NCBI GenBank assembly: GCA_045606105.1
Contig: JAZURI010000007.1
Span: forward strand, 50,875-114,874
From: Spirochaetia bacterium
GTDB lineage: Bacteria; Spirochaetota; Spirochaetia; CADAEX01
Direction: 5' to 3'
DNA length: 64,000 nucleotides
Shown: positions 1-64,000 of the stretch, piece after piece
Layout: each line of letters begins with the position of its first letter
Numbering within the stretch: the first letter of the stretch is position 1
The notes under the pieces: generated by a model
What the model was told of the DNA's origin: nothing
The model's input: only the letters and a program-made list of their open reading frames with translations
The model's database searches: none
Translations under genes and position numbers: made by a program

Positions 1-309
1 GCGCATGTTGCTATTGACATCATTTCCGGAAGATGCAGCCTCAGAACACAGGCTATCCTGGATATGATTTCATACATTATCTTTTTCTTTCCTTCTGTTG
101 GTGTTGTATTCTTCAGAGGAATCAAGTTCGCAGCTGACTCATGGAGGATCAAAGAGGTTTCATGGTCAGAGTTCCCTGCACCTATCTATCTTCAGAAGAC
201 TATCATTCCTGTAATGTCAGGTCTTCTCCTTATTCAGGGTCTTGCTATCTTCATCAGAAGAATTGAACAGGCAATTGACGGTGACAACTACAAAAAGGAG
301 GCAAAATAA
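1..309 (+). CDS. dctQ: TRAP transporter small permease (DctQ family), 5'-truncated by window edge
   Basis: Frame open from base 1 (AHVAIDII...), hydrophobic helices, H-x-x-I-D motif, stop overlaps start of the DctM gene. Confidence 0.85.
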   Translation, partial: AHVAIDIISGRCSLRTQAILDMISYIIFFFPSVGVVFFRGIKFAADSWRIKEVSWSEFPAPIYLQKTIIPVMSGLLLIQGLAIFIRRIEQAIDGDNYKKEAK

Positions 310-1673
310 TGGGATTTGAAGGTTTTGTAATGACTCCTGGGTTCGTAGCCGTTGCTATGTTCATAGGTCTTTTGGCTGGTCTTTTCCTTGGCCACCCACT
401 TGCATTCGTTCTTGGTGGACTTGCTGTTATTTTCGGTTTCTTCAGCCAGAAATATCACGTGGCATTCCCATCACTTATGATGAATAAATTCAATGCGCAG
501 ATGTCCAACTACACCTATGTAGCCATCCTATTCTTTATATTCATGGCGAACTTTATGGGTGAGTCGGGTATGGCGGACGGTCTCTTCAAGTCTGTACAGT
601 ATCTGTTCGGACCGGTAAGAGGTGGTATTGCAGTTGCAGTAATCGTAGTATCTACACTCCTTGCTGCATGTACAGGTACAACTGGTGCTTCCTGTGTAAC
701 AATGGGTGTACTCGCTCTTCCTGTAATGAAAGCTAACCATTACTCAATGAAGCTTTCCTGTGGTGCTATTGCCGGTTCATCTGCTCTTGGTATTCTTATC
801 CCGCCTAGTATCATGCTCCTCGTACTTGCTGAGCTTTCAGGTTGTACAGTAGGACAGCTCTTCGCAGGTTCTATCCTTCCTGGTATTCTCCTTGCTGTAA
901 TGTATATCATCTACGCAGTTTACCAGTGCTGGAGACACCCTTGGAAAGGTCCTGCTCTTCCTCTCGAAGTAAGAAGACAGGTTACAAGAGGTCAGCTTGC
1001 AAAAATGCTCATTATCAACCTCTGTCCTCCTCTTCTCCTTATCGGTGCCGTACTTGGTGTACTCTTCACAGGTGTTGCTACACCTACTGAAGCATCTGCT
1101 ACAGGTGCTTTCTGTGCACTCGGTCTTTACATCGGTTACGGAAGATTCTCATGGAAGGGTCTTGTAAAGATCATGGAAGACACAGCTAACACAGTATCTA
1201 TGGTACTTATCGTTATGACAGGTGCCGGATTCTTCACAGCTATCTTCATGGGTCTTGGTGGTGGAGACGTTATCCAGGGTATGATCCTTGGTTGCGGTCT
1301 CGGAAAATGGGGTACATATGCCGTAATGATGCTTATCTGCTTCTTCCTCGGTATGTTCCTCGACTGGACAGCTATCGTTATGATTACTCTTCCAATCTAC
1401 CTCCCAATCGCAGACCAGATGGGAATGGACAGACTTTGGTTCGTAGTATCTATCGCAGTAATGCTCCAGGACTCTTTCTGTACACCTCCGTTCGGATACA
1501 ACCTGTTCTACCTGAAAGGTATTGCTCCGGAAGGTGTTACTACAGAAGATATCTATCTTGGTACTATTCCATATTGGGCAATCATGGAGTTGGGACTCGT
1601 TCTCTGCTGTGTATTCCCACAGCTCGTTACTTGGCTCCCAAGCGTTGCAGTTAAATTGCCTAACGCACAGTAA
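309..1673 (+). CDS. dctM: TRAP transporter large permease (DctM family)
   Basis: 454 aa polytopic membrane protein with LGILIPPSI, GVATPTEA and TPPFG motifs. Confidence 0.93.
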   Translation: MGFEGFVMTPGFVAVAMFIGLLAGLFLGHPLAFVLGGLAVIFGFFSQKYHVAFPSLMMNKFNAQMSNYTYVAILFFIFMANFMGESGMADGLFKSVQYLFGPVRGGIAVAVIVVSTLLAACTGTTGASCVTMGVLALPVMKANHYSMKLSCGAIAGSSALGILIPPSIMLLVLAELSGCTVGQLFAGSILPGILLAVMYIIYAVYQCWRHPWKGPALPLEVRRQVTRGQLAKMLIINLCPPLLLIGAVLGVLFTGVATPTEASATGAFCALGLYIGYGRFSWKGLVKIMEDTANTVSMVLIVMTGAGFFTAIFMGLGGGDVIQGMILGCGLGKWGTYAVMMLICFFLGMFLDWTAIVMITLPIYLPIADQMGMDRLWFVVSIAVMLQDSFCTPPFGYNLFYLKGIAPEGVTTEDIYLGTIPYWAIMELGLVLCCVFPQLVTWLPSVAVKLPNAQ

Positions 1674-1694
1674 GAGCTGAAACAGTTATCAATA

Positions 1695-1726
1695 AGGTTG
1701 TCCCTCAGGGGGCAACCTGTTTTTTT
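1695..1726 (+). terminator. Rho-independent terminator
   Basis: AGGTTGTCCC-TCAG-GGGGCAACCT hairpin followed by a T run. Confidence 0.8.
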
Positions 1727-1759
1727 CTAAAAATTTTCAACTAAAAGAAGGTAAAAAAA

Positions 1760-2860
1760 ATGGGATGTTGTTGTAAAGCTGCTATCTTTGAAGAAACAGG
1801 AAAACCAATCGAAATCAAAGAATTCGAAATTCCTCAGACAATTGAAGAAAATGCAATGCTTGTAAAGGTTACATTCGCTACAATCTGCGGTTCTGACCTT
1901 CATACAATCACCGGTAAGAGAAAAGAGGCTGCTCCTCTTATCCTCGGACACGAGATTATCGGAACTATTGCTAAGCTCGGATCACCTAACCTTAAAGACG
2001 GTTACGGAAACGCTCTTAAGATCGGAGACAGAATTACTTGGACAATTATGGCTTCATGCGGTGAATGCTTCTACTGCCAGAAGGGTATTCCACAGAAGTG
2101 TGTAAAGCTTAAGAAATATGGTCATACATGCTGCTATGACAAGGAAATCAAGTCAGGACTGGTTGGCGGTTACGGCGAATATGTATATATTCTCCCTGGA
2201 ACAACAGTTTTCAAGCTTTCTGACAAGCTTTCCGACGAAGTTGCAACACCTGCTAACTGTGCTCTTGCTACAGTAGTAAACGCTGTTGAAACAATCGGTG
2301 TAGAGAAGGGCGATGCAGTTCTTATCCAGGGTGCAGGTCTTCTCGGACTTAACGCATGTGCTCTTTCCGCAGCTGCAGGTGCAAAGGTAATCATCATCAC
2401 AGACGTTGTTGATTCCAGACTTGAAGATGCAAAGAGATTCGGTGCAACACACACAATCAACCTCAAGGATGTTGCTGATACAGCAGACCTTGTAAACAAG
2501 ATTAAAGAAATCGCTCCTTACGGAATCGATGCTGCTCTTGAATTCTGCGGACGTGCAGAAGCTGCTACACAGGCTATCGCTGCTCTCAGAATCGGTGGAA
2601 GATACATGATCGCTGGTATGGTTAACCCTACACCACTGGACATGGATGCAAACAACATCACAAGAAAGTGTCTTACAATCAAGGGTATCCACAACTATGC
2701 TCCACAGCATCTCGGAATTGCTCTTAAGTTCCTTGAAGAGAACCAGGACAAATTCCCATACAAAGAGCTTGTTGGCGAAACATTCCCACTGGAAAAGATT
2801 AACGAGGCTGTTGAAGTTTCCAAGTCTCAGAAATACATCAGAGTTGCTATCAAATACTGA
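1760..2860 (+). CDS. Zinc-dependent medium-chain alcohol dehydrogenase (resembles the phosphonate-catabolism-associated HpnZ-like clade)
   Basis: ICGSD, GHE, CGECFYC...C zinc ligands, GAGLLG Rossmann motif, GIHNYAPQHL C-terminal motif. Confidence 0.9.
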   Translation: MGCCCKAAIFEETGKPIEIKEFEIPQTIEENAMLVKVTFATICGSDLHTITGKRKEAAPLILGHEIIGTIAKLGSPNLKDGYGNALKIGDRITWTIMASCGECFYCQKGIPQKCVKLKKYGHTCCYDKEIKSGLVGGYGEYVYILPGTTVFKLSDKLSDEVATPANCALATVVNAVETIGVEKGDAVLIQGAGLLGLNACALSAAAGAKVIIITDVVDSRLEDAKRFGATHTINLKDVADTADLVNKIKEIAPYGIDAALEFCGRAEAATQAIAALRIGGRYMIAGMVNPTPLDMDANNITRKCLTIKGIHNYAPQHLGIALKFLEENQDKFPYKELVGETFPLEKINEAVEVSKSQKYIRVAIKY

Positions 2861-2873
2861 TTCTGATTTTTAT

Positions 2874-2902
2874 TCCCTCCCCTCCCGGGAGGGATTTTTT
2901 TT
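2874..2902 (+). terminator. Rho-independent terminator
   Basis: TCCCTCCC/GGGAGGGA stem followed by T8. Confidence 0.85.
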
Positions 2903-2909
2903 CTGAAAT

Positions 2910-5210
2910 ATGAAACATAACGCCGACTCCGAAGACTTAAAAAATAATTTATTCCCGCGCAAAATCATAATCAACTTCACAATTCTTGCACTTATTGCCG
3001 CAGTTTTCTTTTTCTTTGCCACCTTCTATGTGAACAACAAGGCCAAGGAGAGAAACGAGCGCATGTACAGGACCCAGCAGATTCTTCAGTCCAGGGTTTC
3101 AACCCAGGCTATTGAGGAGAATCTTGATGCCATATTCTACAATATAGATATTCTGAGGATTTACTGCCGTGATCTGTTCAATGAGGAACGGACAGTTTCC
3201 AACAGCTTCTTCCAGCTGGTTCAGACAGGGCGTCAGGAGGTGGCGGCCTTCATGCTGATTGATAACAACGGTAATATCAGGTACAGGAATATTGCCCTGG
3301 GAGATATCGGTGAAAGCGCACAGAAAAAGGTTCTGGAGTATCTGGATCTGTACGGACCGGAAATAAAGGGAGGAATCAGCTATATACCGCCGCTGTATAT
3401 TGACAGGGACATGCAGCTTGTAATCAAGCTTCTCCCGGCATGGCAGGATGGCAGGAAGGCCGGTGTAATGGCTGTGGCTATAGATATCGGTAATCTTATA
3501 AAGAAATACAGCTTTATCAGCAAGCTCGGCTTTTCGGGAACCGAGTTATTTCTTGATAAGAACGGTACCGTTATCATGGATTCCAATATCAGGAATATCG
3601 GAAAGAATATAAATGATATAATGCTGGAAAATATAAATACCAAGAGCTTTCCTACGGAGGATATCCTTTCACAGCCCAACGGCAGCAGGAAATACAAGCT
3701 TTTCGATACCAGCAGGAATCCTCATAATGTCCTTGTGGCCTGGGATTCCGTAGAGATAATGGGTGAAAAGATAATCGTGGTTACAGGAGCTTCTGAAAGG
3801 TTCATCAACCGGGCCATCCGGGAGTTCCATAAGCAGTCTGTAATACTGGGTATCATGGTTGCCTTCATCATCGGTGTGGTATGTGTGCTCCTTATCCTTT
3901 CCAGGAGGGCCGTGGTAAGACGAAGCCTTATAGTCCTGGAGGATACTATCAATGAAAGGACCAGGGAGCTGAATCTCAGCGAGAAGAAATATCAGGCCGT
4001 ATTCCAGGGTGTCAGCGATGCCCTTGTGGTGGTTCGTGAAGGGCATATCAGCTATTTCAATGAAAGTACCCTTACTCTTCTGGGATATACTGCCGAGGAG
4101 CTTATTGGCAAGAGTCCTCTGGATTTTGTTTTTGAAGCCTATGAGGAGGGAATGGACAATGTGGCACCGTACCGGGAATATGCCAGGGATGCGCTGGAGG
4201 GAAAGCCTGTATCCTTTGAGGCAATCCTGATATGCAGGGACGGTTCCCTTATATATGCGGATGTGGCCATGGCCGACCTGGAGACCAAGGAATCTCTTAT
4301 CCTTACCCTCAGGGATATAACCTCCAGGAAGAAGGCGGAGAAGGCCCTGGCAGAGCTTAACGCTCAGCTGGAGAAAAGAGTTCAGCTCCGTACCAAGGAG
4401 CTGGAGCAGGCCAATACAGCATTGAAGGATACCCTGGAAACCCTTAAGAAGACACAGCAGAGCCTGGTGGAGGCCGGAAAGATGGCATCCCTGGGAGTAC
4501 TTGTGGCAGGAGTTGCCCACGAGGTGAATACGCCGGTGGGGATCGGTGTTACGGCGGCATCGTATCTTCAGGAGCAGACTGTACAGCTGGAGCAGAAGTA
4601 CAGGGGAAACCAGATGAAGAGATCGGATCTGGAATCATATATCGGTACTGCAGTCGATACAGCAAAGGTAATACTCAACAACCTGGAAAGGGCATCGGAA
4701 AGGATATCCAGCTTCAAGCAGGTGGCGGTGGACCAGACCAACCAGGAGGTAAGGCGGTTCGTCCTCAGACCGTACATAGAGGAGGTTCTCATCAGCATCC
4801 AGCCGGCATACAAGAAGACCCGGCATAAGGTTGAGATCGAAGGAGATGATACTGTTGAGGTTACATGTTCACCGGGTGCCATTTCGCAGATCATAACGAA
4901 CCTTGTGATGAATTCCCTGAAGCACGGCTTTGAAGGCATCGAGGAGGGTTCGGTGAAAATCGACATCCGCCGGGCCGGAAGCAGCGTGGAAATCGTTTAC
5001 TCGGACAATGGTATAGGAATGAATGAAGAGATTGTATCCAAAATCTATGACCCGTTCTTCACAACCAAGAGAGGCAGCGGAGGAAGCGGTCTGGGAATGA
5101 ATATTGTATACAATCTGGTAACAAGAACCCTGAAGGGAGATATCTCTGTAAAGAGCAAGGTAGGCGAGGGTACGGTTTTTTATATAAAATTTCCTTGTGA
5201 AATTAGATAA
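2910..5210 (+). CDS. Membrane sensor histidine kinase (extracytoplasmic Cache-like domain, PAS, HisKA, HATPase)
   Basis: Two TM segments, PAS ending RDIT, H-box AHEVNTP, N-box, DNGIG, FFTTK and GSGLG boxes. Confidence 0.93.
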   Translation: MKHNADSEDLKNNLFPRKIIINFTILALIAAVFFFFATFYVNNKAKERNERMYRTQQILQSRVSTQAIEENLDAIFYNIDILRIYCRDLFNEERTVSNSFFQLVQTGRQEVAAFMLIDNNGNIRYRNIALGDIGESAQKKVLEYLDLYGPEIKGGISYIPPLYIDRDMQLVIKLLPAWQDGRKAGVMAVAIDIGNLIKKYSFISKLGFSGTELFLDKNGTVIMDSNIRNIGKNINDIMLENINTKSFPTEDILSQPNGSRKYKLFDTSRNPHNVLVAWDSVEIMGEKIIVVTGASERFINRAIREFHKQSVILGIMVAFIIGVVCVLLILSRRAVVRRSLIVLEDTINERTRELNLSEKKYQAVFQGVSDALVVVREGHISYFNESTLTLLGYTAEELIGKSPLDFVFEAYEEGMDNVAPYREYARDALEGKPVSFEAILICRDGSLIYADVAMADLETKESLILTLRDITSRKKAEKALAELNAQLEKRVQLRTKELEQANTALKDTLETLKKTQQSLVEAGKMASLGVLVAGVAHEVNTPVGIGVTAASYLQEQTVQLEQKYRGNQMKRSDLESYIGTAVDTAKVILNNLERASERISSFKQVAVDQTNQEVRRFVLRPYIEEVLISIQPAYKKTRHKVEIEGDDTVEVTCSPGAISQIITNLVMNSLKHGFEGIEEGSVKIDIRRAGSSVEIVYSDNGIGMNEEIVSKIYDPFFTTKRGSGGSGLGMNIVYNLVTRTLKGDISVKSKVGEGTVFYIKFPCEIR

Positions 5211-5256
5211 ATCAGGTAGACTAAAAATAATTTTTGGATTATATTAAATAAAATTA

Positions 5257-5285
5257 TTGACAAAAGTCGGCATATCTGATAATTT
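5257..5285 (+). promoter_or_regulatory. sigma70-type promoter of the tRNA-rpmG-secE-nusG operon
   Basis: TTGACA-17 nt-TAATTT with upstream TG and an AT-rich UP region. Confidence 0.65.
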
Positions 5286-5313
5286 TCTACATTGTTTAGA
5301 ATGTGTGTGATAT

Positions 5314-5386
<73 letters not shown>

Positions 5387-5403
5387 TTAGGAGGATTATA
5401 TAT

Positions 5404-5580
5404 ATGGCATCAAAGAAGAAAGGAAATGTAGAACTTGTAGCTCTGCAGTGCACAGAATGCAAGAGAAAAAATTATACAACCTCAAAAAACAGAAAGAATA
5501 TCCAGGGAAAGATGGAATTCAGCAAATACTGCAGTTTTGACAAAAAGCACACAATTCACAAAGAAACAAAAATTAAATAA
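5404..5580 (+). CDS. rpmG: 50S ribosomal protein L33 (58 aa, not in ORF track)
   Basis: MASKKKGNVELVALQCTECKRKNYTTSKN...KYCSFDKKHTIHKETKIK; AGGAGG SD. Confidence 0.95.
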   Translation: MASKKKGNVELVALQCTECKRKNYTTSKNRKNIQGKMEFSKYCSFDKKHTIHKETKIK

Positions 5581-5595
5581 TATTTTTATATTATT

Positions 5596-5669
5596 AGGGT
5601 AGTAGCTCCAACGGCTAGAGCGCTGGTCTCCAAAACCGGATGTTGTAGGTTCGAATCCTACCTGCCCTG
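5596..5669 (+). tRNA. tRNA-Trp(CCA)
   Basis: Cloverleaf, anticodon loop CTCCAAA, canonical position between rpmG and secE. Confidence 0.95.
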
Positions 5670-5695
5670 TTCTTTTTTCACCTTAAGGAGAATAT

Positions 5696-5875
5696 ATGGA
5701 CAAGTTAATGCTTTTTTTCAAAGAAAGCTATGCTGAACTCAAAAAGGTCGTATGGCCTAGCCGCCAGGAAGTTATCTCATCAACATGGGTTGTTATCGTT
5801 TCTGTAACAATCTTTGCTGTTGTACTCGGCTTGGTTGATTTTCTTCTTATTCTTGGAATGGATTTGATTTTCTGA
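5696..5875 (+). CDS. secE: Preprotein translocase subunit SecE (59 aa, not in ORF track)
   Basis: ELKKVVWPSRQE motif plus one TM helix; AAGGAG SD; upstream of nusG. Confidence 0.95.
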   Translation: MDKLMLFFKESYAELKKVVWPSRQEVISSTWVVIVSVTIFAVVLGLVDFLLILGMDLIF

Positions 5876-5891
5876 TCGGAGTTAAGGGTAT

Positions 5892-6446
5892 ATGGCAAGA
5901 GAATGGTATATTCTTTCTACATACTCCGGGTATGAGAACAAGATAGAAAAGCACATCAGGAAATTCATGGAAGATCCCTCATTCGCAGAGATCGTACTCG
6001 ATATCAAGGTTCCCACAGAAGAAGTTATAGAAGTTAAGGATGGAAAGAAAAAGACTGTAAAGCGCAAGTTTCTTCCGGGTTATGTTCTCCTCGAAATGGA
6101 TCTTTCAGAAACAAACTGGAAGGAGCCATGTTCCAGAATCAAGAGGATTGACGGGGCTTCAGGCTTCGTAGGTGTTGCCGGCAACAAGAAGCCGTGTCCT
6201 ATTCCTGCAGAGGAGGCCAAGGCTATTCTCCAGAAGACAGGAGAAATCAAGGCAGACAAGCACGCCAAGTTCAAGCAGACTTTTGATGTGGATGAAAAGG
6301 TCAAGATTATCGACGGTGCTTTCACCGATTTTGAAGGCGTTGTTGAAGAAGTAAATGTCGAAAAAGGCAAAATAAGAGTCGTAGTTAGTATTTTCGGTCG
6401 TCCGACCCCTGTAGAGCTTGACTTTGCACAGGTTGAGAAGATCTGA
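5892..6446 (+). CDS. nusG: Transcription termination/antitermination factor NusG
   Basis: WYILSTYSGYE, FLPGYV, KOW domain IFGRPTPVEL. Confidence 0.97.
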   Translation: MAREWYILSTYSGYENKIEKHIRKFMEDPSFAEIVLDIKVPTEEVIEVKDGKKKTVKRKFLPGYVLLEMDLSETNWKEPCSRIKRIDGASGFVGVAGNKKPCPIPAEEAKAILQKTGEIKADKHAKFKQTFDVDEKVKIIDGAFTDFEGVVEEVNVEKGKIRVVVSIFGRPTPVELDFAQVEKI

Positions 6447-6473
6447 TCATAACCGGTAAGTTTTACCGTCTTG

Positions 6474-6511
6474 ATGGGAGTTTTCCGGCATACGGGAAAC
6501 GGTATTACCAC
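6474..6511 (+). promoter_or_regulatory. Putative L1-binding autoregulatory leader of rplKA
   Basis: TGGGAG...ACCAC flanking a GTTTTCCG/CGGGAAAC hairpin immediately before the rplK SD. Confidence 0.65.
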
Positions 6512-6524
6512 AAAGGAGAAAAAA

Positions 6525-6956
6525 ATGGCAAAGAAAAAAATTGTTGCTTACATTAAATTGCAGATTCCTGCTGGGAAAGCAACTCCGGCACCTCCGGTCG
6601 GTCCTGCTCTCGGACCTCACGGTGTAAGTGCTCCGCAGTTTGTTCAGCAGTTTAATGATAAGACCAAGGGAATGGAACCGGGCCTTGTTGTACCTGTAGT
6701 TATTACAGTTTACGGCGACAAGACTTTCAGCTTCGTTCTGAAGACACCTCCTGCAGCTGTTCTTATCAAGAAAGCATGCGGAATTAACAGTGGATCGGCA
6801 GAACCTCACAAGACAAAGGTTGCCAAGCTTTCACAGGCTGATCTTAAAAAGATTGCAGAGACTAAGATGCCTGATATCAATGCAAACGATATCGATGCTG
6901 CAATGAAAATTATTGCTGGTACTGCACGCAGTATGGGTGTTGAGGTGGAGAAGTAA
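6525..6956 (+). CDS. rplK: 50S ribosomal protein L11
   Basis: [12 protein letters not shown]; start moved to ATG 6525 after AAGGAG. Confidence 0.97.
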
Positions 6957-6958
6957 GA

Positions 6959-7630
6959 ATGAAAAAAGGTAAAAAATTCCAGGAAGCTGTAAAAAAATAC
7001 AACAAACAGGAAGTTTATGCTTTTGAAGATGGAGCAAAGCTTGCTAAGGAAATTGCATTTGCAAAATTCGATGAAACAATCGACCTTTCAATCAGACTCA
7101 ATCTTAAAAAGGGGCAGAGTGTAAGAGATACCCTCGTTCTTCCTAACCAGTTCAAGGGCGAAAAGAAGATTCTCGTATTCGCCAAGGGTGAAAAGGCTGA
7201 AGAAGCAAAGGCTGCCGGTGCGGCATATGTCGGAGACACAGACCTCGTTGAAAAGATCAGAGGCGGATGGCTCGATTTCGATGTAGCAGTTGCAACACCT
7301 GACATGATGAAGGATGTAGGTAAGCTCGGTCCGGTTCTCGGTAGAAGAGGACTCATGCCTAACCCAAAGACACATACAGTAACTTTTGATGTAAAGGAAG
7401 CTATTGCCGAACTCAAGAAGGGTCGTACAGAGTACAGATCTGACAAGACAGGTATCGTAAGTGTTTCCGTAGGTAAAGTATCAATGGATGCTGCACAGAT
7501 TGTAGAGAACATCAAGGTTGTTGTTTCAGAGGTTGAAAGAAAGAGACCTGCTGATGCAAAGGGTGATTTTGTTCTTTCTCTGGCCATCTCATCAACAATG
7601 GGACCTGGTATCAAGGTTAAGAAGGCTTAG
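6959..7630 (+). CDS. rplA: 50S ribosomal protein L1
   Basis: [21 protein letters not shown]. Confidence 0.97.
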
Positions 7631-7641
7631 GAGAGTAGAAA

Positions 7642-8148
7642 ATGGCAGAATATGTAGTAAAAGTACAGGAAAACAAGAAAGAGGCAGTTGCAGACCTCAG
7701 AGCAAAGTTCGAAGGTGTTTCAAACTTCATTTTTGCAGACTACAGAGGACTGACAGTAGCTCAGATTACAGAAATCAGAAAGAAGCTCCGTGAAAGCGAT
7801 GCAGATTTCAAGGTTGTAAAAAACAGATTTGCAAAGATTGCAATGAGAGATCTGGGATTCACAGAAGTTGATGATTTCCTTAAAGGGCCTACAGCTGTTG
7901 CTGCTGTTCCTGAAGAATCAAACGCAGTTGCAAAAGCACTTTTCGATTTCAAGAACGGTGGTATGCCGCTTGCAGTAAAGGGTGCCTATGTTGACGGTAT
8001 GCTCTTCGATGCAGCTCAGATTGAAGCATTCTCAAAGCTTCCTTCAAGAGCTCAGCTCATTGCTACGTTGATGGGTATGATGAAGTCTCCGGTACAGAAG
8101 CTGGCAGGAACACTTCAGGCTATCGTGGATCAGAGCGAAGGAAAATAA
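7642..8148 (+). CDS. rplJ: 50S ribosomal protein L10
   Basis: DYRGLTV, VVKN, LKGPTA. Confidence 0.96.
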   Translation: MAEYVVKVQENKKEAVADLRAKFEGVSNFIFADYRGLTVAQITEIRKKLRESDADFKVVKNRFAKIAMRDLGFTEVDDFLKGPTAVAAVPEESNAVAKALFDFKNGGMPLAVKGAYVDGMLFDAAQIEAFSKLPSRAQLIATLMGMMKSPVQKLAGTLQAIVDQSEGK

Positions 8149-8241
8149 CCGTTTATTCGGTATTTTATATTAATGCAGCTTTAGTCTTATTAGTCATGCT
8201 ACAGCTGCTGTAAAAAAATTTATTTATAAGGAGAAGTTAAT

Positions 8242-8616
8242 ATGGCTACACAGGAAGAAATTCTTGAATCAATCGCAAAAATGACAATTATGGAGATCTC
8301 TGATCTCGTAAAGGCAATGGAAGAAAAATTTGGTGTTTCCGCAGCAGCACCTGTAGCAGTTGCAGCAGCAGGCGCAGCAGCAGCTCCGCCTGAAGAGGAA
8401 AAGACAGAATTCGACGTTATCCTTGCAGCAGTTCCTGCAGACAAGAAGATTGCAGCTATCAAGGTTGTAAGAGAAGTTACAGGACTCGGACTCAAGGAAG
8501 CAAAAGAACTTGTTGAATCAGCTCCAAAAGCAATCAAGGAAGGCGCTTCCAAGGAAGATGCTGATGCTCTTAAGGCAAAACTTGAAGCAGCTGGTGCACA
8601 GGTTGAAATTAAATAA
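8242..8616 (+). CDS. rplL: 50S ribosomal protein L7/L12
   Basis: [25 protein letters not shown]. Confidence 0.97.
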
Positions 8617-8749
8617 TCACGCACTGATTATAACAAACATTTAAAAATTTTTTTCACGTTATAAGGGTTGGACTAATTTTTTAGTACAGCCCTATGTTTA
8701 TCTATAGAATGTTATAAAATTAACATTTTGATCGAGGGAGGTATGACGA

Positions 8750-11700
8750 ATGCTTGATAGAAAAAAAGCTATTAAGCGCCAATATGTAGGACGCGATTAT
8801 CATGAGGTTATGGAAGTACCGAATCTTATCGATATCCAGTTGTCCTCCTATGAGAACTTTTTACAGCTTGATAAGATCAGAAAGGGTGAGAAGCTTGAGC
8901 TCAAGGGTCTGGAAGATGTTTTCCGGAGTGTTTTCCCTATAGAGAGCCAGGACGGAACAATGACTCTTCACTACGAGAACTATATTCTCGACGAAAAAAG
9001 TATCAAGCTTGATGAATTTGGGTGCAAGCAGAAAGGTGCTACCTATTCAATCCCTCTGAAAGCCAGAATCAGTCTCGAGAAAAGAGGCGGTATAGAAGAC
9101 GGCGTTTTACAAGAGAAAGTTATTTACATCGGCGATATCCCGCTGATGACAGATAGAGGAACTTTTATCATCAACGGTGCGGAAAGAGTTGTTGTCAGCC
9201 AGATCCACAGAGCACCGGGTGTAGTTTTTTCCGATGAGAAGGGTGTATATTCTTCAAGAATCATCCCTTACAGAGGTTCATGGCTTGAGTTCGAGATCGA
9301 GAAAAAGAAAGAGCATATCTATGCCAGAATCGACAGGAAGAAAAGGATCCTCGGTACAATTTTCCTCAGAGCCCTGGGGTTTGAGACCAGAGAAGAGATC
9401 ATAAAGCTTTTCTACAAGACTGAAAAAGTCAAGATTTATACAAAATCAGCAAAAAACGAACATTTGGAAGGCAAGGTACTTGCCAAGGCTATATACACAA
9501 AAGAAGAGGATGAAAACGGCAAGAAGAGGAAGCTCTACAGGGCAGGAGAGAAAGTAAAGCTTCATGATATCGACGAGCTCAAGCAGCTTGGTTTCAATGA
9601 AATCGAAATCATCGATTTCGAACATGAAGATTCACTTGATTCCACAATGATTCTCAAGTGCTTTGAATGGGAAGACCTGAAATACATAAACGATGAATCA
9701 GGTTCCGACGAGCTTACAAAGGACGAAGCCCTCAACATCGTATACTCAGTTCTCATGCCGGGCGAGCCTATGACTGTGGAAAATGCAGCCAAGGACCTCA
9801 ATGCCATGTTCTTCTCAACCAGAAGATACGATCTCGGAAAGGTGGGCCGCTACAAGCTCAACATGAAGTACAAGAAGCCTTCCGACATTGCAGACGGACA
9901 GAACAACGACGGCAGGATTGACGATTCCGGTGAATCCGTTCTTACAAAAAACGACATCATCGAGACAATGAAGTTCCTTATCAATGTCTTTATCGGCAAG
10001 GAAAAGTTTGATGATATCGACCATCTCGGAAACAGACGCGTAAGATCTGTAGGCGAGCTTCTGGCCAACCAGCTGAAGGTTGCTTTCACAAGAATGGAGA
10101 GAATTGCCAAGGAGAGAATGTCCCTGAAGGATACAGACACAATCAGACCTCAGGATCTTATCTCCATCAAGCCTATCGGAGCTGCAGTCAAGGAATTCTT
10201 CGGTTCCAGCCAGCTTTCACAGTTCATGGATCAGGTAAACCCTCTTTCCGAGCTTACACATAAAAGAAGACTCAACGCTCTCGGTCCGGGAGGTCTTTCA
10301 AGAGACAGGGCAGGATTCGAGGTCAGAGACGTTCACTTCACACACTACGGAAGAATGTGTCCTATCGAGACTCCTGAAGGTCCGAACATCGGTCTTATCG
10401 TTTCCCTTGCCAACTATACCAAGGTAAATGATTACGGTTTCCTTGAGACACCTTACAGAAAGGTCATAAACGGAAAGGCAACAAAAGAGGTTCAGTATCT
10501 CAATGCCATGGAAGAGGAAAAATTTGTCATTGCCCAGGCCAACGCCCCTCTCAACGAGGACGGAAGCTTTGTCAACGACCAGGTTTCCATCAGGAAGGCC
10601 GGCGACTATTCCGCAAGATCTCCTGAAGAAATCAGATACATGGACGTATCTCCTAAGCAGGTAATTTCCGTATCAACCTCCCTGGTTCCTTTCATCGAGC
10701 ATGACGATGCCAACAGAGCTCTCATGGGTTCCAACATGATGAGACAGGCTGTTCCGCTTCTTTTCCCTGAAGCACCAATTATCGGTACAGGTATGGAGGG
10801 AAGGACTGCTTATGACTCCGGAGTTGTGGTAAAGGCAAAGAGACCGGGAACTGTTTCCTATGTTTCCTCCACAAGAATTGAGATTACTCCTGAAGAGGCA
10901 TCTGAAGAAAGAGATCTGTACAGACTTCAGAAATACCAGAGAACAAACCAGGATACATGCTTTTCACAGCGCCCTGTGGTTTCTCTCGGTGAAAAGGTTG
11001 AAGCCGGCGAGGTAATTGCCGACGGACCTGCTACAGACAACGGAGAACTGGCTCTCGGAAGAAACGTTCTGGTAGGATTCATTCCATGGAACGGATACAA
11101 CTACGAGGATGCTATCCTGATTTCCGAAAAGGTAGTAAAGGAAGATATTTTTACTTCCATTCATATAAAAGAGCTTGCAGTAGAGATCCGCGAAACAAAG
11201 CTGGGTCCTGAAAAGCTTACAAGAGATGTTCCTAATACAAGTGAGAAGGCTCTTGAAAACCTGGATGAGGAAGGTATCATCAGAATCGGCTCCAGTGTCG
11301 ATTCCAACGATATTCTGGTAGGAAAGGTAACTCCTAAGTCCGAAACAGAAACCACACCTGAATTCAGGCTTCTCAATTCCATCTTCGGTGAAAAATCCAA
11401 GGATGTAAGAGATACTTCCCTCAGGGTTCCGCACGGAACAAGCGGTATCGTTATTGATATCCAGCGTCTCAAGAGATCCGAGGGTGATGATCTCAGCCCG
11501 GGTGTCGAAGAGGTGGTGAAGATTCTCGTTGCAACAAAGAGAAAGCTCCGCGAAGGAGACAAGATGGCAGGACGCCACGGAAACAAGGGTGTTGTTTCCA
11601 GAATCCTTCCTGAAGAGGATATGCCGTTCCTGGCAGACGGTACCCCTATGGATATCTGTCTTAACCCTCTCGGTGTACCTTCCCGTATGAACCTGGGACA

Positions 11701-12301
11701 GCTCATGGAGGCCAGCCTCGGACTTGCAGGATGGGCTCTTGATGAAAAATATGCGGTACCTGTATTCCAGTCCGCAACCCATGAGATGATTTCCGAAAAA
11801 CTGAAGCAGGGCGGAATGCCTGAGAACTCAAAGGCAATCCTTTACGACGGTCTCACAGGCGAGCCGTTTGAAAACCCTCTCATGATCGGATGTGTATATA
11901 TGCTCAAGCTCCATCACCTTGTTGATGACAAGATGCATGCCCGTTCAACCGGTCCTTACTCACTGGTTACTCAGCAGCCTCTCGGAGGAAAGGCCCAGTT
12001 CGGTGGTCAGCGTCTCGGAGAAATGGAGGTATGGGCACTGGAGGCTTACGGTGCAGCCAACACACTGCAGGAGTTCCTTACAATCAAGTCTGACGACATG
12101 AACGGAAGAACAAAGACCTATGAAAATATCGTCAAGGGAGAACCGACTACACAGGCCGGTGTTCCTGAATCCTTCAACGTTCTCGTACAGGAGCTCAGAG
12201 GTCTTGCACTTGACATGTCTATCTGGGACGACAGGGAAAGACAGATTCCTCTTACCGAAAAGGATGAGGAAATTATCAATCAGCAGGGAACCAATTTTTA
12301 A
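8750..12301 (+). CDS. rpoB: RNA polymerase beta subunit
   Basis: [38 protein letters not shown]. Confidence 0.99.
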
Positions 12302-12315
12302 CGGAGTGGATGTTT

Positions 12316-15300
12316 ATGATTAAAGATATGAATAATTTTGATAAGATTCTGATTAAACTTGCTTCTCCGGAGCTGATAAGAAAATGGTCATACGGTGAAG
12401 TAAAGAAGCCGGAAACTATAAACTACAGAACACTCCGTCCGGAAAGAGACGGTCTCTTCTGCGAGAAGATTTTCGGAACCACAAAGGAATGGGAATGCTA
12501 CTGCGGAAAGTTCAAGTCTATCCGTTACAAGGGTGTTGTCTGTGACCGCTGTGGTGTAGAGGTTACACATTTCAAGGTCAGAAGAGAGAGAATGGGACAT
12601 ATCGAGCTTGCTTCTCCTGTTTCCCATATCTGGTACTACAAATCCGTTCCTTCAAGAATGGGAGTTCTTCTCGATCTTACAGTAGCTGCCCTCAGATCCG
12701 TACTTTACTATGAAAAGTACATTGTAATCGACGAGGGTGATACAGACCTCAAGAAAATGCAGCTTCTTTCAGAGGATGAATACAATGATGCCCAGGAGCT
12801 CTACGGCCAGAGATTTACTGCCGGTATGGGAGCCGAGGCAATAAGAACACTTCTCGAAGGACTTGACCTCAACGCGCTGGCAGATGAGCTTCGTGCAAAG
12901 ATGGCCGGAAAAGGGGCAAAGGCTGACAAGAAATTCCTCAACAGACTGGAAATTGTTGAGCATTTCAGGGACTCCGGAAACAAGCCTGAATGGATGATCC
13001 TGAGTGTTATTCCTGTAATTCCGCCTGAGCTTCGTCCTATGGTACAGCTGGAGGGAGGCCGTTTCGCCACATCAGACCTTAACGATCTCTACAGGAGAGT
13101 CATCAACAGAAACAACAGACTCAAGAGACTCCAGGGACTTCTTGCTCCGGATATTATCATCAGGAACGAAAAGAGAATGCTCCAGGAAGCTGTTGATGCC
13201 CTTTTCGATAACTCAAAGAAGAAAAAGGTGGTAAAGGGCTCTGCAAACAGACCTCTTAAATCACTTTCCGACATGCTTAAAGGTAAGCAGGGACGTTTCC
13301 GTCAGAACCTGCTGGGTAAGAGAGTTGACTATTCAGGCCGTTCCGTAATCGTGGTAGGACCTGAACTTAAGCTCCATCAGTGCGGTCTTCCTGCAAAGAT
13401 GGCTCTTGAGCTCTACAAGCCGTTCATTATCAAGAAGCTTGTTGAAAAGGAAATAGTATATAACATAAAGAAAGCCAAGACCCTTGTGGAAGAAGAGGCT
13501 GAAGAGGTATGGGGAGTACTTGACGAGGTAGTCAAGGAGCATCCGGTACTTCTGAACCGTGCCCCTACACTCCATCGTCTCGGTATCCAGGCCTTTGAGC
13601 CGGTACTGGTTCAGGGAAAGGCTATCAAGCTGCATCCTCTTGCATGTCATGCTTACAACGCTGACTTCGACGGAGACCAGATGGCTGTCCATCTTCCTCT
13701 TACCCAGGCTGCACAGATTGAGTGCTGGACTCTCATGATGTCCATCAACAACCTTCTGAACCCTGCAAACGGTATGCCTGTGGTATTCCCGTCACTTGAT
13801 ATGGTACTCGGTATCCACCAGCTTACCTCCATCAAGCCTAATGCAAAGGGAACAGGAAAGTATTTTACCTCATTTGATGAAGTTCTCATGGCTCTTGATG
13901 CAAAATCGGTAGAGTATCAGGCCCTGATCAACATCAAGATTGACGGAAAATATATCGAAACCACACCGGGCCGTCTTATTTTCAACGAGCGTCTCCCTAA
14001 GGAAGTGGGTTATCTCAACAAGACAGTAAGGGACAGTAACGGAAAGGTTATCAGCGAGGGCTACAAGGATAAGGAAATCAAGAAGCTTATCTTTGACTGC
14101 TACAAGGAGCACGGACCTGCAGTTACGGTTCAGTTCCTGGACGAGGTAAAGGCTCTCGGATTCAAATATGCAACAAAATTCGGTTCTACAATCAGTATGG
14201 CCGATATTCTCGTTCCTCCTGAAAAGAAGGATATCATCGAAAAATCCAACAAGGAAGTGGAAGATATCTACAAGCAGTACAATGACGGTGCAATCACTCA
14301 GGAAGAGCGTTACAACAAGGTTAAGGATATCTGGGGTAAAACCACAGAGGAACTTACAGACGTACTTATAGAAAGACTCAGGGAAGACAGACAGGGCTTC
14401 AACCCGGTTCACCTGATGACAAACTCAGGAGCCAGAGGTAGCCGTGCCCAGCTTCGTCAGCTGGCTGCAATGAGAGGTCTCATGCAGAAGCCTTCCGGAG
14501 AAATCATTGAGCTTCCTATCAAGTCAAACTTCAAGGAAGGACTTTCCATCATCGAGTTCTTCATCTCCACCAGCGGTGCAAGAAAGGGTCTTACCGATAC
14601 AGCCCTCAAGACAGCAAATGCCGGTTACCTTACAAGACGTCTCGTCGATATCGCACAGGATGTGGTAATCAATGAAGATGACTGCGGTACAATCAACGGC
14701 AATGTAATCAGCGCCCTGAAGAAAGGAGACGAAGTAATTGAATCCCTCGCAAACAGAATTGTGGGAAGATTCACTCTCGAAAGGGTAAAGCATCCTATTA
14801 CAGGTGAAATCATCATTGATGTAAACAAGGAGATCACAGAGGATAAGGCAAAGGAAATCGAAGATGCCGGAATCGAATCTGTAAGGATCAGAAGTGTACT
14901 CACCTGCGGTGCAAGATTCGGAGTCTGCAGAAAATGCTACGGAAGAAACCTTGCAAACAACAGAACTGTAGAAATCGGTGAAGCTGTAGGAATTATCGCT
15001 GCCCAGTCAATCGGTCAGCCTGGTACACAGCTTACAATGAGAACCTTCCATATCGGTGGTGCTGCACAGAAGGCAGGTGAGGACAACAGAGTCTGCCTGA
15101 AATACGATGTATATATAAGGAAGGTAAGTGGTAATACAGTCAAGCTTGAAAACGGAGATGTTCTCTTTACAAGAAAGGGAAGTCTTATCGTAAATAAAAT
15201 TCTTATTGCCAGAGAACTGCGTGACGGTGATAAGCTCCTGGTTGAAGACGGACAGATGGTTATTCCGAATACACCTCTTATTCAGCGCGGCAAAGAGACA

Positions 15301-16584
15301 ATATGTGCAACCAACAAGGCATATATCCATGTATTCGGCAATCAGCTCCTGTCATTGGCACATGAACAGAAGATCGAGATCAAAAACGGTTCTGAGCTGT
15401 TGAAAAATGAAGACACCTGTGTACCTGCAGGGGAGACAATAGCTAAGTTTGATCCGTTCTCTGAGCCTATCATTGCCGAATACAGCGGAACAATCAAATT
15501 CTCGGATATTATCCTCAATTCCACATTGAAAGAAGAAATCAATGCAGATACAGGAAATACAGAGAAGAAGATTCTTGACGGAGCTTCGGAGTCACTTCAG
15601 CCACGTATCACCATTGTTGATAAGAAAGGGACAGAACTTGCGGTTTATTACCTGCCGGGCGGAGCCTATCTCCAGGTTGAAGACGGCGACAAGGTAAAGG
15701 CAGGAAAAATGCTTGCCAAGCTGCTTAAGGAAAGCATCAAGTCATCCGGAGACATCACCGGAGGTCTTCCTAGAGTTGAAGAGCTTTTTGAGGCAAGAAT
15801 TCCGAAAAACCCTGCTGTTCTGGCTCAGATTACCGGATTGGTAAAGTTCGGTCAGCTCAGCAAAGGCAAGAGAACAATCATTGTTACAGATGACAGAGGC
15901 AGGGAGTTCAAGCATCTTGTTCCTCTCAGCAAGCATCTTCTCGTAAGGGACGGTGACCTTGTGGAGGCAGGAGACGAACTGTGTGAAGGAGAAAAGGATC
16001 TCCATGACATTCTCGATATCCTGGGAGAAAATGCTCTCCAGTCATACCTTATGAATGAGGTTCAGGCTGTGTACAGGAATCAGGGTGTAGGAATCAATGA
16101 CAAGCACCTGGGAGTTATCATCCACCAGATGATGCGCAAGGTTGAGATTGTCCATGTCGGCGATACAAAATTTATCCAGGGTCATTATGAAGACAAGTTC
16201 TCTTTCCAGAAGGAAAATGAGCGTGTTATCGCCGAAGGTGGTGAACCTGCCATTGCAAAACCTCTGCTTCTCGGTATAACAAAGGCAGCTACTACAGTAG
16301 ATTCATTCCTTTCTGCAGCTTCATTCCAGGAAACCACAAAGGTTCTTACAAATGCAGCTATTGCAGGAAAATCCGACTACCTCAGAGGTCTCAAGGAAAA
16401 CCTCCTTATCGGACATCTGATTCCGGCCGGAACAGGAAACAAGACCTACCGGAAGATCAAGCTGTATGATGACCAGAATGAAGATCTGGATGTTACAGTT
16501 CAGAATATCATCGAGGCCAGGAAAAGAGCTGAACAGGAAGCAGCTGAAAAAACTCAGGTACAGCTGCCTGTGGAAGAGCTTTGA
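12316..16584 (+). CDS. rpoC: RNA polymerase beta' subunit (start may be 12310 or 12316)
   Basis: [31 protein letters not shown]. Confidence 0.99.
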
Positions 16585-16614
16585 TAAAACTATTGTGGGG
16601 TATTTTTGCCCCAC

Positions 16615-16643
16615 TTGACTTTTTTCGGATGGATTGTTAATCT
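16615..16643 (+). promoter_or_regulatory. sigma70-type promoter of rpsL
   Basis: TTGACT-17 nt-TAATCT with TG extension, directly after a GTGGGG/CCCCAC hairpin downstream of rpoC. Confidence 0.65.
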
Positions 16644-16689
16644 AAAGTTCGGAAAATAACGAAATTATATATAGGAGAATTGTTGCTAA

Positions 16690-17064
16690 ATGCCTACAAT
16701 AAATCAGTTAATCAGAAAAGGCAGAAAGACGGTTAATAAAAAGACCAAGTCCCCTGCTCTTGAAAGCTGTCCTCAGAAAAGAGGCGTATGTACAAGAGTT
16801 ATGACTGTAACACCTAAAAAGCCTAACTCAGCTTTGAGAAAAGTTGCCAGAGTAAGACTTTCCAATGGTATCGAAGTTACAGCTTATATCCCTGGTATCG
16901 GACATAACCTGCAGGAACACTCCGTTATCCTCCTGAGAGGCGGTAGAGTAAAGGACCTTCCTGGAGTTAGATATCACATCATCAGAGGTGCTAAAGATAC
17001 TCTCGGTGTTGAAGACAGAAAAAGATCACGTTCTAAGTACGGAACAAAGAAACCAAAGGCTTGA
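16690..17064 (+). CDS. rpsL: 30S ribosomal protein S12
   Basis: [24 protein letters not shown]. Confidence 0.99.
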
Positions 17065-17079
17065 TAAAAGGATTTATAG

Positions 17080-17550
17080 ATGTCTAGAAGAAGTGGTGCT
17101 ACAAAAAGGGATTTTATTCCGGATCCAAGATACGGAAGTACTGTTGTTGCAAAATTCATTACACGCATGATGTTTGACGGAAAGAAGTCAATCAGCACAA
17201 AAATCATGTACGATGCAATGGATTTTCTCGGAAGGAAAACTGATAAGGCTCCTATGGAAGCATTGGAAACAGCATTGGAAAATGTTAAACCTATGGTTGA
17301 AGTTAAATCAAGAAGAGTCGGCGGTTCAACATATCAGGTTCCGATGGAAATCAGAGAGTCAAGACGCGAGGCTCTTGCCATGAGATGGCTTATCCAGGCT
17401 TCAAGATCCAGAAACGGAAAAACAATGGGCGATAAGCTCGGTGCTGAGCTGCTTGATGCATTCAACTCAACAGGTACAGCATACAAGAAAAAAGAAGATA
17501 CTCATAAGATGGCAGAAGCCAACAAGGCATTCTCCCATTACAGATGGTAA
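17080..17550 (+). CDS. rpsG: 30S ribosomal protein S7
   Basis: [24 protein letters not shown]. Confidence 0.99.
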
Positions 17551-17564
17551 ATTATTGATTTTCT

Positions 17565-17816
17565 CACAGTTGGTCTTGTCAAAAAAGACCGATTGTGTTA
17601 AAACATTAATAATATGGTCGCTTTGTGGAGCGACTATTATGCATTTGGTTGATCCAAACCAATTGCTCAAAACTATTGAATGATAGTTGACGAGTGGTAA
17701 GGTGGTGAACCGCTTCTAATTTATTGCTTTTGTTATTAGCGTCGTTCATCATTATTACACCTCAAAATCAAAACAACTGTTTTCTGTTCGTGGTCAGGTG
17801 AATCTGCCGACAGAAA
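17565..17816 (+). ncRNA. Candidate structured RNA (six consecutive hairpins) in the rpsG-tuf spacer
   Basis: Stems at 17565-17597, 17614-17637, 17641-17666, 17671-17688, 17701-17753 and 17781-17816, with several G-U pairs on the + strand. Confidence 0.5.
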
Positions 17817-17856
17817 CCGGAATTATAGTTTTATTTATCTTTAAGGAGGAAAACTA

Positions 17857-19041
17857 ATGGCAAAAGAGAAGTTTGAAAGGTCAAAACCCCACATTAATGT
17901 CGGAACAATCGGACACGTAGACCACGGTAAGACCACACTCACAGCAGCGATTTCCATGTACTGTGCTGCAAAACAGGGTGGAAAAATAATGAATTACGAT
18001 GATATCGATAATGCACCGGAAGAAAAGGCTAGAGGTATCACCATCAATACAAGACACATCGAGTACGAATCAGCAAACAGACACTACGCTCATGTAGACT
18101 GTCCGGGCCATGCTGACTATGTTAAGAACATGATCACAGGTGCTGCACAGATGGACGGTGCTATTATCCTTTGTGCTGCAGACTCCGGTCCTGAACCACA
18201 GACAAGAGAGCACATCCTTCTTGCAAGACAGGTAGGTGTTCCAAAACTTATCGTATTCCTTAACAAGATGGACCTTGCTGACCCAGAACTCGTAGACCTC
18301 GTAGAAATGGAAGTTCAGGAACTCCTCGAAAAGTATGATTTCGATCCAGAATGTCCTATTATCAGAGGATCCGCTTTCGAAGCTATGTCAAACCCATCAG
18401 ATCCTGAAAAGACAAAATGTATCCAGGAGCTCCTCGATGCAATGGACACATACTTCCCTGTTCCTGAAAGAGCTATCGACAAGCCTTTCCTTATGCCTGT
18501 TGAGGATATCTTCTCTATTTCAGGTAGAGGTACAGTAGCTACAGGTAGAATCGAAAGAGGTATCATCAAGGTTGGTGATGAAATCGAAATCGTAGGTATC
18601 AGAGAAACAAAGAAGTCTGTTGTAACAGGTGTTGAAATGTTCAACAAGACAATGGATCAGGGAGAAGCAGGAGACAACGTAGGTATCCTCCTCAGAGGTG
18701 TTGACAAGAAAGACATCGAAAGAGGACAGGTTGTCGCTAAGCCTGGTACAATTACTCCACATAAGAAGTTCAAGGGAACAATTTACTGCCTTACAAAGGA
18801 AGAAGGTGGACGTCACAACCCATTCTTCACAGGATACAGACCACAGTTCTATTTCAGAACAACTGATATCACAGGTACAGTAACACTTCCTGCAGACAAA
18901 CAGATGGTTATGCCTGGTGACAACGTAGAGCTTACTGTAGAGCTCATTTACCCAATCGCTATGGAGAAGGGACTTAGATTCGCTATCCGTGAGGGTGGTA
19001 AAACTGTAGCATCCGGCCAGGTAACTGAAGTTATCGAATAA
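17857..19041 (+). CDS. tuf: Elongation factor Tu
   Basis: [27 protein letters not shown]. Confidence 0.99.
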
Positions 19042-19048
19042 TTGAATC

Positions 19049-19078
19049 GCCCTCCGTCAAGGCGGAGGGTAATTTTTT
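19049..19078 (+). terminator. Hairpin, probably a partial terminator between tuf and rpsJ
   Basis: CCCTCCGT-CAAG-GCGGAGGG followed by TAATTTTTT. Confidence 0.6.
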
Positions 19079-19093
19079 CAGGAGAAAGTAATA

Positions 19094-19402
19094 ATGGCTG
19101 AAGAAAGGATTAGAGTAAGGCTCAGGGGATTCGATATCGAACTCATTGATCAGAGTGCAAAATCAATTGTACAGACAGTTGTAAAAGCCGGTGCAAAAGT
19201 TGCCGGACCGATTCCGCTGCCTACAAAAATCAGTAAATATACTGTTCTTAAATCTCCGTTTGTAAACAAGAAGTCTAGAGAACAGTTTGAAATGAGAACT
19301 CACAAAAGATTGATTGATATTTATGAACCTACAGCACCGGTAATGGATGCACTCATGAAGCTTGAGCTCCCTGCAGGTGTAGATGTAGAAATTAAACAGT
19401 GA
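19094..19402 (+). CDS. rpsJ: 30S ribosomal protein S10
   Basis: [19 protein letters not shown]. Confidence 0.98.
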
Positions 19403-19418
19403 TTGGGGTGATGAGATT

Positions 19419-20036
19419 ATGATCGGGTTGATAGCAGAAAAAGTTGGAATGACTCAGGTATTTGATGAAAACGGAGTACTCACACCTGTTACAGTAGTTA
19501 AAGTTGACGAAAATACAGTTGTTGGCGAAAGAACAGCTGAGAAAAACGGATACAATGCAATTGTACTCGGATACGGCAATATCAAGAAAAACAAAGTTAC
19601 AAAGCCTTATGCGGGACAGTTTGCCGAAGGAATTGAACCTACAAAAAAACTTATTGAAATCCGTGACTACGAAATTGAATGCAAAGCCGGCGATAAGCTC
19701 GGCATCGAAGTTTTTGCCGATATTGATATGGTTGATGTAATCGGCACTTCCAAAGGTAAAGGATTCCAGGGTGTTATGAAACGTCACAATTTCGGTGGCG
19801 GTAGAGCGACACATGGTTCAAAATTCCACAGACAGAACGGTGGTATCGGTATGTCATCTACTCCTTCTAAAATTCTGAAGGGCCTTAAGATGGCGGGAAG
19901 AATGGGCAGTGACAGAGTAACTGTTCAGAATCTTAAAGTTGTTAAAGTTGACGCTGAAAAGAAAGTGATTCTTATTGCTGGAGCTGTTCCGGGTGCAGCA
20001 AAAAGTTTGGTACTTGTCAGAAAATCAATAAAGTAG
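19419..20036 (+). CDS. rplC: 50S ribosomal protein L3
   Basis: KVGMTQVF, SKGKGFQGVMKRH. Confidence 0.98.
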   Translation: MIGLIAEKVGMTQVFDENGVLTPVTVVKVDENTVVGERTAEKNGYNAIVLGYGNIKKNKVTKPYAGQFAEGIEPTKKLIEIRDYEIECKAGDKLGIEVFADIDMVDVIGTSKGKGFQGVMKRHNFGGGRATHGSKFHRQNGGIGMSSTPSKILKGLKMAGRMGSDRVTVQNLKVVKVDAEKKVILIAGAVPGAAKSLVLVRKSIK

Positions 20037-20052
20037 ACGAAGAGGAATAAAC

Positions 20053-20676
20053 ATGGAAGCTAAGGTCTTCTCAGTAAAAGGTGAAGAATTACGGACAATT
20101 GAACTTGATGACAATGTTTTTAAGTGCGAAATAAGTGACGGAACTATTTATTACGCAATCAATAATGAACTTGCCAATTTGAGAGTTGGATGTGCTTGTA
20201 CAAAGGGCAGATCCGAGGTTAGCGGAAGCACATCAAAGCCATGGAGCCAGAAGGGAACAGGCCGTGCCAGAGCTGGTCGCAAAAGAAGTCCGTTGTGGGT
20301 TGGCGGTGGAGTTGTATTTGGTCCAAAACCAAGAGATTACAGCTACAAAATGCCTAAAAAGATGAAAAGACTTGCAATGAAATCTATTCTCAGCATGAAA
20401 GTGCTCGAAAACAGATTTAAGATTGTAGAAGATTTTACTGTTGAAAGTGGAAAGACAAAGGACATAGTTTCAGTTCTTAAAAATCTTGTTCCTGCAGAAA
20501 GAACAGTTGTTATTCTGAAGGATGATGATGCCATGATCAAAAGAGCTGGAAGAAACCTCCCTTGGGTTTCATTTCTTTCATATAACAGATTAAGAGCACA
20601 TGATCTTTTCTACGGAAAGAACGTGCTTGCACTTGAAACTGCTGCTCTTGAACTGAACAATTTTTTCAAGGACTAA
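20053..20676 (+). CDS. rplD: 50S ribosomal protein L4
   Basis: KPWSQKGTGRARAG, GGGVVFGPKPR. Confidence 0.98.
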   Translation: MEAKVFSVKGEELRTIELDDNVFKCEISDGTIYYAINNELANLRVGCACTKGRSEVSGSTSKPWSQKGTGRARAGRKRSPLWVGGGVVFGPKPRDYSYKMPKKMKRLAMKSILSMKVLENRFKIVEDFTVESGKTKDIVSVLKNLVPAERTVVILKDDDAMIKRAGRNLPWVSFLSYNRLRAHDLFYGKNVLALETAALELNNFFKD

Positions 20677-20688
20677 GGGGTAGCATAT

Positions 20689-20991
20689 ATGGTATTAGAA
20701 AATATTCTTATTGAGCCTGTTGTTACAGAAAAAACTAACATCATGAGAGAAGAGAATGCAATGAAATATGCATTCAAGGTTCTTCCTGATGCAAACAAGC
20801 TCCAGATCATGGAAGCTGTTGAGAAGGTTTTCGGTGTTAAGCCTACCGCATGCAACGTACTGTGGGTTAAAGGCAAGAAAAAGACAACAAGAACAAGATC
20901 AGGCTACAGAATCGGTGAAAAATCATCATGGAAGAAAGCCATCGTAACACTGGCTCCTGGTGACAAGATAGATATGTTTGAAGGTGTGTAA
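20689..20991 (+). CDS. rplW: 50S ribosomal protein L23
   Basis: PVVTEK, WKKAIVTL. Confidence 0.97.
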   Translation: MVLENILIEPVVTEKTNIMREENAMKYAFKVLPDANKLQIMEAVEKVFGVKPTACNVLWVKGKKKTTRTRSGYRIGEKSSWKKAIVTLAPGDKIDMFEGV

Positions 20992-21007
20992 ATAAAGGGG
21001 CATATAG

Positions 21008-21832
21008 ATGGGCATTAAGAAATATAAACCTATTACACCGGGTTTGCGTTTTAAAGCAACACTTGATTTTTCAGAACTTACAACAGACAAGCCTGAGAAA
21101 TCACTTACATCCGGCTTTGCTGGCAAGGCCGGTAGAGGTGCTTCCGGCAGAATCAGCGTAAGACGCAGAGGCGGCGGACACAAAAGAAGATACAGAGTTA
21201 TCGATTTCAGACGCGACAAGTACGGCGTTCCTGGAAAGGTAGCTACAATTGAATATGATCCAAACAGAAGCGCTAACATCGCTCTTATCAACTATGCTGA
21301 CGGAGAAAAGAGATATATTCTTGCTCCTAAAGGACTTGCATGCGGAGATACAGTACAGAGCGGAAGCACAGCTCCTATCAAGGTAGGAAACGCACTTCCA
21401 CTTGAAAACATCCCACTCGGTGTTGCAATCCACAACGTAGAGCTTGTTTACGGAAAGGGCGGACAGCTTGTAAGATCAGCCGGAATGAGTGCTCTGGTTG
21501 TAGCCAAAGAGGGTGACTATGTAACACTCAGACTTCCTTCTTCGGAAATGAGAATGGTATTCAAGAAATGTATTGCCACAATCGGAGAAGTAGGAAACGA
21601 AGAGCACATGAACATCTCTCTCGGTAAGGCCGGAAGAAGCAGATGGCTGGGTAGAAGACCAAAGGTAAGAGGTGTTGTAATGAACCCTGTTGACCATCCA
21701 CACGGAGGTGGTGAAGGTAAGACAGCATCCGGTCGTAATCCTGTTACACCATGGGGTCTTCCTACTAAGGGTTACAAGACCAGAAAGAAGAGAAAGCTTT
21801 CCGGTAAATTTATAGTAAACAGACGTAAGTAG
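21008..21832 (+). CDS. rplB: 50S ribosomal protein L2
   Basis: [22 protein letters not shown]. Confidence 0.99.
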
Positions 21833-21841
21833 GAGTAAGTT

Positions 21842-22114
21842 GTGTCTAGATCAATAAAAAAAGGACCATTCATTGAGAAGAAACTCTATAAGTTGGTTGA
21901 AAATGGAAAATCATCTGACAAGAAGATGATCAAGACATATTCCAGATGTTCAACTATCATTCCTGAAATGGTTGGTTTTACAGTATCGGTTTACAATGGA
22001 AAAACATGGGTTCCTGTTTATGTAACAGAAAACCTTGTTGGTCATAAACTTGGAGAATTCTCCCCTACAAGAATCTACCGGGGACATTCTTCCGATAGTA
22101 AAGCAAAGAAATAA
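21842..22114 (+). CDS. rpsS: 30S ribosomal protein S19 (GTG start)
   Basis: [20 protein letters not shown]. Confidence 0.98.
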
Positions 22115-22136
22115 GCGGCTGTGGAGATAGATTGAT

Positions 22137-22499
22137 ATGGAAGAGAAAAAAGGATACAGAGCTGTCGGTAAATACCTCATGGCTTCACCAAAAAAGGTTC
22201 GCCCGATAGCAGATCTGATCAGAAGAAAACCTTACACTGAGGCTCTCGCAAAGCTTGAAGTTATCCCTAACAAGGGTGCAAGAATGCTTAAGAAGGTTCT
22301 TATGTCTGCAGCAGCAAATGCACTGAATCAGAATAAGAAACTTGATGAAGAGATGCTTTACGTAAAAGAGCTCCAGGTAAATGAAGGACCTAGACTTAAG
22401 AGAGTCTGGGCAAGAGCAAAAGGTAAAAGAGATATTCTTTTGAGAAGAATGAGTCATATTATCGTTGTTGTTGATGAAGTAGCTAAGGTGGGGGAATAA
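22137..22499 (+). CDS. rplV: 50S ribosomal protein L22
   Basis: SPKKVR, SAAANA, VNEGPRLKR. Confidence 0.97.
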   Translation: MEEKKGYRAVGKYLMASPKKVRPIADLIRRKPYTEALAKLEVIPNKGARMLKKVLMSAAANALNQNKKLDEEMLYVKELQVNEGPRLKRVWARAKGKRDILLRRMSHIIVVVDEVAKVGE

Positions 22500-22500
22500 G

Positions 22501-23208
22501 TTGGGACAGAAAGTTAATCCAGTTGGCTTGAGACTCGGAGTAAATAAAACCTGGAAGTCTAAATGGTATGTTGATCCTCGTGAATATGCTCAGACACTTC
22601 ATGAAGATCTTATTATAAGAAAAGAGCTTGAAAAATGTCCTGAAACAAAGGGAGCTGAAATTTCAGAGGTTGAAATTATCAGACAGCCACAGAGAATTAC
22701 AGTAGTGATTGAAACATCAAAGCCTGGAGTTCTCATTGGTGCAAAAGGAGCTACAATCGAGAAAATCGGTGAAAGGCTTCAGAAAGTTGCAGGAAAGAAA
22801 ATCCAGCTCAAGATTAAAGAGCTTAAAAAGCCTGAAGTAAATGCACAGCTTATTGCTTTCAATGTAGCAAGACAGCTTAAGTCAAAAAGTTCTTTCAGAA
22901 AAGTTCTGAAACAGTGCGTAAGCGGAGCTATGAGAGGCGGCGCTCAGGGAATCAAGATCAGAATTGCGGGAAGACTTGCCGGAGCAGAAATGGCAAGAGT
23001 TCAGCAGCATAAGGAAGGTCGTATTCCACTGCATACATTCCGTGCCGATATCGATTACGGTTTTGCTGAAGCAAATACAACTTTCGGTCTTATTGGTGTA
23101 AAAGTCTGGGTTTTCAACGGCGAAATACTCAAGAGAGATATGAAAGAAGATGCAGGTCAGGTTCTTGTTAAGAAAAAAGCAAGAAAAGCTGTAGGTCAAG
23201 GAGAGTAA
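22501..23208 (+). CDS. rpsC: 30S ribosomal protein S3 (TTG start)
   Basis: GQKVNPVGLRLG, GRLAGAEMAR, GVKVW. Confidence 0.98.
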   Translation: MGQKVNPVGLRLGVNKTWKSKWYVDPREYAQTLHEDLIIRKELEKCPETKGAEISEVEIIRQPQRITVVIETSKPGVLIGAKGATIEKIGERLQKVAGKKIQLKIKELKKPEVNAQLIAFNVARQLKSKSSFRKVLKQCVSGAMRGGAQGIKIRIAGRLAGAEMARVQQHKEGRIPLHTFRADIDYGFAEANTTFGLIGVKVWVFNGEILKRDMKEDAGQVLVKKKARKAVGQGE

Positions 23209-23211
23209 GTC

Positions 23212-23637
23212 ATGCTTAGTCCAAAACGTACTAAATATAGAAAAAGAAACCGCAGCAGCGGAAGCTTGACTGGAAATGCACACAGAGGAAATACAATTTC
23301 ATTCGGCGACTTCGGTCTGGTTGCACTTGAACCAAAGTGGATCACAAACAGACAGATTGAGGCAGCCCGTGTTGCAATGACCAGAACTATCAAGAGAGGT
23401 GGTAAGGTCTGGATCAGAATTTTCCCTGACATGCCTTACACAAAGAAACCTGCCGAAACCAGAATGGGTAAAGGTAAGGGATCCCCTGAACATTGGGTAG
23501 CAGTTGTAAAGCCTGGAATGGTAATGTTTGAAATGGGCGGCGGCGTTTCTCCGGAACTTGCAAGACAGGCTATGGAGCTCGCAGGAGATAAATTGCCGAT
23601 AAAAACAAAATTTGTAGAAAGAAGGGACATGGAGTAA
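23212..23637 (+). CDS. rplP: 50S ribosomal protein L16
   Basis: [16 protein letters not shown]. Confidence 0.98.
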
Positions 23638-23640
23638 ACT

Positions 23641-23835
23641 ATGAAAAACAGCTATAAAGAACTTACACATGAAGAACTTCTTGCTAAATATGAAGAACTG
23701 AAAAAGAAATATATGGATTTGAGATTCAAGACAGTTCTTGGTCATCTAGAGAATCCTGTTGAAAAAAGGACTATCAGAAGACAGATTGCCAGGATTAAGA
23801 CACTTATCCATGAAAAAAATCTTGGAATAAGGTAG
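23641..23835 (+). CDS. rpmC: 50S ribosomal protein L29
   Basis: [10 protein letters not shown]; operon position. Confidence 0.96.
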
Positions 23836-23845
23836 GAGAACTGAC

Positions 23846-24106
23846 ATGGAAAATAAAATTATCGGCAAGAAAATTTATACAGGTCTTGTTGTCAGCGATA
23901 AAATGGAAAAGACAATCGTTGTTGCTATTGTTACTAAGACACTTCACAGATTGTACAAGAAATATGTCGTTAGAACCAAGAAAGTTAAAGCTCATGATGA
24001 ACTGAACGAAGCACATATCGGAGATACTGTAAGAGTTATTCAGTCAAGACCGATCAGTAAGGAAAAGTGCTGGAAGCTTCTCGAAATTGTAGAGCGGGCT
24101 AAATAA
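23846..24106 (+). CDS. rpsQ: 30S ribosomal protein S17
   Basis: VVSDKMEKT, KAHDE, RPISK. Confidence 0.97.
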   Translation: MENKIIGKKIYTGLVVSDKMEKTIVVAIVTKTLHRLYKKYVVRTKKVKAHDELNEAHIGDTVRVIQSRPISKEKCWKLLEIVERAK

Positions 24107-24138
24107 TCAAGGTTGATGTTAAGGAGTGTATTTAAGAT

Positions 24139-24507
24139 ATGATACAGATGCAGACATATCTGAATGTAGCAGATAATAGCGGAGCTAAAATCGTACAGTG
24201 TATCAAGGTTCTTGGCGGAAGCCACAAGAATACAGCCGGAATCGGAGAGATCATTGTAGTAGCTGTAAAAGATGCTATTCCTAATTCACCTATCAAGAAG
24301 GGTGATGTGCATAAGGCAGTTATTGTCAGAACAACCAGTAAGATCAGAAGAAATGACGGAACTTACATCAGATTTGATGACAATGCCTGTGTAATTCTGG
24401 ATGCAAGTCTTGCACCTAAGGGTAAGAGAATTTTTGGACCAGTTGCGAGAGAACTCAGAGATGTAGATCAGATGAAGATTATTTCTCTTGCTCCGGAAGT
24501 ACTTTAG
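24139..24507 (+). CDS. rplN: 50S ribosomal protein L14
   Basis: [24 protein letters not shown]. Confidence 0.98.
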
Positions 24508-24516
24508 GAGATTTGT

Positions 24517-24834
24517 ATGGAAACAGCTAAATATAAATTGAAGAAGGAAGATCAGGTTAAGGTTATTGCCGGAAAGGAAAAAGGAAAATCCGGTAAGATT
24601 CTTAAGATTGACCGCGAAAAAGGAAAGGTTGTAGTAGCCGGTCTTAACATGGTTAAGAAAGCTCAGAAGCCAAGAAAGCAGGGCGACAAGGGCGGTATCA
24701 TCGACATCGAGGCTCCAATCGCAATTTCCAATGTAATGATTGTTTGTAAAAAATGCGGACCTACCAGAATCGGACTTGAAGGTGAAGGTAAACAGAAAGT
24801 GCGCAAGTGCAAAAAATGTGGGGAAGTACTGTAA
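24517..24834 (+). CDS. rplX: 50S ribosomal protein L24
   Basis: [20 protein letters not shown]. Confidence 0.97.
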
Positions 24835-25382
24835 TGAGCAATAAAGAACCTAATCTTAAGATTAAATATAAAAAGGTTGCTGAAGAGCTTTTTAAGGAGT
24901 TCGGCTACAAGACAGTAATGCAGATTCCAAGAATCGAAAAAGTAGTTGTAAGCATCGGATGCGGAGACGCTATCGAAAACAAGAAGCTTCTCGATGCTGC
25001 AGTACAGGAGCTTGGACTGATTACCGGCCAGAAGCCTATCAAGACAAAAGCAAAGAAATCTATTGCAAACTTCAAGTTGAGAGAAGGCTACGAAATCGGA
25101 GCTAAGGTTACTCTCAGAAGTCAGTATATGTGGGAGTTCCTTGACAGACTTCTTAACGTTGCTCTGCCACGTGTAAAAGACTTCAGAGGTGTTAATCCTA
25201 ACGCATTTGACGGCCGCGGTAACTACTCACTGGGAATCAAAGAGCAGATTATTTTCCCTGAAATCGACTTCGACAAGATCGAAAGAGTCAGCGGACTTAA
25301 TATTGCTATTGTTACTACAAGCAATACAGACCAGGAAGCTAAGAGCTTGCTGACCAAGCTTGGAATGCCTTTTAGGAAGTAG
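24834..25382 (+). CDS. rplE: 50S ribosomal protein L5
   Basis: ITGQKP, FDGRGNY, QIIFPEI; start set at the ATG overlapping the rplX stop (TAATG). Confidence 0.97.
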
Positions 25383-25391
25383 GGGTTATAG

Positions 25392-25577
25392 ATGGCTAAA
25401 AAATCAATGATCGTTAAGGCTCAGAGACAGCCGAAATTTATGACTAGGAAAGTAAACAGATGCCTCATTTGCGGTAGACCGAGAGGCTATATGAGAGATT
25501 TCCAGATGTGTAGAATTTGCTTCAGAAAACTTGCAAGCAAAGGTTTAATACCTGGTGTAACAAAATCGAGTTGGTAA
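25392..25577 (+). CDS. rpsN: 30S ribosomal protein S14 (zinc-binding type Z)
   Basis: 61 aa, CLICGR...[12 protein letters not shown]. Confidence 0.98.
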
Positions 25578-25589
25578 GGGAGAAAGTAG

Positions 25590-25988
25590 ATGGCAGTATC
25601 GGATCCTGTTGCAGATATGCTTACAAAAATAAGAAATGCCAGTCGTGCAGGTTTTGAAAAAGTAGATGTTGTTCCTTCAAAACTTAAACTTGAAATAGTT
25701 AAGGTTCTCAAGAACGAGGGATATATCAAGAATTTCAAGAAAGTACAGCAAGACGGTAAGAATTTTATAAGACTCTTTCTTAAATATGATGAAATGGAAA
25801 ATCCAATCATTCATGATATTGAAAAGATCTCAAAGCCCGGAAGAAGAATTTATTCCGGCTATAAGAAAATGCCTAGAATCAAGAACGGCTACGGAACAGT
25901 TGTGGTTTCTACTTCCGCAGGTGTAACAACCGGAAAGAAGGCTACAGAAAAAATGGTCGGCGGAGAGCTGATCTGTTCAATTTGGTAG
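25590..25988 (+). CDS. rpsH: 30S ribosomal protein S8
   Basis: [27 protein letters not shown]. Confidence 0.98.
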
Positions 25989-25998
25989 GAGTTGGGAT

Positions 25999-26538
25999 AT
26001 GTCACGTATTGGAAAATTACCGATTCAGTTGCCAGCCGGCGTTAAGGTTACAACAGCAGACAACATTGTAACTGTAGAAGGCCCAAAGGGTAAGCTGAGT
26101 CAGAGTTATGCACCTCAGATCACTATTACTGTAAATGACAACATGGTTGTTGTTGAAAGAGCTGATGAACTGAAGGAAACAAGATCATATCATGGACTTT
26201 ACCGCAGCCTCGTAAAGAATATGGTTATCGGAGTATCAGAAGGTTACAAGAAGACCCTGGTTATCACCGGTGTTGGTTACAAGGCTGAAGTTCAGGGAAA
26301 GATTCTCCTGCTCAACCTCGGCTATTCCACACAGATCATGTACTCAATTGCAGACGGTCTTACAATCGCATGCGATGGTCCTAACAAGATTATCGTATCT
26401 GGAATTGACAAGCAGCTTGTAGGACAGACATGTGCCGAAATCAAGTCTCTCAGACCTGTTGAACCTTACAAAGGAAAGGGAATCAAGTTTGAAAATGAGT
26501 TCGTAAGACGCAAGGTCGGAAAATCAGGTACAAAATAG
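25999..26538 (+). CDS. rplF: 50S ribosomal protein L6
   Basis: MSRIGK, EPYKGKGI. Confidence 0.98.
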   Translation: MSRIGKLPIQLPAGVKVTTADNIVTVEGPKGKLSQSYAPQITITVNDNMVVVERADELKETRSYHGLYRSLVKNMVIGVSEGYKKTLVITGVGYKAEVQGKILLLNLGYSTQIMYSIADGLTIACDGPNKIIVSGIDKQLVGQTCAEIKSLRPVEPYKGKGIKFENEFVRRKVGKSGTK

Positions 26539-26549
26539 GATAGGATGAT

Positions 26550-26909
26550 ATGAAGAAGTTAATTGAGGGAAATAAAAGACGCATTCGCCGCAAGAAAAGC
26601 ATCCGTGCCAAGATCAGCGGTACTTCGGAAAGACCAAGACTTTCCATCTTCAAAAGCAATTGCCATATCTATATCCAGGCTATTGATGATGTAGAAGGAA
26701 GAACATTGGTTTCTGTTTCCAACCTGGAAAAGGATCTTCTCGAGGTTAAATCCACCGTTGAAGGTGCAAAGAAACTCGGACAGATTGCCGGTGAAAGATT
26801 GAAAGAGAAAAATATTGGAACAGTAGTTTTCGACAGAGGTGGATATATCTACCACGGAAAGGTGAAGGCTATTGCAGACGGTGCCAGGGAAGCCGGAATC
26901 ATTTTCTAG
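26550..26909 (+). CDS. rplR: 50S ribosomal protein L18
   Basis: RPRLSIFKS, VFDRGGYIYHG. Confidence 0.98.
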   Translation: MKKLIEGNKRRIRRKKSIRAKISGTSERPRLSIFKSNCHIYIQAIDDVEGRTLVSVSNLEKDLLEVKSTVEGAKKLGQIAGERLKEKNIGTVVFDRGGYIYHGKVKAIADGAREAGIIF

Positions 26910-26918
26910 GGGGACGAT

Positions 26919-27407
26919 GTGGATCAGGAAAAAGAATTTGTAGAAAAACTGATAAAGCTGAACAGAGTTGCCAAGGTAGTAAAGGGTGGTAGAAGATTCT
27001 CATTCTCAGCCCTGGTTGTTGTCGGAGACAAGAACGGATCTGCCGGATATGGTTTCGGAAAGGCAAACGACGTTTCAGATGCTATTAGAAAAGCTGTTGA
27101 TAAGGCCAAGAAAAACCTTATCAAGGTTCCTTTGAAGAATAACACAATTCCACACTCAGAAATGTGTGAATTCAAGAGTGCCAAGGTTATTATCAAACCG
27201 GCTGCTCCCGGTACAGGTGTAATTGCCGGAGGTCCGGTAAGAGCTGTAATGGAAGCTGTTGGTGTACATGACATTCTCAGCAAGTCACTCGGTTCAAAGA
27301 ACAGCATTAATATTGTAAAGGCAGTATTCAGCGGACTTGAAAATCTCATGGATGCTAAGAAGATTGCCAATGACAGAGGCAAGACTCTGAAAGATATGTG
27401 GAGTTGA
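26919..27407 (+). CDS. rpsE: 30S ribosomal protein S5 (GTG start)
   Basis: [20 protein letters not shown]. Confidence 0.98.
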
Positions 27408-27409
27408 CA

Positions 27410-27592
27410 ATGGCTGGTAAAATCAGAATTGAATTAATCAAAAGTACAATCGGCAAAAAGCCTAACCAGGTTAAGACAGTTAAGGCTCTCGGACTCAATA
27501 AGATCAACTCTTATGTAGTTCTCGATACCAACCCTGCAATCCTCGGTATGGTAAGAACTATCAGTCATCTTGTTAAGGTTGAGGAGATTTAA
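27410..27592 (+). CDS. rpmD: 50S ribosomal protein L30
   Basis: KSTIG, ALGL, HLVKVEE; start at ATG 27410. Confidence 0.96.
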
Positions 27593-27595
27593 GCT

Positions 27596-28054
27596 ATGTC
27601 TGATATTATGATCAAGGTTCCTTACGGAGCAAACAAAAACAGAAAGAAAGTCGGACGCGGCCCGGGCAGCGGTCTCGGCAAGACATCAGGCAAAGGACAT
27701 AAGGGTCAGAATGCAAGATCCGGCGGCGGTGTACGTCCTGGATTTGAGGGTGGACAGCTCCCACTGTACAGAAGAATCTCCAGAAGAGGTTTCTCTAACT
27801 ACCCATTCAAGAAAACCTTTACAGTCGTTAACGTTGCAGATCTTGATGTTAAATTCAACGACGGAGAGACAGTTACATGGGAAGGACTTGTTGAAAGAAG
27901 ACTTATCAAGGCTTCAGATGTTCTCGTAAAGATTCTCGGTGACGGAGACGTTACAAAGAAGCTTACAATTGAAAATCTCGACATGTCTGCATCCGCAAAA
28001 GAAAAAATTGAAAACGCAGGTGGAAAAGTAATTCTGGAAGAATTAGGTAGGTAA
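27596..28054 (+). CDS. rplO: 50S ribosomal protein L15
   Basis: GRGPGSGLGKT, GFEGGQLPL. Confidence 0.98.
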   Translation: MSDIMIKVPYGANKNRKKVGRGPGSGLGKTSGKGHKGQNARSGGGVRPGFEGGQLPLYRRISRRGFSNYPFKKTFTVVNVADLDVKFNDGETVTWEGLVERRLIKASDVLVKILGDGDVTKKLTIENLDMSASAKEKIENAGGKVILEELGR

Positions 28055-28055
28055 T

Positions 28056-29384
28056 ATGGCTGGCAATCCACTTGTAGATGTATTCAGAATTAGAGATTTA
28101 CGGCAGAGACTCATTTTTACTTTTGCTGTCCTGATTGTATTCAGAATCGGAGCAACAATTCCAATTCCTGGAATTAATGTAAATGCTCTGCAGTTGTACT
28201 ATCTGACAGCACAGAGCTCCGCTAGCGGAGTTATCGGCTTTGCTGATTATATCGATTTTTTTGCTGGTGGTGGTTTTAAAAACTTTTCCGTATTCATGCT
28301 TGGAATTATGCCATATATTTCCATGTCAATTATCATGCAGCTTCTTATTCTTGTTTTCCCGAAACTCAAGAAGATTTCAATGGAAGACGGCGGCAGAAAG
28401 AAGATTGCAAGATATACAAGATACGGAACAGTTATCGTATGTCTTATTCAGTCCTATGCGGCAACAGTTTATGCAAGACAGATTCCTGATGCGGTTACAA
28501 TGTCAAGACTGGCATATTCGCTTATCGCGATTGTAACAGTAACAACAGGAAGTATGCTCCTTGTATGGATGGGTGAGCAGATTACCCAGCGCGGTGTAGG
28601 AAACGGTATCTCTCTCCTGATTTTTGCCGGTATCGTGGCAAGAATGCCTGAAGCATTCATCGTCCTTTTCGGCAGGATCAGAACCAAGGATATCAACCCT
28701 GTATTCATGATTGTTGTGCTTGCAATGTTTGTCGTTGTAATAGCTCTGGTCATCTACGAACAGCAGGGACAACGAAAGATTCCTGTGCATTATGCAAAGA
28801 GAGTAGTCGGAAGAAGGATGTACGGCGGACAGAATACATATATTCCGTTCAAAATTAACCCATCAGGTGTTATTCCGGTTATTTTTGCATCTTCAGTAAT
28901 GACATTCCCACTCCAGATTCTCGGAGGCTTAGGTGTAAAGATCAGATGGATGGGCACATTGGCCTATTGGTTCAGACCTTCAGGCTGGCTCTACCTTACA
29001 GTGTACACACTGCTTATTATCTTTTTTGCTTATTTCTATACTCAGGTAACACTGAACCCTACAGAAATTTCAAAACAGATCAGAGAGAACGGAGGTTCTA
29101 TTCCAGGTATCAGATCTGAGAAAATGGAAGCTTATCTTCAGAGAATTTTGAACAGGATAGTTCTGGCCGGTTCATTATTCCTTGCTTTTATCGCACTTAT
29201 CCCTACACTGGTGCAGATAATTTTCAACTTTCCGAGTCAGGTTGCGATGCTTATGGGCGGAACATCATTGTTGATTATGGTTGGAGTCGATCTTGACTTT
29301 ATGTCCCAGATTGAAGGTCATATGAAAATGCACCATCATGACGGAATCGTAAAGAAGGGCAGGATCAGGTCCAGAAATTTATAA
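28056..29384 (+). CDS. secY: Preprotein translocase subunit SecY
   Basis: LGIMPYI, GNGISLLI, GVIPVIFA, GGTSLLI. Confidence 0.98.
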   Translation: MAGNPLVDVFRIRDLRQRLIFTFAVLIVFRIGATIPIPGINVNALQLYYLTAQSSASGVIGFADYIDFFAGGGFKNFSVFMLGIMPYISMSIIMQLLILVFPKLKKISMEDGGRKKIARYTRYGTVIVCLIQSYAATVYARQIPDAVTMSRLAYSLIAIVTVTTGSMLLVWMGEQITQRGVGNGISLLIFAGIVARMPEAFIVLFGRIRTKDINPVFMIVVLAMFVVVIALVIYEQQGQRKIPVHYAKRVVGRRMYGGQNTYIPFKINPSGVIPVIFASSVMTFPLQILGGLGVKIRWMGTLAYWFRPSGWLYLTVYTLLIIFFAYFYTQVTLNPTEISKQIRENGGSIPGIRSEKMEAYLQRILNRIVLAGSLFLAFIALIPTLVQIIFNFPSQVAMLMGGTSLLIMVGVDLDFMSQIEGHMKMHHHDGIVKKGRIRSRNL

Positions 29385-29428
29385 ACCATTTTAAATGGTA
29401 GATTGAAGGATTTTCAAAGAGGAGTGAT

Positions 29429-29542
29429 ATGAAAGTCAGAGTGAGTGTAAAACCTTTGTGTGAAAAATGCAAAGTAATCAGAAGAAAAGGTGTTCTGAGA
29501 ATTGTTTGTCAGAATCCAAAACATAAACAAAGACAGCGCTAA
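29429..29542 (+). CDS. rpmJ: 50S ribosomal protein L36 (37 aa, not in ORF track)
   Basis: [37 protein letters not shown]. Confidence 0.97.
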
Positions 29543-29558
29543 GGGGAGAAATTAAAAG

Positions 29559-29924
29559 ATGGCAAGAATTGCGGGTATTGACCTTCCCAACAAGAGTGCA
29601 AAAATTGCACTGACATATATTTATGGTATCGGCAGAACTTCAGCAGTAGAAATCTGCGAAAAGACTGGTATTGATAAGGACATCAAGATCAACGATCTTA
29701 CACCTGAACAGGTAAACAACCTCAGAAAGGTTATTGAAACCGAATACAAGGTTGAGGGTCGTCTCAGATCAGAGATTGCTCTTAATATCAAGCGTTTGAT
29801 GGATATCGGATGTTACCGCGGTCTCAGACACAGAAAGGGACTCCCGGTAAGAGGCCAGAGAACAAAGACCAATGCACGTACAAGAAAAGGCAAGAAGAAG
29901 ACTGTTGCCGGAAAGAAGAAGTAA
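29559..29924 (+). CDS. rpsM: 30S ribosomal protein S13
   Basis: [19 protein letters not shown]. Confidence 0.98.
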
Positions 29925-29940
29925 GGATTGGAGGAAGTAA

Positions 29941-30321
29941 GTGGCTACTGTAAAAAAGAAAAAAGATAAAATTTCAGTATTCAGCGGAAATGTATACATC
30001 AAGGCAAGCTTTAACAACACAATTGTTACAGTAACTGACCTGATGGGAAATGCAATTTCATGGGCAAGTGCCGGCGGACTCTCTTTCAGAGGAGCTAAGA
30101 AATCTACTCCTTACGCTGCTCAGACAACAGCTGAAACAGCTGCAAAGAAGGCAATGGACTACGGTCTCAGAGAAGTAAACGTTTTCATCAACGGACCTGG
30201 TGTTGGAAGAGAATCAGCTATCAGATCTTTGGGTGGACTGGGACTTAAGGTACTTTCAATCAGAGACGTTACACCGATTCCACACAACGGATGTCGGCCT
30301 AAGAAAACCAGAAGAGTGTAA
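29941..30321 (+). CDS. rpsK: 30S ribosomal protein S11 (GTG start)
   Basis: [17 protein letters not shown]. Confidence 0.98.
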
Positions 30322-30336
30322 TTGAGGTAAAATCAG

Positions 30337-30972
30337 ATGGGAAGATATATAGGACCAACCTGCAGATTGTGCAGAACAGAAAAGAGAAAACTTATGCTTA
30401 AGGGTGAACGCTGTAACTCAGCAAAATGCCCTATAGCTAAGAAAAAAGAGGCTCCTGGAAAAGCAGCAAAGGCAAGAAGCGGAAAGCTTTCCGACTACGG
30501 TCTGCAGCTCAGAGAGAAACAGAAGCTCAGAAAGATTTACGGTATGCTTGAGAAGCAGTTCAAGCTTACATTTGACGAAGCTAACAGAGAAAAAGGTAAG
30601 ACAGGTGAAAACCTTATTACTCTTCTCGAAAGCAGACTGGACAACATTGTTTACAGACTCAGATTTGCTTCTTCCAGAAATCAGGCAAGACAGCTTGTAA
30701 ACCACGGGCATATTCTTGTAAACGGAAAGAAGACAGATATTCCTTCTTATCTCGTTAAGGCAAATGACGTGATTGAAATCAAGGAATCAAGCAAGAAATC
30801 TGAAGTTATTAAGGAAAGTCTCAAGGAATTCTCAAAATCAGGCGTTATGCCTTGGTTGGAAGTAGATCCTGATAATATGAAAGGTGTAGTAAAGGCACTG
30901 CCGCTTAGAAGCGAAGTTGTTGACTTGGCTGATATTAACGAGCAGTTGATCGTCGAACTTTATTCGAGGTAA
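30337..30972 (+). CDS. rpsD: 30S ribosomal protein S4
   Basis: QLREKQK, LESRLDN, IVELYSR. Confidence 0.98.
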   Translation: MGRYIGPTCRLCRTEKRKLMLKGERCNSAKCPIAKKKEAPGKAAKARSGKLSDYGLQLREKQKLRKIYGMLEKQFKLTFDEANREKGKTGENLITLLESRLDNIVYRLRFASSRNQARQLVNHGHILVNGKKTDIPSYLVKANDVIEIKESSKKSEVIKESLKEFSKSGVMPWLEVDPDNMKGVVKALPLRSEVVDLADINEQLIVELYSR

Positions 30973-30976
30973 TTAG

Positions 30977-32026
30977 ATGGCAAGAAAAAACCTTTTAAAG
31001 GGATTCAAGAAGCCTTCAGGTTTATCACTGGAACCGGGTGAGGTAACCCGGGACTACGGAAAATTTATTGCCGCTCCGTTTGAGAGAGGATATGCCGCCA
31101 CAATCGGTAACTCCATGAGACGCATTCTCCTCTCCTCAATCCAGGGATATGCTGTTGTTGCTGTTTACATCACTTGTTATAAAGATGGCACACCGCACAT
31201 CATTTCAAGTGAGTTTGAATCTATCCCCGGCGTAGTTGAGGATACTCCTGAAATTATCAACAACCTCAAGGAGCTCTGCATAACTCTTACTGATGATTCA
31301 GAAGACAGAGTTATCTTTCTCCCTGACCTTACAAACAGGGTAATTACAGGAAAGGATCTGGAAATTGACTCAAATATCAGAGTTGAGAACAAGGATCTCA
31401 AAATCGCTACACTGATGGAAGATGCTCATATCGATCTTGAAATCCAGGTGTCCCTCGGAAGAGGTTATATTCCTGCCGAAGTGAATGAAAAGTATATCGA
31501 AAAAATAGGAACAATTCCAATCGACGGAATTTTCTCACCGGTAAAAAGGGTACGCTACTCCTGGGAAAATACAAGAGTCGGCAGCAGAAATGATTATGAG
31601 AAGCTTATTCTTGAAGTTTGGACAGATGGAACCATTGCACCGATAGATGCTGTAGCGGAAGCTGCTAAGATAGCTAAGGATCATTTTACTATTTTCATTA
31701 ACTTTGATGAGAAAGAAATCGGATGTGATGAAGAAGTCGATGAAAATGAAGAAAAAATCAGGCAGTTTTTGGCAACACCTGTAAGTGAACTTGAGCTTTC
31801 CGTAAGAGCAAGCAATTGTCTCAACAAGGCAAAGATTGCTACACTGGGAGAATTGACTGTTAAGACTGAGGAGGATATTCTCAAGACAAGAAACTTCGGA
31901 AGAAAATCTCTTGCTGAAATCAAGGGTAAACTTGCTGAATGGGGTCTTACTCTCGGTATGACAGATTACAGCAATTTAAAAATTAAACCAAAAACACCAC
32001 AGAAGGAAAACAAAGATGAAGCATAA
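30977..32026 (+). CDS. rpoA: RNA polymerase alpha subunit
   Basis: TIGNSMRRILLSS, LELSVRASNCL, RNFGRKSL. Confidence 0.98.
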   Translation: MARKNLLKGFKKPSGLSLEPGEVTRDYGKFIAAPFERGYAATIGNSMRRILLSSIQGYAVVAVYITCYKDGTPHIISSEFESIPGVVEDTPEIINNLKELCITLTDDSEDRVIFLPDLTNRVITGKDLEIDSNIRVENKDLKIATLMEDAHIDLEIQVSLGRGYIPAEVNEKYIEKIGTIPIDGIFSPVKRVRYSWENTRVGSRNDYEKLILEVWTDGTIAPIDAVAEAAKIAKDHFTIFINFDEKEIGCDEEVDENEEKIRQFLATPVSELELSVRASNCLNKAKIATLGELTVKTEEDILKTRNFGRKSLAEIKGKLAEWGLTLGMTDYSNLKIKPKTPQKENKDEA

Positions 32027-32444
32027 ATCAGGTTTTAATGCACTTAACATGAAAAGTGCCCGCAGAAAAGCGGTAAAGAGAAGCATGGTTACCTCTGTTT
32101 TTAAATATGAAAGAATCAAGACAACTAAGGCAAGAGCTCTTGAAATCAGAAGAATGGCTGAAAAGATGATTACCAGAGCAAAAGCTGATTCTGTTCATAA
32201 CCGCAGAGTTATTGCTGAAGATATCAAGGATGAAGCAGTACTTGCAAAGCTGTTTGTAGATATTGCTCCTAGATTCGCAACAAGAAACGGTGGTTACACA
32301 AGAATCATCAAACTTGGCAGAAGAAACAACGATGCTGCAGAAGTAGTTCTTCTTGAGCTTGTAGACAGAAAAGTAAAAGAGAAGAAAGAAAAAAAAGAAA
32401 AGGCTAAGAAGCCTGAAGCAAAAGCTCCTGCAAAAGAGAACTGA
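32016..32444 (+). CDS. rplQ: 50S ribosomal protein L17
   Basis: IKTT, RNGGYTRIIK. Confidence 0.97.
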   Translation: MKHKSGFNALNMKSARRKAVKRSMVTSVFKYERIKTTKARALEIRRMAEKMITRAKADSVHNRRVIAEDIKDEAVLAKLFVDIAPRFATRNGGYTRIIKLGRRNNDAAEVVLLELVDRKVKEKKEKKEKAKKPEAKAPAKEN

Positions 32445-32449
32445 TATTG

Positions 32450-32478
32450 AGGGGAAGTTAAGGCTTCCCCTTATTTTT
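32450..32478 (+). terminator. Terminator of the alpha operon
   Basis: AGGGGAAG/CTTCCCCT stem followed by TATTTTT. Confidence 0.85.
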
Positions 32479-32486
32479 ATCTGCCT

Positions 32487-33263
32487 ATGGACTATACATC
32501 ATTACGCAGAACCCGCCTTGAAAAAATCAAAGGACGTTATGTTCCGGGAAGCAGCCTGAAGGTCTTTACCGCACCTCCGCTGGATTCCGCAGTCAGTCTC
32601 GGTCATAAGCTGATGACACTGGAGGATGACAATGCCCTGGAGATCCTGGAATACCATGAACTGGTAAACGGAACCGATGATGCCATTATATTTGAAAACG
32701 GAATATTTGAAATAAGAAACGAGCTCTACGACAATGGACCCTTTGTTCCGGACGAAGGGATGAAGGCTGTTTTCGACGAGGCAATGGGTAATGATGATGC
32801 CAATGAGGAAAGAAGCACTGCTGCCGGAACCGTAAGGATCGATTTTCCCGAAACTTCCGGAGAAAGGGCTCTTTATCTTTCATCCCTTCTCAGGGAAACC
32901 GCATCTCCCTTTGCAGCATTGCTGAGAGAGGATGACCGTTCATTGAAATCAATCTATTCCGTTGGTTTTACATCGGGAAAGGGAAATCCGGTTTTTGATT
33001 TTGATCCTGAAAGCGACCTTTACAAGGAGATCTTTTCCCCAAGGAGAACCCTGCTGTTCAACGAGACACCGGAACGGCTTTCCGAACTCTGGGAAAATGT
33101 GCCGGAAGCAGACCTGGGAAGAATATACGGCTGCTGCTTTGTACCTCTCGGAAACATCACCGGCGGGGACTATCTTTTCTTTGCCTTTGCCCCCTCTTTA
33201 ATACAGGGAGAGAAGGTCCTTTCCATACTAAAAAAATTAAACAATATCCTTGATTTTGCTTGA
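32487..33263 (+). CDS. Hypothetical protein
   Basis: 258 aa ORF fills the rplQ-rny gap; no motif recognised. Confidence 0.7.
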   Translation: MDYTSLRRTRLEKIKGRYVPGSSLKVFTAPPLDSAVSLGHKLMTLEDDNALEILEYHELVNGTDDAIIFENGIFEIRNELYDNGPFVPDEGMKAVFDEAMGNDDANEERSTAAGTVRIDFPETSGERALYLSSLLRETASPFAALLREDDRSLKSIYSVGFTSGKGNPVFDFDPESDLYKEIFSPRRTLLFNETPERLSELWENVPEADLGRIYGCCFVPLGNITGGDYLFFAFAPSLIQGEKVLSILKKLNNILDFA

Positions 33264-33313
33264 CACCTCAAAAAGATTACTAGTATTATTAAATGATAAT
33301 ATCGGAGGAAGTC

Positions 33314-34846
33314 ATGATAAATTACATTTGGTTTTTTATTCTTCCTCTCGTAGGCTTGATAATAGGCTGGACCATACGTTGGCTGTATGCTAAATTTCAG
33401 CTTTCCTCTTCGGAGCAGAAGGCGGAAAGAATAAAGCAGGATGCAGTTAAAGAGGCCGAAGCTATAAAGAAAGAACTGGTGCTTGAAACCAAGGATCAGC
33501 TCTTAAAAGAGCGGAATCAGCAGGAACGGGAATTCAGGGACAGAAGAGCTGAGCTCCAGAAACAGGAGAGAAGGCTTATCCAGAAGGAGGATAACCTTGA
33601 CAACAAGCTCGGAGTAATTGAAAAACAGACACAGGCTATTGCAGATCGAGAGAAAGAAATCAAGAACAGGGAAGCATCCCTTGTAGAGCAGGAATTCATC
33701 TGGAAGGAAAAGCTTGAAAAAATCTCGGAGCTTACATCCGAGGAAGCAAAGCAGCTCATTATCCAGACCATGGAAAACGAGGCCAGACACGATGCCCAGG
33801 CCCTTCTGAACAAGATTGAACAGGAGGCTCAGGTTACGGCAGAGAAGAAGGCCAGAGAGATTCTTGTCACAACTATCCAGAGAGTTGCTACAGAGGTTAC
33901 ATCTGATGTGACAGTTACATCTGTCAGCCTTCCTACAGACGAGATGAAGGGAAGAATCATCGGTCGTGAGGGAAGAAACATCAGGGCACTGGAAACTCTT
34001 ACCGGAGTAGATGTCATTATTGACGATACACCTGAGGCAGTGGTTATCTCCTGCTTCGATCCGGTCAAGAAGGAAATTGCCAAGGAAGCACTGGAGCGCC
34101 TTATCATGGACGGTCGTATCCATCCTGCACGTATCGAGGATGTGGTACAGAAGGTAACAAAGGATATCAACCAGATAATATACGAGGAAGGTGAGAAGGT
34201 TCTTTTCGATGTGGGTATCCACAACATGTCACAGGAAGGAATCAGGGCACTGGGAAGACTTCATTTCAGGACAAGCTACGGACAGAATGTTCTTCAGCAT
34301 TCGAAGGAAGTAGCCGTTATTGCAGGTCTTATTGCATCTGAAATCGGAGCCAACAGGTCACTTGCCCACAGGGCGGCACTTCTCCACGATATCGGAAAGG
34401 GAATTGAATCCGACGGCGAAGGAAACCATGCTGAGGTAGGTATGGAGGTGGCCAGAAAGATGGGAGAGGATCCGCGCATCGTTAATGCAATCGGAGCTCA
34501 CCACAACGATATCGAGCCATGCTGTATCGAATCCATCATCGTTCAGATTGCCGATGCCATTTCTGCAGCCAGACCGGGTGCAAGAAAGGAAACAATTGAC
34601 AATTATATCAAGAGATTGGAAAATCTTGAGAATATTGCTCTTCAGTTTGAAGGAATCGATAAGGCTTATGCTATTCAGGCCGGCAGAGAGCTCCGTATTC
34701 TTGTAAACAGCGAGCAGGTTAATGACGAAAGAGCATCAGAGCTGGGACGTCTTATTACCAAGAAGATCGAATCTGAATTACGGTATCCGGGCAGGATAAG
34801 AGTAACAATTATCCGGGAAACCAGAGTAGTTGAATATGCCCGCTGA
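33314..34846 (+). CDS. rny: Ribonuclease Y
   Basis: N-terminal TM, coiled coil, KH (KGRIIGREGRNI), HD domain (LLHDIGK); start at ATG after GGAGG. Confidence 0.97.
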   Translation: MINYIWFFILPLVGLIIGWTIRWLYAKFQLSSSEQKAERIKQDAVKEAEAIKKELVLETKDQLLKERNQQEREFRDRRAELQKQERRLIQKEDNLDNKLGVIEKQTQAIADREKEIKNREASLVEQEFIWKEKLEKISELTSEEAKQLIIQTMENEARHDAQALLNKIEQEAQVTAEKKAREILVTTIQRVATEVTSDVTVTSVSLPTDEMKGRIIGREGRNIRALETLTGVDVIIDDTPEAVVISCFDPVKKEIAKEALERLIMDGRIHPARIEDVVQKVTKDINQIIYEEGEKVLFDVGIHNMSQEGIRALGRLHFRTSYGQNVLQHSKEVAVIAGLIASEIGANRSLAHRAALLHDIGKGIESDGEGNHAEVGMEVARKMGEDPRIVNAIGAHHNDIEPCCIESIIVQIADAISAARPGARKETIDNYIKRLENLENIALQFEGIDKAYAIQAGRELRILVNSEQVNDERASELGRLITKKIESELRYPGRIRVTIIRETRVVEYAR

Positions 34847-35615
34847 TACAATCAAAGTCCTGTTTCTCGGGGATGTCATCGGACAGCCGGGAAACAGGGC
34901 CGTTTTTTTCAACCTTAAAAATCTTATAAAAAAATATAATGCCGACTTTACCATAATCAACGGAGAAAACTCTGCTGACGGCTTCGGTATTCTCCCTGCA
35001 GCTGCAGACCAGTTCTTCCAGAACGGGGCAGATGTAATAACCAGCGGAAACCATATCTGGCAGAAGCCTGAGATATTTCCTTATATGGAGGAGCATGAGA
35101 ATATCATCAGACCTGCAAACTTCCCGCCGGGAGCACCGGGACACGGTTATTGTACCGTGGAGAAGAAAAACGTGAAGCTTGCGGTAATCAACCTCCAGGG
35201 ACGGGAGAACATGGTCTCCATCGATTGTCCCTTCAGGACTGTCAAGGATATTCTCAAGAAGGTAAGGAAGGAGACACCTCTTGTTTTTGTGGATTTCCAT
35301 GCCGAGACACCTACGGAAAAGGAAGCTCTGGCCTGTTATCTGGACGGACAGGTAAGCGTGGTGGCAGGAACTCATACCCATGTACAGACTGCCGATGAAA
35401 GAATCCTTAAAAACGGAACAGCATACATTACCGATGTGGGAATGACCGGTGCCGAAGAATCGGTAATCGGAACCATCAAGGAAATAGCTATTGAAAGGGT
35501 ACTTACCCAGATGCCTCTGAAAATGGAAATTGCCGATCTTGAGGTCCGTATTTCAGGTATTCTGGTGGAGCTTGATACAGCAACAGGAAAGGCCCTCTCC
35601 ATCGAAAGAATATGA
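34836..35615 (+). CDS. ymdB: YmdB/TIGR00282-family metallophosphoesterase
   Basis: GDVIG, NGEN, SGNH, DFHAE, GTHTHVQTAD. Confidence 0.93.
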   Translation: MPADTIKVLFLGDVIGQPGNRAVFFNLKNLIKKYNADFTIINGENSADGFGILPAAADQFFQNGADVITSGNHIWQKPEIFPYMEEHENIIRPANFPPGAPGHGYCTVEKKNVKLAVINLQGRENMVSIDCPFRTVKDILKKVRKETPLVFVDFHAETPTEKEALACYLDGQVSVVAGTHTHVQTADERILKNGTAYITDVGMTGAEESVIGTIKEIAIERVLTQMPLKMEIADLEVRISGILVELDTATGKALSIERI

Positions 35616-36379
35616 AAAAAATCCCGCTTCTGCAGCTTTTAAGACAGAAATATCCGGAAACCGACAGTGACAGGCTCTACTCCTCGGTTCTCTGCGGCGA
35701 TGTTTTTGTGGAGGGTGAAAAGGTTCGGAATCCAAAGGAGCTTTTTCCGCAGGACAGCATGGTAATCATCGAAAGCAGGAAGTTTGTCTCCCGGGGTGGC
35801 TTCAAGCTTGAAAAGGCACTGAATGAATGGAATATAGATGTAACCGGAAAAACAGTCCTTGATGCAGGCTCCTCTACAGGGGGCTTTACCGATTGTCTCC
35901 TTCAGCGGGGGGCGGAAATAGTTCATGCTGTGGATTCAGGCTTCAATCAGCTGGATTTTACCCTCAGACAGAATCCCCGTGTCAGGGTCCATGAGAAGAC
36001 CAATATCATGGATGTGGAGCATCTGGAACCGGGTCCTCACATGGCAGTTGCAGATCTCTCCTTCCGTTCCATAACCGGGGCTGCAGCCAGGATTCTTTCC
36101 CTGACGGAGGATAAGTTCCTTATCGCGCTTATAAAGCCGCAGTTCGAGGAAAGGGGTCTGGTAAAGGATTTTGACGGCATAATCCGCAACACCGGAGATC
36201 TGAAAAAAGTGCTTCTGGAAACAGTTCGCCTCCTTTTTGAAGAGGGCTCCTATATTGCAGACATCACCGAATCACCCTTCCGCGGTACCAAGGGAAACCG
36301 TGAGTTCCTGTGCATGATTACAGGCCGGGAGCTGGTATCTTTGGAAGAAATCTCAGAAAAGATCAATAATATCAGATAA
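35612..36379 (+). CDS. tlyA: TlyA-family rRNA 2'-O-methyltransferase
   Basis: FVSRGGFKL, DAGSSTGGFTDCLLQ, LIKPQFE. Confidence 0.93.
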   Translation: MKKIPLLQLLRQKYPETDSDRLYSSVLCGDVFVEGEKVRNPKELFPQDSMVIIESRKFVSRGGFKLEKALNEWNIDVTGKTVLDAGSSTGGFTDCLLQRGAEIVHAVDSGFNQLDFTLRQNPRVRVHEKTNIMDVEHLEPGPHMAVADLSFRSITGAAARILSLTEDKFLIALIKPQFEERGLVKDFDGIIRNTGDLKKVLLETVRLLFEEGSYIADITESPFRGTKGNREFLCMITGRELVSLEEISEKINNIR

Positions 36380-36988
36380 TTCATCAAGGGAATCTATTAT
36401 AGGTGCGCCGGTTTTTTCCAGGGCTTTTCTGTTCTGGTGGCCGCCGGAGAAAAGGATGCATTCTCCCTTCAGTGCCTCAGCTGTTTCCCAGTCGTGGGTT
36501 GTATCGCCTATAACCAGCTTTCTTCCGTTATCATTGCTTCCGAAAAAGGCTTCTGCCCTTTCTGTCTTGGATTCTGCCCTGAAGTCGGAGGCACCAAGTA
36601 CGGCACTGAAATATTTTTCCAGACCGAAGCGTGAAAGAAGCCTGTTGATTTCGGCTGTGTTTGCGGCTGAAAGGATAATCTGGGGTATTCCTGCCCTGCA
36701 GACACTATCCAGGGCACTGACAGCACCCTGCATCAGCTTCACCCTGTTTTCGTACCTGATATAGCTTTGGGTGAATTCCCTGACAATGGTATCAAAGGGA
36801 ACCTTTTTAAGATCAAATATATGCTCATAGAATCTGATTATGGGAATATCCACATAGCTTCTGTATCTTTCCAGGTCAATCAGTTCCATTTCCCTGGAGC
36901 GCAGCATGTCATTCACGCAGTCCATGCAGATTCCGGTATCGTCAAGAAGGGTTCCGTTCCAGTCCCATATTATGCAAGAGTATTTCAC
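36353..36988 (-). CDS. HAD-family hydrolase (phosphoglycolate phosphatase-like)
   Basis: WDWNGTL motif I, IGDTTHD motif. Confidence 0.88.
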   Translation of the reverse strand: MKYSCIIWDWNGTLLDDTGICMDCVNDMLRSREMELIDLERYRSYVDIPIIRFYEHIFDLKKVPFDTIVREFTQSYIRYENRVKLMQGAVSALDSVCRAGIPQIILSAANTAEINRLLSRFGLEKYFSAVLGASDFRAESKTERAEAFFGSNDNGRKLVIGDTTHDWETAEALKGECILFSGGHQNRKALEKTGAPIIDSLDELSDIIDLF

Positions 36989-37040
36989 AGCTCCACTTTA
37001 ACTGTTTACAAAATTTACATCAAGTCGTATTATTTTCCTG

Positions 37041-37445
37041 ATGAACATTATCCGGAGATATAAAAAAAGAATATCGGTTCCCATGAATGCAATGTGCGAT
37101 ATTGCCTTCCTCCTTTTTATCTTTATCATGGTCATTTCCATCATCAACAACGAAAAGCCTGAGAATTTCGAATATGCGGTTTCGGCAGAGGGGGAGGAAC
37201 AGGTTCCGGCTCTGGAGTTCTTCGTATCGCCTGACGGTACTGTTTTCAACGGCGGCATGGTTGATGATGCGGCGGTTATGGCCATGGCTGCAGAGGCAGT
37301 AAGGAAAAACAGCGAAGCATTGATTGCGGTTTCGGCTCACAGGGATTGTGAATACAGGCATGTGGACCGTCTTGTCTCCCTGTTGAAAAAAGGGGGATGC
37401 ATAAATTTTTTATTCTCTGCAGAAAAATTTTCAAATAGCTATTGA
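37041..37445 (+). CDS. ExbD/TolR-family biopolymer transporter
   Basis: PMNAMCDIAFLLFIFIMV TM helix with the conserved Asp, small periplasmic domain. Confidence 0.8.
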   Translation: MNIIRRYKKRISVPMNAMCDIAFLLFIFIMVISIINNEKPENFEYAVSAEGEEQVPALEFFVSPDGTVFNGGMVDDAAVMAMAAEAVRKNSEALIAVSAHRDCEYRHVDRLVSLLKKGGCINFLFSAEKFSNSY

Positions 37446-37470
37446 CTTTCTTTGTATGATTTAATATTCT
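37442..37470 (+). promoter_or_regulatory. sigma70-type promoter of tRNA-Thr/Tyr
   Basis: TTGACT-17 nt-TATTCT, 13 nt upstream of the tRNA. Confidence 0.7.
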
Positions 37471-37483
37471 AAACGAGGTTGAT

Positions 37484-37557
37484 GCCATCTTAGCTCAGCT
37501 GGCCAGAGCACGTGACTTGTAATCTCGGGGTCGTCAGTTCGAATCTGACAGATGGCT
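37484..37557 (+). tRNA. tRNA-Thr(TGT)
   Basis: Acceptor GCCATCT/AGATGGC, anticodon loop CTTGTAA, T loop TTCGAAT. Confidence 0.95.
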
Positions 37558-37577
37558 TTACAACTTTTAGTTGTTAT

Positions 37578-37659
37578 GGGGAGATTCCCGAGCGGTCAAA
37601 GGGGGCAGACTGTAAATCTGTTGACTAAGTCTTCGAAGGTCCGAATCCTTCTCTCCCCA
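37578..37659 (+). tRNA. tRNA-Tyr(GTA)
   Basis: Acceptor GGGGAGA/TCTCCCC, anticodon loop CTGTAAA, long variable arm; T loop TCCGAAT. Confidence 0.93.
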
Positions 37660-37662
37660 GCT

Positions 37663-37697
37663 TGCCTTCTGAATTTTTTTCAGAAGGCATTTTTTTT
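37663..37697 (+). terminator. Rho-independent terminator
   Basis: TGCCTTCTGAA/TTCAGAAGGCA stem followed by T8. Confidence 0.9.
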
Positions 37698-37714
37698 GTT
37701 TATCGAGGTGTTTT

Positions 37715-38182
37715 ATGTTTGAACCTTTTTACAAGGATGGACTGAATTTTGAATGTCAGCGCTGTTCCGGCTGCTGCAGATATGACAGCGGATATGTTTT
37801 TCTTTCGGAAGAGGATATAAGCAATCTTCTTGAGGTGCTGGGTATATCCAGGGAAGAACTGCTGGAAAAGTATTGTACAGAGGTAAACATAAGCGGAACC
37901 TACCGTATAAGTCTTCAGGAAAAGGAAAATTTTGACTGTATCTTCTGGAGCGACGGAGGCTGCAGCGTATACAAGGGGCGCCCTCTTCAGTGCCGCAGCT
38001 TTCCCTTCTGGGCTCCATACCTGGAATCCAGGGAGGACTGGGACGGTCTGGGAGAATCCTGTCCGGGTGTAAACAAGGGAAAGCTTCATTCCAGGGAAGA
38101 GATAGAGGAGTGGCTTTACAGAAGAAGAGCCGAAAAGCTCATATCGGTTAAACCGGATCTTAAAGAAGTCCTTGATAGCTGA
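37715..38182 (+). CDS. YkgJ-family cysteine-cluster protein
   Basis: CQRCSGCC, CIF, CSVYKGRPLQCRSFPFW. Confidence 0.9.
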   Translation: MFEPFYKDGLNFECQRCSGCCRYDSGYVFLSEEDISNLLEVLGISREELLEKYCTEVNISGTYRISLQEKENFDCIFWSDGGCSVYKGRPLQCRSFPFWAPYLESREDWDGLGESCPGVNKGKLHSREEIEEWLYRRRAEKLISVKPDLKEVLDS

Positions 38183-38208
38183 CCTTTCTTATAATATAAT
38201 AAATTACG

Positions 38209-39147
38209 ATGAAGATTAAATTCTGGGGTGTGTGCGGCTCCGTACCGTCCCCTCTTACCACAGAAAAATTCAGGCGGAAGGTTTCATCCATAGTTCAGCG
38301 TATTACCCCTGAGGATCTTGAAACACCGGAAATGAGGGAGAAATTCCTTGCACAGCTGCCGGTATCCCTTTTTTCCGTAACGGGAGGAAATACCCCATGC
38401 ATTGAGATCAGACCTGATGACGATACCCTGATCATTGTAGACGGGGGAACAGGGCTCCATGAGCTGGGACGACACCTGGAGGAGAGCTGCTCCGGTATCA
38501 GGGAATGCCATATATTCCTTACCCATTTCCACTGGGACCATATCCAGGGAATCCCTTTCTTCAGGCCTGCCTTTGACCGGGAATGGAAGATAACCTTCTA
38601 CAGTCCGGACGAAAAGCTTGAATCAATTCTCAGGGAGCAGATGAAAATGCCCTACAGCAGCGTAGAAATGTCTGAGATGAAGGCTGATATCCGGTTTGTG
38701 GTACTGCGGCACAAGATAAGCTTTTCCGGCTGCGATGTAAGCTTCCGGAAGATACTTCATCCGGGGGGCTGCTATGCCTATCGTTTTTCTGAAAACGGAA
38801 AGAATCTTATTGTAGCTACCGATATGGAGCTCAGAGAAGAGGATTTTGCCGATACCGATGAGAATTCCGAATTTTACCGCAGTGCGGATATGATAATACT
38901 TGATTCCCATTACGGTCCCAATGAAACGGCCGGAATCAGGGAACGGGGACATTCCTCCAACTGTCTGGGGGTGGATTTTACAGGCAAATGGGGAATCCGC
39001 AATCTTGTCCTTTTTCATTACAATCCCGATTTCAACGATACCAGGATTTCCGATCTTCTTACATCGGCACAATGGTATTCCAGACATATTCCGGGCTTCG
39101 GTGCCGGCATAATACTGGCCAGGGAAGGGCTGGTGCTGGAGGTCTGA
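38209..39147 (+). CDS. Metallo-beta-lactamase-fold hydrolase
   Basis: GGNTPC, THFHWDHIQG, HPGG, GHS, LFH. Confidence 0.9.
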   Translation: MKIKFWGVCGSVPSPLTTEKFRRKVSSIVQRITPEDLETPEMREKFLAQLPVSLFSVTGGNTPCIEIRPDDDTLIIVDGGTGLHELGRHLEESCSGIRECHIFLTHFHWDHIQGIPFFRPAFDREWKITFYSPDEKLESILREQMKMPYSSVEMSEMKADIRFVVLRHKISFSGCDVSFRKILHPGGCYAYRFSENGKNLIVATDMELREEDFADTDENSEFYRSADMIILDSHYGPNETAGIRERGHSSNCLGVDFTGKWGIRNLVLFHYNPDFNDTRISDLLTSAQWYSRHIPGFGAGIILAREGLVLEV

Positions 39148-39335
39148 TGAATATAGAGCTTGACGAAAAAGGGTGCGAGGAGCTTTATTTTCTCCTTTCC
39201 CATAACGAAACATCACTGTCGGGACAGCTTTATTCACTGAAGATACTGCTGGAAAAGCCTCTTTTTAAGAAATACAGCTTTGAGGAAATCATGAAGCTGA
39301 AAGCAGATGCAAGGAGAAAATACAGCCTGGGATGA
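39147..39335 (+). CDS. Small hypothetical protein (62 aa)
   Basis: MNIELDEKGCEELYFLL...; TGATG overlap with upstream gene, GGAGG SD, ATGA overlap with mltG. Confidence 0.7.
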   Translation: MNIELDEKGCEELYFLLSHNETSLSGQLYSLKILLEKPLFKKYSFEEIMKLKADARRKYSLG

Positions 39336-40345
39336 AAAAATTCATAATTCTTTTGTTACTGGCTGCCGTCATTGCCGGCGGCGGTGGTGCCTATGCGTTT
39401 CATTATTTCAATCTTCCTGCTGCTCCGGAAACAGCCGGCAGTTCTGTTTTTGAAATCAGGAAAGGGGAGAGCCTGAGTGTCATAGCCGGCAATCTGGAAA
39501 AGGACGGCTTTATCAGGTCCGGTCTTTACCTGAGGCTGCTCAGCAGAAAAAACGGTACCGGCAACAGCTTCAAGACCGGTCAGTATGAAATCAGTCCTGC
39601 CATGACAGCAACGGAAATCCACGATCTCCTTGTTTCAGGCAAGGGTATAATGATAAAGGTAACCGTGCCGGAGGGAATAACCCTCAGGAAAACGGCAGCC
39701 ATACTGGAGGAGGCCGGAATTGTGTCTGCAGGTGATTTTATCGCCGCCGCCTCCGACAGGAAAATCCTGGACCGGTACGGTATAAAGGGTGAGACTGCAG
39801 AGGGCTTCATATTTCCCGATTCCTACCTGTTCCAGAAAAATGTTTCCGCCGGTTCGGTGCTGGATATCTTTCTGAAGACATTCTTCGGTAAATTGGGAAA
39901 GGTTTGTCCGGGATATGCCTCTCTCAGCAGTGAGGAGCTTTACGACAAGGTTATCCTGGCCTCCATTGTGGAGCGGGAGTACAGAAGGGCTGAGGAGGCT
40001 CCTCTTATTGCTTCGGTTTTCACCAACAGGCTGAAGATAGGGATGAGCCTTGCTTCGTGTGCCACCATCGAATACATTATTACCGAAATCCAGGGGAAAA
40101 AGCATCCGGAATACATAACCTATGCCGATCTGGAAATAAAATCACCCTATAACACCTACAGGAACAAGGGGCTTCCGCCGGGTCCCATATCGAATCCGGG
40201 TATAATAGCCCTGGAAGCGGCCGTAAAGCCGGCTGAAAGCGATTATCTCTTCTTCCTGCTCAAGGACAGGGAGACAGGAGAGCATTTTTTCTCGAAGCGG
40301 TTTTCGGACCACAGCAACGCCAAGATTCTTTATCTTAAAAAATAA
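39332..40345 (+). CDS. mltG: Endolytic transglycosylase MltG
   Basis: N-terminal TM, EGFIFPDSY, LASIVERE, SPYNTY, GLPPGPISNPG. Confidence 0.95.
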   Translation: MKKFIILLLLAAVIAGGGGAYAFHYFNLPAAPETAGSSVFEIRKGESLSVIAGNLEKDGFIRSGLYLRLLSRKNGTGNSFKTGQYEISPAMTATEIHDLLVSGKGIMIKVTVPEGITLRKTAAILEEAGIVSAGDFIAAASDRKILDRYGIKGETAEGFIFPDSYLFQKNVSAGSVLDIFLKTFFGKLGKVCPGYASLSSEELYDKVILASIVEREYRRAEEAPLIASVFTNRLKIGMSLASCATIEYIITEIQGKKHPEYITYADLEIKSPYNTYRNKGLPPGPISNPGIIALEAAVKPAESDYLFFLLKDRETGEHFFSKRFSDHSNAKILYLKK

Positions 40346-40398
40346 GCTGATTCTTGAAAAATCGTGAAATATATAATATACTATAATTGGGTTATTAT

Positions 40399-42165
40399 AT
40401 GTTTCTTCCTGATGACGTTATAAAAGAAATTTCAGACAGAACCGATATCGAAGCGCTGGTGAGCCGTTATGTAACCCTGCAGAGGGTAGGTGGCAGGCTT
40501 AAGGGATTATGCCCGTTTCATCAGGAAAAGACACCATCCTTCACCGTATCTCCCGACAAGGGGGTATTCCATTGCTTCGGCTGCAAGAAGGGGGGCAATG
40601 CCTTCACATTCCTCATGGAGATGGAAAAGCTGACCTTTCCGGAGGCAGCGGAGCAGTTGGCTAAATCTGCGGGAATCTCCCTGGAGCAATATAAATACAG
40701 GGGCAGTCCCGAAGGTGTTTCCGAAAAACAGAAGCTGACAGAGCTCAACGACAGGGTGGCAAAGGCCCTGCACTATATCCTGATATCTACCCCGGAGGGA
40801 AAGGGGGCGCTGGATTATCTGCTGGGAAGGGGCGTAACCATGGAGATGATAGAAAAATTCTGTCTGGGTTACATGCCTGATGACAGGACCTGGCTCCACT
40901 CATTCCTTGTCCGGAAGAACTATTCTCCCGATTTCCTGGCAAAAAGCGGTCTTTTTTCGGTCCGGTATCCAAGGATTTCACTGTTTTCGGGCCGTGTGAT
41001 TTTTCCGGTATTTTCCAGACACGGAAATGTGATAGCCTTCGGAGGCAGGACCATGAAGAAGGATGAGCAGCCCAAATATATCAACTCTCCCGAAACTGCG
41101 GCCTTCAGGAAGCATGAAGAGCTTTTCGGTCTGAATATCGCACTGCAGGCCATGAGAAAAAGCGAATTCTGCTATGTGGTTGAAGGGTACATGGATGTGA
41201 TAGCCATGAACCAGGCGGGAATAGAGAATGTGGTGGCTCCTCTGGGAACAGCCCTTACCGAGGATCAGGCCAGGATGATAAAGAGAAATGCTCCCCGGGT
41301 GGTGCTTCTTTTCGACGGAGATGCGGCCGGTGTCAAGGCGGCGGAAAGGGGAAGCTTCATATGTGAGAAGGAAAATCTCATCTGCGATATCGTCAAGCTG
41401 CCGGGGGACAATGACCCTGCCGACATTCTGCGGAGCGAGGGAAAGGATGCCTTGACAAAACATCTCGGAAATGTTATAAATTGCTTTGATTTTATATTGG
41501 GTAACTCTTGCCGTAACTATGACATAAAGCATTTTGAGGGAATAAAAAAGCTGTACGAAAAGATATTTCCTCTTCTTGACATTACGGACTCGGAGGTACG
41601 CAAGGAACAGCGTCTGAAATCTGTAGCAGACAGTTTAAATGCCGATTACAGATCAGTTTACAATGATTATTATAAAAGTCGTAAAGGGGGAATCGGAAAC
41701 ACGTTAAGCAGTGCGGCTGCGGTTCAGGAAAACAAGATTTCCGGGGAACTGTATCTGCTGATTGCGGCACTGGTTAATGATAACTGTTTTGAAGAGGTAA
41801 GGAACGAGCTTACCGTTGATGATTTTCTTGACAGCAGGGCAAGAGAGCTGTTTATTGTCATGGAAGAATGCTTCAGGAAGAGAGTTTTCAAGGTTGATGT
41901 CATTCAGGAACAACTAAAGAACGAAAAACTCAGGGAAATGATAATGCAGAAGTTTTTTTCCGATGAATTCAGACTTAATCCGGAGAAAATTATCAGGGAC
42001 AGTATCAATAATGTAAAAATGAACAATCTTCTGATGAAAAGGCAGAAGGTGGAACGTGTTCTGCGCAGGTCTGCGGAGACGGATGCCGCTCAGCTGGAGG
42101 AACTTATAGCTGACAAGGCATATTATGACAAAGAAATTGAAAAACTAAAAGGAATGATAAATTAA
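40399..42165 (+). CDS. dnaG: DNA primase
   Basis: [11 protein letters not shown]...[26 protein letters not shown]. Confidence 0.97.
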
Positions 42166-43901
42166 TGATGGATCTGGAGAATAATTCTGCCATTAAAAAA
42201 CTGATTGAATACGGAAAATCAAAGAAAAAGCTTTCTTATGAAGATATAAACGAAATACTTCCTGCCGATATTGTCTCTTCCGAAAAAATCGATGAAATCA
42301 TAATGCTTCTGGAAAAAAACAACATTCTTATCGAGGGTGATAAGGATTTTGAAGAGGAAGACGATGAGGATGAGGACGATGAGGATGAGGACGGAGAATC
42401 AGGGAAAGTCCTGACAGGTGACAAGGACGGTACCATAGATGACCCCATCAGGCTCTATCTCCGTGAAATAGGACGGGAAAGCCTTCTTTCCGCAGATCAG
42501 GAGGTAGACCTTTCCAAAAAGATGGAAGATGGTGAAAACATTCTCAAGAGGGTAATCAGGGAATCGGGAATCATTATTCCTGAATTCTACAAGCTTTCCC
42601 AGAAGACCTTCTCCAAGGTGGATCCCAAGGACCCTGAAATGTCCAAGAAGGAGCTTTCCGATTTCATGGCTGAAAGAAGAAGGCTTAACCAGTTCTACAA
42701 GGATTCACTCAAGGATGTGACCCCGGCTCTCAAATCATATATCGAGCTCAAGAACAAGATTCTGACCATGGGAGGGAATATACTTGAAGATCCGACTCTC
42801 AGGAAAAAGGCAAAGAACATTACAGCCCATCTCAGGGATATTGAGCTTCATACCGAAGAGATAACAAAGTTTTCGGAAAAGTTCATTTCCACAGCGAAGA
42901 AAATAGAAAAGTGCATGGGAGAGCAGAAAAAGCTGGAAAAATGCCTCCACATCAAGGATATCAAGGAGCTCAGGAACCTGGGACGCTGCCTTGCCACTGC
43001 CTCAAAGAGACGCGAGATCGAGGAAAGCCTGGGAATGCCGTCTGAGGAGATCAAGGAAAAGATAAGGATTATCCAGGTAAACGAGAAGAAGCTCCGCACC
43101 ATCGAGGCCGATTTCGAGAACTCCATCGATGACATCATGAAGATGGCAGAAGAGATTGAAAAAGGCATGTCCATGATGAAAAATGCCAAAAATAAGCTTA
43201 TAAAGGCAAACTTGAGACTTGTAGTAAGTATTGCCAAGAAGTATACTAACAGAGGACTTCAGTTCTTCGACCTGGTACAGGAAGGAAATATAGGTCTTAT
43301 CAAGGCTGTTGAGAAATTCGAATACCGCAAGGGATACAAGTTTTCAACCTATGCCACATGGTGGATCAGACAGGCTATTACCAGATCCATTTCAGATCAG
43401 GCCAGAACCATCAGGGTTCCTGTTCACATGATTGAGCAGATAAACAAGGTGGTGCGTGAATCCAGGCAGATGATGCAGCTTCTGGGCAGGGAGCCTACCG
43501 ATGATGAAATTGCGGAAAGGCTGGGCTGGGAAGTAAAGAAGGTAAAGTCTGTCAAGAGCGTGGCCAGAGAGCCTATTTCCCTGGAGACACCGATCGGAGA
43601 GGAGGAGGATTCCCTTCTCGGAGACTTTATCGAGGACAAGGATGCCGAGAACCCGGCAACAAATACTGCATACAAGATGCTGCAGGATAATATGAGCGAG
43701 GTTCTCAAGGAGATTCCGCCGAGAGAGCAGGAGGTTCTTAAAATGAGATTCGGTCTGGAGGACGGATATCCTCTGACATTGGAAGAGGTGGGTCTCTATT
43801 TTAATGTAACCCGTGAAAGAATAAGACAGATTGAAGCCAAGGCCCTCAGAAGGCTCAGACTTCCTCAGAGAAGCTGCCGTCTTAAGGACTATATTGAGTA
43901 A
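42165..43901 (+). CDS. rpoD: Primary sigma factor sigma70
   Basis: [44 protein letters not shown]. Confidence 0.98.
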
Positions 43902-43915
43902 GGAGTATAAGGATT

Positions 43916-44983
43916 ATGATGCAGGATGTTTTTGAAAAATTGCAGGCTTTACAGGAAGTACTTGAATGCAAGTACAATGTTGAAAGAGAGCTTGAAGAAA
44001 TTCCTAAGGCAATAAATACAAAAAAAGAGCTTGTTGCAAGACTCAAGAAGCAGTTTATCGAGAAGAGTGAGCTTCTTGAAAAGAAGCAGCTTAAGGTAAA
44101 AGATCTTAAATCCAGACTCAAGGATGCTGAGGAAAGACGTGGCAAATACGAAAGGGATATGGATATAATCAAGACCCAGAAGGAATATGAGGTTCTTGAC
44201 AAGGCAATCAAGGATACAATTCTCGAAGAGCAGCAGCTCCGCAAGGAACTTCTCAAGGAAGAGAAGGAGACTGAAGAGCAGAATCTTACAGTAGAAAGGG
44301 AACAGAATCTTATCAACAGCCAGGAGGAGGAACTCAGGGCCGAAGAGGAAAAGATTGCTGCCGAAAGCGATACAAAGAAGGCTGAGCTTGAAGAGCTCAA
44401 CAGAAAGAAGGATGAAATCAGCGAAGGTCTTGATGATGAAATTCTTTTCAAGTTTGAAAGAATCATCAAAAGCAAGGAGGGAGGACACGGTATTGTTCCT
44501 GTAAAGGGACTTGTTTGTTCAGCCTGTCACATGATTCTTCCTGCACAGTTCGTAAATGATGTACGCCAGGGCAATTCCATCATGTTCTGCCCATACTGCA
44601 GCAGAATTCTCTTCTATGTTGAATCTGAAAACGAAGAAGAAATGACATTCAGCTATAATGAAGACCTCGGTTTCTTCGAGGATGATGAGGAAAATTCATA
44701 CGAAGACGAAGAGAATCCATACGATGATGAAGACAGCTATTCTGAAGATGGAGAGGATGAGGATACTTCAATCGACACCGAAAACGAAGATGATTACTAC
44801 GACGATGAAACTGCCGAAGAGCAGGATGAAATGCTCGAAGGCGAAGAATTCGGCGATGATTTCGATGAAGAATACGGTGAAGAAGACGAAGAAGACGAAG
44901 ACGGTTTCGATGATGATAGCCTCGATGAAATGGGCGAAGACGAGGATGAAGACGACGAAGAGGACGAGGACGACGAGGAGTAA
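43916..44983 (+). CDS. C4-type zinc-ribbon/coiled-coil protein (DUF164/CdsZ-like) with a long acidic tail
   Basis: Long coiled coil, CSACH...CPYCSRIL, then about 120 D/E-rich residues. Confidence 0.88.
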   Translation: MMQDVFEKLQALQEVLECKYNVERELEEIPKAINTKKELVARLKKQFIEKSELLEKKQLKVKDLKSRLKDAEERRGKYERDMDIIKTQKEYEVLDKAIKDTILEEQQLRKELLKEEKETEEQNLTVEREQNLINSQEEELRAEEEKIAAESDTKKAELEELNRKKDEISEGLDDEILFKFERIIKSKEGGHGIVPVKGLVCSACHMILPAQFVNDVRQGNSIMFCPYCSRILFYVESENEEEMTFSYNEDLGFFEDDEENSYEDEENPYDDEDSYSEDGEDEDTSIDTENEDDYYDDETAEEQDEMLEGEEFGDDFDEEYGEEDEEDEDGFDDDSLDEMGEDEDEDDEEDEDDEE

Positions 44984-44987
44984 ATCT

Positions 44988-45341
44988 GAGCAGGTCCTGT
45001 TATCGCCGGCATGAGAATGCGGGAGGAAAGTCCGGGCTCCGCAGAGCATGATGCCAGTTAACGGCTGGATGTATCTCCGGTATCTGCCGGAGGTGCAATA
45101 GAGAGTGCCACAGAAAATATACTGCCCCGGTGCTTCGGTTCCGGGGTGAGGGTGAAAAGGCGAGGTAAGAGCTCACCGGGCAGATGGCAACATCTGCCGC
45201 ATGGTAAACCTCATCAGGAGCAAGGCCAAACAGCGGAGAACTGCTCGTTCATATCCGCGGGTAGGCTGCTTTAGTAAACCGGCAACGGTTTTCATAGATA
45301 GATGATAGCATAGAACAGAACCCGGCTTACGGACCTGCTTT
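44988..45341 (+). ncRNA. rnpB: RNase P RNA (type A)
   Basis: GAGGAAAGTCCGGGCTCC, AGTGCCACAGAAA, GGTAAAC, GAGCAAG and AACAGAACCCGGCTTA conserved blocks; terminal P1 AGCAGGTCC/GGACCTGCT. Confidence 0.97.
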
Positions 45342-45346
45342 TTTAT

Positions 45347-46261
45347 ATGAAGAAATTTAAGATAAACCTATCCAGGAAGATTATTGCAGTTTCGGCATTT
45401 GTTGTATTAGCGGCCGTTTTATGCATACTTGTTTTCAGGTTCACAAGCGGCTCCATATCCTTTGCCGATGACAATGAAAACACATCTTTTTCCGCACTGT
45501 GGGAAAGCCGGCAGTACACAAGGCTTATTGAAGCCGGTAATAATGAACTGAAAAAAAATCCCATGAACAAGCATGCCCTTGTCTTTACCGGTTTTGCAAA
45601 CTTTTATCACGGTATTTCCATTCTCATTCCCGAAGAGCGTACCGAATATATGGAAGAGGCGGTAAAGCTTCTCAGAAAGGCTCTTCTTACCGACGGTGAG
45701 GTCAATTCCTCCGTAAAGTATATCCTGGGAAAAGCCTATTATCATAAGGGGCGTCATTACAGCAACCTTTCAGTAAAATATCTTACCGAAGCATTGGATG
45801 AAAACTATCCAGCAAGGGATATCCATGAATATCTGGGACTGGCTTATTCCGCCATGGGAAACAGGGCCGGTACCATAGAAAACTTTGAAAAGGCGGCGGA
45901 GCTGAATCCCGGTTCACCGCTTCTGCTTCTCTCTCTGGCAAATGCCTACATTGAAAACAATGAAAACGAGAAGGCAGCCCTGGTTCTCGGTAACATGGGA
46001 GGTACCGGGGATAACGAGGTTATAAACGAAAAGAGATACCTGCTGGAGGGGCGTGTCCGCATCTCCATAGGAAATCTGAAGGAGGCTGAAGCTTCCCTGA
46101 AGAAGGCTCTGGAAATAAATCCTGACATGGTTGATGCCTATTTCTATCTCGGTCTGGTCTATGAGGCTGAAGGGGATAAATGGAAGGCCAGGAAACAATG
46201 GGAAAAGGGTTACAGAACCGATCCCGACTATGCTCCCATCAAGGACAAGCTGTTCAGATAG
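45347..46261 (+). CDS. Membrane-anchored TPR protein
   Basis: N-terminal TM, repeated YLG..Y / A..L.P TPR signatures. Confidence 0.85.
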   Translation: MKKFKINLSRKIIAVSAFVVLAAVLCILVFRFTSGSISFADDNENTSFSALWESRQYTRLIEAGNNELKKNPMNKHALVFTGFANFYHGISILIPEERTEYMEEAVKLLRKALLTDGEVNSSVKYILGKAYYHKGRHYSNLSVKYLTEALDENYPARDIHEYLGLAYSAMGNRAGTIENFEKAAELNPGSPLLLLSLANAYIENNENEKAALVLGNMGGTGDNEVINEKRYLLEGRVRISIGNLKEAEASLKKALEINPDMVDAYFYLGLVYEAEGDKWKARKQWEKGYRTDPDYAPIKDKLFR

Positions 46262-46270
46262 CGGCGGTTT

Positions 46271-46969
46271 TCAGTCTGTATTCCTGAGCTTCAGTGGGAT
46301 GCCTGCATCCCTGACAATTTCTGCCATGGCTTCCAGCCTTGACAGCGGATAAGGGTGTTCTGCAAAGCCTTTGTCCAATGTATTTCCAGGAACATATCCT
46401 GCCAGTACATAAAGTTCGGTTCCTTTTACAAGAGTACAGATCTTTCTTATGTCATCCTCATCCACGATACCCGGAACCACGGTGGTCCTGAACTCATGGC
46501 TTATTCCCGAAGCCTTTATGATATCCACGGAGCTGATTATCTTCTCCTGCAGTATTTTTCCTGCACCCTCTTCTCCCGGCAGCAGCAGACCGTACTTTTC
46601 AGGAGAGGTCTTAATATCCATGGCAATATAGTCAGGCTTTATTTCAAGTATTTTTTCGGGAAATGTACCGTTTGTATCCAGCTTGATCAGATATCCCATT
46701 TTCCGTATTTCGGAAACCAGGTCTCCCAGATCGTTGTGAACCAGGGGCTCTCCTCCGGATATACAGACTCCTTCGATGACATTCTTTCTTTTTTCAAGGT
46801 ATGAAAGTACGGAATCAATATTCTCCAGATCATCGGCCCGGTTCAGGACCAGCTCCGGATTATGGCAGTAAGGACAGCGCAGATTACAACCGGGGAGAAA
46901 AATCACGGATGCGACTCTCCCCGGATAATTGATAAGTGTGGTTTTTATAAAACCGGCTCTGGTAATCAC
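46271..46969 (-). CDS. nrdG: Anaerobic RNR activating enzyme (radical SAM)
   Basis: GCNLRCPYCHN, SGGEP, EFRTT; last gene of the nrd operon. Confidence 0.93.
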   Translation of the reverse strand: MITRAGFIKTTLINYPGRVASVIFLPGCNLRCPYCHNPELVLNRADDLENIDSVLSYLEKRKNVIEGVCISGGEPLVHNDLGDLVSEIRKMGYLIKLDTNGTFPEKILEIKPDYIAMDIKTSPEKYGLLLPGEEGAGKILQEKIISSVDIIKASGISHEFRTTVVPGIVDEDDIRKICTLVKGTELYVLAGYVPGNTLDKGFAEHPYPLSRLEAMAEIVRDAGIPLKLRNTD

Positions 46970-46970
46970 T

Positions 46971-47450
46971 TTACACTACAGCAGCTTCGGCGATACCGAG
47001 CTTTTCCTTGATGTCCCTGATGTTATAGGCTCTTGAAAGCTCCTTGCCGTCAGCATTGTAGAAGATGACTGTAGGAACAGCAAAGATGTTGCTGCCTCTT
47101 GCCTTGTCGAGACCTTCCTTGTCGTCTACGGAACAGAAGATTCCGTCCAGGCCTGTTGATGCAATGAAATCCTTTACTGCAGGACAGTTTGGACAGGTTT
47201 TCTTTGTAAAGCATACAAATGAAGCAGGGGCGTTTTCATCGGCCGGAGCTGCGGCTTCCTTGTTTTCAGGATCAAAGCATACTCTCTGCTTGAATTCTGA
47301 TTTTTTACCCTTGTTCCAGTTCTTTACAGATCTGTAGTAGCCTACGATTCTTGTATAAACCTCGGTTTCCTTTCCTTTTACATTGCGGAGTTCCTCTCTG
47401 CATTCAGCCAGTTCCTTGTTGATTACATCTATATTTCTTTCCTGTGTCAT
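46971..47450 (-). CDS. Stand-alone NrdD glycyl-radical domain fused to a glutaredoxin/thioredoxin-like domain
   Basis: EVYTRIVGYYR...WNKGKKSEF (NrdD C-terminal radical loop) followed by TCPNCP and AVPTV; own AAGGAG SD. Confidence 0.88.
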   Translation of the reverse strand: MTQERNIDVINKELAECREELRNVKGKETEVYTRIVGYYRSVKNWNKGKKSEFKQRVCFDPENKEAAAPADENAPASFVCFTKKTCPNCPAVKDFIASTGLDGIFCSVDDKEGLDKARGSNIFAVPTVIFYNADGKELSRAYNIRDIKEKLGIAEAAVV

Positions 47451-47462
47451 AATATTCTCCTT

Positions 47463-49580
47463 TCAAATAAGTGTTACTTCCGAAAGCTCTGCTTTCTCTT
47501 TTTCCAGTGCTGCAATCTTTTCACGCAGCAGCTCTTCCTGCTCCCTTCTGCACTTCTCGCAGGTGAAATGCTCTCCCTTCAGGTAGCCGTGGATAGGACA
47601 TACCGAGAAGGTAGGTGAGATTGTGAAGTACGGAAGCCTGTAGTTATAGGCAATGGACTTGACCAGATTCCTGCAGGCCTGCCAGTCGTCGATGGCCTCA
47701 CCGATGAAGCCGTGGAATACTGTTCCGCCTGTGTAGAGGGTCTGGAGATCATCCTGGTGATCCAGTGCCTCAAAAATATCGGTTGTATAGTTTACCGGAA
47801 GCTGTGTGGAGTTTGTGTAGTAAGGATCTGCCTCTCCCGAAGCTATGATTTCAGGATATGCTTCCTTGTCATGCTTTGCCAGTCTGTAGCTTGTGCTTTC
47901 GGCTGGTGTTGCTTCAAGGTTGAAGAGATCTCCTGTTTCCTCCTGGAATTCAGAAAGCTTGTTTCTCATGAAATTGAGGATTTCCACCGCAAAGTCCTTT
48001 CCTTCCTGTGTGGAGATATCCTTGCCCAGGAAATTGAGGAGACATTCGTTCATACCGCAGATACCGATGGTAGAAAAGTGGTTGTTGAGGTGCTGCAGGT
48101 ATCTTTTTGTGTATGGGAAAAGTCCTGTGGTCATGAGACGGTTGATAACCTTTCTCTTGATTACCAGAGATCTGGCTGCCAGCTTCATGAGGTTTTCCAG
48201 TTTCTTGAAAAATTCTTCCTTTGAACCGGAAAGATATCCGATCTTAGGGAGATTGATGGTTACTACACCGATGGAACCGGTAAATTCGTCTGAGCCGAAA
48301 AGTCCTCCGCCCCTTTTTCTGAGCTCTCTCTTGTCCAGCTGGAGTCTGCAGCACATGGAGCGTACATCTCCCGGATTGAGATTGCTGTTGATGAAGTTCT
48401 GGAAGTATGGAGTTCCGTACTTTGCTGTCATTTCGAAAAGAAGTCTTGCATTAGGGGAGTCCCAGTCAAAGCTTCTGGTGATGTTGTATGTAGGGATAGG
48501 ATACTGGAAGCCTCTTCCGTTTGCATCTCCGTCCAGCATGAGCTCGATGAAGCACTTGTTGATGATATCCATTTCCCTCTGACAGTCGCCGTAGGTGAAG
48601 TCCATTTCCTTTCCGCCTACAACTGCAGGCTTGTCCTTGAGGTCGTCAGGTACAACCCAGTCCAGGGTAATGTTTGTGAACGGTGCCTGTGAACCCCATC
48701 TGGATGGAGTGTTTACACCGAAAACAAAGCTCTGGAGCCCCTGCTTTACCTCTTTTTCTCCCAGGTTATCCACCTTTACGAAAGGAGCGATATATGTGTC
48801 AAAGCTTGAAAGAGCCTGTGCACCTGCCCATTCGTTCTGCATGATTCCCAGGAAGTTGACAATCTGCTGGATCAGTGTAAGGAGGTGTTTTGCCGGCTTT
48901 GATGTGATTTTGTCCGGAACTCCTCCCAGACCCTCTGCAATGAGCTGTCTCAGTGACCAGCCGGCACAGTAGCCGGAGAACATTGAAAGGTCGTGGATAT
49001 GGAAATCTGCGTTCTTGTGGGCATTGGCGATTTCCTCCGGATAGATATTCTTAAGCCAGTAGTTTGCGGTAATGGTTCCGGAATTGTGGAGAATGAGACC
49101 ACCCAGTGAGAAGTTCACGTTTGCATTCTCATTTACTCTCCAGTCCGACTGGGACAGATAGCCGTCCATGGTGTTGTTGATGTCCAGGATAAGCTTCTTG
49201 CTGTCTCTCATGGCCTCGTGCTGGGCTCTGTAAAGGATATATGCCTTTGCAATCTTTGGAACCGATTCCATCATCACCACTTCGATGATATCCTGGATTT
49301 CCTCGATAGCCGGGGCTGAATTCGGGTGTCTTCCCTGCATGAACTCCCTGAGCTTATCCTCTGTCTTTTCTGTAAGCTTTTCTGTCAGGTCCTTGTCTTC
49401 CATTCCCTGAACCGCACTTACTGCCCTGCTTATGGCACTTGCAATCTTCCATCTGTCATATTTTTCAATGGAGCCGTCTCTCTTGACAATACGCTTTACA
49501 ACAAATGAGCTTGCTGTGTTGTCTTCTTCTGATTCAAGATGGAGAAACTCCTTCCAGTCGTTTGTATTTCCCAAAGCCAT
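47463..49580 (-). CDS. nrdD: Class III anaerobic ribonucleoside-triphosphate reductase, large part (lacks the glycyl-radical loop)
   Basis: ATP cone (IVKRDG), FHIHDL, YCAGW, SMCCRL, EATPAES, GGTVFH, CPIH...CEKC; start at ATG after GGAGGAGG. Confidence 0.95.
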   Translation of the reverse strand: MALGNTNDWKEFLHLESEEDNTASSFVVKRIVKRDGSIEKYDRWKIASAISRAVSAVQGMEDKDLTEKLTEKTEDKLREFMQGRHPNSAPAIEEIQDIIEVVMMESVPKIAKAYILYRAQHEAMRDSKKLILDINNTMDGYLSQSDWRVNENANVNFSLGGLILHNSGTITANYWLKNIYPEEIANAHKNADFHIHDLSMFSGYCAGWSLRQLIAEGLGGVPDKITSKPAKHLLTLIQQIVNFLGIMQNEWAGAQALSSFDTYIAPFVKVDNLGEKEVKQGLQSFVFGVNTPSRWGSQAPFTNITLDWVVPDDLKDKPAVVGGKEMDFTYGDCQREMDIINKCFIELMLDGDANGRGFQYPIPTYNITRSFDWDSPNARLLFEMTAKYGTPYFQNFINSNLNPGDVRSMCCRLQLDKRELRKRGGGLFGSDEFTGSIGVVTINLPKIGYLSGSKEEFFKKLENLMKLAARSLVIKRKVINRLMTTGLFPYTKRYLQHLNNHFSTIGICGMNECLLNFLGKDISTQEGKDFAVEILNFMRNKLSEFQEETGDLFNLEATPAESTSYRLAKHDKEAYPEIIASGEADPYYTNSTQLPVNYTTDIFEALDHQDDLQTLYTGGTVFHGFIGEAIDDWQACRNLVKSIAYNYRLPYFTISPTFSVCPIHGYLKGEHFTCEKCRREQEELLREKIAALEKEKAELSEVTLI

Positions 49581-49593
49581 ACCTCCTCCCAAA

Positions 49594-50058
49594 TTACCAG
49601 GCTTTTTCGCTTAGCTTTTCAATTTCGCTGACAAATTCGTCAACGTTGTCAAAATGTCTGTAAACTGACGCAAATCTGATATAAGCCACCTTATCCAGCT
49701 TGAAAATGCTCCGGAGCACCAGTTCTCCCAGCTCTTCGGTGGATATGTCGTTGGTCAGCTGACATCTGAGATAAACCTCACTCTCGATCTCTCTCAGGAT
49801 CTCTCTCAGCCTCTCCTCCGGCACGGCCCGCTTCTCCAGGGATTTGCGTATTCCTCTCTCTATTTTTCCCATATCAAAGAGCTCCCTGCTTTTATCACGC
49901 TTTATTACAGTAAGAGGCGTTTCCTTGATATGCTCGTAGGAGGTGAAGCGATAATGACATGCAAGACATTCCCGTCTTCTTCTTATGGAAGATCCGTCTA
50001 CATTCTGCTTGCTTTCAATAACCTTATCGTCAATGCTGCCGCAGGCCGGACATTTCAT
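49594..50058 (-). CDS. nrdR: Transcriptional repressor NrdR
   Basis: MKCPAC, IRRRRECLAC..RFTSYE, VAYIRFASVY. Confidence 0.97.
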   Translation of the reverse strand: MKCPACGSIDDKVIESKQNVDGSSIRRRRECLACHYRFTSYEHIKETPLTVIKRDKSRELFDMGKIERGIRKSLEKRAVPEERLREILREIESEVYLRCQLTNDISTEELGELVLRSIFKLDKVAYIRFASVYRHFDNVDEFVSEIEKLSEKAW

Positions 50059-50092
50059 AATGTTCCTCCATTATTACATTCGTCAGATATAT

Positions 50093-50108
50093 ACCACATA
50101 TTTAGGGG
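50093..50108. promoter_or_regulatory. Possible NrdR box
   Basis: ACCACATATTTAGGGG, a partial match to acaCwAtATaTwGtgt upstream of nrdR-nrdD. Confidence 0.35.
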
Positions 50109-50241
50109 TATTTTCATTTTTTTTAAAGTTAACACATTATATGAAGGACTGCAACATTAAATTGTAATAAAATGAAAAATAGTTTATATTTATTTAGGGC
50201 ATAAGAATATATACTGCCCCGTACAAGGAAAGAAAGGGAAA

Positions 50242-50880
50242 ATGCTTCTTATTTTAAGTGCTTTAGACAAGGAAATATCCAGGATTACTGCCTCCCTGTG
50301 CCGCAGGAAGGGTATAGATATGGGGGGGAGAACCTTTGTCAGGGGCTTCCTGGAGGGGCAGGAGCTGGTAATGGGAAGTACCGGTATGGGTCCCGATGCG
50401 GAAAAGGTATGCCTGGAGGCGCTGAAAACCTTCAGACCTGATTATTTTATATTTCTTGGGACGGCAGGGGCCCTTGCTCCCGGTCTGGTGCAGGGAGATT
50501 TCGTGGCAGCCGGAAAAACAGTCTGCCGGGGCGGCGACGGACTGCCTGCCCTTGAGCCGGACAGGAGGCTTCTGGATGCAGCCCTTTCCTACGACGGGGA
50601 GGAAAGATGCCTGGAAGGGACTGTGGTTACAAGTACTGAGGTAATAGACAATCCGGCAGTCAGGGCAGAGCTTTATGAAAGATACGGAGCCCATTGCGTG
50701 GATATGGAGGGATATTATGCCGCCTCTGCAGCAGAGAAGTGGGGAGTTCCTTTCCTTTTGGTACGTGTGATTTCAGACAGTGCCGATTCTTCCGTGTCGG
50801 CCGATTTCCTGAAATTCATAAAAAAGGCATCGTTATATACGGGAAAAATACTTGTTCATATATTGAACAAACTGTTTTGA
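50242..50880 (+). CDS. MTA/SAH nucleosidase-like protein (PNP_UDP_1 family)
   Basis: TGMG, GTAGAL, VDMEG, RVISD. Confidence 0.85.
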   Translation: MLLILSALDKEISRITASLCRRKGIDMGGRTFVRGFLEGQELVMGSTGMGPDAEKVCLEALKTFRPDYFIFLGTAGALAPGLVQGDFVAAGKTVCRGGDGLPALEPDRRLLDAALSYDGEERCLEGTVVTSTEVIDNPAVRAELYERYGAHCVDMEGYYAASAAEKWGVPFLLVRVISDSADSSVSADFLKFIKKASLYTGKILVHILNKLF

Positions 50881-50952
50881 TAATTAGCCTTTTCACTTTC
50901 TCTTTTTAGTATTATAATATAGTTAATTTAATTACTCTAAAAGAGGTGAGAC

Positions 50953-52164
50953 ATGAAAGAAGATCTTAAAAGCTATGTATTTGACCTTCCTGTTCCCGAA
51001 CTGAGAAGGGGATACAGAAGTGACATATATTTCTGGAGAGAGAAGAGAGCGCTGGAGGAGCATAATGTTCATCCTGAGATACTCATGCAGGTGTTCCAGA
51101 AAAAGGATGCGGTAATCTGCGGTGTATCGGAGGCACTTTCCGTACTCAAGCTCGGAACCGGTCGTTATAAGGATTATGAAAAATCCTACAAGCTTTTCGA
51201 TCAGTATATAGATACAAAGAAAGAGGCCCGCAAGTACTTCCTTACCGACAAGAAGAAATATCTTGAACAGATTGATCTCAAGATCAAGATCAGCGAAGAG
51301 CTGGATTCTCTCTGGGTAAGCGAATTTGACAATCTCGACATTATCGGACTCAAGGACGGAGACCTTATTTCTCCTTGGGAAAGTGTAATGCATATCAAGG
51401 GAGAGGTTACCTCCTTTGCCCATCTGGAAACAGTATATCTGGGTATTCTGGCCCGCAGAACAAAGATTGCAACCAATGTACGCAAGGTAGTAGAGGCTGC
51501 AGGTAATGTTCCGGTACTTTTCTTCCCGGCCCGTTTTGACCACTGGGCAGCACAGGGAGGAGACGGTTATGCCGCATATGTAGGCGGTGCAGCAGGTGTT
51601 TCCACACTGGCACAGGGTGAATGGTGGGGAGCAGGTGCTTCCGGTACAGTACCGCATGCAATGATTGCTTCCGTAGAGGGTGACACAGCCAGATCAGCAC
51701 AGCTTTTCAACGACAGCTATCCTGATACAAACCTTATTGCTCTTGTGGATTTCCATAACGACTGTACAAAGACTGCGGTAGAGTGTGCAAGAGCCCTCGG
51801 CGACAAGCTCTGGGGTGTGAGACTCGATACATCAGAAAAAATGGTGGATAAGGCAGTTTTCGACAAGATGGGAAGATTTACCCCTAACGGAGTTATTCCT
51901 GAGCTTGTATTCATGACACGTGAGGCACTGGACAAGGCCGGCTTCCCTAATGTAAAGATTTCTGTTTCCGGCGGATTCACCCCTGAAAAGATCAAGATGT
52001 TCATTGACCGCAAGGTTCCTGTGGATTCCTTCGGTGTAGGAAGCTGTCTCTTCGAAGGCAACTACGACTATACAGCAGATATCGTAATGGTTAACGGAAA
52101 GCCTATGGCAAAGGCCGGAAGAACATATTCCCCTAATCCAAGGCTCAACAAGATTACTATCTGA
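50953..52164 (+). CDS. pncB: Nicotinate phosphoribosyltransferase
   Basis: SDIYF, DGYAA, GTVPH, GVRLDTS, SGGF, FGVG. Confidence 0.85.
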   Translation: MKEDLKSYVFDLPVPELRRGYRSDIYFWREKRALEEHNVHPEILMQVFQKKDAVICGVSEALSVLKLGTGRYKDYEKSYKLFDQYIDTKKEARKYFLTDKKKYLEQIDLKIKISEELDSLWVSEFDNLDIIGLKDGDLISPWESVMHIKGEVTSFAHLETVYLGILARRTKIATNVRKVVEAAGNVPVLFFPARFDHWAAQGGDGYAAYVGGAAGVSTLAQGEWWGAGASGTVPHAMIASVEGDTARSAQLFNDSYPDTNLIALVDFHNDCTKTAVECARALGDKLWGVRLDTSEKMVDKAVFDKMGRFTPNGVIPELVFMTREALDKAGFPNVKISVSGGFTPEKIKMFIDRKVPVDSFGVGSCLFEGNYDYTADIVMVNGKPMAKAGRTYSPNPRLNKITI

Positions 52165-53611
52165 CAAAGATAAGCTTTTTTCTGAAAAGCAGTTTTTTTC
52201 CGGTGCGGATGCAGCCTGCATCCGCAAGCATTTCCAATGCTTCCCGGATTTCCTTTTCCTCCCAGGAGGAAAGAGCCTGCCAGCTGCCGGAACGGTGAAA
52301 GCCCTCTTTCATCTCCTCCGGCGTGCCGGCTCCTTTAAGTATCGCACAGGCATCGTGCATGGTTATCCGGCGGCTGTTCCTTTTTACAAGATTCCTTATT
52401 TCATGAAATCCGGCCGGAAAGCTTTTTTTCCCGTCACATATATCACAACCGCTGCAGAGCTGGTTTTCTGCCTCCAGGATATGGAGAAGAGCCTTCCTTC
52501 TGCAGGTATTCCCGCTGAAAATAGCCATAAGCTCCCTCCGTCTGGGATCGGACTCATTTTTCGGGTTCTGAAACCACGGGACCAGTGCCACGGCATAGGC
52601 CTGCTTCCTGTCCCTGCCGCCTCTTCCCGATTCCTGGAGGTAGGCCTCGGCAGAGGAGGGGATATCGGCATGTATCACGGTCCTTATGTTGCTTTTGTCC
52701 ACCCCCATGCCGTAGGCACAGGTGGCCACCAGTATCCCGTCGGCTGACCTGAAGAAAAGTTCCTCCGTTCTCTTTTTTTCCTCCCTGCTCAGTCCTGCAT
52801 GATAAAAGTAAATTTCCCGCCCCTTCATTTTCCTTTTCAGCCGCCGGGCCGTTATTTCCGTACCGTCCCTGCTGGAGCAGAAGATGATCATGGGTTTTTC
52901 CCCTTTCCTGGCCTCCTCCAGCAGGGCCGCCCCCTTGGAAAGGTATTTCACCACATCATAGCGTATGTTGGGGCGGTCGGGATCTGCCCTGATTATGTTG
53001 GGGGTGGTGTCGGGGAAGATGATTTCCCTGAACCGGCTCAGTATCTGGGCCGAGGCTGTGGCGGTGAAGGCGGTGGTTACCTTTGGTTTTATCTTCTTTA
53101 TTATTTCCCCGATTCCCAGATAGGCCTCCCTGAAACTGTCTCCCCATTGACTGACGGTATGGGCCTCGTCAATCACCACATGGAAGATATTGCCCTCAGT
53201 TACCTTTTCCAGTACACCGGGGGCCTGAAGTATTTCGGGATTGGCTATGACTATTCTTACTTCTCCCTTCCTGATTCTTTCAAATGCAGTCTGCTTTTCC
53301 CCCTTTGTAAGTCCGCCCCTCAGGATCAGTGAGCTGATTCCTGCCTCCTCAAGACGGCGCTGCTGGTCTGCCATGAGACTCAGGAGGGGGAAAATAATCA
53401 AGGTAATCCCATCTATGATCAGAGCCGGCAGCATGAAACAGAGGGATTTTCCCGCGCCGGTAGGGAGTATGACTATCTGGGCCGGATTGTTTTCCTCCGG
53501 AGCTGCCGCACAGTCCAGGATATTGGAGATGGCCAGCCTCTGGTACGGGAATACATAGGGAATCCCGAAATGCTTTACAGCTGTTGAATTAATGAAATCA
53601 TCATTCTGCAT
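52157..53611 (-). CDS. recQ: RecQ-family DNA helicase
   Basis: PTGAGKSLCF, DEAH, TATA, YLQESGRGGRD, C...CSGCDIC zinc site. Confidence 0.93.
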   Translation of the reverse strand: MQNDDFINSTAVKHFGIPYVFPYQRLAISNILDCAAAPEENNPAQIVILPTGAGKSLCFMLPALIIDGITLIIFPLLSLMADQQRRLEEAGISSLILRGGLTKGEKQTAFERIRKGEVRIVIANPEILQAPGVLEKVTEGNIFHVVIDEAHTVSQWGDSFREAYLGIGEIIKKIKPKVTTAFTATASAQILSRFREIIFPDTTPNIIRADPDRPNIRYDVVKYLSKGAALLEEARKGEKPMIIFCSSRDGTEITARRLKRKMKGREIYFYHAGLSREEKKRTEELFFRSADGILVATCAYGMGVDKSNIRTVIHADIPSSAEAYLQESGRGGRDRKQAYAVALVPWFQNPKNESDPRRRELMAIFSGNTCRRKALLHILEAENQLCSGCDICDGKKSFPAGFHEIRNLVKRNSRRITMHDACAILKGAGTPEEMKEGFHRSGSWQALSSWEEKEIREALEMLADAGCIRTGKKLLFRKKLIFVR

Positions 53612-53661
53612 ACAACTGATAAACAGCCGACATTGATTTCTGCTTCAATATCGGTTAAGAG

Positions 53662-53690
53662 TTGATAAAATAACAAAATTTTATTATTCT
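53662..53690 (+). promoter_or_regulatory. sigma70-type promoter
   Basis: TTGATA-17 nt-TATTCT upstream of a GGAGG SD. Confidence 0.55.
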
Positions 53691-53718
53691 TAATTATATT
53701 GATTTTGGAGGAAATCAG

Positions 53719-54312
53719 ATGAAAAAGTATTTAATTATGATTATTGCTGCGGTAATGCTCTGTAGCTGCGGTACAACAAAGGTTTCCAGAGTTGAAACAG
53801 ATACAGTTACAGATTTCAGCGGCAGATGGAATGATACAGATTCAAGAATTGTTGCAGAGGAGCTCATGAAGGACATGACATCCCGTCCTTGGGCAGCAGA
53901 ATTCAGAGCTGAAAAAGGCAAGAAGCCTGCCATTATCGTAGGAACAATCAGAAACAAGAGCTCAGAGCATATTGAAGTGGTTCCTTTTATCAAGGCTATT
54001 GAGAGAGAGGTTGTAAACACAGCTGTAGCCAAGGTTGTGGCCAGTGCCGAGGAGAGAGAACAGCTCCGTGCCGAAAAGGTTGATCAGCTTGCATATGCCA
54101 GCGAGGAAACAGCAAAGAGACTTGCTCAGGAATATGGTGCAGACTTCATGCTCCAGGGAATCATCACAACAATCACAGACCAGGTTGACGGAAAGAAATC
54201 AGTTTTCTACCAGGTGAACCTTGAGCTTATCAATATCGAATCCAATGAAAAGGCCTGGATCGGTAATACAGAAATCAAGAAAATCGTTAAGAAATCCAGC
54301 ATCAAAGGTTAA
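53719..54312 (+). CDS. LpoB-like lipoprotein
   Basis: Lipobox MLCSC, DFSGRWNDTD, GADFML.G.I, YQVNLEL, IKK. Confidence 0.85.
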   Translation: MKKYLIMIIAAVMLCSCGTTKVSRVETDTVTDFSGRWNDTDSRIVAEELMKDMTSRPWAAEFRAEKGKKPAIIVGTIRNKSSEHIEVVPFIKAIEREVVNTAVAKVVASAEEREQLRAEKVDQLAYASEETAKRLAQEYGADFMLQGIITTITDQVDGKKSVFYQVNLELINIESNEKAWIGNTEIKKIVKKSSIKG

Positions 54313-54314
54313 TT

Positions 54315-55700
54315 TTGAAACGGCTTTCAACTCTTTTCCTGCTGTTTGCGGTGCTCCTGGCGGCAGGATGTAAGACCGTAAATCCCATGGCCGAGGCTGA
54401 AGGGCATGTTTCCAAGGCGGAATATGCAGAGGCTGCAGCCATGGTGGAGCAGCTGAAGGATACCTCATACTATAAGGAAAAGAATGCTCTTCTTTACATG
54501 CTGGACTATGGTATTCTCTGCCATTATGCCGGAAAGTGGGATGAAAGCAACAAGTATCTTCACGAGGCAGAATTTCTTGCAGAGGAGCTATATACCAAGA
54601 GTCTCTCCAGGGAAATCGGCTCCTATCTCCTGAACGACAAGGTAAAGGAGTATGCAGGCGAGGATTACGAGAAGGTATATATCCATATTTTCAAATGCCT
54701 CAACTACATGGCGCTGAATGACAGGGATGCAGCCATGGTCGAGATCCGGAAGGCCAATCTCAGGATGCAGCTTCTGGAGGACCGTTACAGGAAAGAGGTG
54801 GCAGAATTCAATAATTCTGAGGATTCGGACTACAGGATAGCCCCTGTGAAGAATCATTTTCACAACAGTGCCCTTTCAAGATATCTGGGAACCATCCTGT
54901 ATCGTCAGGACAATGCCTATGATGATGCCAGGATAGAGGCGGAATGGATGGAAAGGGCTTTCCTGGAGCAGAAGAAGGTGTATGATTTTCCTGCACCGAA
55001 GGCTCCCGGACTGAGGCATCCGGATGAAGAGGCTTTCCTCGATGTCATCGCATTTTCAGGTCTGGGTCCCATCAAGACTCCGCTCAGCTTTACGGTAACC
55101 GCATCCGGCGGTATAGTAACCTTTGCTGCCAGCGGTTATGACGAGAACTATGTGAAGGATCTCATTACCTTTACCGCTCTTCCTATAGGAAACTTCAAGG
55201 GGATAAATGTTATCCGTTTTGAAATTCCGATACTGTCGGAGAGGACCGAAGCACCTGACCTTATAAAGGTCCGTCTGGATGACGGTAAGGGAACAGTACA
55301 GGATCTGGAGCTTCTTGAAAATCTCAACAACATCAGCAACGACACATACAAGAGGAAGCTTCCGTATACCGTAATAAAGACTGCTCTCAGGGTTGCCGCC
55401 AAGAAGATAGGCAGCGAAGCAGGGGAGAAGGCTATTGCCAACAATTCGGGCAGCAGTGCTCTCGGACTTCTGGGAGGGCTGATTTTTGATGTGGTTGCCG
55501 CTTCAACGGAAGGGGCAGATTTAAGAGGATGCTTCTTCATGCCGGCCTTTGCTTCTGCCGGAGAAATTTCTGTAGCACCCGGAACCTATGATATTACGGT
55601 TGAATATTACAGAGGGGACAAGCTGGTAAACACCGATATCCGCAGGGATTTCAAGGTGGAGAAGGGAAAGCTTAACCTGCTGGAATCATTCAGCTTCTGA
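54315..55700 (+). CDS. COG3014-family TPR-like lipoprotein
   Basis: Lipobox LAAGC, Y.GEDYE, A.VEIR.AN, ADLR; usual neighbour of LpoB-like genes. Confidence 0.8.
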   Translation: MKRLSTLFLLFAVLLAAGCKTVNPMAEAEGHVSKAEYAEAAAMVEQLKDTSYYKEKNALLYMLDYGILCHYAGKWDESNKYLHEAEFLAEELYTKSLSREIGSYLLNDKVKEYAGEDYEKVYIHIFKCLNYMALNDRDAAMVEIRKANLRMQLLEDRYRKEVAEFNNSEDSDYRIAPVKNHFHNSALSRYLGTILYRQDNAYDDARIEAEWMERAFLEQKKVYDFPAPKAPGLRHPDEEAFLDVIAFSGLGPIKTPLSFTVTASGGIVTFAASGYDENYVKDLITFTALPIGNFKGINVIRFEIPILSERTEAPDLIKVRLDDGKGTVQDLELLENLNNISNDTYKRKLPYTVIKTALRVAAKKIGSEAGEKAIANNSGSSALGLLGGLIFDVVAASTEGADLRGCFFMPAFASAGEISVAPGTYDITVEYYRGDKLVNTDIRRDFKVEKGKLNLLESFSF

Positions 55701-55707
55701 GGCGTTT

Positions 55708-56361
55708 ATGAACAAACAGATACTTCTTCATTGCTGCTGTGCCCCATGCAGTACGGCATCTATAGAAAGACTTCTGGCAGATGAGTATGATATCGTGCTC
55801 TACTTTTCAAATTCCAATATTTTTCCCAAGGAGGAGTATGAAAAAAGATTTTCTTATCTCAAGTCCCTGGGAAGGATATATAATCTTCAGGTAATCTGCG
55901 ACGAGTACAATCATGAAAGCTGGCTGGAGGCTGTTAAGGGCTTTGAGAATGAGCCTGAAAAGGGAAAACGGTGTGAAATATGTTTCAGATATAACCTGAC
56001 CAGGGCAGCTGACAAGGCTGATGAGCTTGGTATCAAGGAATTCACCACCACCCTTTCCGTCAGTCCTCACAAGATATCTGAAATGCTTTTTTCCGTAGGA
56101 CAGGATTTTGAAAGCTTTGTTCCGTATAACTTCAAGAAAAAGGACGGCTTCCGCAGAAGTCTGGAGCTGAGCGAAAAATACAAGCTCTACAGGCAGGACT
56201 ACTGCGGCTGTGAATTTTCAAAAGCTGAAGCAGCAAAAAAGAATTTATGTTTGTTTCGATATTTGCAGTTCTTTATCTTGTTCTCTTATGCGTTTTTTTC
56301 TTTCTGCCCATGCATGTGGCTAAAGACAGGGACTTGTCTCAGCATGATATGTCTCTTGTGA
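55708..56361 (+). CDS. queH: Epoxyqueuosine reductase QueH (atypical C-terminal extension)
   Basis: LLHCCCAPCS, RCEICF, TTLSVSPHK, YRQDYCGCEFS. Confidence 0.92.
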   Translation: MNKQILLHCCCAPCSTASIERLLADEYDIVLYFSNSNIFPKEEYEKRFSYLKSLGRIYNLQVICDEYNHESWLEAVKGFENEPEKGKRCEICFRYNLTRAADKADELGIKEFTTTLSVSPHKISEMLFSVGQDFESFVPYNFKKKDGFRRSLELSEKYKLYRQDYCGCEFSKAEAAKKNLCLFRYLQFFILFSYAFFSFCPCMWLKTGTCLSMICLL

Positions 56362-56489
56362 AGATTCTTACATGGTGCAGTATTTTCACAGGCGGGACAA
56401 CCTGGTTCATAGCCCTGTGCCTGGCATTCTTTCTTGAGGGCAATAACAAGGACGACACAGGACATAAATTTCAGCAGAATTACTTCTGA
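56247..56489 (+). CDS. Small membrane protein resembling the superinfection-immunity (Imm) family
   Basis: TM-FFLPMHVA..R-...-TWFIALCLA pattern; stop abuts the nfo stop. Confidence 0.6.
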   Translation: MFVSIFAVLYLVLLCVFFFLPMHVAKDRDLSQHDMSLVKILTWCSIFTGGTTWFIALCLAFFLEGNNKDDTGHKFQQNYF

Positions 56490-57338
56490 TTATTTTTCCA
56501 TACTGTAGAGGAGCTTTATCTCATCGGCCCATCTGTCGGGATCCGGTGTTTCAAGGATCAACGGAATATCGTTGAAGCACGGTGTCTCCATTATGTATCT
56601 GAAGCCCTCGATTCCGATAAAGCCCTCGCCGATACAGGCGTGACGGTCAACTCTTGAGCCGCACTCCTTCTTTGCATCGTTAAGGTGCATTCCCTTCAGA
56701 TAATTTATTCCAATAATCCGGTCAAATTCTTCCATTACCCTTGCAAAGCCGTCCCTGGTGGAGATATCGTACCCTGCGGCAAAGATGTGGCATGTGTCGA
56801 TACAGACTCCGGCTCTGGATTTGTCATCCATGTTGGAGATGATTCTGGCTATGTGCTCGAACCTGTAGCCCAGGTTTGTTCCCTGACCTGCGGTAACCTC
56901 TATTACAGCCATGACATTTCCGGTACTTTCGTCGGCAAGGGCCAGGTTGATGTTCCGGCTTATGAGATCCAGACATTCCTCCTCGGAAATCTCGTTGAGG
57001 TGGCTTCCCGGATGGAAGTTAAGGTATTTCAGACCCAGACGGCTGCATCTTGCCATTTCGTCGATGAAGGCATTCCTGGATCTTGTATGTTTTTCAGGAT
57101 CTGCATTTCCCATATTTATGAGGTAGCTGTCGTGGGGAAGTACATGCTCCGGAGAGTAGCCGTAGCGGGCCATGGCTTCCGAGAACTGTTTTTTTTCCTC
57201 ATCGGTAATGGCTTTTGATATCCACTGTTTCTGGTTCTTTGTAAAAAGGGCAAAGGCTTTTGCTCCGATAGCGGCGCTGTTTTCCACGGCATTGAAAAGG
57301 CCTCCCGAGGCGCTGACATGTGCTCCAAGATATTTCAT
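56490..57338 (-). CDS. nfo: Endonuclease IV
   Basis: GAHVS, PHDSYLIN, FHPGS, DTCH, HLND, DRH, ILETP. Confidence 0.96.
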   Translation of the reverse strand: MKYLGAHVSASGGLFNAVENSAAIGAKAFALFTKNQKQWISKAITDEEKKQFSEAMARYGYSPEHVLPHDSYLINMGNADPEKHTRSRNAFIDEMARCSRLGLKYLNFHPGSHLNEISEEECLDLISRNINLALADESTGNVMAVIEVTAGQGTNLGYRFEHIARIISNMDDKSRAGVCIDTCHIFAAGYDISTRDGFARVMEEFDRIIGINYLKGMHLNDAKKECGSRVDRHACIGEGFIGIEGFRYIMETPCFNDIPLILETPDPDRWADEIKLLYSMEK

Positions 57339-58048
57339 TCGTCTGCCCCCTGTTCAAGAATTGCTTCAAGCTGTGAGAGCTCGGAAATGATATAATCCGG
57401 TTTTGGCTCCATGGTCGCAGTTTCAAGGGCATCCGGTTTTCTGCCGTTTGTAAAGAGACAGGATTTAAGACCTGCATTCCTTGCCCCACTGATATCGGAG
57501 GAAAGACTGTCGCCTACCACCAGAACCTCCTCCACAGGAGGGAATCCCAGTTTTTCCAGCCCTTTCCTGAAGTATCCCGCATCCGGCTTCTGGATTCCTA
57601 TTTCTTCTGAAATAAGGATTTCCCTGAAGTATTTCCCTATTCCCGAAATCTCTATCCTTCCTCTCTGAACCGATGAAAGGCCGTTGGTGGAAAGAACCAG
57701 TGTATATTTTTCATGAAGCTGCTCGAGGACATCGATTGCCCCGTCCAGCAGATAGGCGTAGTGAGCCAGGGCCTCCACATAGACGGGAGCCATAATGCTG
57801 CTGTCAAAGCTCATTCCTGTTCTCTGCTTCAGAATCTCGAATCTTTCAACTCTGAGTCTTTTGGTATCAATCAGCTTTTTCTCAAAATCCTTCCACAGCT
57901 TGTCATTTATCTCATGATAGAGGGGAATAAGGGAATCATCCCATTTTTCACCCATCCGGATCACGCTTTCCCTGAGGGCACCGGCCTCGGCTTTATTGAA
58001 ATCATACAGAGTATTGTCTGCATCGAAAAAAACATATTTAAATCCCAT
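57335..58048 (-). CDS. YjjG-family HAD nucleotidase
   Basis: FDADNTL, TNG, KPD, VGDSLSSDI.GA. Confidence 0.9.
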   Translation of the reverse strand: MGFKYVFFDADNTLYDFNKAEAGALRESVIRMGEKWDDSLIPLYHEINDKLWKDFEKKLIDTKRLRVERFEILKQRTGMSFDSSIMAPVYVEALAHYAYLLDGAIDVLEQLHEKYTLVLSTNGLSSVQRGRIEISGIGKYFREILISEEIGIQKPDAGYFRKGLEKLGFPPVEEVLVVGDSLSSDISGARNAGLKSCLFTNGRKPDALETATMEPKPDYIISELSQLEAILEQGADE

Positions 58049-58110
58049 ATCATAAAGATATACCCAAAAACCCGGTTGAACAAGTCAAAACAATTAAGTA
58101 AAATTGAATT

Positions 58111-58914
58111 ATGTCCTACAAAATCGATATTCACACACATGTTTTTCATGAAAAAATAGCAGAAAAGGCAGTACAGAAGCTTTGTGACCATTATAAACTG
58201 GGTCAGCCGTACCACGGAACCGCGGCCGATCTTAAGGAAAAAATGGCAAAGGCCGGCATAGACAAGGCTGTAGCTCTCTGTGCGGCAACCAACGGACATC
58301 AGGTTGTGCCTGCAAACTCCTGGGCCATTACCATGAAAAAGGAATATCCCTGCTTTATCCCTTTCGGAACACTTCATACCGACTATGAAAACTGGAAGGA
58401 GGAGCTGGACAGACTTCTGGCAGCCGGAATCAAGGGGCTGAAGTTCCATCCCGATTTCCAGAAAATTGACATGAGAAATCCTGTTCTTTACGATATGCTG
58501 GAGGAGGCCAGCGGTAAGTTTACCGTCCTTTTCCATATCGGCGACATCTATCCCCCGGAGGAAAACTATTCCTCTCCTCAGAAGCTGGCTGAAATACTCA
58601 ACGCATTTCCTAAACTGGAGGCAGTAGCAGCCCATTTCGGAGGCTACAGACACTGGCCTTATGTGGTGGAGAGTCTCAGAAAGTACGATTTTTACATGGA
58701 TACATCAAGCTCACTGCTTTACATGAGCGATGAAGAGCTGAACCATATTCTCAATAACTTTTCCTCGGACCGTTTTCTTTTCGGAAGCGATTATCCTATC
58801 GGAGACCCGTCCAGGGAGCTGGATCTCATAAAGAAGAGAATGCATCTTTCGGCAGATGAATATGACAGGCTTTTCACCAGATGTGAGAACCTTACTGCAA
58901 TCAGGGACTGTTAA
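58111..58914 (+). CDS. Amidohydrolase_2-family metal-dependent hydrolase
   Basis: DIHTH, GLKFHP, AHFGG, LFGSDYP. Confidence 0.9.
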   Translation: MSYKIDIHTHVFHEKIAEKAVQKLCDHYKLGQPYHGTAADLKEKMAKAGIDKAVALCAATNGHQVVPANSWAITMKKEYPCFIPFGTLHTDYENWKEELDRLLAAGIKGLKFHPDFQKIDMRNPVLYDMLEEASGKFTVLFHIGDIYPPEENYSSPQKLAEILNAFPKLEAVAAHFGGYRHWPYVVESLRKYDFYMDTSSSLLYMSDEELNHILNNFSSDRFLFGSDYPIGDPSRELDLIKKRMHLSADEYDRLFTRCENLTAIRDC

Positions 58915-59099
58915 GGAAGCTTTTCCTCATCATCTTCTATTATCTCGTATTCGATAGGAGGTTCCTCTTTTTTCATCTTTTCCCGTGCTTTGCGGATAAG
59001 GCTTCCCGGAAGAAGAAAAATGATTCCCGTAAAATAGAAGACTGCAAACAGAATAATCAGCGGTAAAAAAATAATTAAAAAAATCAAGACAGCAAGCAT
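58911..59099 (-). CDS. Small membrane protein
   Basis: 62 aa, hydrophobic N-terminal half, charged tail; follows the ThrE-family gene. Confidence 0.6.
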   Translation of the reverse strand: MLAVLIFLIIFLPLIILFAVFYFTGIIFLLPGSLIRKAREKMKKEEPPIEYEIIEDDEEKLP

Positions 59100-59107
59100 A
59101 TTACCTC

Positions 59108-60319
59108 TTAAGCACGAATTTTTCTTCCCATATGATAAAAAGCTGATACCAGGGCGATTCCTGCGGCAATAGCCCCGGCGGCGGTCAGTGTCCTGAAGCC
59201 TGTAACAGCAGCCAGCTCCATGTTTCCCCAGAGGGAATAAAGCATGGTTTCATAGATTCCTCCCCCGGGAACAAAGGGGATAATGCCCGGAATAATGAAA
59301 ATAGTTGCCGGTTTTTTCAGTATGGATGCACAGATTTCAGCAGCGGCAGCCACGAAAAGGGCACTTACGAAATATCCTGCGGTTTCCAGACCCAGATCCC
59401 TGTGGAGAACAAGGAATACAACCCAGCCGGCAGCACCTATCACCGATGCCGTAATGATATCATATTTGTTGATATAAAAAAAGTATCCGAATGAAGCAGT
59501 GACGAAGAAGGCTGTAATCAGGGCCGGTACAATGCTTTCCCACGGTGTGATGGCAGAAATGTAGGATACTTGGGAAGGGAACAGGATAAGTCCCAGGGCG
59601 GCACCGATGGAAAGGGCAGCGGCAATGACGAAAGCCTCCAGAAGCTTGGCAGCCCCTGCCACCAGGTCTCCTGCAATGATGTCGCGGATGGCGTTGACCA
59701 GGATTACACCGGGAACCAGGGTCATGAGTACGGAAATACTTACATTGCCTATGGACGGAATCAGATTCAGAATGAAGGATAGGGCCGTGAGTACCGATAT
59801 GATGAAACCGCCGATGATGGAGGTAAGGAAGCCGGGCAGCTCAAAGGGTCTGAGGGCCACAAGAACGATACGCATGACAGCACCCACCGCAAAGGCAGCC
59901 AGGGCCTCAGGCAGGGAGCCCCCGAAAAGGAGAGAGAAGCACATGCTGCCGAAAGCAATAGCCAGAACCACAGCCCAGTCGGGATAGTCGGGGGCATTCT
60001 CGATTCTTCTGAATACGTTGCTGATCATGATAGGGTCATGATTGTTTTTGTCGACCAGACGCTGTATTTCAGTTTCCAGCATGGTAATCTTGCCCAGGTT
60101 GATGGTACGGTAAAGAATACGTTTGAAATGGGTATGATGTCTTCCGTCGGGATTGGTGCATGTAAGCATGATGACGGTAGGGGTAACGAAGGCGGAAACA
60201 TTTTCTGCACCCAGCATGGCAGCCACGGTACACATGATTTCCTCGCACCGGTAAGTTTCACCTCCGTTTCTGAGAACTATAATACCTGCCTTTACGGCTG
60301 TTTCAAGGATTCTGTCCAT
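59108..60319 (-). CDS. ThrE-family threonine/serine exporter (both halves fused)
   Basis: GGETYRCEE, LVPG..L.NAIRD, PGIIPFVPG. Confidence 0.9.
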   Translation of the reverse strand: MDRILETAVKAGIIVLRNGGETYRCEEIMCTVAAMLGAENVSAFVTPTVIMLTCTNPDGRHHTHFKRILYRTINLGKITMLETEIQRLVDKNNHDPIMISNVFRRIENAPDYPDWAVVLAIAFGSMCFSLLFGGSLPEALAAFAVGAVMRIVLVALRPFELPGFLTSIIGGFIISVLTALSFILNLIPSIGNVSISVLMTLVPGVILVNAIRDIIAGDLVAGAAKLLEAFVIAAALSIGAALGLILFPSQVSYISAITPWESIVPALITAFFVTASFGYFFYINKYDIITASVIGAAGWVVFLVLHRDLGLETAGYFVSALFVAAAAEICASILKKPATIFIIPGIIPFVPGGGIYETMLYSLWGNMELAAVTGFRTLTAAGAIAAGIALVSAFYHMGRKIRA

Positions 60320-60369
60320 GATTAAAGATTAAAACGGAAAATTATTGCGGTCAATAGTAAAGTTTTTTG

Positions 60370-60398
60370 TTGACAAAAATTTTTAATGCCTATATACT
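60370..60398 (+). promoter_or_regulatory. sigma70-type promoter of tRNA-fMet
   Basis: TTGACA-17 nt-TATACT. Confidence 0.85.
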
Positions 60399-60410
60399 TT
60401 TGAAACACGA

Positions 60411-60483
60411 CGCAGGGTGGAGCAGTTGGCAGCTCGTCGGGCTCATAACCCGAAGGCCGTAGGTCCGAGTCCTACCCCTGCTA
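60411..60483 (+). tRNA. Initiator tRNA-fMet(CAT)
   Basis: C1:T72 mismatch, three G-C pairs in the anticodon stem (TCGGG-CTCATAA-CCCGA); T loop TCCGAGT. Confidence 0.93.
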
Positions 60484-60485
60484 TC

Positions 60486-60515
60486 AAGACCTTCCTATTT
60501 TAGGAAGGTTTTTTT
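60486..60515 (+). terminator. Rho-independent terminator
   Basis: ACCTTCCTA/TAGGAAGGT stem followed by a T run. Confidence 0.88.
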
Positions 60516-60575
60516 ATTGTTATTTTTTTCATTCTGTCTATTGAATAAATACTTTTTATCATTTAACTTGTAATA

Positions 60576-60640
60576 AAGATCAGCTCGTACTTTGTGGGCA
60601 ACCACACGTTCGCCATGTTGCGAATCCCGTAGCTGGTCTT
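60576..60640 (+). ncRNA. Candidate three-way-junction RNA with its own promoter
   Basis: Closing stem AAGATCAGCT/AGCTGGTCTT, inner GTGG-GCAA-CCAC and TTCGC/GCGAA hairpins; TTGAAT-17-TAACTT at 60541-60569. Confidence 0.55.
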
Positions 60641-60660
60641 ATTTTATTTTGAACACCTAA

Positions 60661-60759
60661 GTTAGAGGTGAACGATTTTCCGGTGGTCTTTTCGGCAGTT
60701 ATGTTGCAAAAGGAACTATGGATAAATGGCTGGCAAAACTTCAAGAACTAGATGTTTAA
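60661..60759 (+). pseudogene. 3' remnant of a small protein gene (DUF6508-like)
   Basis: VRGERFSGGLFGSYVAKGTMDKWLAKLQELDV* directly after an in-frame stop, no start before the conserved-looking part. Confidence 0.45.
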
Positions 60760-60794
60760 ATTAATAGTATTAATATAGGAGAGAATGCAAAAAT

Positions 60795-61508
60795 ATGAAG
60801 ATTATAGGAAAAGGTAATAAAGAAATTTGCACATTAGATGATTATAAAAAATATGCACCACCCCAAAAAGAATGTCATTGGGCTGATGAACAAAGTGCTA
60901 AAGAGTTCGCCAGAAAAGTCGTATCAGGAACACTTGATAATGAATTAAAAGTTTTATTTCCTGGAATCGATGTTGTTTTAGCTTATCCTGAAAAGGAAAC
61001 TTATTTTGATCAATTCAGCCGTCCCAGATATCATGATTTAGCTTGTATTGCTGAATTAAATAATGAAAAAATTGCACTCTGTTTTGAAGCAAAAGCAACT
61101 GAAGACTTTGGTTCAACAACTGTAAAGAAAGAACTGGACGAAGCTAATAATAAAATAAAAAAGGGTGAAAACTCTAATATACCTCAAAGAATAAATGGTT
61201 TAGTTGATAAATTATGGAATAAACCTATTGATAAAAATATTGAAAATTTACGATACCAGCTTTTACATGCAACTGTAGGAACAAGTTCATTTGCAAAAGA
61301 AAATAACATCAATAAGGCTATATTCATTGTTTATCAATTAGAAACAGCAAAGACATCATCAGAAATATGTGACGACCATTTTGAGGCTTTAAAAGACTTT
61401 GTTAATCAATTCGGTAAAACAATAGAAAAAAATGTTCCTTGTTATATTAAACAAATTGATAATGTTGATTTAAGTATCCTGTTTCTACAACGGAAAAAGG
61501 AAGTTTAA
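60795..61508 (+). CDS. Putative PD-(D/E)xK-fold nuclease (DUF6946-like)
   Basis: W...SAKE, PE...HDL...FEAK..EDFG, LRYQLL; AT-rich codon usage; AGGAG SD. Confidence 0.7.
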   Translation: MKIIGKGNKEICTLDDYKKYAPPQKECHWADEQSAKEFARKVVSGTLDNELKVLFPGIDVVLAYPEKETYFDQFSRPRYHDLACIAELNNEKIALCFEAKATEDFGSTTVKKELDEANNKIKKGENSNIPQRINGLVDKLWNKPIDKNIENLRYQLLHATVGTSSFAKENNINKAIFIVYQLETAKTSSEICDDHFEALKDFVNQFGKTIEKNVPCYIKQIDNVDLSILFLQRKKEV

Positions 61509-61511
61509 AGA

Positions 61512-61599
61512 ATTGTCAACCGTGGACAGGAATCCCACGATCAGCCGTGCTGAACCAGCACCTGGCAGCCCCCGTATAATTTCTGCTCGTGTTGACAAT
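61512..61599 (-). ncRNA. Candidate multi-stem RNA with its own promoter
   Basis: 9-bp terminal inverted repeat ATTGTCAAC/GTTGACAAT enclosing CGTGG/CCACG and GTGCTG/CAGCAC hairpins; minus-strand TTGACT-18-TATAGT at 61629-61600. Confidence 0.5.
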
Positions 61600-61717
61600 A
61601 CTATAGTCAATCAAAACAAAAAAAGTCAAGACAATTTTTGAATTAGTCAAGGACGCACGGACCTGCTCCATATTCGGACCTGGTTCGGAACCCGCTGGTC
61701 AAGGACAGCCTGACGCA

Positions 61718-61918
61718 GTGATTATATATCCAAAGCAGGGGCAAAAAATAACACCCGAACAATGGTCACTTCCGGCTGGGCCCAATTCCCAGCCATATAC
61801 CACTGACGGGTGTATTATGGGTAATCCCCATGATTACACAATAGCAACAGATGAAGAAAATGTCAAATCAGTTTTGGCTTTACTTTGGTTAAATCAAGAA
61901 ATAAAACTATCACTGTAG
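61718..61918 (+). other. Probable gene fragment or hypothetical ORF
   Basis: Frame open from 61607, no SD-supported start; Pro/Gly-rich. Confidence 0.3.
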
Positions 61919-61977
61919 TGATACTGTATAAGACAGCAATTTATGATATGATAGCTGTAAAAAACAGGGGATAAATC

Positions 61978-62280
61978 ATGGTTAAACATATAATTTTGTG
62001 GACATTGAAGGAAATGCCTGAGGATGAAAAGGCTTTGGTAAAGGCCGGTATCAAGGAGGGACTTGAGTCCCTGTCCGGTAAGATTCCGGGAATGACCGAT
62101 ATCAAGGTGATTGCCGACGGTCGTCTGGAAAGCTCCACCGCAGACCTGATGCTGGACAGCAGCTTTGAATCCTTTGATGCATTGAAAGGGTATGCATCCC
62201 ATCCCGAACACATCAGGGTGGCAGATGAGAAAGTTCGTCCGTTTACCTCATCCCGTGCCTGCCTGGATTACGAAGTGTGA
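61978..62280 (+). CDS. Dabb-family (stress-responsive A/B barrel) protein
   Basis: MVKHIILW, L...IPG, Y..HPEH, DYE. Confidence 0.92.
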   Translation: MVKHIILWTLKEMPEDEKALVKAGIKEGLESLSGKIPGMTDIKVIADGRLESSTADLMLDSSFESFDALKGYASHPEHIRVADEKVRPFTSSRACLDYEV

Positions 62281-62298
62281 AATCAGACTTAAGCTGAA

Positions 62299-62973
62299 AT
62301 GGATTTTTCTTATATTCTGAAAAGTGCAAAATATGATGAGACTCTTCTGCTGAAATACGGTTTCAAGAAATCGGAAGCTTCGGATCCTTATTCCTTGACA
62401 AAAACATTTTCCGTAGCCGGCAACGATTTTTATGTAATCTTTGAAATTTCAGAAAGCAGTTTTTCAGGAAGGATTATTGAACAGGAATCAGATGATATCT
62501 ATGCCTTGGCTGAGGTTCCGTCTGCAGTCGGAAGCTTTGTGACAGAGGTTCGCAGGCAGGTTCAGGATTTTGCAGAGGATATCAGGGATACATGTTTTGT
62601 TTCCACCGACATGAAGAAAAAATTTACGGAATTTGTCAGTAAGCATTTCGGCGTTCCGGGAGACAATCCCTTCAGAGAGGAGGCCCCTGATACAATGGTT
62701 TTCAGAACTCCTGAAAAATCCTGGTTTGCCTTGGTCATGACCATCAGCTTCAGGAATCTGGGATTCCGTAGTGATGCACCGGTTTCTGTGGTGAACCTGA
62801 AGCACCGCCCGGAGCATATTCCTGAAATAGTAGACAACCACCGCATATTCAACGCTTATCACATGAACAAAAAGCACTGGATAACAGTAATCCTGAGCGA
62901 TAATATGGATTTTGATCTTCTCCGTGAGCTGACCGAGGAAAGCTACAGGCTGGTGACAGGGAAACGGGGATAA
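62299..62973 (+). CDS. MmcQ/YjbR-family protein
   Basis: WFAL.M, VNLK, AYHMNKKHWI, SYRLV. Confidence 0.9.
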   Translation: MDFSYILKSAKYDETLLLKYGFKKSEASDPYSLTKTFSVAGNDFYVIFEISESSFSGRIIEQESDDIYALAEVPSAVGSFVTEVRRQVQDFAEDIRDTCFVSTDMKKKFTEFVSKHFGVPGDNPFREEAPDTMVFRTPEKSWFALVMTISFRNLGFRSDAPVSVVNLKHRPEHIPEIVDNHRIFNAYHMNKKHWITVILSDNMDFDLLRELTEESYRLVTGKRG

Positions 62974-63043
62974 ACGGTTAAGTTTGTTTGTTAATTGTAA
63001 ATAAATATGATATAATTATATAAAACAGTTTAAGGAAATATTC

Positions 63044-64000
63044 ATGGCCAAATCAAAAAAAACAGTCAGCTTTGAAGATGCCCTTTGGGGCGCTTGCGAT
63101 AAACTTCGCGGAACAGTTGAACCTGCAGAATATAAACACATTGTGCTTAGTCTTATCTTCTTAAAATTCGTAAATGATAAATTTGATGCCCGTCGTCAGG
63201 AACTCAAGGACGAAGGCAAAGAAAAATACATAGATATTCAATCTTTCTATACAATGAAAAATGTTTTCTTTGTGCCAGAAGAAAGCCGCTGGTCATTCAT
63301 TATGCAGAATGCAAAACAGAATGATATTGCCCTAAAAATTGATACAGCTCTAAACACTATCGAAAAACAAAATCCTTCTCTTAAAGGTGCTCTTCCAGAC
63401 AACTACTATTCCCGCCTTGGAATTGATGTGTCAAAGCTTGCTGCTCTTCTTGATGAAATCAACAACATTCAGACAAATGCAGATAAAGAAAACGACATAA
63501 TGGGGCGCGTGTACGAATACTTTCTTACAAAGTTTGCCCTCCAGGAAGGTAAAGGAAAGGGAGAATTTTATACTCCAAAATCTGTAGTAAATCTGATTGC
63601 AGAAATAATTGAACCATACAAGGGAAAAATCTATGACCCTTGCTGCGGTTCTGGCGGTATGTTTGTTCAGTCTCTTAAGTTTGTAGAAAATCATGCAGGA
63701 AACTCAAAAGATATTTCGGTTTACGGACAGGAAGGAACAACTACAACCTATAAACTTGCAAAGATGAATCTTGCAATTCGCGGCATTCCCTGTGACCTGG
63801 GAGAAAAAGCTGCCAATACTTTTACAAACGACCTTCATAAAGATTTGCGCGCTGATTACATTATGGCAAATCCACCTTTTAATCAGAAAGACTGGCGTGC
63901 AGAAAATGAACTTGTAAACGATGCCCGTTGGAACGGCTATACAGTTCCTCCAACAAGCAACGCAAACTACGGCTGGATTCTGCACATGGTTTCAAAACTC
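63044..64000 (+). CDS. hsdM: Type I restriction-modification methyltransferase subunit, 3'-truncated by window edge
   Basis: LWGACDKLRG, YKHIVL.LIFLKF, GEFYTP, YDPCCGSGGMF, ANPPFN (read directly; absent from ORF track). Confidence 0.95.
   Translation, partial: MAKSKKTVSFEDALWGACDKLRGTVEPAEYKHIVLSLIFLKFVNDKFDARRQELKDEGKEKYIDIQSFYTMKNVFFVPEESRWSFIMQNAKQNDIALKIDTALNTIEKQNPSLKGALPDNYYSRLGIDVSKLAALLDEINNIQTNADKENDIMGRVYEYFLTKFALQEGKGKGEFYTPKSVVNLIAEIIEPYKGKIYDPCCGSGGMFVQSLKFVENHAGNSKDISVYGQEGTTTTYKLAKMNLAIRGIPCDLGEKAANTFTNDLHKDLRADYIMANPPFNQKDWRAENELVNDARWNGYTVPPTSNANYGWILHMVSKL

Follow-up and report, generated by a model that had tools for sequence, protein, structure and literature searches.

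In teaching, glycyl-radical enzymes are presented as single polypeptides, each bearing its own radical loop; NrdD, the class III ribonucleotide reductase (RNR), is the textbook case. In the one-chain enzymes of Thermotoga maritima (4COI/4U3E), phage T4 (1H78) and Prevotella copri (8P23), an ATP-cone, a finger loop, a zinc site and an RxxGY loop are found together, with NrdG as the partner protein. Within this family, NrdD2 is defined by a third active-site cysteine and a glutamate (PMC4493059, in excerpt), the latter being Glu438 in Neisseria bacilliformis (PMC4390871, in excerpt). A large group of class III RNRs with the finger-loop sequence MCCR has motifs that permit either formate or thioredoxin as reductant, the methionine being linked to formate chemistry (PMC9669993 section 2.5, in excerpt).

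Departures from the single-chain plan have been described in neighbouring systems. GrcA/YfiD is a small, separate protein that bears a glycyl-radical loop, needs a radical-SAM activase and backs up intact pyruvate formate-lyase (PFL) after damage; in the excerpted part of a 2026 review, no class of glycyl-radical enzymes other than the formate lyases has known spare-part proteins (PMC13450708). Two-gene RNR catalytic subunits whose products reassemble are known from the class II NrdJa/NrdJb of Pseudomonas aeruginosa (PMC9669993, in excerpt), where the detached piece is, as here, a C-terminal part (the zinc-finger part), and from NrdA of Aeromonas phage Aeh1 (PMC2988022, in excerpt), which was split by a homing endonuclease. 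In contrast to the locus described below, both belong to other RNR classes, their detached pieces bear no radical, and the homing endonuclease of the Aeh1 case has no counterpart here. Together with T4 vs.6, these are the related cases found in the full-text literature searched; it yielded no description of a split NrdD, and its coverage ends short of subscription journals and RNRdb.

The window, by which we mean the whole 64,000-nucleotide stretch of DNA analysed from a gut bacterium of the Spirochaetia, carries on its minus strand, according to its list of open reading frames (ORFs), the order nrdR, large nrdD, a small gene for 159 residues and nrdG (Table 1). By its family matches, the first gene of this cluster encodes the zinc ribbon and ATP-cone repressor of RNR genes; a scan with a 16-mer consensus returned two NrdR-box matches in the window, against 2.05 by chance, and none near the operon. 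The cognate activase of a class III RNR is present in the adjacent nrdG, which scores above the TIGR02495 cut-off and starts with GTG after a 1-nt gap from the TAA of the small gene. A metatranscriptome contig spans positions 47029-47494 over the small gene and may represent DNA carry-over; 46968-47001 and 47512-47579 have no cover among the metatranscriptome contigs. The cluster probably encodes a working two-chain class III (glycyl-radical) RNR together with its activase. No other RNR turned up in the 99%-complete genome, which returned neither a second NRDD or one-chain NrdD nor a class I/II RNR catalytic domain (PF02867).

Table 1. Positions in the window of the genes and features of the two-chain NrdD locus
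Feature	Position	Strand	Basis or description
nrdR	49594..50058	-	TIGR00244 167.8 bits (cut-off 124.65); PF22811 + PF03477
Large nrdD	47463..49580	-	705 aa from ATG 49580; class III RNR large chain
ATP-cone, large-chain residues 34-126	49215..49493	-	PF03477 62.6 bits
Finger loop M413-C414-C415-R416, double-cysteine type	48345..48356	-	Read from sequence
Zn-site motif C665-x2-H668...C678-x2-C681 (3 Cys + 1 His)	47550..47600	-	Sequence, predicted metal site
C-terminal added helix, large-chain residues 682-709	47466..47549	-	Length comparison and co-fold helical spacing
Large-gene stop TGA	47463-47465	-	Sequence
12-nt spacer with Shine-Dalgarno AAGGAG of small gene	47451..47462	-	Sequence
Small gene	46971..47450	-	159 aa: N-terminal helix, glycyl-radical loop, linker, thioredoxin-fold domain
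N-terminal added helix, small-chain residues 5-24	47379..47438	-	Co-fold interface; single-chain model helix 7-22
Glycyl-radical loop region, small-chain residues 25-60	47271..47378	-	PF13597 531-562
Low-complexity linker, small-chain residues 61-74	47229..47270	-	Gap-rich alignment region; pLDDT <50 at 66-69
Thioredoxin-fold domain, small-chain residues 75-152	46995..47228	-	Predicted fold, PDB matches
C86-P-N-C89 of small chain	47184-47195	-	Sequence
nrdG, radical-SAM activase	46271..46969	-	TIGR02495 186.4 bits (cut-off 131.15)

In the ORF list the large frame opens at TTG 49592 (709 aa, the basis of the residue numbering used here); ATG 49580, with GGAGG upstream, is the likelier start. 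The 3' end of the ORF reads ...CPIHGYLKGEHFTCEKCRREQEELLREKIAALEKEKAELSEVTLI-TGA. The chain has the catalytic barrel of NrdD by the family models, with matches to positions 1-532 of 562 of PF13597 (NRDD; 594.8 bits, cut-off 26.2), to NF006126 (1086.9 bits, cut-off 548) and to TIGR02487 (485.3 bits, cut-off 326.35), and a phmmer E of 2e-38 to 4COI. The C-terminal R-x-x-G-Y that NrdD carries on the same chain is missing, as R..GY occurs nowhere in the large chain. It is the two-chain unit that has the motif. Along NF006126 (length 684), the large chain covers 2-657 and the small chain 648-682. A sequence-only reading of this DNA had already held that the large NrdD ends soon after its zinc site without the motif, and that the missing terminus lies on a separate gene, with its own AAGGAG, between nrdD and nrdG; both statements were borne out. 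Its placing of the terminus in the next gene was thus correct, but not at the beginning of that gene, where 29 residues, mostly of one helix, precede EVYTR. Genome annotation, like any census of RNRs, will misjudge such two-chain enzymes if a glycyl motif is demanded at the C-terminus.

In the large chain, the MCCR finger loop is invariant in 56 aligned sequences and aligns with SCCR of T. maritima, and C209, C414, C415 and E560 are invariant in the same set. By the phmmer alignment to 4COI, C209 corresponds to C125 and C414/C415 to C329/C330; the finger-loop cysteine and conserved barrel cysteine of NrdD are therefore both present, as is the second finger-loop cysteine of NrdD2 (C414-C415). 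E560 stands in an invariant N-L-E that aligns with the N-I-E glutamate of T. maritima, and it is a candidate for the defining NrdD2 glutamate, the counterpart of Glu438 in N. bacilliformis. The double-cysteine finger loop and the barrel cysteine are alike in the NrdD2 enzymes of N. bacilliformis and T. maritima (PMC4493059, in excerpt), whereas the methionine is retained here (MCCR) in place of the SCCR found there. The zinc motif, read from the sequence, appears to be Cys3-His in place of the family's four cysteines; all four residues are invariant in 56 sequences, and CxxH...CxxC occurs in 82 of 82 measured partners. In addition to this motif, the locus differs from one-chain NrdD in having the glycyl loop on a second polypeptide, about 27 extra helix residues flanking the break on both sides, and a thioredoxin-fold domain after the loop.

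Residues 27-59 of the small chain match PF13597 positions 531-562 of 562 (36.6 bits, cut-off 26.2). RIVGY starts at residue 34, and the radical glycine is Gly37 in RIVGYYR, encoded by GGC at 47340-47342 on the minus strand; this glycine and 16 neighbouring residues are invariant in 56 aligned sequences, while the linker that follows varies widely in length among relatives. The small chain has 1119 homologues of 87-279 aa, and among the matches listed RIVGYYR was present in 119 of 120 and CPNC in 116 of 120. The junction is crossed by contigs of three DNA runs, drawn from three studies, in all of which the stop, the spacer (the 12 bases AAGGAGAATATT between TGA and the small-gene ATG) and the start are unchanged. 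A search of relatives for the same breakpoint, as the sequence-only reading had proposed, found that in all 104 related loci where a large gene adjoins the small one, a stop precedes the glycyl loop. By these comparisons, both chains are conserved as separate genes.

Co-folding of the two chains, also proposed earlier, returned a score of 0.84, against 0.00 for the best of three controls. Among solved complexes, 116 of 157 attained 0.84, as did 2 of 215 mismatched pairs, counts that hold only roughly because the alignments were custom-made. The runs shared at least 89% of contacts, with a partner pLDDT of at least 76, and in the predicted complex two antiparallel helices are paired and the glycyl loop is seated in the barrel. 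The interface comprises small-chain residues 5-7, 10-11, 13-14, 17-18 and 20-21 and helically spaced positions within 681-707 of the large chain, of which residue 689 contacts 17 and 21; the barrel is touched by small-chain residues 24-63, of which strand 29-33 lies along residues 661-665 of the large chain. No confident contacts were obtained for the thioredoxin domain or for finger-loop residues 413-416. As the halves of a split gene can pass such a test through their resemblance to solved one-chain NrdD (4COI, 1H78, 8P23), the score speaks of likeness more than of binding. The lengths at the break were also compared: the tail past the last zinc cysteine is 23-39 residues long (median 27) in 82 split relatives and the segment added at the N-terminus of split small chains is 26-33 residues, and for 55 of the 73 one-chain forms the link at this point measures 4 residues. 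The modelled complex supports the assembly of the two chains, and with the conserved break and the lack of any other RNR found, it strengthens the earlier proposal that this would be an obligately two-piece enzyme.

A mechanism in three steps can be proposed. The last ~27 residues of the large chain and the first ~27 of the small chain would very likely pair in antiparallel fashion, as in a helical hairpin with a severed loop, which would place the glycyl loop in the barrel as in one-chain NrdD. With nearly as much confidence, NrdG would put the radical on Gly37, whence it would pass to C414 or C415 and the NTP would be reduced. Finally, by a step that we favour only slightly over its alternatives, the C209-C414/C415 disulfide would be re-reduced by the tethered CPNC domain and this domain recharged by the thioredoxin reductase system, so that the complex would be an RNR of thioredoxin type (NrdD2-like) that brings its own reductant. 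The two-chain NrdD is a ready system for asking how the activase reaches a loop buried in the barrel, whether a glycyl-radical domain can be loaded in trans and delivered, and whether subunit exchange can repair an oxygen-damaged RNR; the small proteins (42-190 residues) would also suit structural work as handy substrates of NrdG.

The two-chain layout, for which a published description was not found, is widespread. Most NrdD genes in a sample of 151 Spirochaetota genomes are split, many of them with a glycyl-loop-only mini-protein. Fifty-one of the 65 large-gene regions examined in this phylum have an adjacent small gene (two calls are unsure, L125 being cut by a contig end and L174 apparently mis-framed), and the small chain is without any redoxin domain in 36 of the 65. 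Three distinct NrdD types are broken at the same junction within the one phylum. On a tree of the barrel, split and one-chain forms are interleaved and the split forms are not one clade (AU p 0.001), with seven changes, at least four of them forced by starred branches.

Why the gene should be split may be accounted for without any adaptive role, if, thanks to a helical insert separating zinc site from glycyl loop, it could break harmlessly and the two pieces simply persisted. Such neutral fission is a possible explanation that we nevertheless think unlikely. Fourteen of the 73 one-chain relatives (including P0143-P0149, P0154 and P0167) have an insert of 26-30 residues at the exact spot, five genomes keep a single ORF with an insert of 60-130 residues at the junction, and the interleaving of the two forms on the tree is in keeping with it; moreover, the split class II NrdJa/b (PMC9669993, in excerpt) and the split phage NrdA (PMC2988022, in excerpt) work as ordinary enzymes. 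It sits less easily with breakage of the same junction in three NrdD types within one phylum, and drift alone hardly explains the extra copies of the small gene.

Those copies bear on a second account, to which we give a little less credence than to neutral fission, namely the idea of the sequence-only reading that the small chain is a consumable, exchangeable radical cartridge: once cleaved by O2 at Gly37, it would be replaced by a fresh copy, sparing the 705-residue body, with NrdG activating the small chain before it docks on the large chain. This account is compatible with the mechanism preferred here and addresses why the gene is split. The glycyl loop lies on its own gene abutting nrdG, which adjoins downstream in 105 of 110 related loci; at L047 the small gene and nrdG travel together without the large gene; at least eight Spirochaetota genomes (G175, G187, G087, G170, G114, G204, G154, G070) have two or three small genes, some unlinked; and one metagenome-assembled genome holds an orphan second copy (L090). 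The scatter of the split forms on the tree would fit repeated selection, and GrcA/YfiD provides a precedent with PFL (PMC13450708, in excerpt). However, repeated fission can be neutral too, the source genome has a single small gene, and the extra copies seen elsewhere are of the glycyl-loop-only type, not redoxin-bearing. The matched added helices look like a permanent, tight tether, and once Gly37 is cleaved, the N-terminal helix and strand might remain in place and keep a fresh copy from docking. A fuller version, in which repeated fission was selected and the cartridge is removable and serves both radical and electrons, seems to us just as doubtful; here NrdG would load the 159-residue protein while free or loosely held, the helices would dock it, its redoxin would supply electrons during turnover, and it would be swapped after O2 cleavage. 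If true, it would represent a general repair strategy of glycyl-radical enzymes beyond PFL.

The step by which the preferred mechanism regenerates the active-site thiols depends on the thioredoxin-fold domain of the small chain, of which the sequence-only reading made no mention in treating the split NrdD. In the single-chain model, the domain folds as strand-helix-strand-helix-strand-strand-helix with a pLDDT of about 90. C86, C89 and P126 are invariant in 56 aligned small chains, P126-T127 forming the cis-Pro motif, and the domain therefore combines the CxxC, the cis-proline and the strand-helix order of a redoxin. There were 122 PDB matches at E<=0.001, and the best 50 of the 122 were almost all thioredoxins together with DsbD-gamma and DsbH. 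The curated thioredoxin and glutaredoxin models stayed below their cut-offs (PF00462, Glutaredoxin, 22.4 against 22.9; PF13098, Thioredoxin_2, 19.6 against 27; TIGR02190, 16 against 99.3), which points to a divergent redoxin and not to an assigned subfamily member. Given this domain, the small chain likely donates electrons in addition to carrying the radical, and the tethered CPNC bears on the reductant question for MCCR class III RNRs. NrdD2 enzymes use a free thioredoxin, whereas the redoxin here is covalently tethered to the radical chain. A glutaredoxin fused to a radical-bearing RNR component and acting as its reductant is known from NrdB of Facklamia ignava (PMC6187632, in excerpt), but that enzyme is of class I and the fusion is N-terminal to a ferritin-like subunit, whereas here the domain lies C-terminal to the loop of a class III enzyme.

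The genome encodes thioredoxin reductase and thioredoxins, and no PFL-like gene was found in its 99%-complete assembly, as has been argued for NrdD2 organisms (PMC4390871, in excerpt). On a phage contig, nrdG, a one-chain NrdD with a C-terminal CPNC domain and a thioredoxin-reductase-like gene lie side by side. The MCCR methionine is kept, and hence formate from the gut could serve as reductant; in addition, the small chains that lack a redoxin in more than half of the large-gene regions show that this domain is dispensable for a split enzyme.

The redoxin might instead serve activation, holding the cysteines of the zinc site and the glycyl region in reduced form for radical installation by NrdG, an assignment that we consider improbable. 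In its favour, the redoxin is attached by its linker to the glycyl loop, beside the zinc site, and in a report of 2001 thioredoxin reportedly had such an activation role with the E. coli enzyme. Against this, the large chain appears to have the full set of cysteines and glutamate of thioredoxin-type enzymes, the pairing of a CPNC domain with a reductase gene in the phage cassette fits a steady supply of electrons, and PFL, an internal source of formate, was absent from the genome search.

Being short, separately encoded and equipped with a glycyl-radical loop, the small chain invites comparison with GrcA, but that it should be a true analogue, a spare domain for the rescue of some intact PFL or one-chain NrdD from another locus, is extremely improbable and, within the 99%-complete assembly, ruled out for this genome, where no such parent enzyme was found. 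Whereas GrcA backs up an intact enzyme, the small chain is the sole radical domain found; it also belongs to a different family, its loop matching the C-terminus of the NRDD profile and not Pfam Gly_radical, for which there was no match at E<=0.01 (just NRDD, Glutaredoxin and Thioredoxin_2 were listed).

An artefact, a recent nonsense mutation, a pseudogene or read-through of the TGA (e.g., as selenocysteine) to give one chain is brought to mind by the two ORFs lying in one frame, 12 nt apart, across a TGA, but is no more credible, the small gene having its own Shine-Dalgarno sequence and start codon, the three independent assemblies being identical at the junction, and the nearest relative (L004) having a 13-nt gap and hence being out of frame. 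Across the 104 loci, the stop at the break is TAA in 72, TGA in 23 and TAG in 9, the large and small frames differ in 71, and the gap ranges from -23 to +357 nt; in this genome, TGA is the commonest stop, ending 417 of 816 long open frames. Read-through, selenocysteine and error at the TGA are ruled out by these observations, and the proviso of the sequence-only reading that the stop might be an error or a recent nonsense mutation was refuted by the assemblies and the 104 loci. The apparent single open frame of 879 aa is two same-frame ORFs across one TGA, the small frame alone being of 163 aa. An origin by intein, intron or homing endonuclease was likewise rejected, the gap being just 12 nt with a Shine-Dalgarno sequence and no insertion present.

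Outside the Spirochaetota, small Bacillota proteins that combine NRDD and glutaredoxin appear in the ESM Atlas at 0.84-0.89, under the 0.9 line, and are noted as a lead only. Within the phylum, the split form occurs in two oral treponemes available in culture, Treponema parvum ATCC 700773 and T. lecithinolyticum ATCC 700332.

The large open reading frame (ORF) of this nrdD ends with CPIHGYLKGEHFTCEKCRREQEELLREKIAALEKEKAELSEVTLI followed by TGA, and a spacer of 12 bases, AAGGAGAATATT, separates that stop from the ATG with which the small gene starts. The Pfam NRDD profile (562 positions) is matched over positions 1–532 by the large chain and over positions 531–562 by residues 27–59 of the small chain, and NF006126 (684 positions) is covered from 2 to 657 by the former and from 648 to 682 by the latter. 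An R..GY motif is absent anywhere in the large chain, and RIVGY begins at residue 34 of the small chain; the profile coverage and the motif scan thus uphold the claim of the sequence-only reading that the large NrdD lacks R-x-x-G-Y and that the glycyl loop is carried by the next gene. The same reading took the motif to be the beginning of that gene; its location on the small gene was correct, but 29 residues precede EVYTR. The second half of the small chain (residues 75–152), unmentioned in that observation, is a CPNC thioredoxin-fold domain. Residue numbers of the large chain refer to the 709-codon frame; subtracting 4 gives numbering from the ATG start.

Genes of the nrd cluster in the window
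Gene	Positions	Strand	Remarks
nrdR	49594–50058	minus	first of four head-to-tail genes
large nrdD	47463–49592 as listed; likelier start ATG 49580	minus	GGAGG just 5' of that ATG
small gene (159 codons)	46971–47450	minus	between large nrdD and nrdG
nrdG	46271–46969	minus	GTG start one base past the TAA of the small gene

TGA usage, three assemblies and the loci of relatives exclude a sequencing error, a recent nonsense mutation and recoding of the stop codon. Of 816 long open frames in the Spirochaetia bacterium genome, 417 end in TGA. Contigs from three DNA runs, which belong to three studies, span positions 46900–47900; every contig has 4–5 substitutions and no indel, and none of these substitutions falls in the junction stop, spacer or start. 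In the nearest relative (locus L004), the gap between the two ORFs is 13 nt, and hence they are out of frame.

Homologues of the small protein number 1119 (87–279 amino acids), the named ones being all from Spirochaetia or Treponema; RIVGYYR occurs in 119 and CPNC in 116 of the 120 listed. By likeness to the small protein, 110 loci were selected, comprising 30 loci of relatives within the class and the best 80 of 570 GTDB stretches (matching stretches in species genomes), a choice that places one-chain relatives outside the sampling. The end of a large gene lies directly upstream on the same strand in 104 of these loci, and a stop (TAA in 72, TGA in 23, TAG in 9) precedes the glycyl loop in 104/104. 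Within this small-protein-selected set, the breakpoint which the sequence-only reading had suggested seeking in relatives is thus present wherever a large gene adjoins, and, together with the three assemblies, this contradicts a stop created by read error or recent mutation. The two ORFs share a common frame in only 33 of the 104 loci, with a gap of −23 to +357 nt (median 26), and nrdG adjoins the small gene downstream in 105/110. Loci of Treponema parvum ATCC 700773 and T. lecithinolyticum ATCC 700332 are included. Two contigs binned as Oscillospiraceae and Paratractidigestivibacter (L045 and L104) bear a spirochaete-type small gene, by mis-binning or transfer.

The break itself has a characteristic anatomy. 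Measurements on 82 pairs show that the large chain extends 23–39 residues (median 27) past the last cysteine of the zinc site and that 26–33 residues of the small chain precede EVY; a further 22 split pairs, unmatched by the measuring pattern, are similar in appearance. Among 73 one-chain relatives, the link from zinc site to glycyl region spans 4 residues in 55, 9–15 in 4 and 26–30 in 14, and some one-chain forms bear an insert at the exact break site. Given these tails and links, approximately 55 residues of the split forms stand in the place of 4 in ordinary NrdD. Co-folding of large-chain residues 140–709 with the small chain (55 homologues each, own alignments), a check proposed earlier, passed with a score of 0.84 (runs of 0.84, 0.83 and 0.85), whereas the highest-scoring of three controls gave 0.00; this pass may owe much to likeness with solved one-chain NrdD structures. 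By rough counts, own alignments being used, the mark of 0.84 is met by 116/157 solved complexes and 2/215 mismatched pairs. At least 89% of contacts were common to the runs, and partner pLDDT was at least 76. At the first predicted interface, large-chain residues 681–707 lie against small-chain residues 5–21 with helical spacing; residue 689 contacts both 17 and 21, and therefore the helices are predicted to be antiparallel, resembling a hairpin whose loop has been cut. At the second, small-chain residues 24–63 occupy the barrel, with strand 29–33 beside large-chain residues 661–665. No confident contact was listed in the co-fold for the thioredoxin domain or for residues 413–416. The helices would hold the two chains together, and the glycyl loop would insert into the barrel.

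The large and small chains give the only NRDD matches in the 99%-complete genome, and the class I/II catalytic domain PF02867 was not found there; thus no ribonucleotide reductase (RNR) besides the split enzyme was found. Judged from this gene content, the two-piece enzyme must work. A contig from an RNA library covers 47029–47494, i.e., the small gene and 32 nt of the large gene, and may be DNA carry-over.

Among 56 small-chain sequences, C86, C89 and the cis-proline motif P126-T127 are invariant, and the linker N-terminal to the redoxin domain ranges from about 15 to 70 residues among aligned relatives. A single-chain prediction (pLDDT about 90) gives the domain the order strand-helix-strand-helix-strand-strand-helix, and Foldseek returned 122 PDB matches at E ≤ 0.001, with thioredoxins leading. 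Its scores against curated Trx and Grx models are slightly under the cut-offs, and the domain is hence regarded as a divergent redoxin. With the large chains (56 sequences), C209, M413-C414-C415-R416 and E560 are invariant, and C209, C414/C415 and E560 align with C125, C329/C330 and the N-I-E glutamate of T. maritima. Thioredoxin-type NrdD2 is defined by a third cysteine together with a glutamate, and some NrdD2 also retain the methionine (passages of PMC4493059). The 99%-complete genome encodes one thioredoxin reductase above cut-off and two to three thioredoxins, and no PFL-like gene was found in it. The same C-terminal CPNC domain occurs in one-chain NrdDs of 796–910 amino acids, from sources that include Margulisiibacteriota and Spirochaeta. 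A phage contig from human faeces (L178, MT835493.1, positions 37–4356) bears consecutive genes for NrdG, an 802-residue one-chain NrdD with the CPNC domain, and a thioredoxin-reductase-like protein (TIGR01292, 296.9 bits, below the 343.45 cut-off); these three genes resemble a portable module for anaerobic dNTP production.

Given the redoxin fold, the NrdD2-like residues, the lack of PFL, the thioredoxin system and the one-chain and phage relatives, the CPNC domain is likeliest a built-in reductant. It may instead have an activating role, which thioredoxin is reported to play for the NrdD of E. coli (passages of PMC4390871, citing Padovani 2001). As a built-in reductant, the domain would act after NrdG had formed the Gly37 radical and a finger-loop cysteine had taken the radical; the tethered CPNC pair would re-reduce the C209-C414/C415 disulfide and would itself be recharged by thioredoxin reductase. 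The ESM Atlas holds Bacillota clusters of 131–142 amino acids annotated NRDD + Glutaredoxin (up to 460 members, scores 0.84–0.89), a hint from annotation that small chains joining radical loop and redoxin also occur outside Spirochaetota.

Of 151 evenly sampled Spirochaetota genomes (≥90% complete, source genome included), 82 have NRDD, and 65 large-gene ends whose NRDD match stops at profile positions 525–539 were classified. Thirty-six adjoin a small gene for the glycyl loop only (42–96 amino acids) and 15 a small gene for the glycyl loop with a CxxC domain (CPNC, CRNC, CHNC, CINC, CPYC or CRSC); 8 stop past the zinc site and are followed by no glycyl-loop ORF for at least 1 kb, 5 are single ORFs with a 60–130-residue insert, and 1 ends at a contig edge, the calls for L125 (cut by the contig end) and L174 (apparently mis-framed) being unsure. 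About 15 more genomes have an ordinary one-chain NRDD match only. The glycyl motif is preceded by at least 30 residues in 15/15 redoxin-bearing small chains and by just 12–18 in the glycyl-loop-only type, which therefore has no helix. Such mini-proteins of 42–66 amino acids, without helix or redoxin, are seen in many Spirochaetota families (L116–L177, e.g., L117, L123, L129 and L165), beside large genes ending CP(Y/H)xH.... Five of the eight loci lacking a nearby loop belong to one genus (L145, L148, L149, L152 and L157), with a helix tail and no glycyl-loop ORF within 1.6 kb; in one genome of this genus, a small gene lies ~600 kb away as a 106-residue frame, apparently without redoxin. The one-ORF NrdDs, all of a single genus (L161, L163, L168, L172 and L176), hold an Asn/Lys/Glu-rich insert of 60–130 residues between zinc site and glycyl loop, and may be intermediates that either precede fission or follow re-fusion.

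A third type of NrdD, resembling that of E. coli (RRITGYLVG), also shows the break at this junction, in two genomes (L113, G125:C85; L115, G107:C3): the large gene ends past the CxxC zinc site, an RRITGYLVG ORF of 56–58 amino acids follows 6–26 nt on, and nrdG comes next. In two other genomes (G075:C1:268525-270375 and G071:C1:392855-394464), one NRDD match crosses a TAA and the other large gene is divided in two by an internal TGA; these may be broken genes or other kinds of split. A barrel-only tree comprised 113 rows: 47 were split, 29 were one-chain forms combining a redoxin with a short link, 13 were one-chain forms that bear an insert, and 24 were one-chain forms lacking a redoxin. P0171 (long branch), proteins <600 amino acids and loci with <380 amino acids of large chain were omitted, and a FastTree tree had been inspected beforehand. 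The split state needs 7 changes on the barrel tree, at least 4 of which are forced by starred branches, and constraining the split rows together cost 132.8 log-likelihood units (AU p 0.001; IQ-TREE quick, LG+G4). Fission or re-fusion at the junction has hence occurred several times.

As a two-chain unit, the enzyme belongs to the class III RNR family, its two genes linked to nrdG and its catalytic, radical and redoxin motifs conserved. The nearest known systems include one-chain NrdD with NrdG, thioredoxin-type NrdD2, split class II NrdJa/b, split phage NrdA, Facklamia NrdB with its fused glutaredoxin, and GrcA/YfiD of pyruvate formate-lyase. The spirochaete small chain, however, falls outside the GrcA family, as it has neither Gly_radical homology nor an intact parent enzyme. 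According to a 2026 review, small spare-part proteins are known from no GRE class other than the formate lyases (passages of PMC13450708), and two large phylogenetic studies of RNR treat split class II and not split class III (passages of PMC9669993 and bioRxiv 10.1101/2022.04.23.489257). Full-text literature searches, with subscription journals outside their scope, returned no description of a split NrdD. The enzyme is real and conserved, an apparently undescribed variant of a well-known one, distinguished by a small chain that joins the radical glycine to a redoxin domain and by the pair of added helices at the break.

The earlier proposal that the small chain would serve as a replaceable radical part is compatible with the mechanism outlined above. 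Extra small genes in other sampled Spirochaetota genomes, at least 8 of which hold two or three small genes of the glycyl-loop-only kind, some on other contigs, speak for it, as does an orphan small gene with glycyl loop and CPNC (L090, 3001–3447) in a MAG that also bears a full operon (L056). The single copy in the source genome and the tether-like helices at the break, however, argue against easy exchange. The L090 orphan is flanked by a large surface-protein gene and hypothetical genes, and at another locus (L047, 3001–3815) a small gene and nrdG come after genes for aromatic and branched-chain amino acids, and a large gene is absent upstream.
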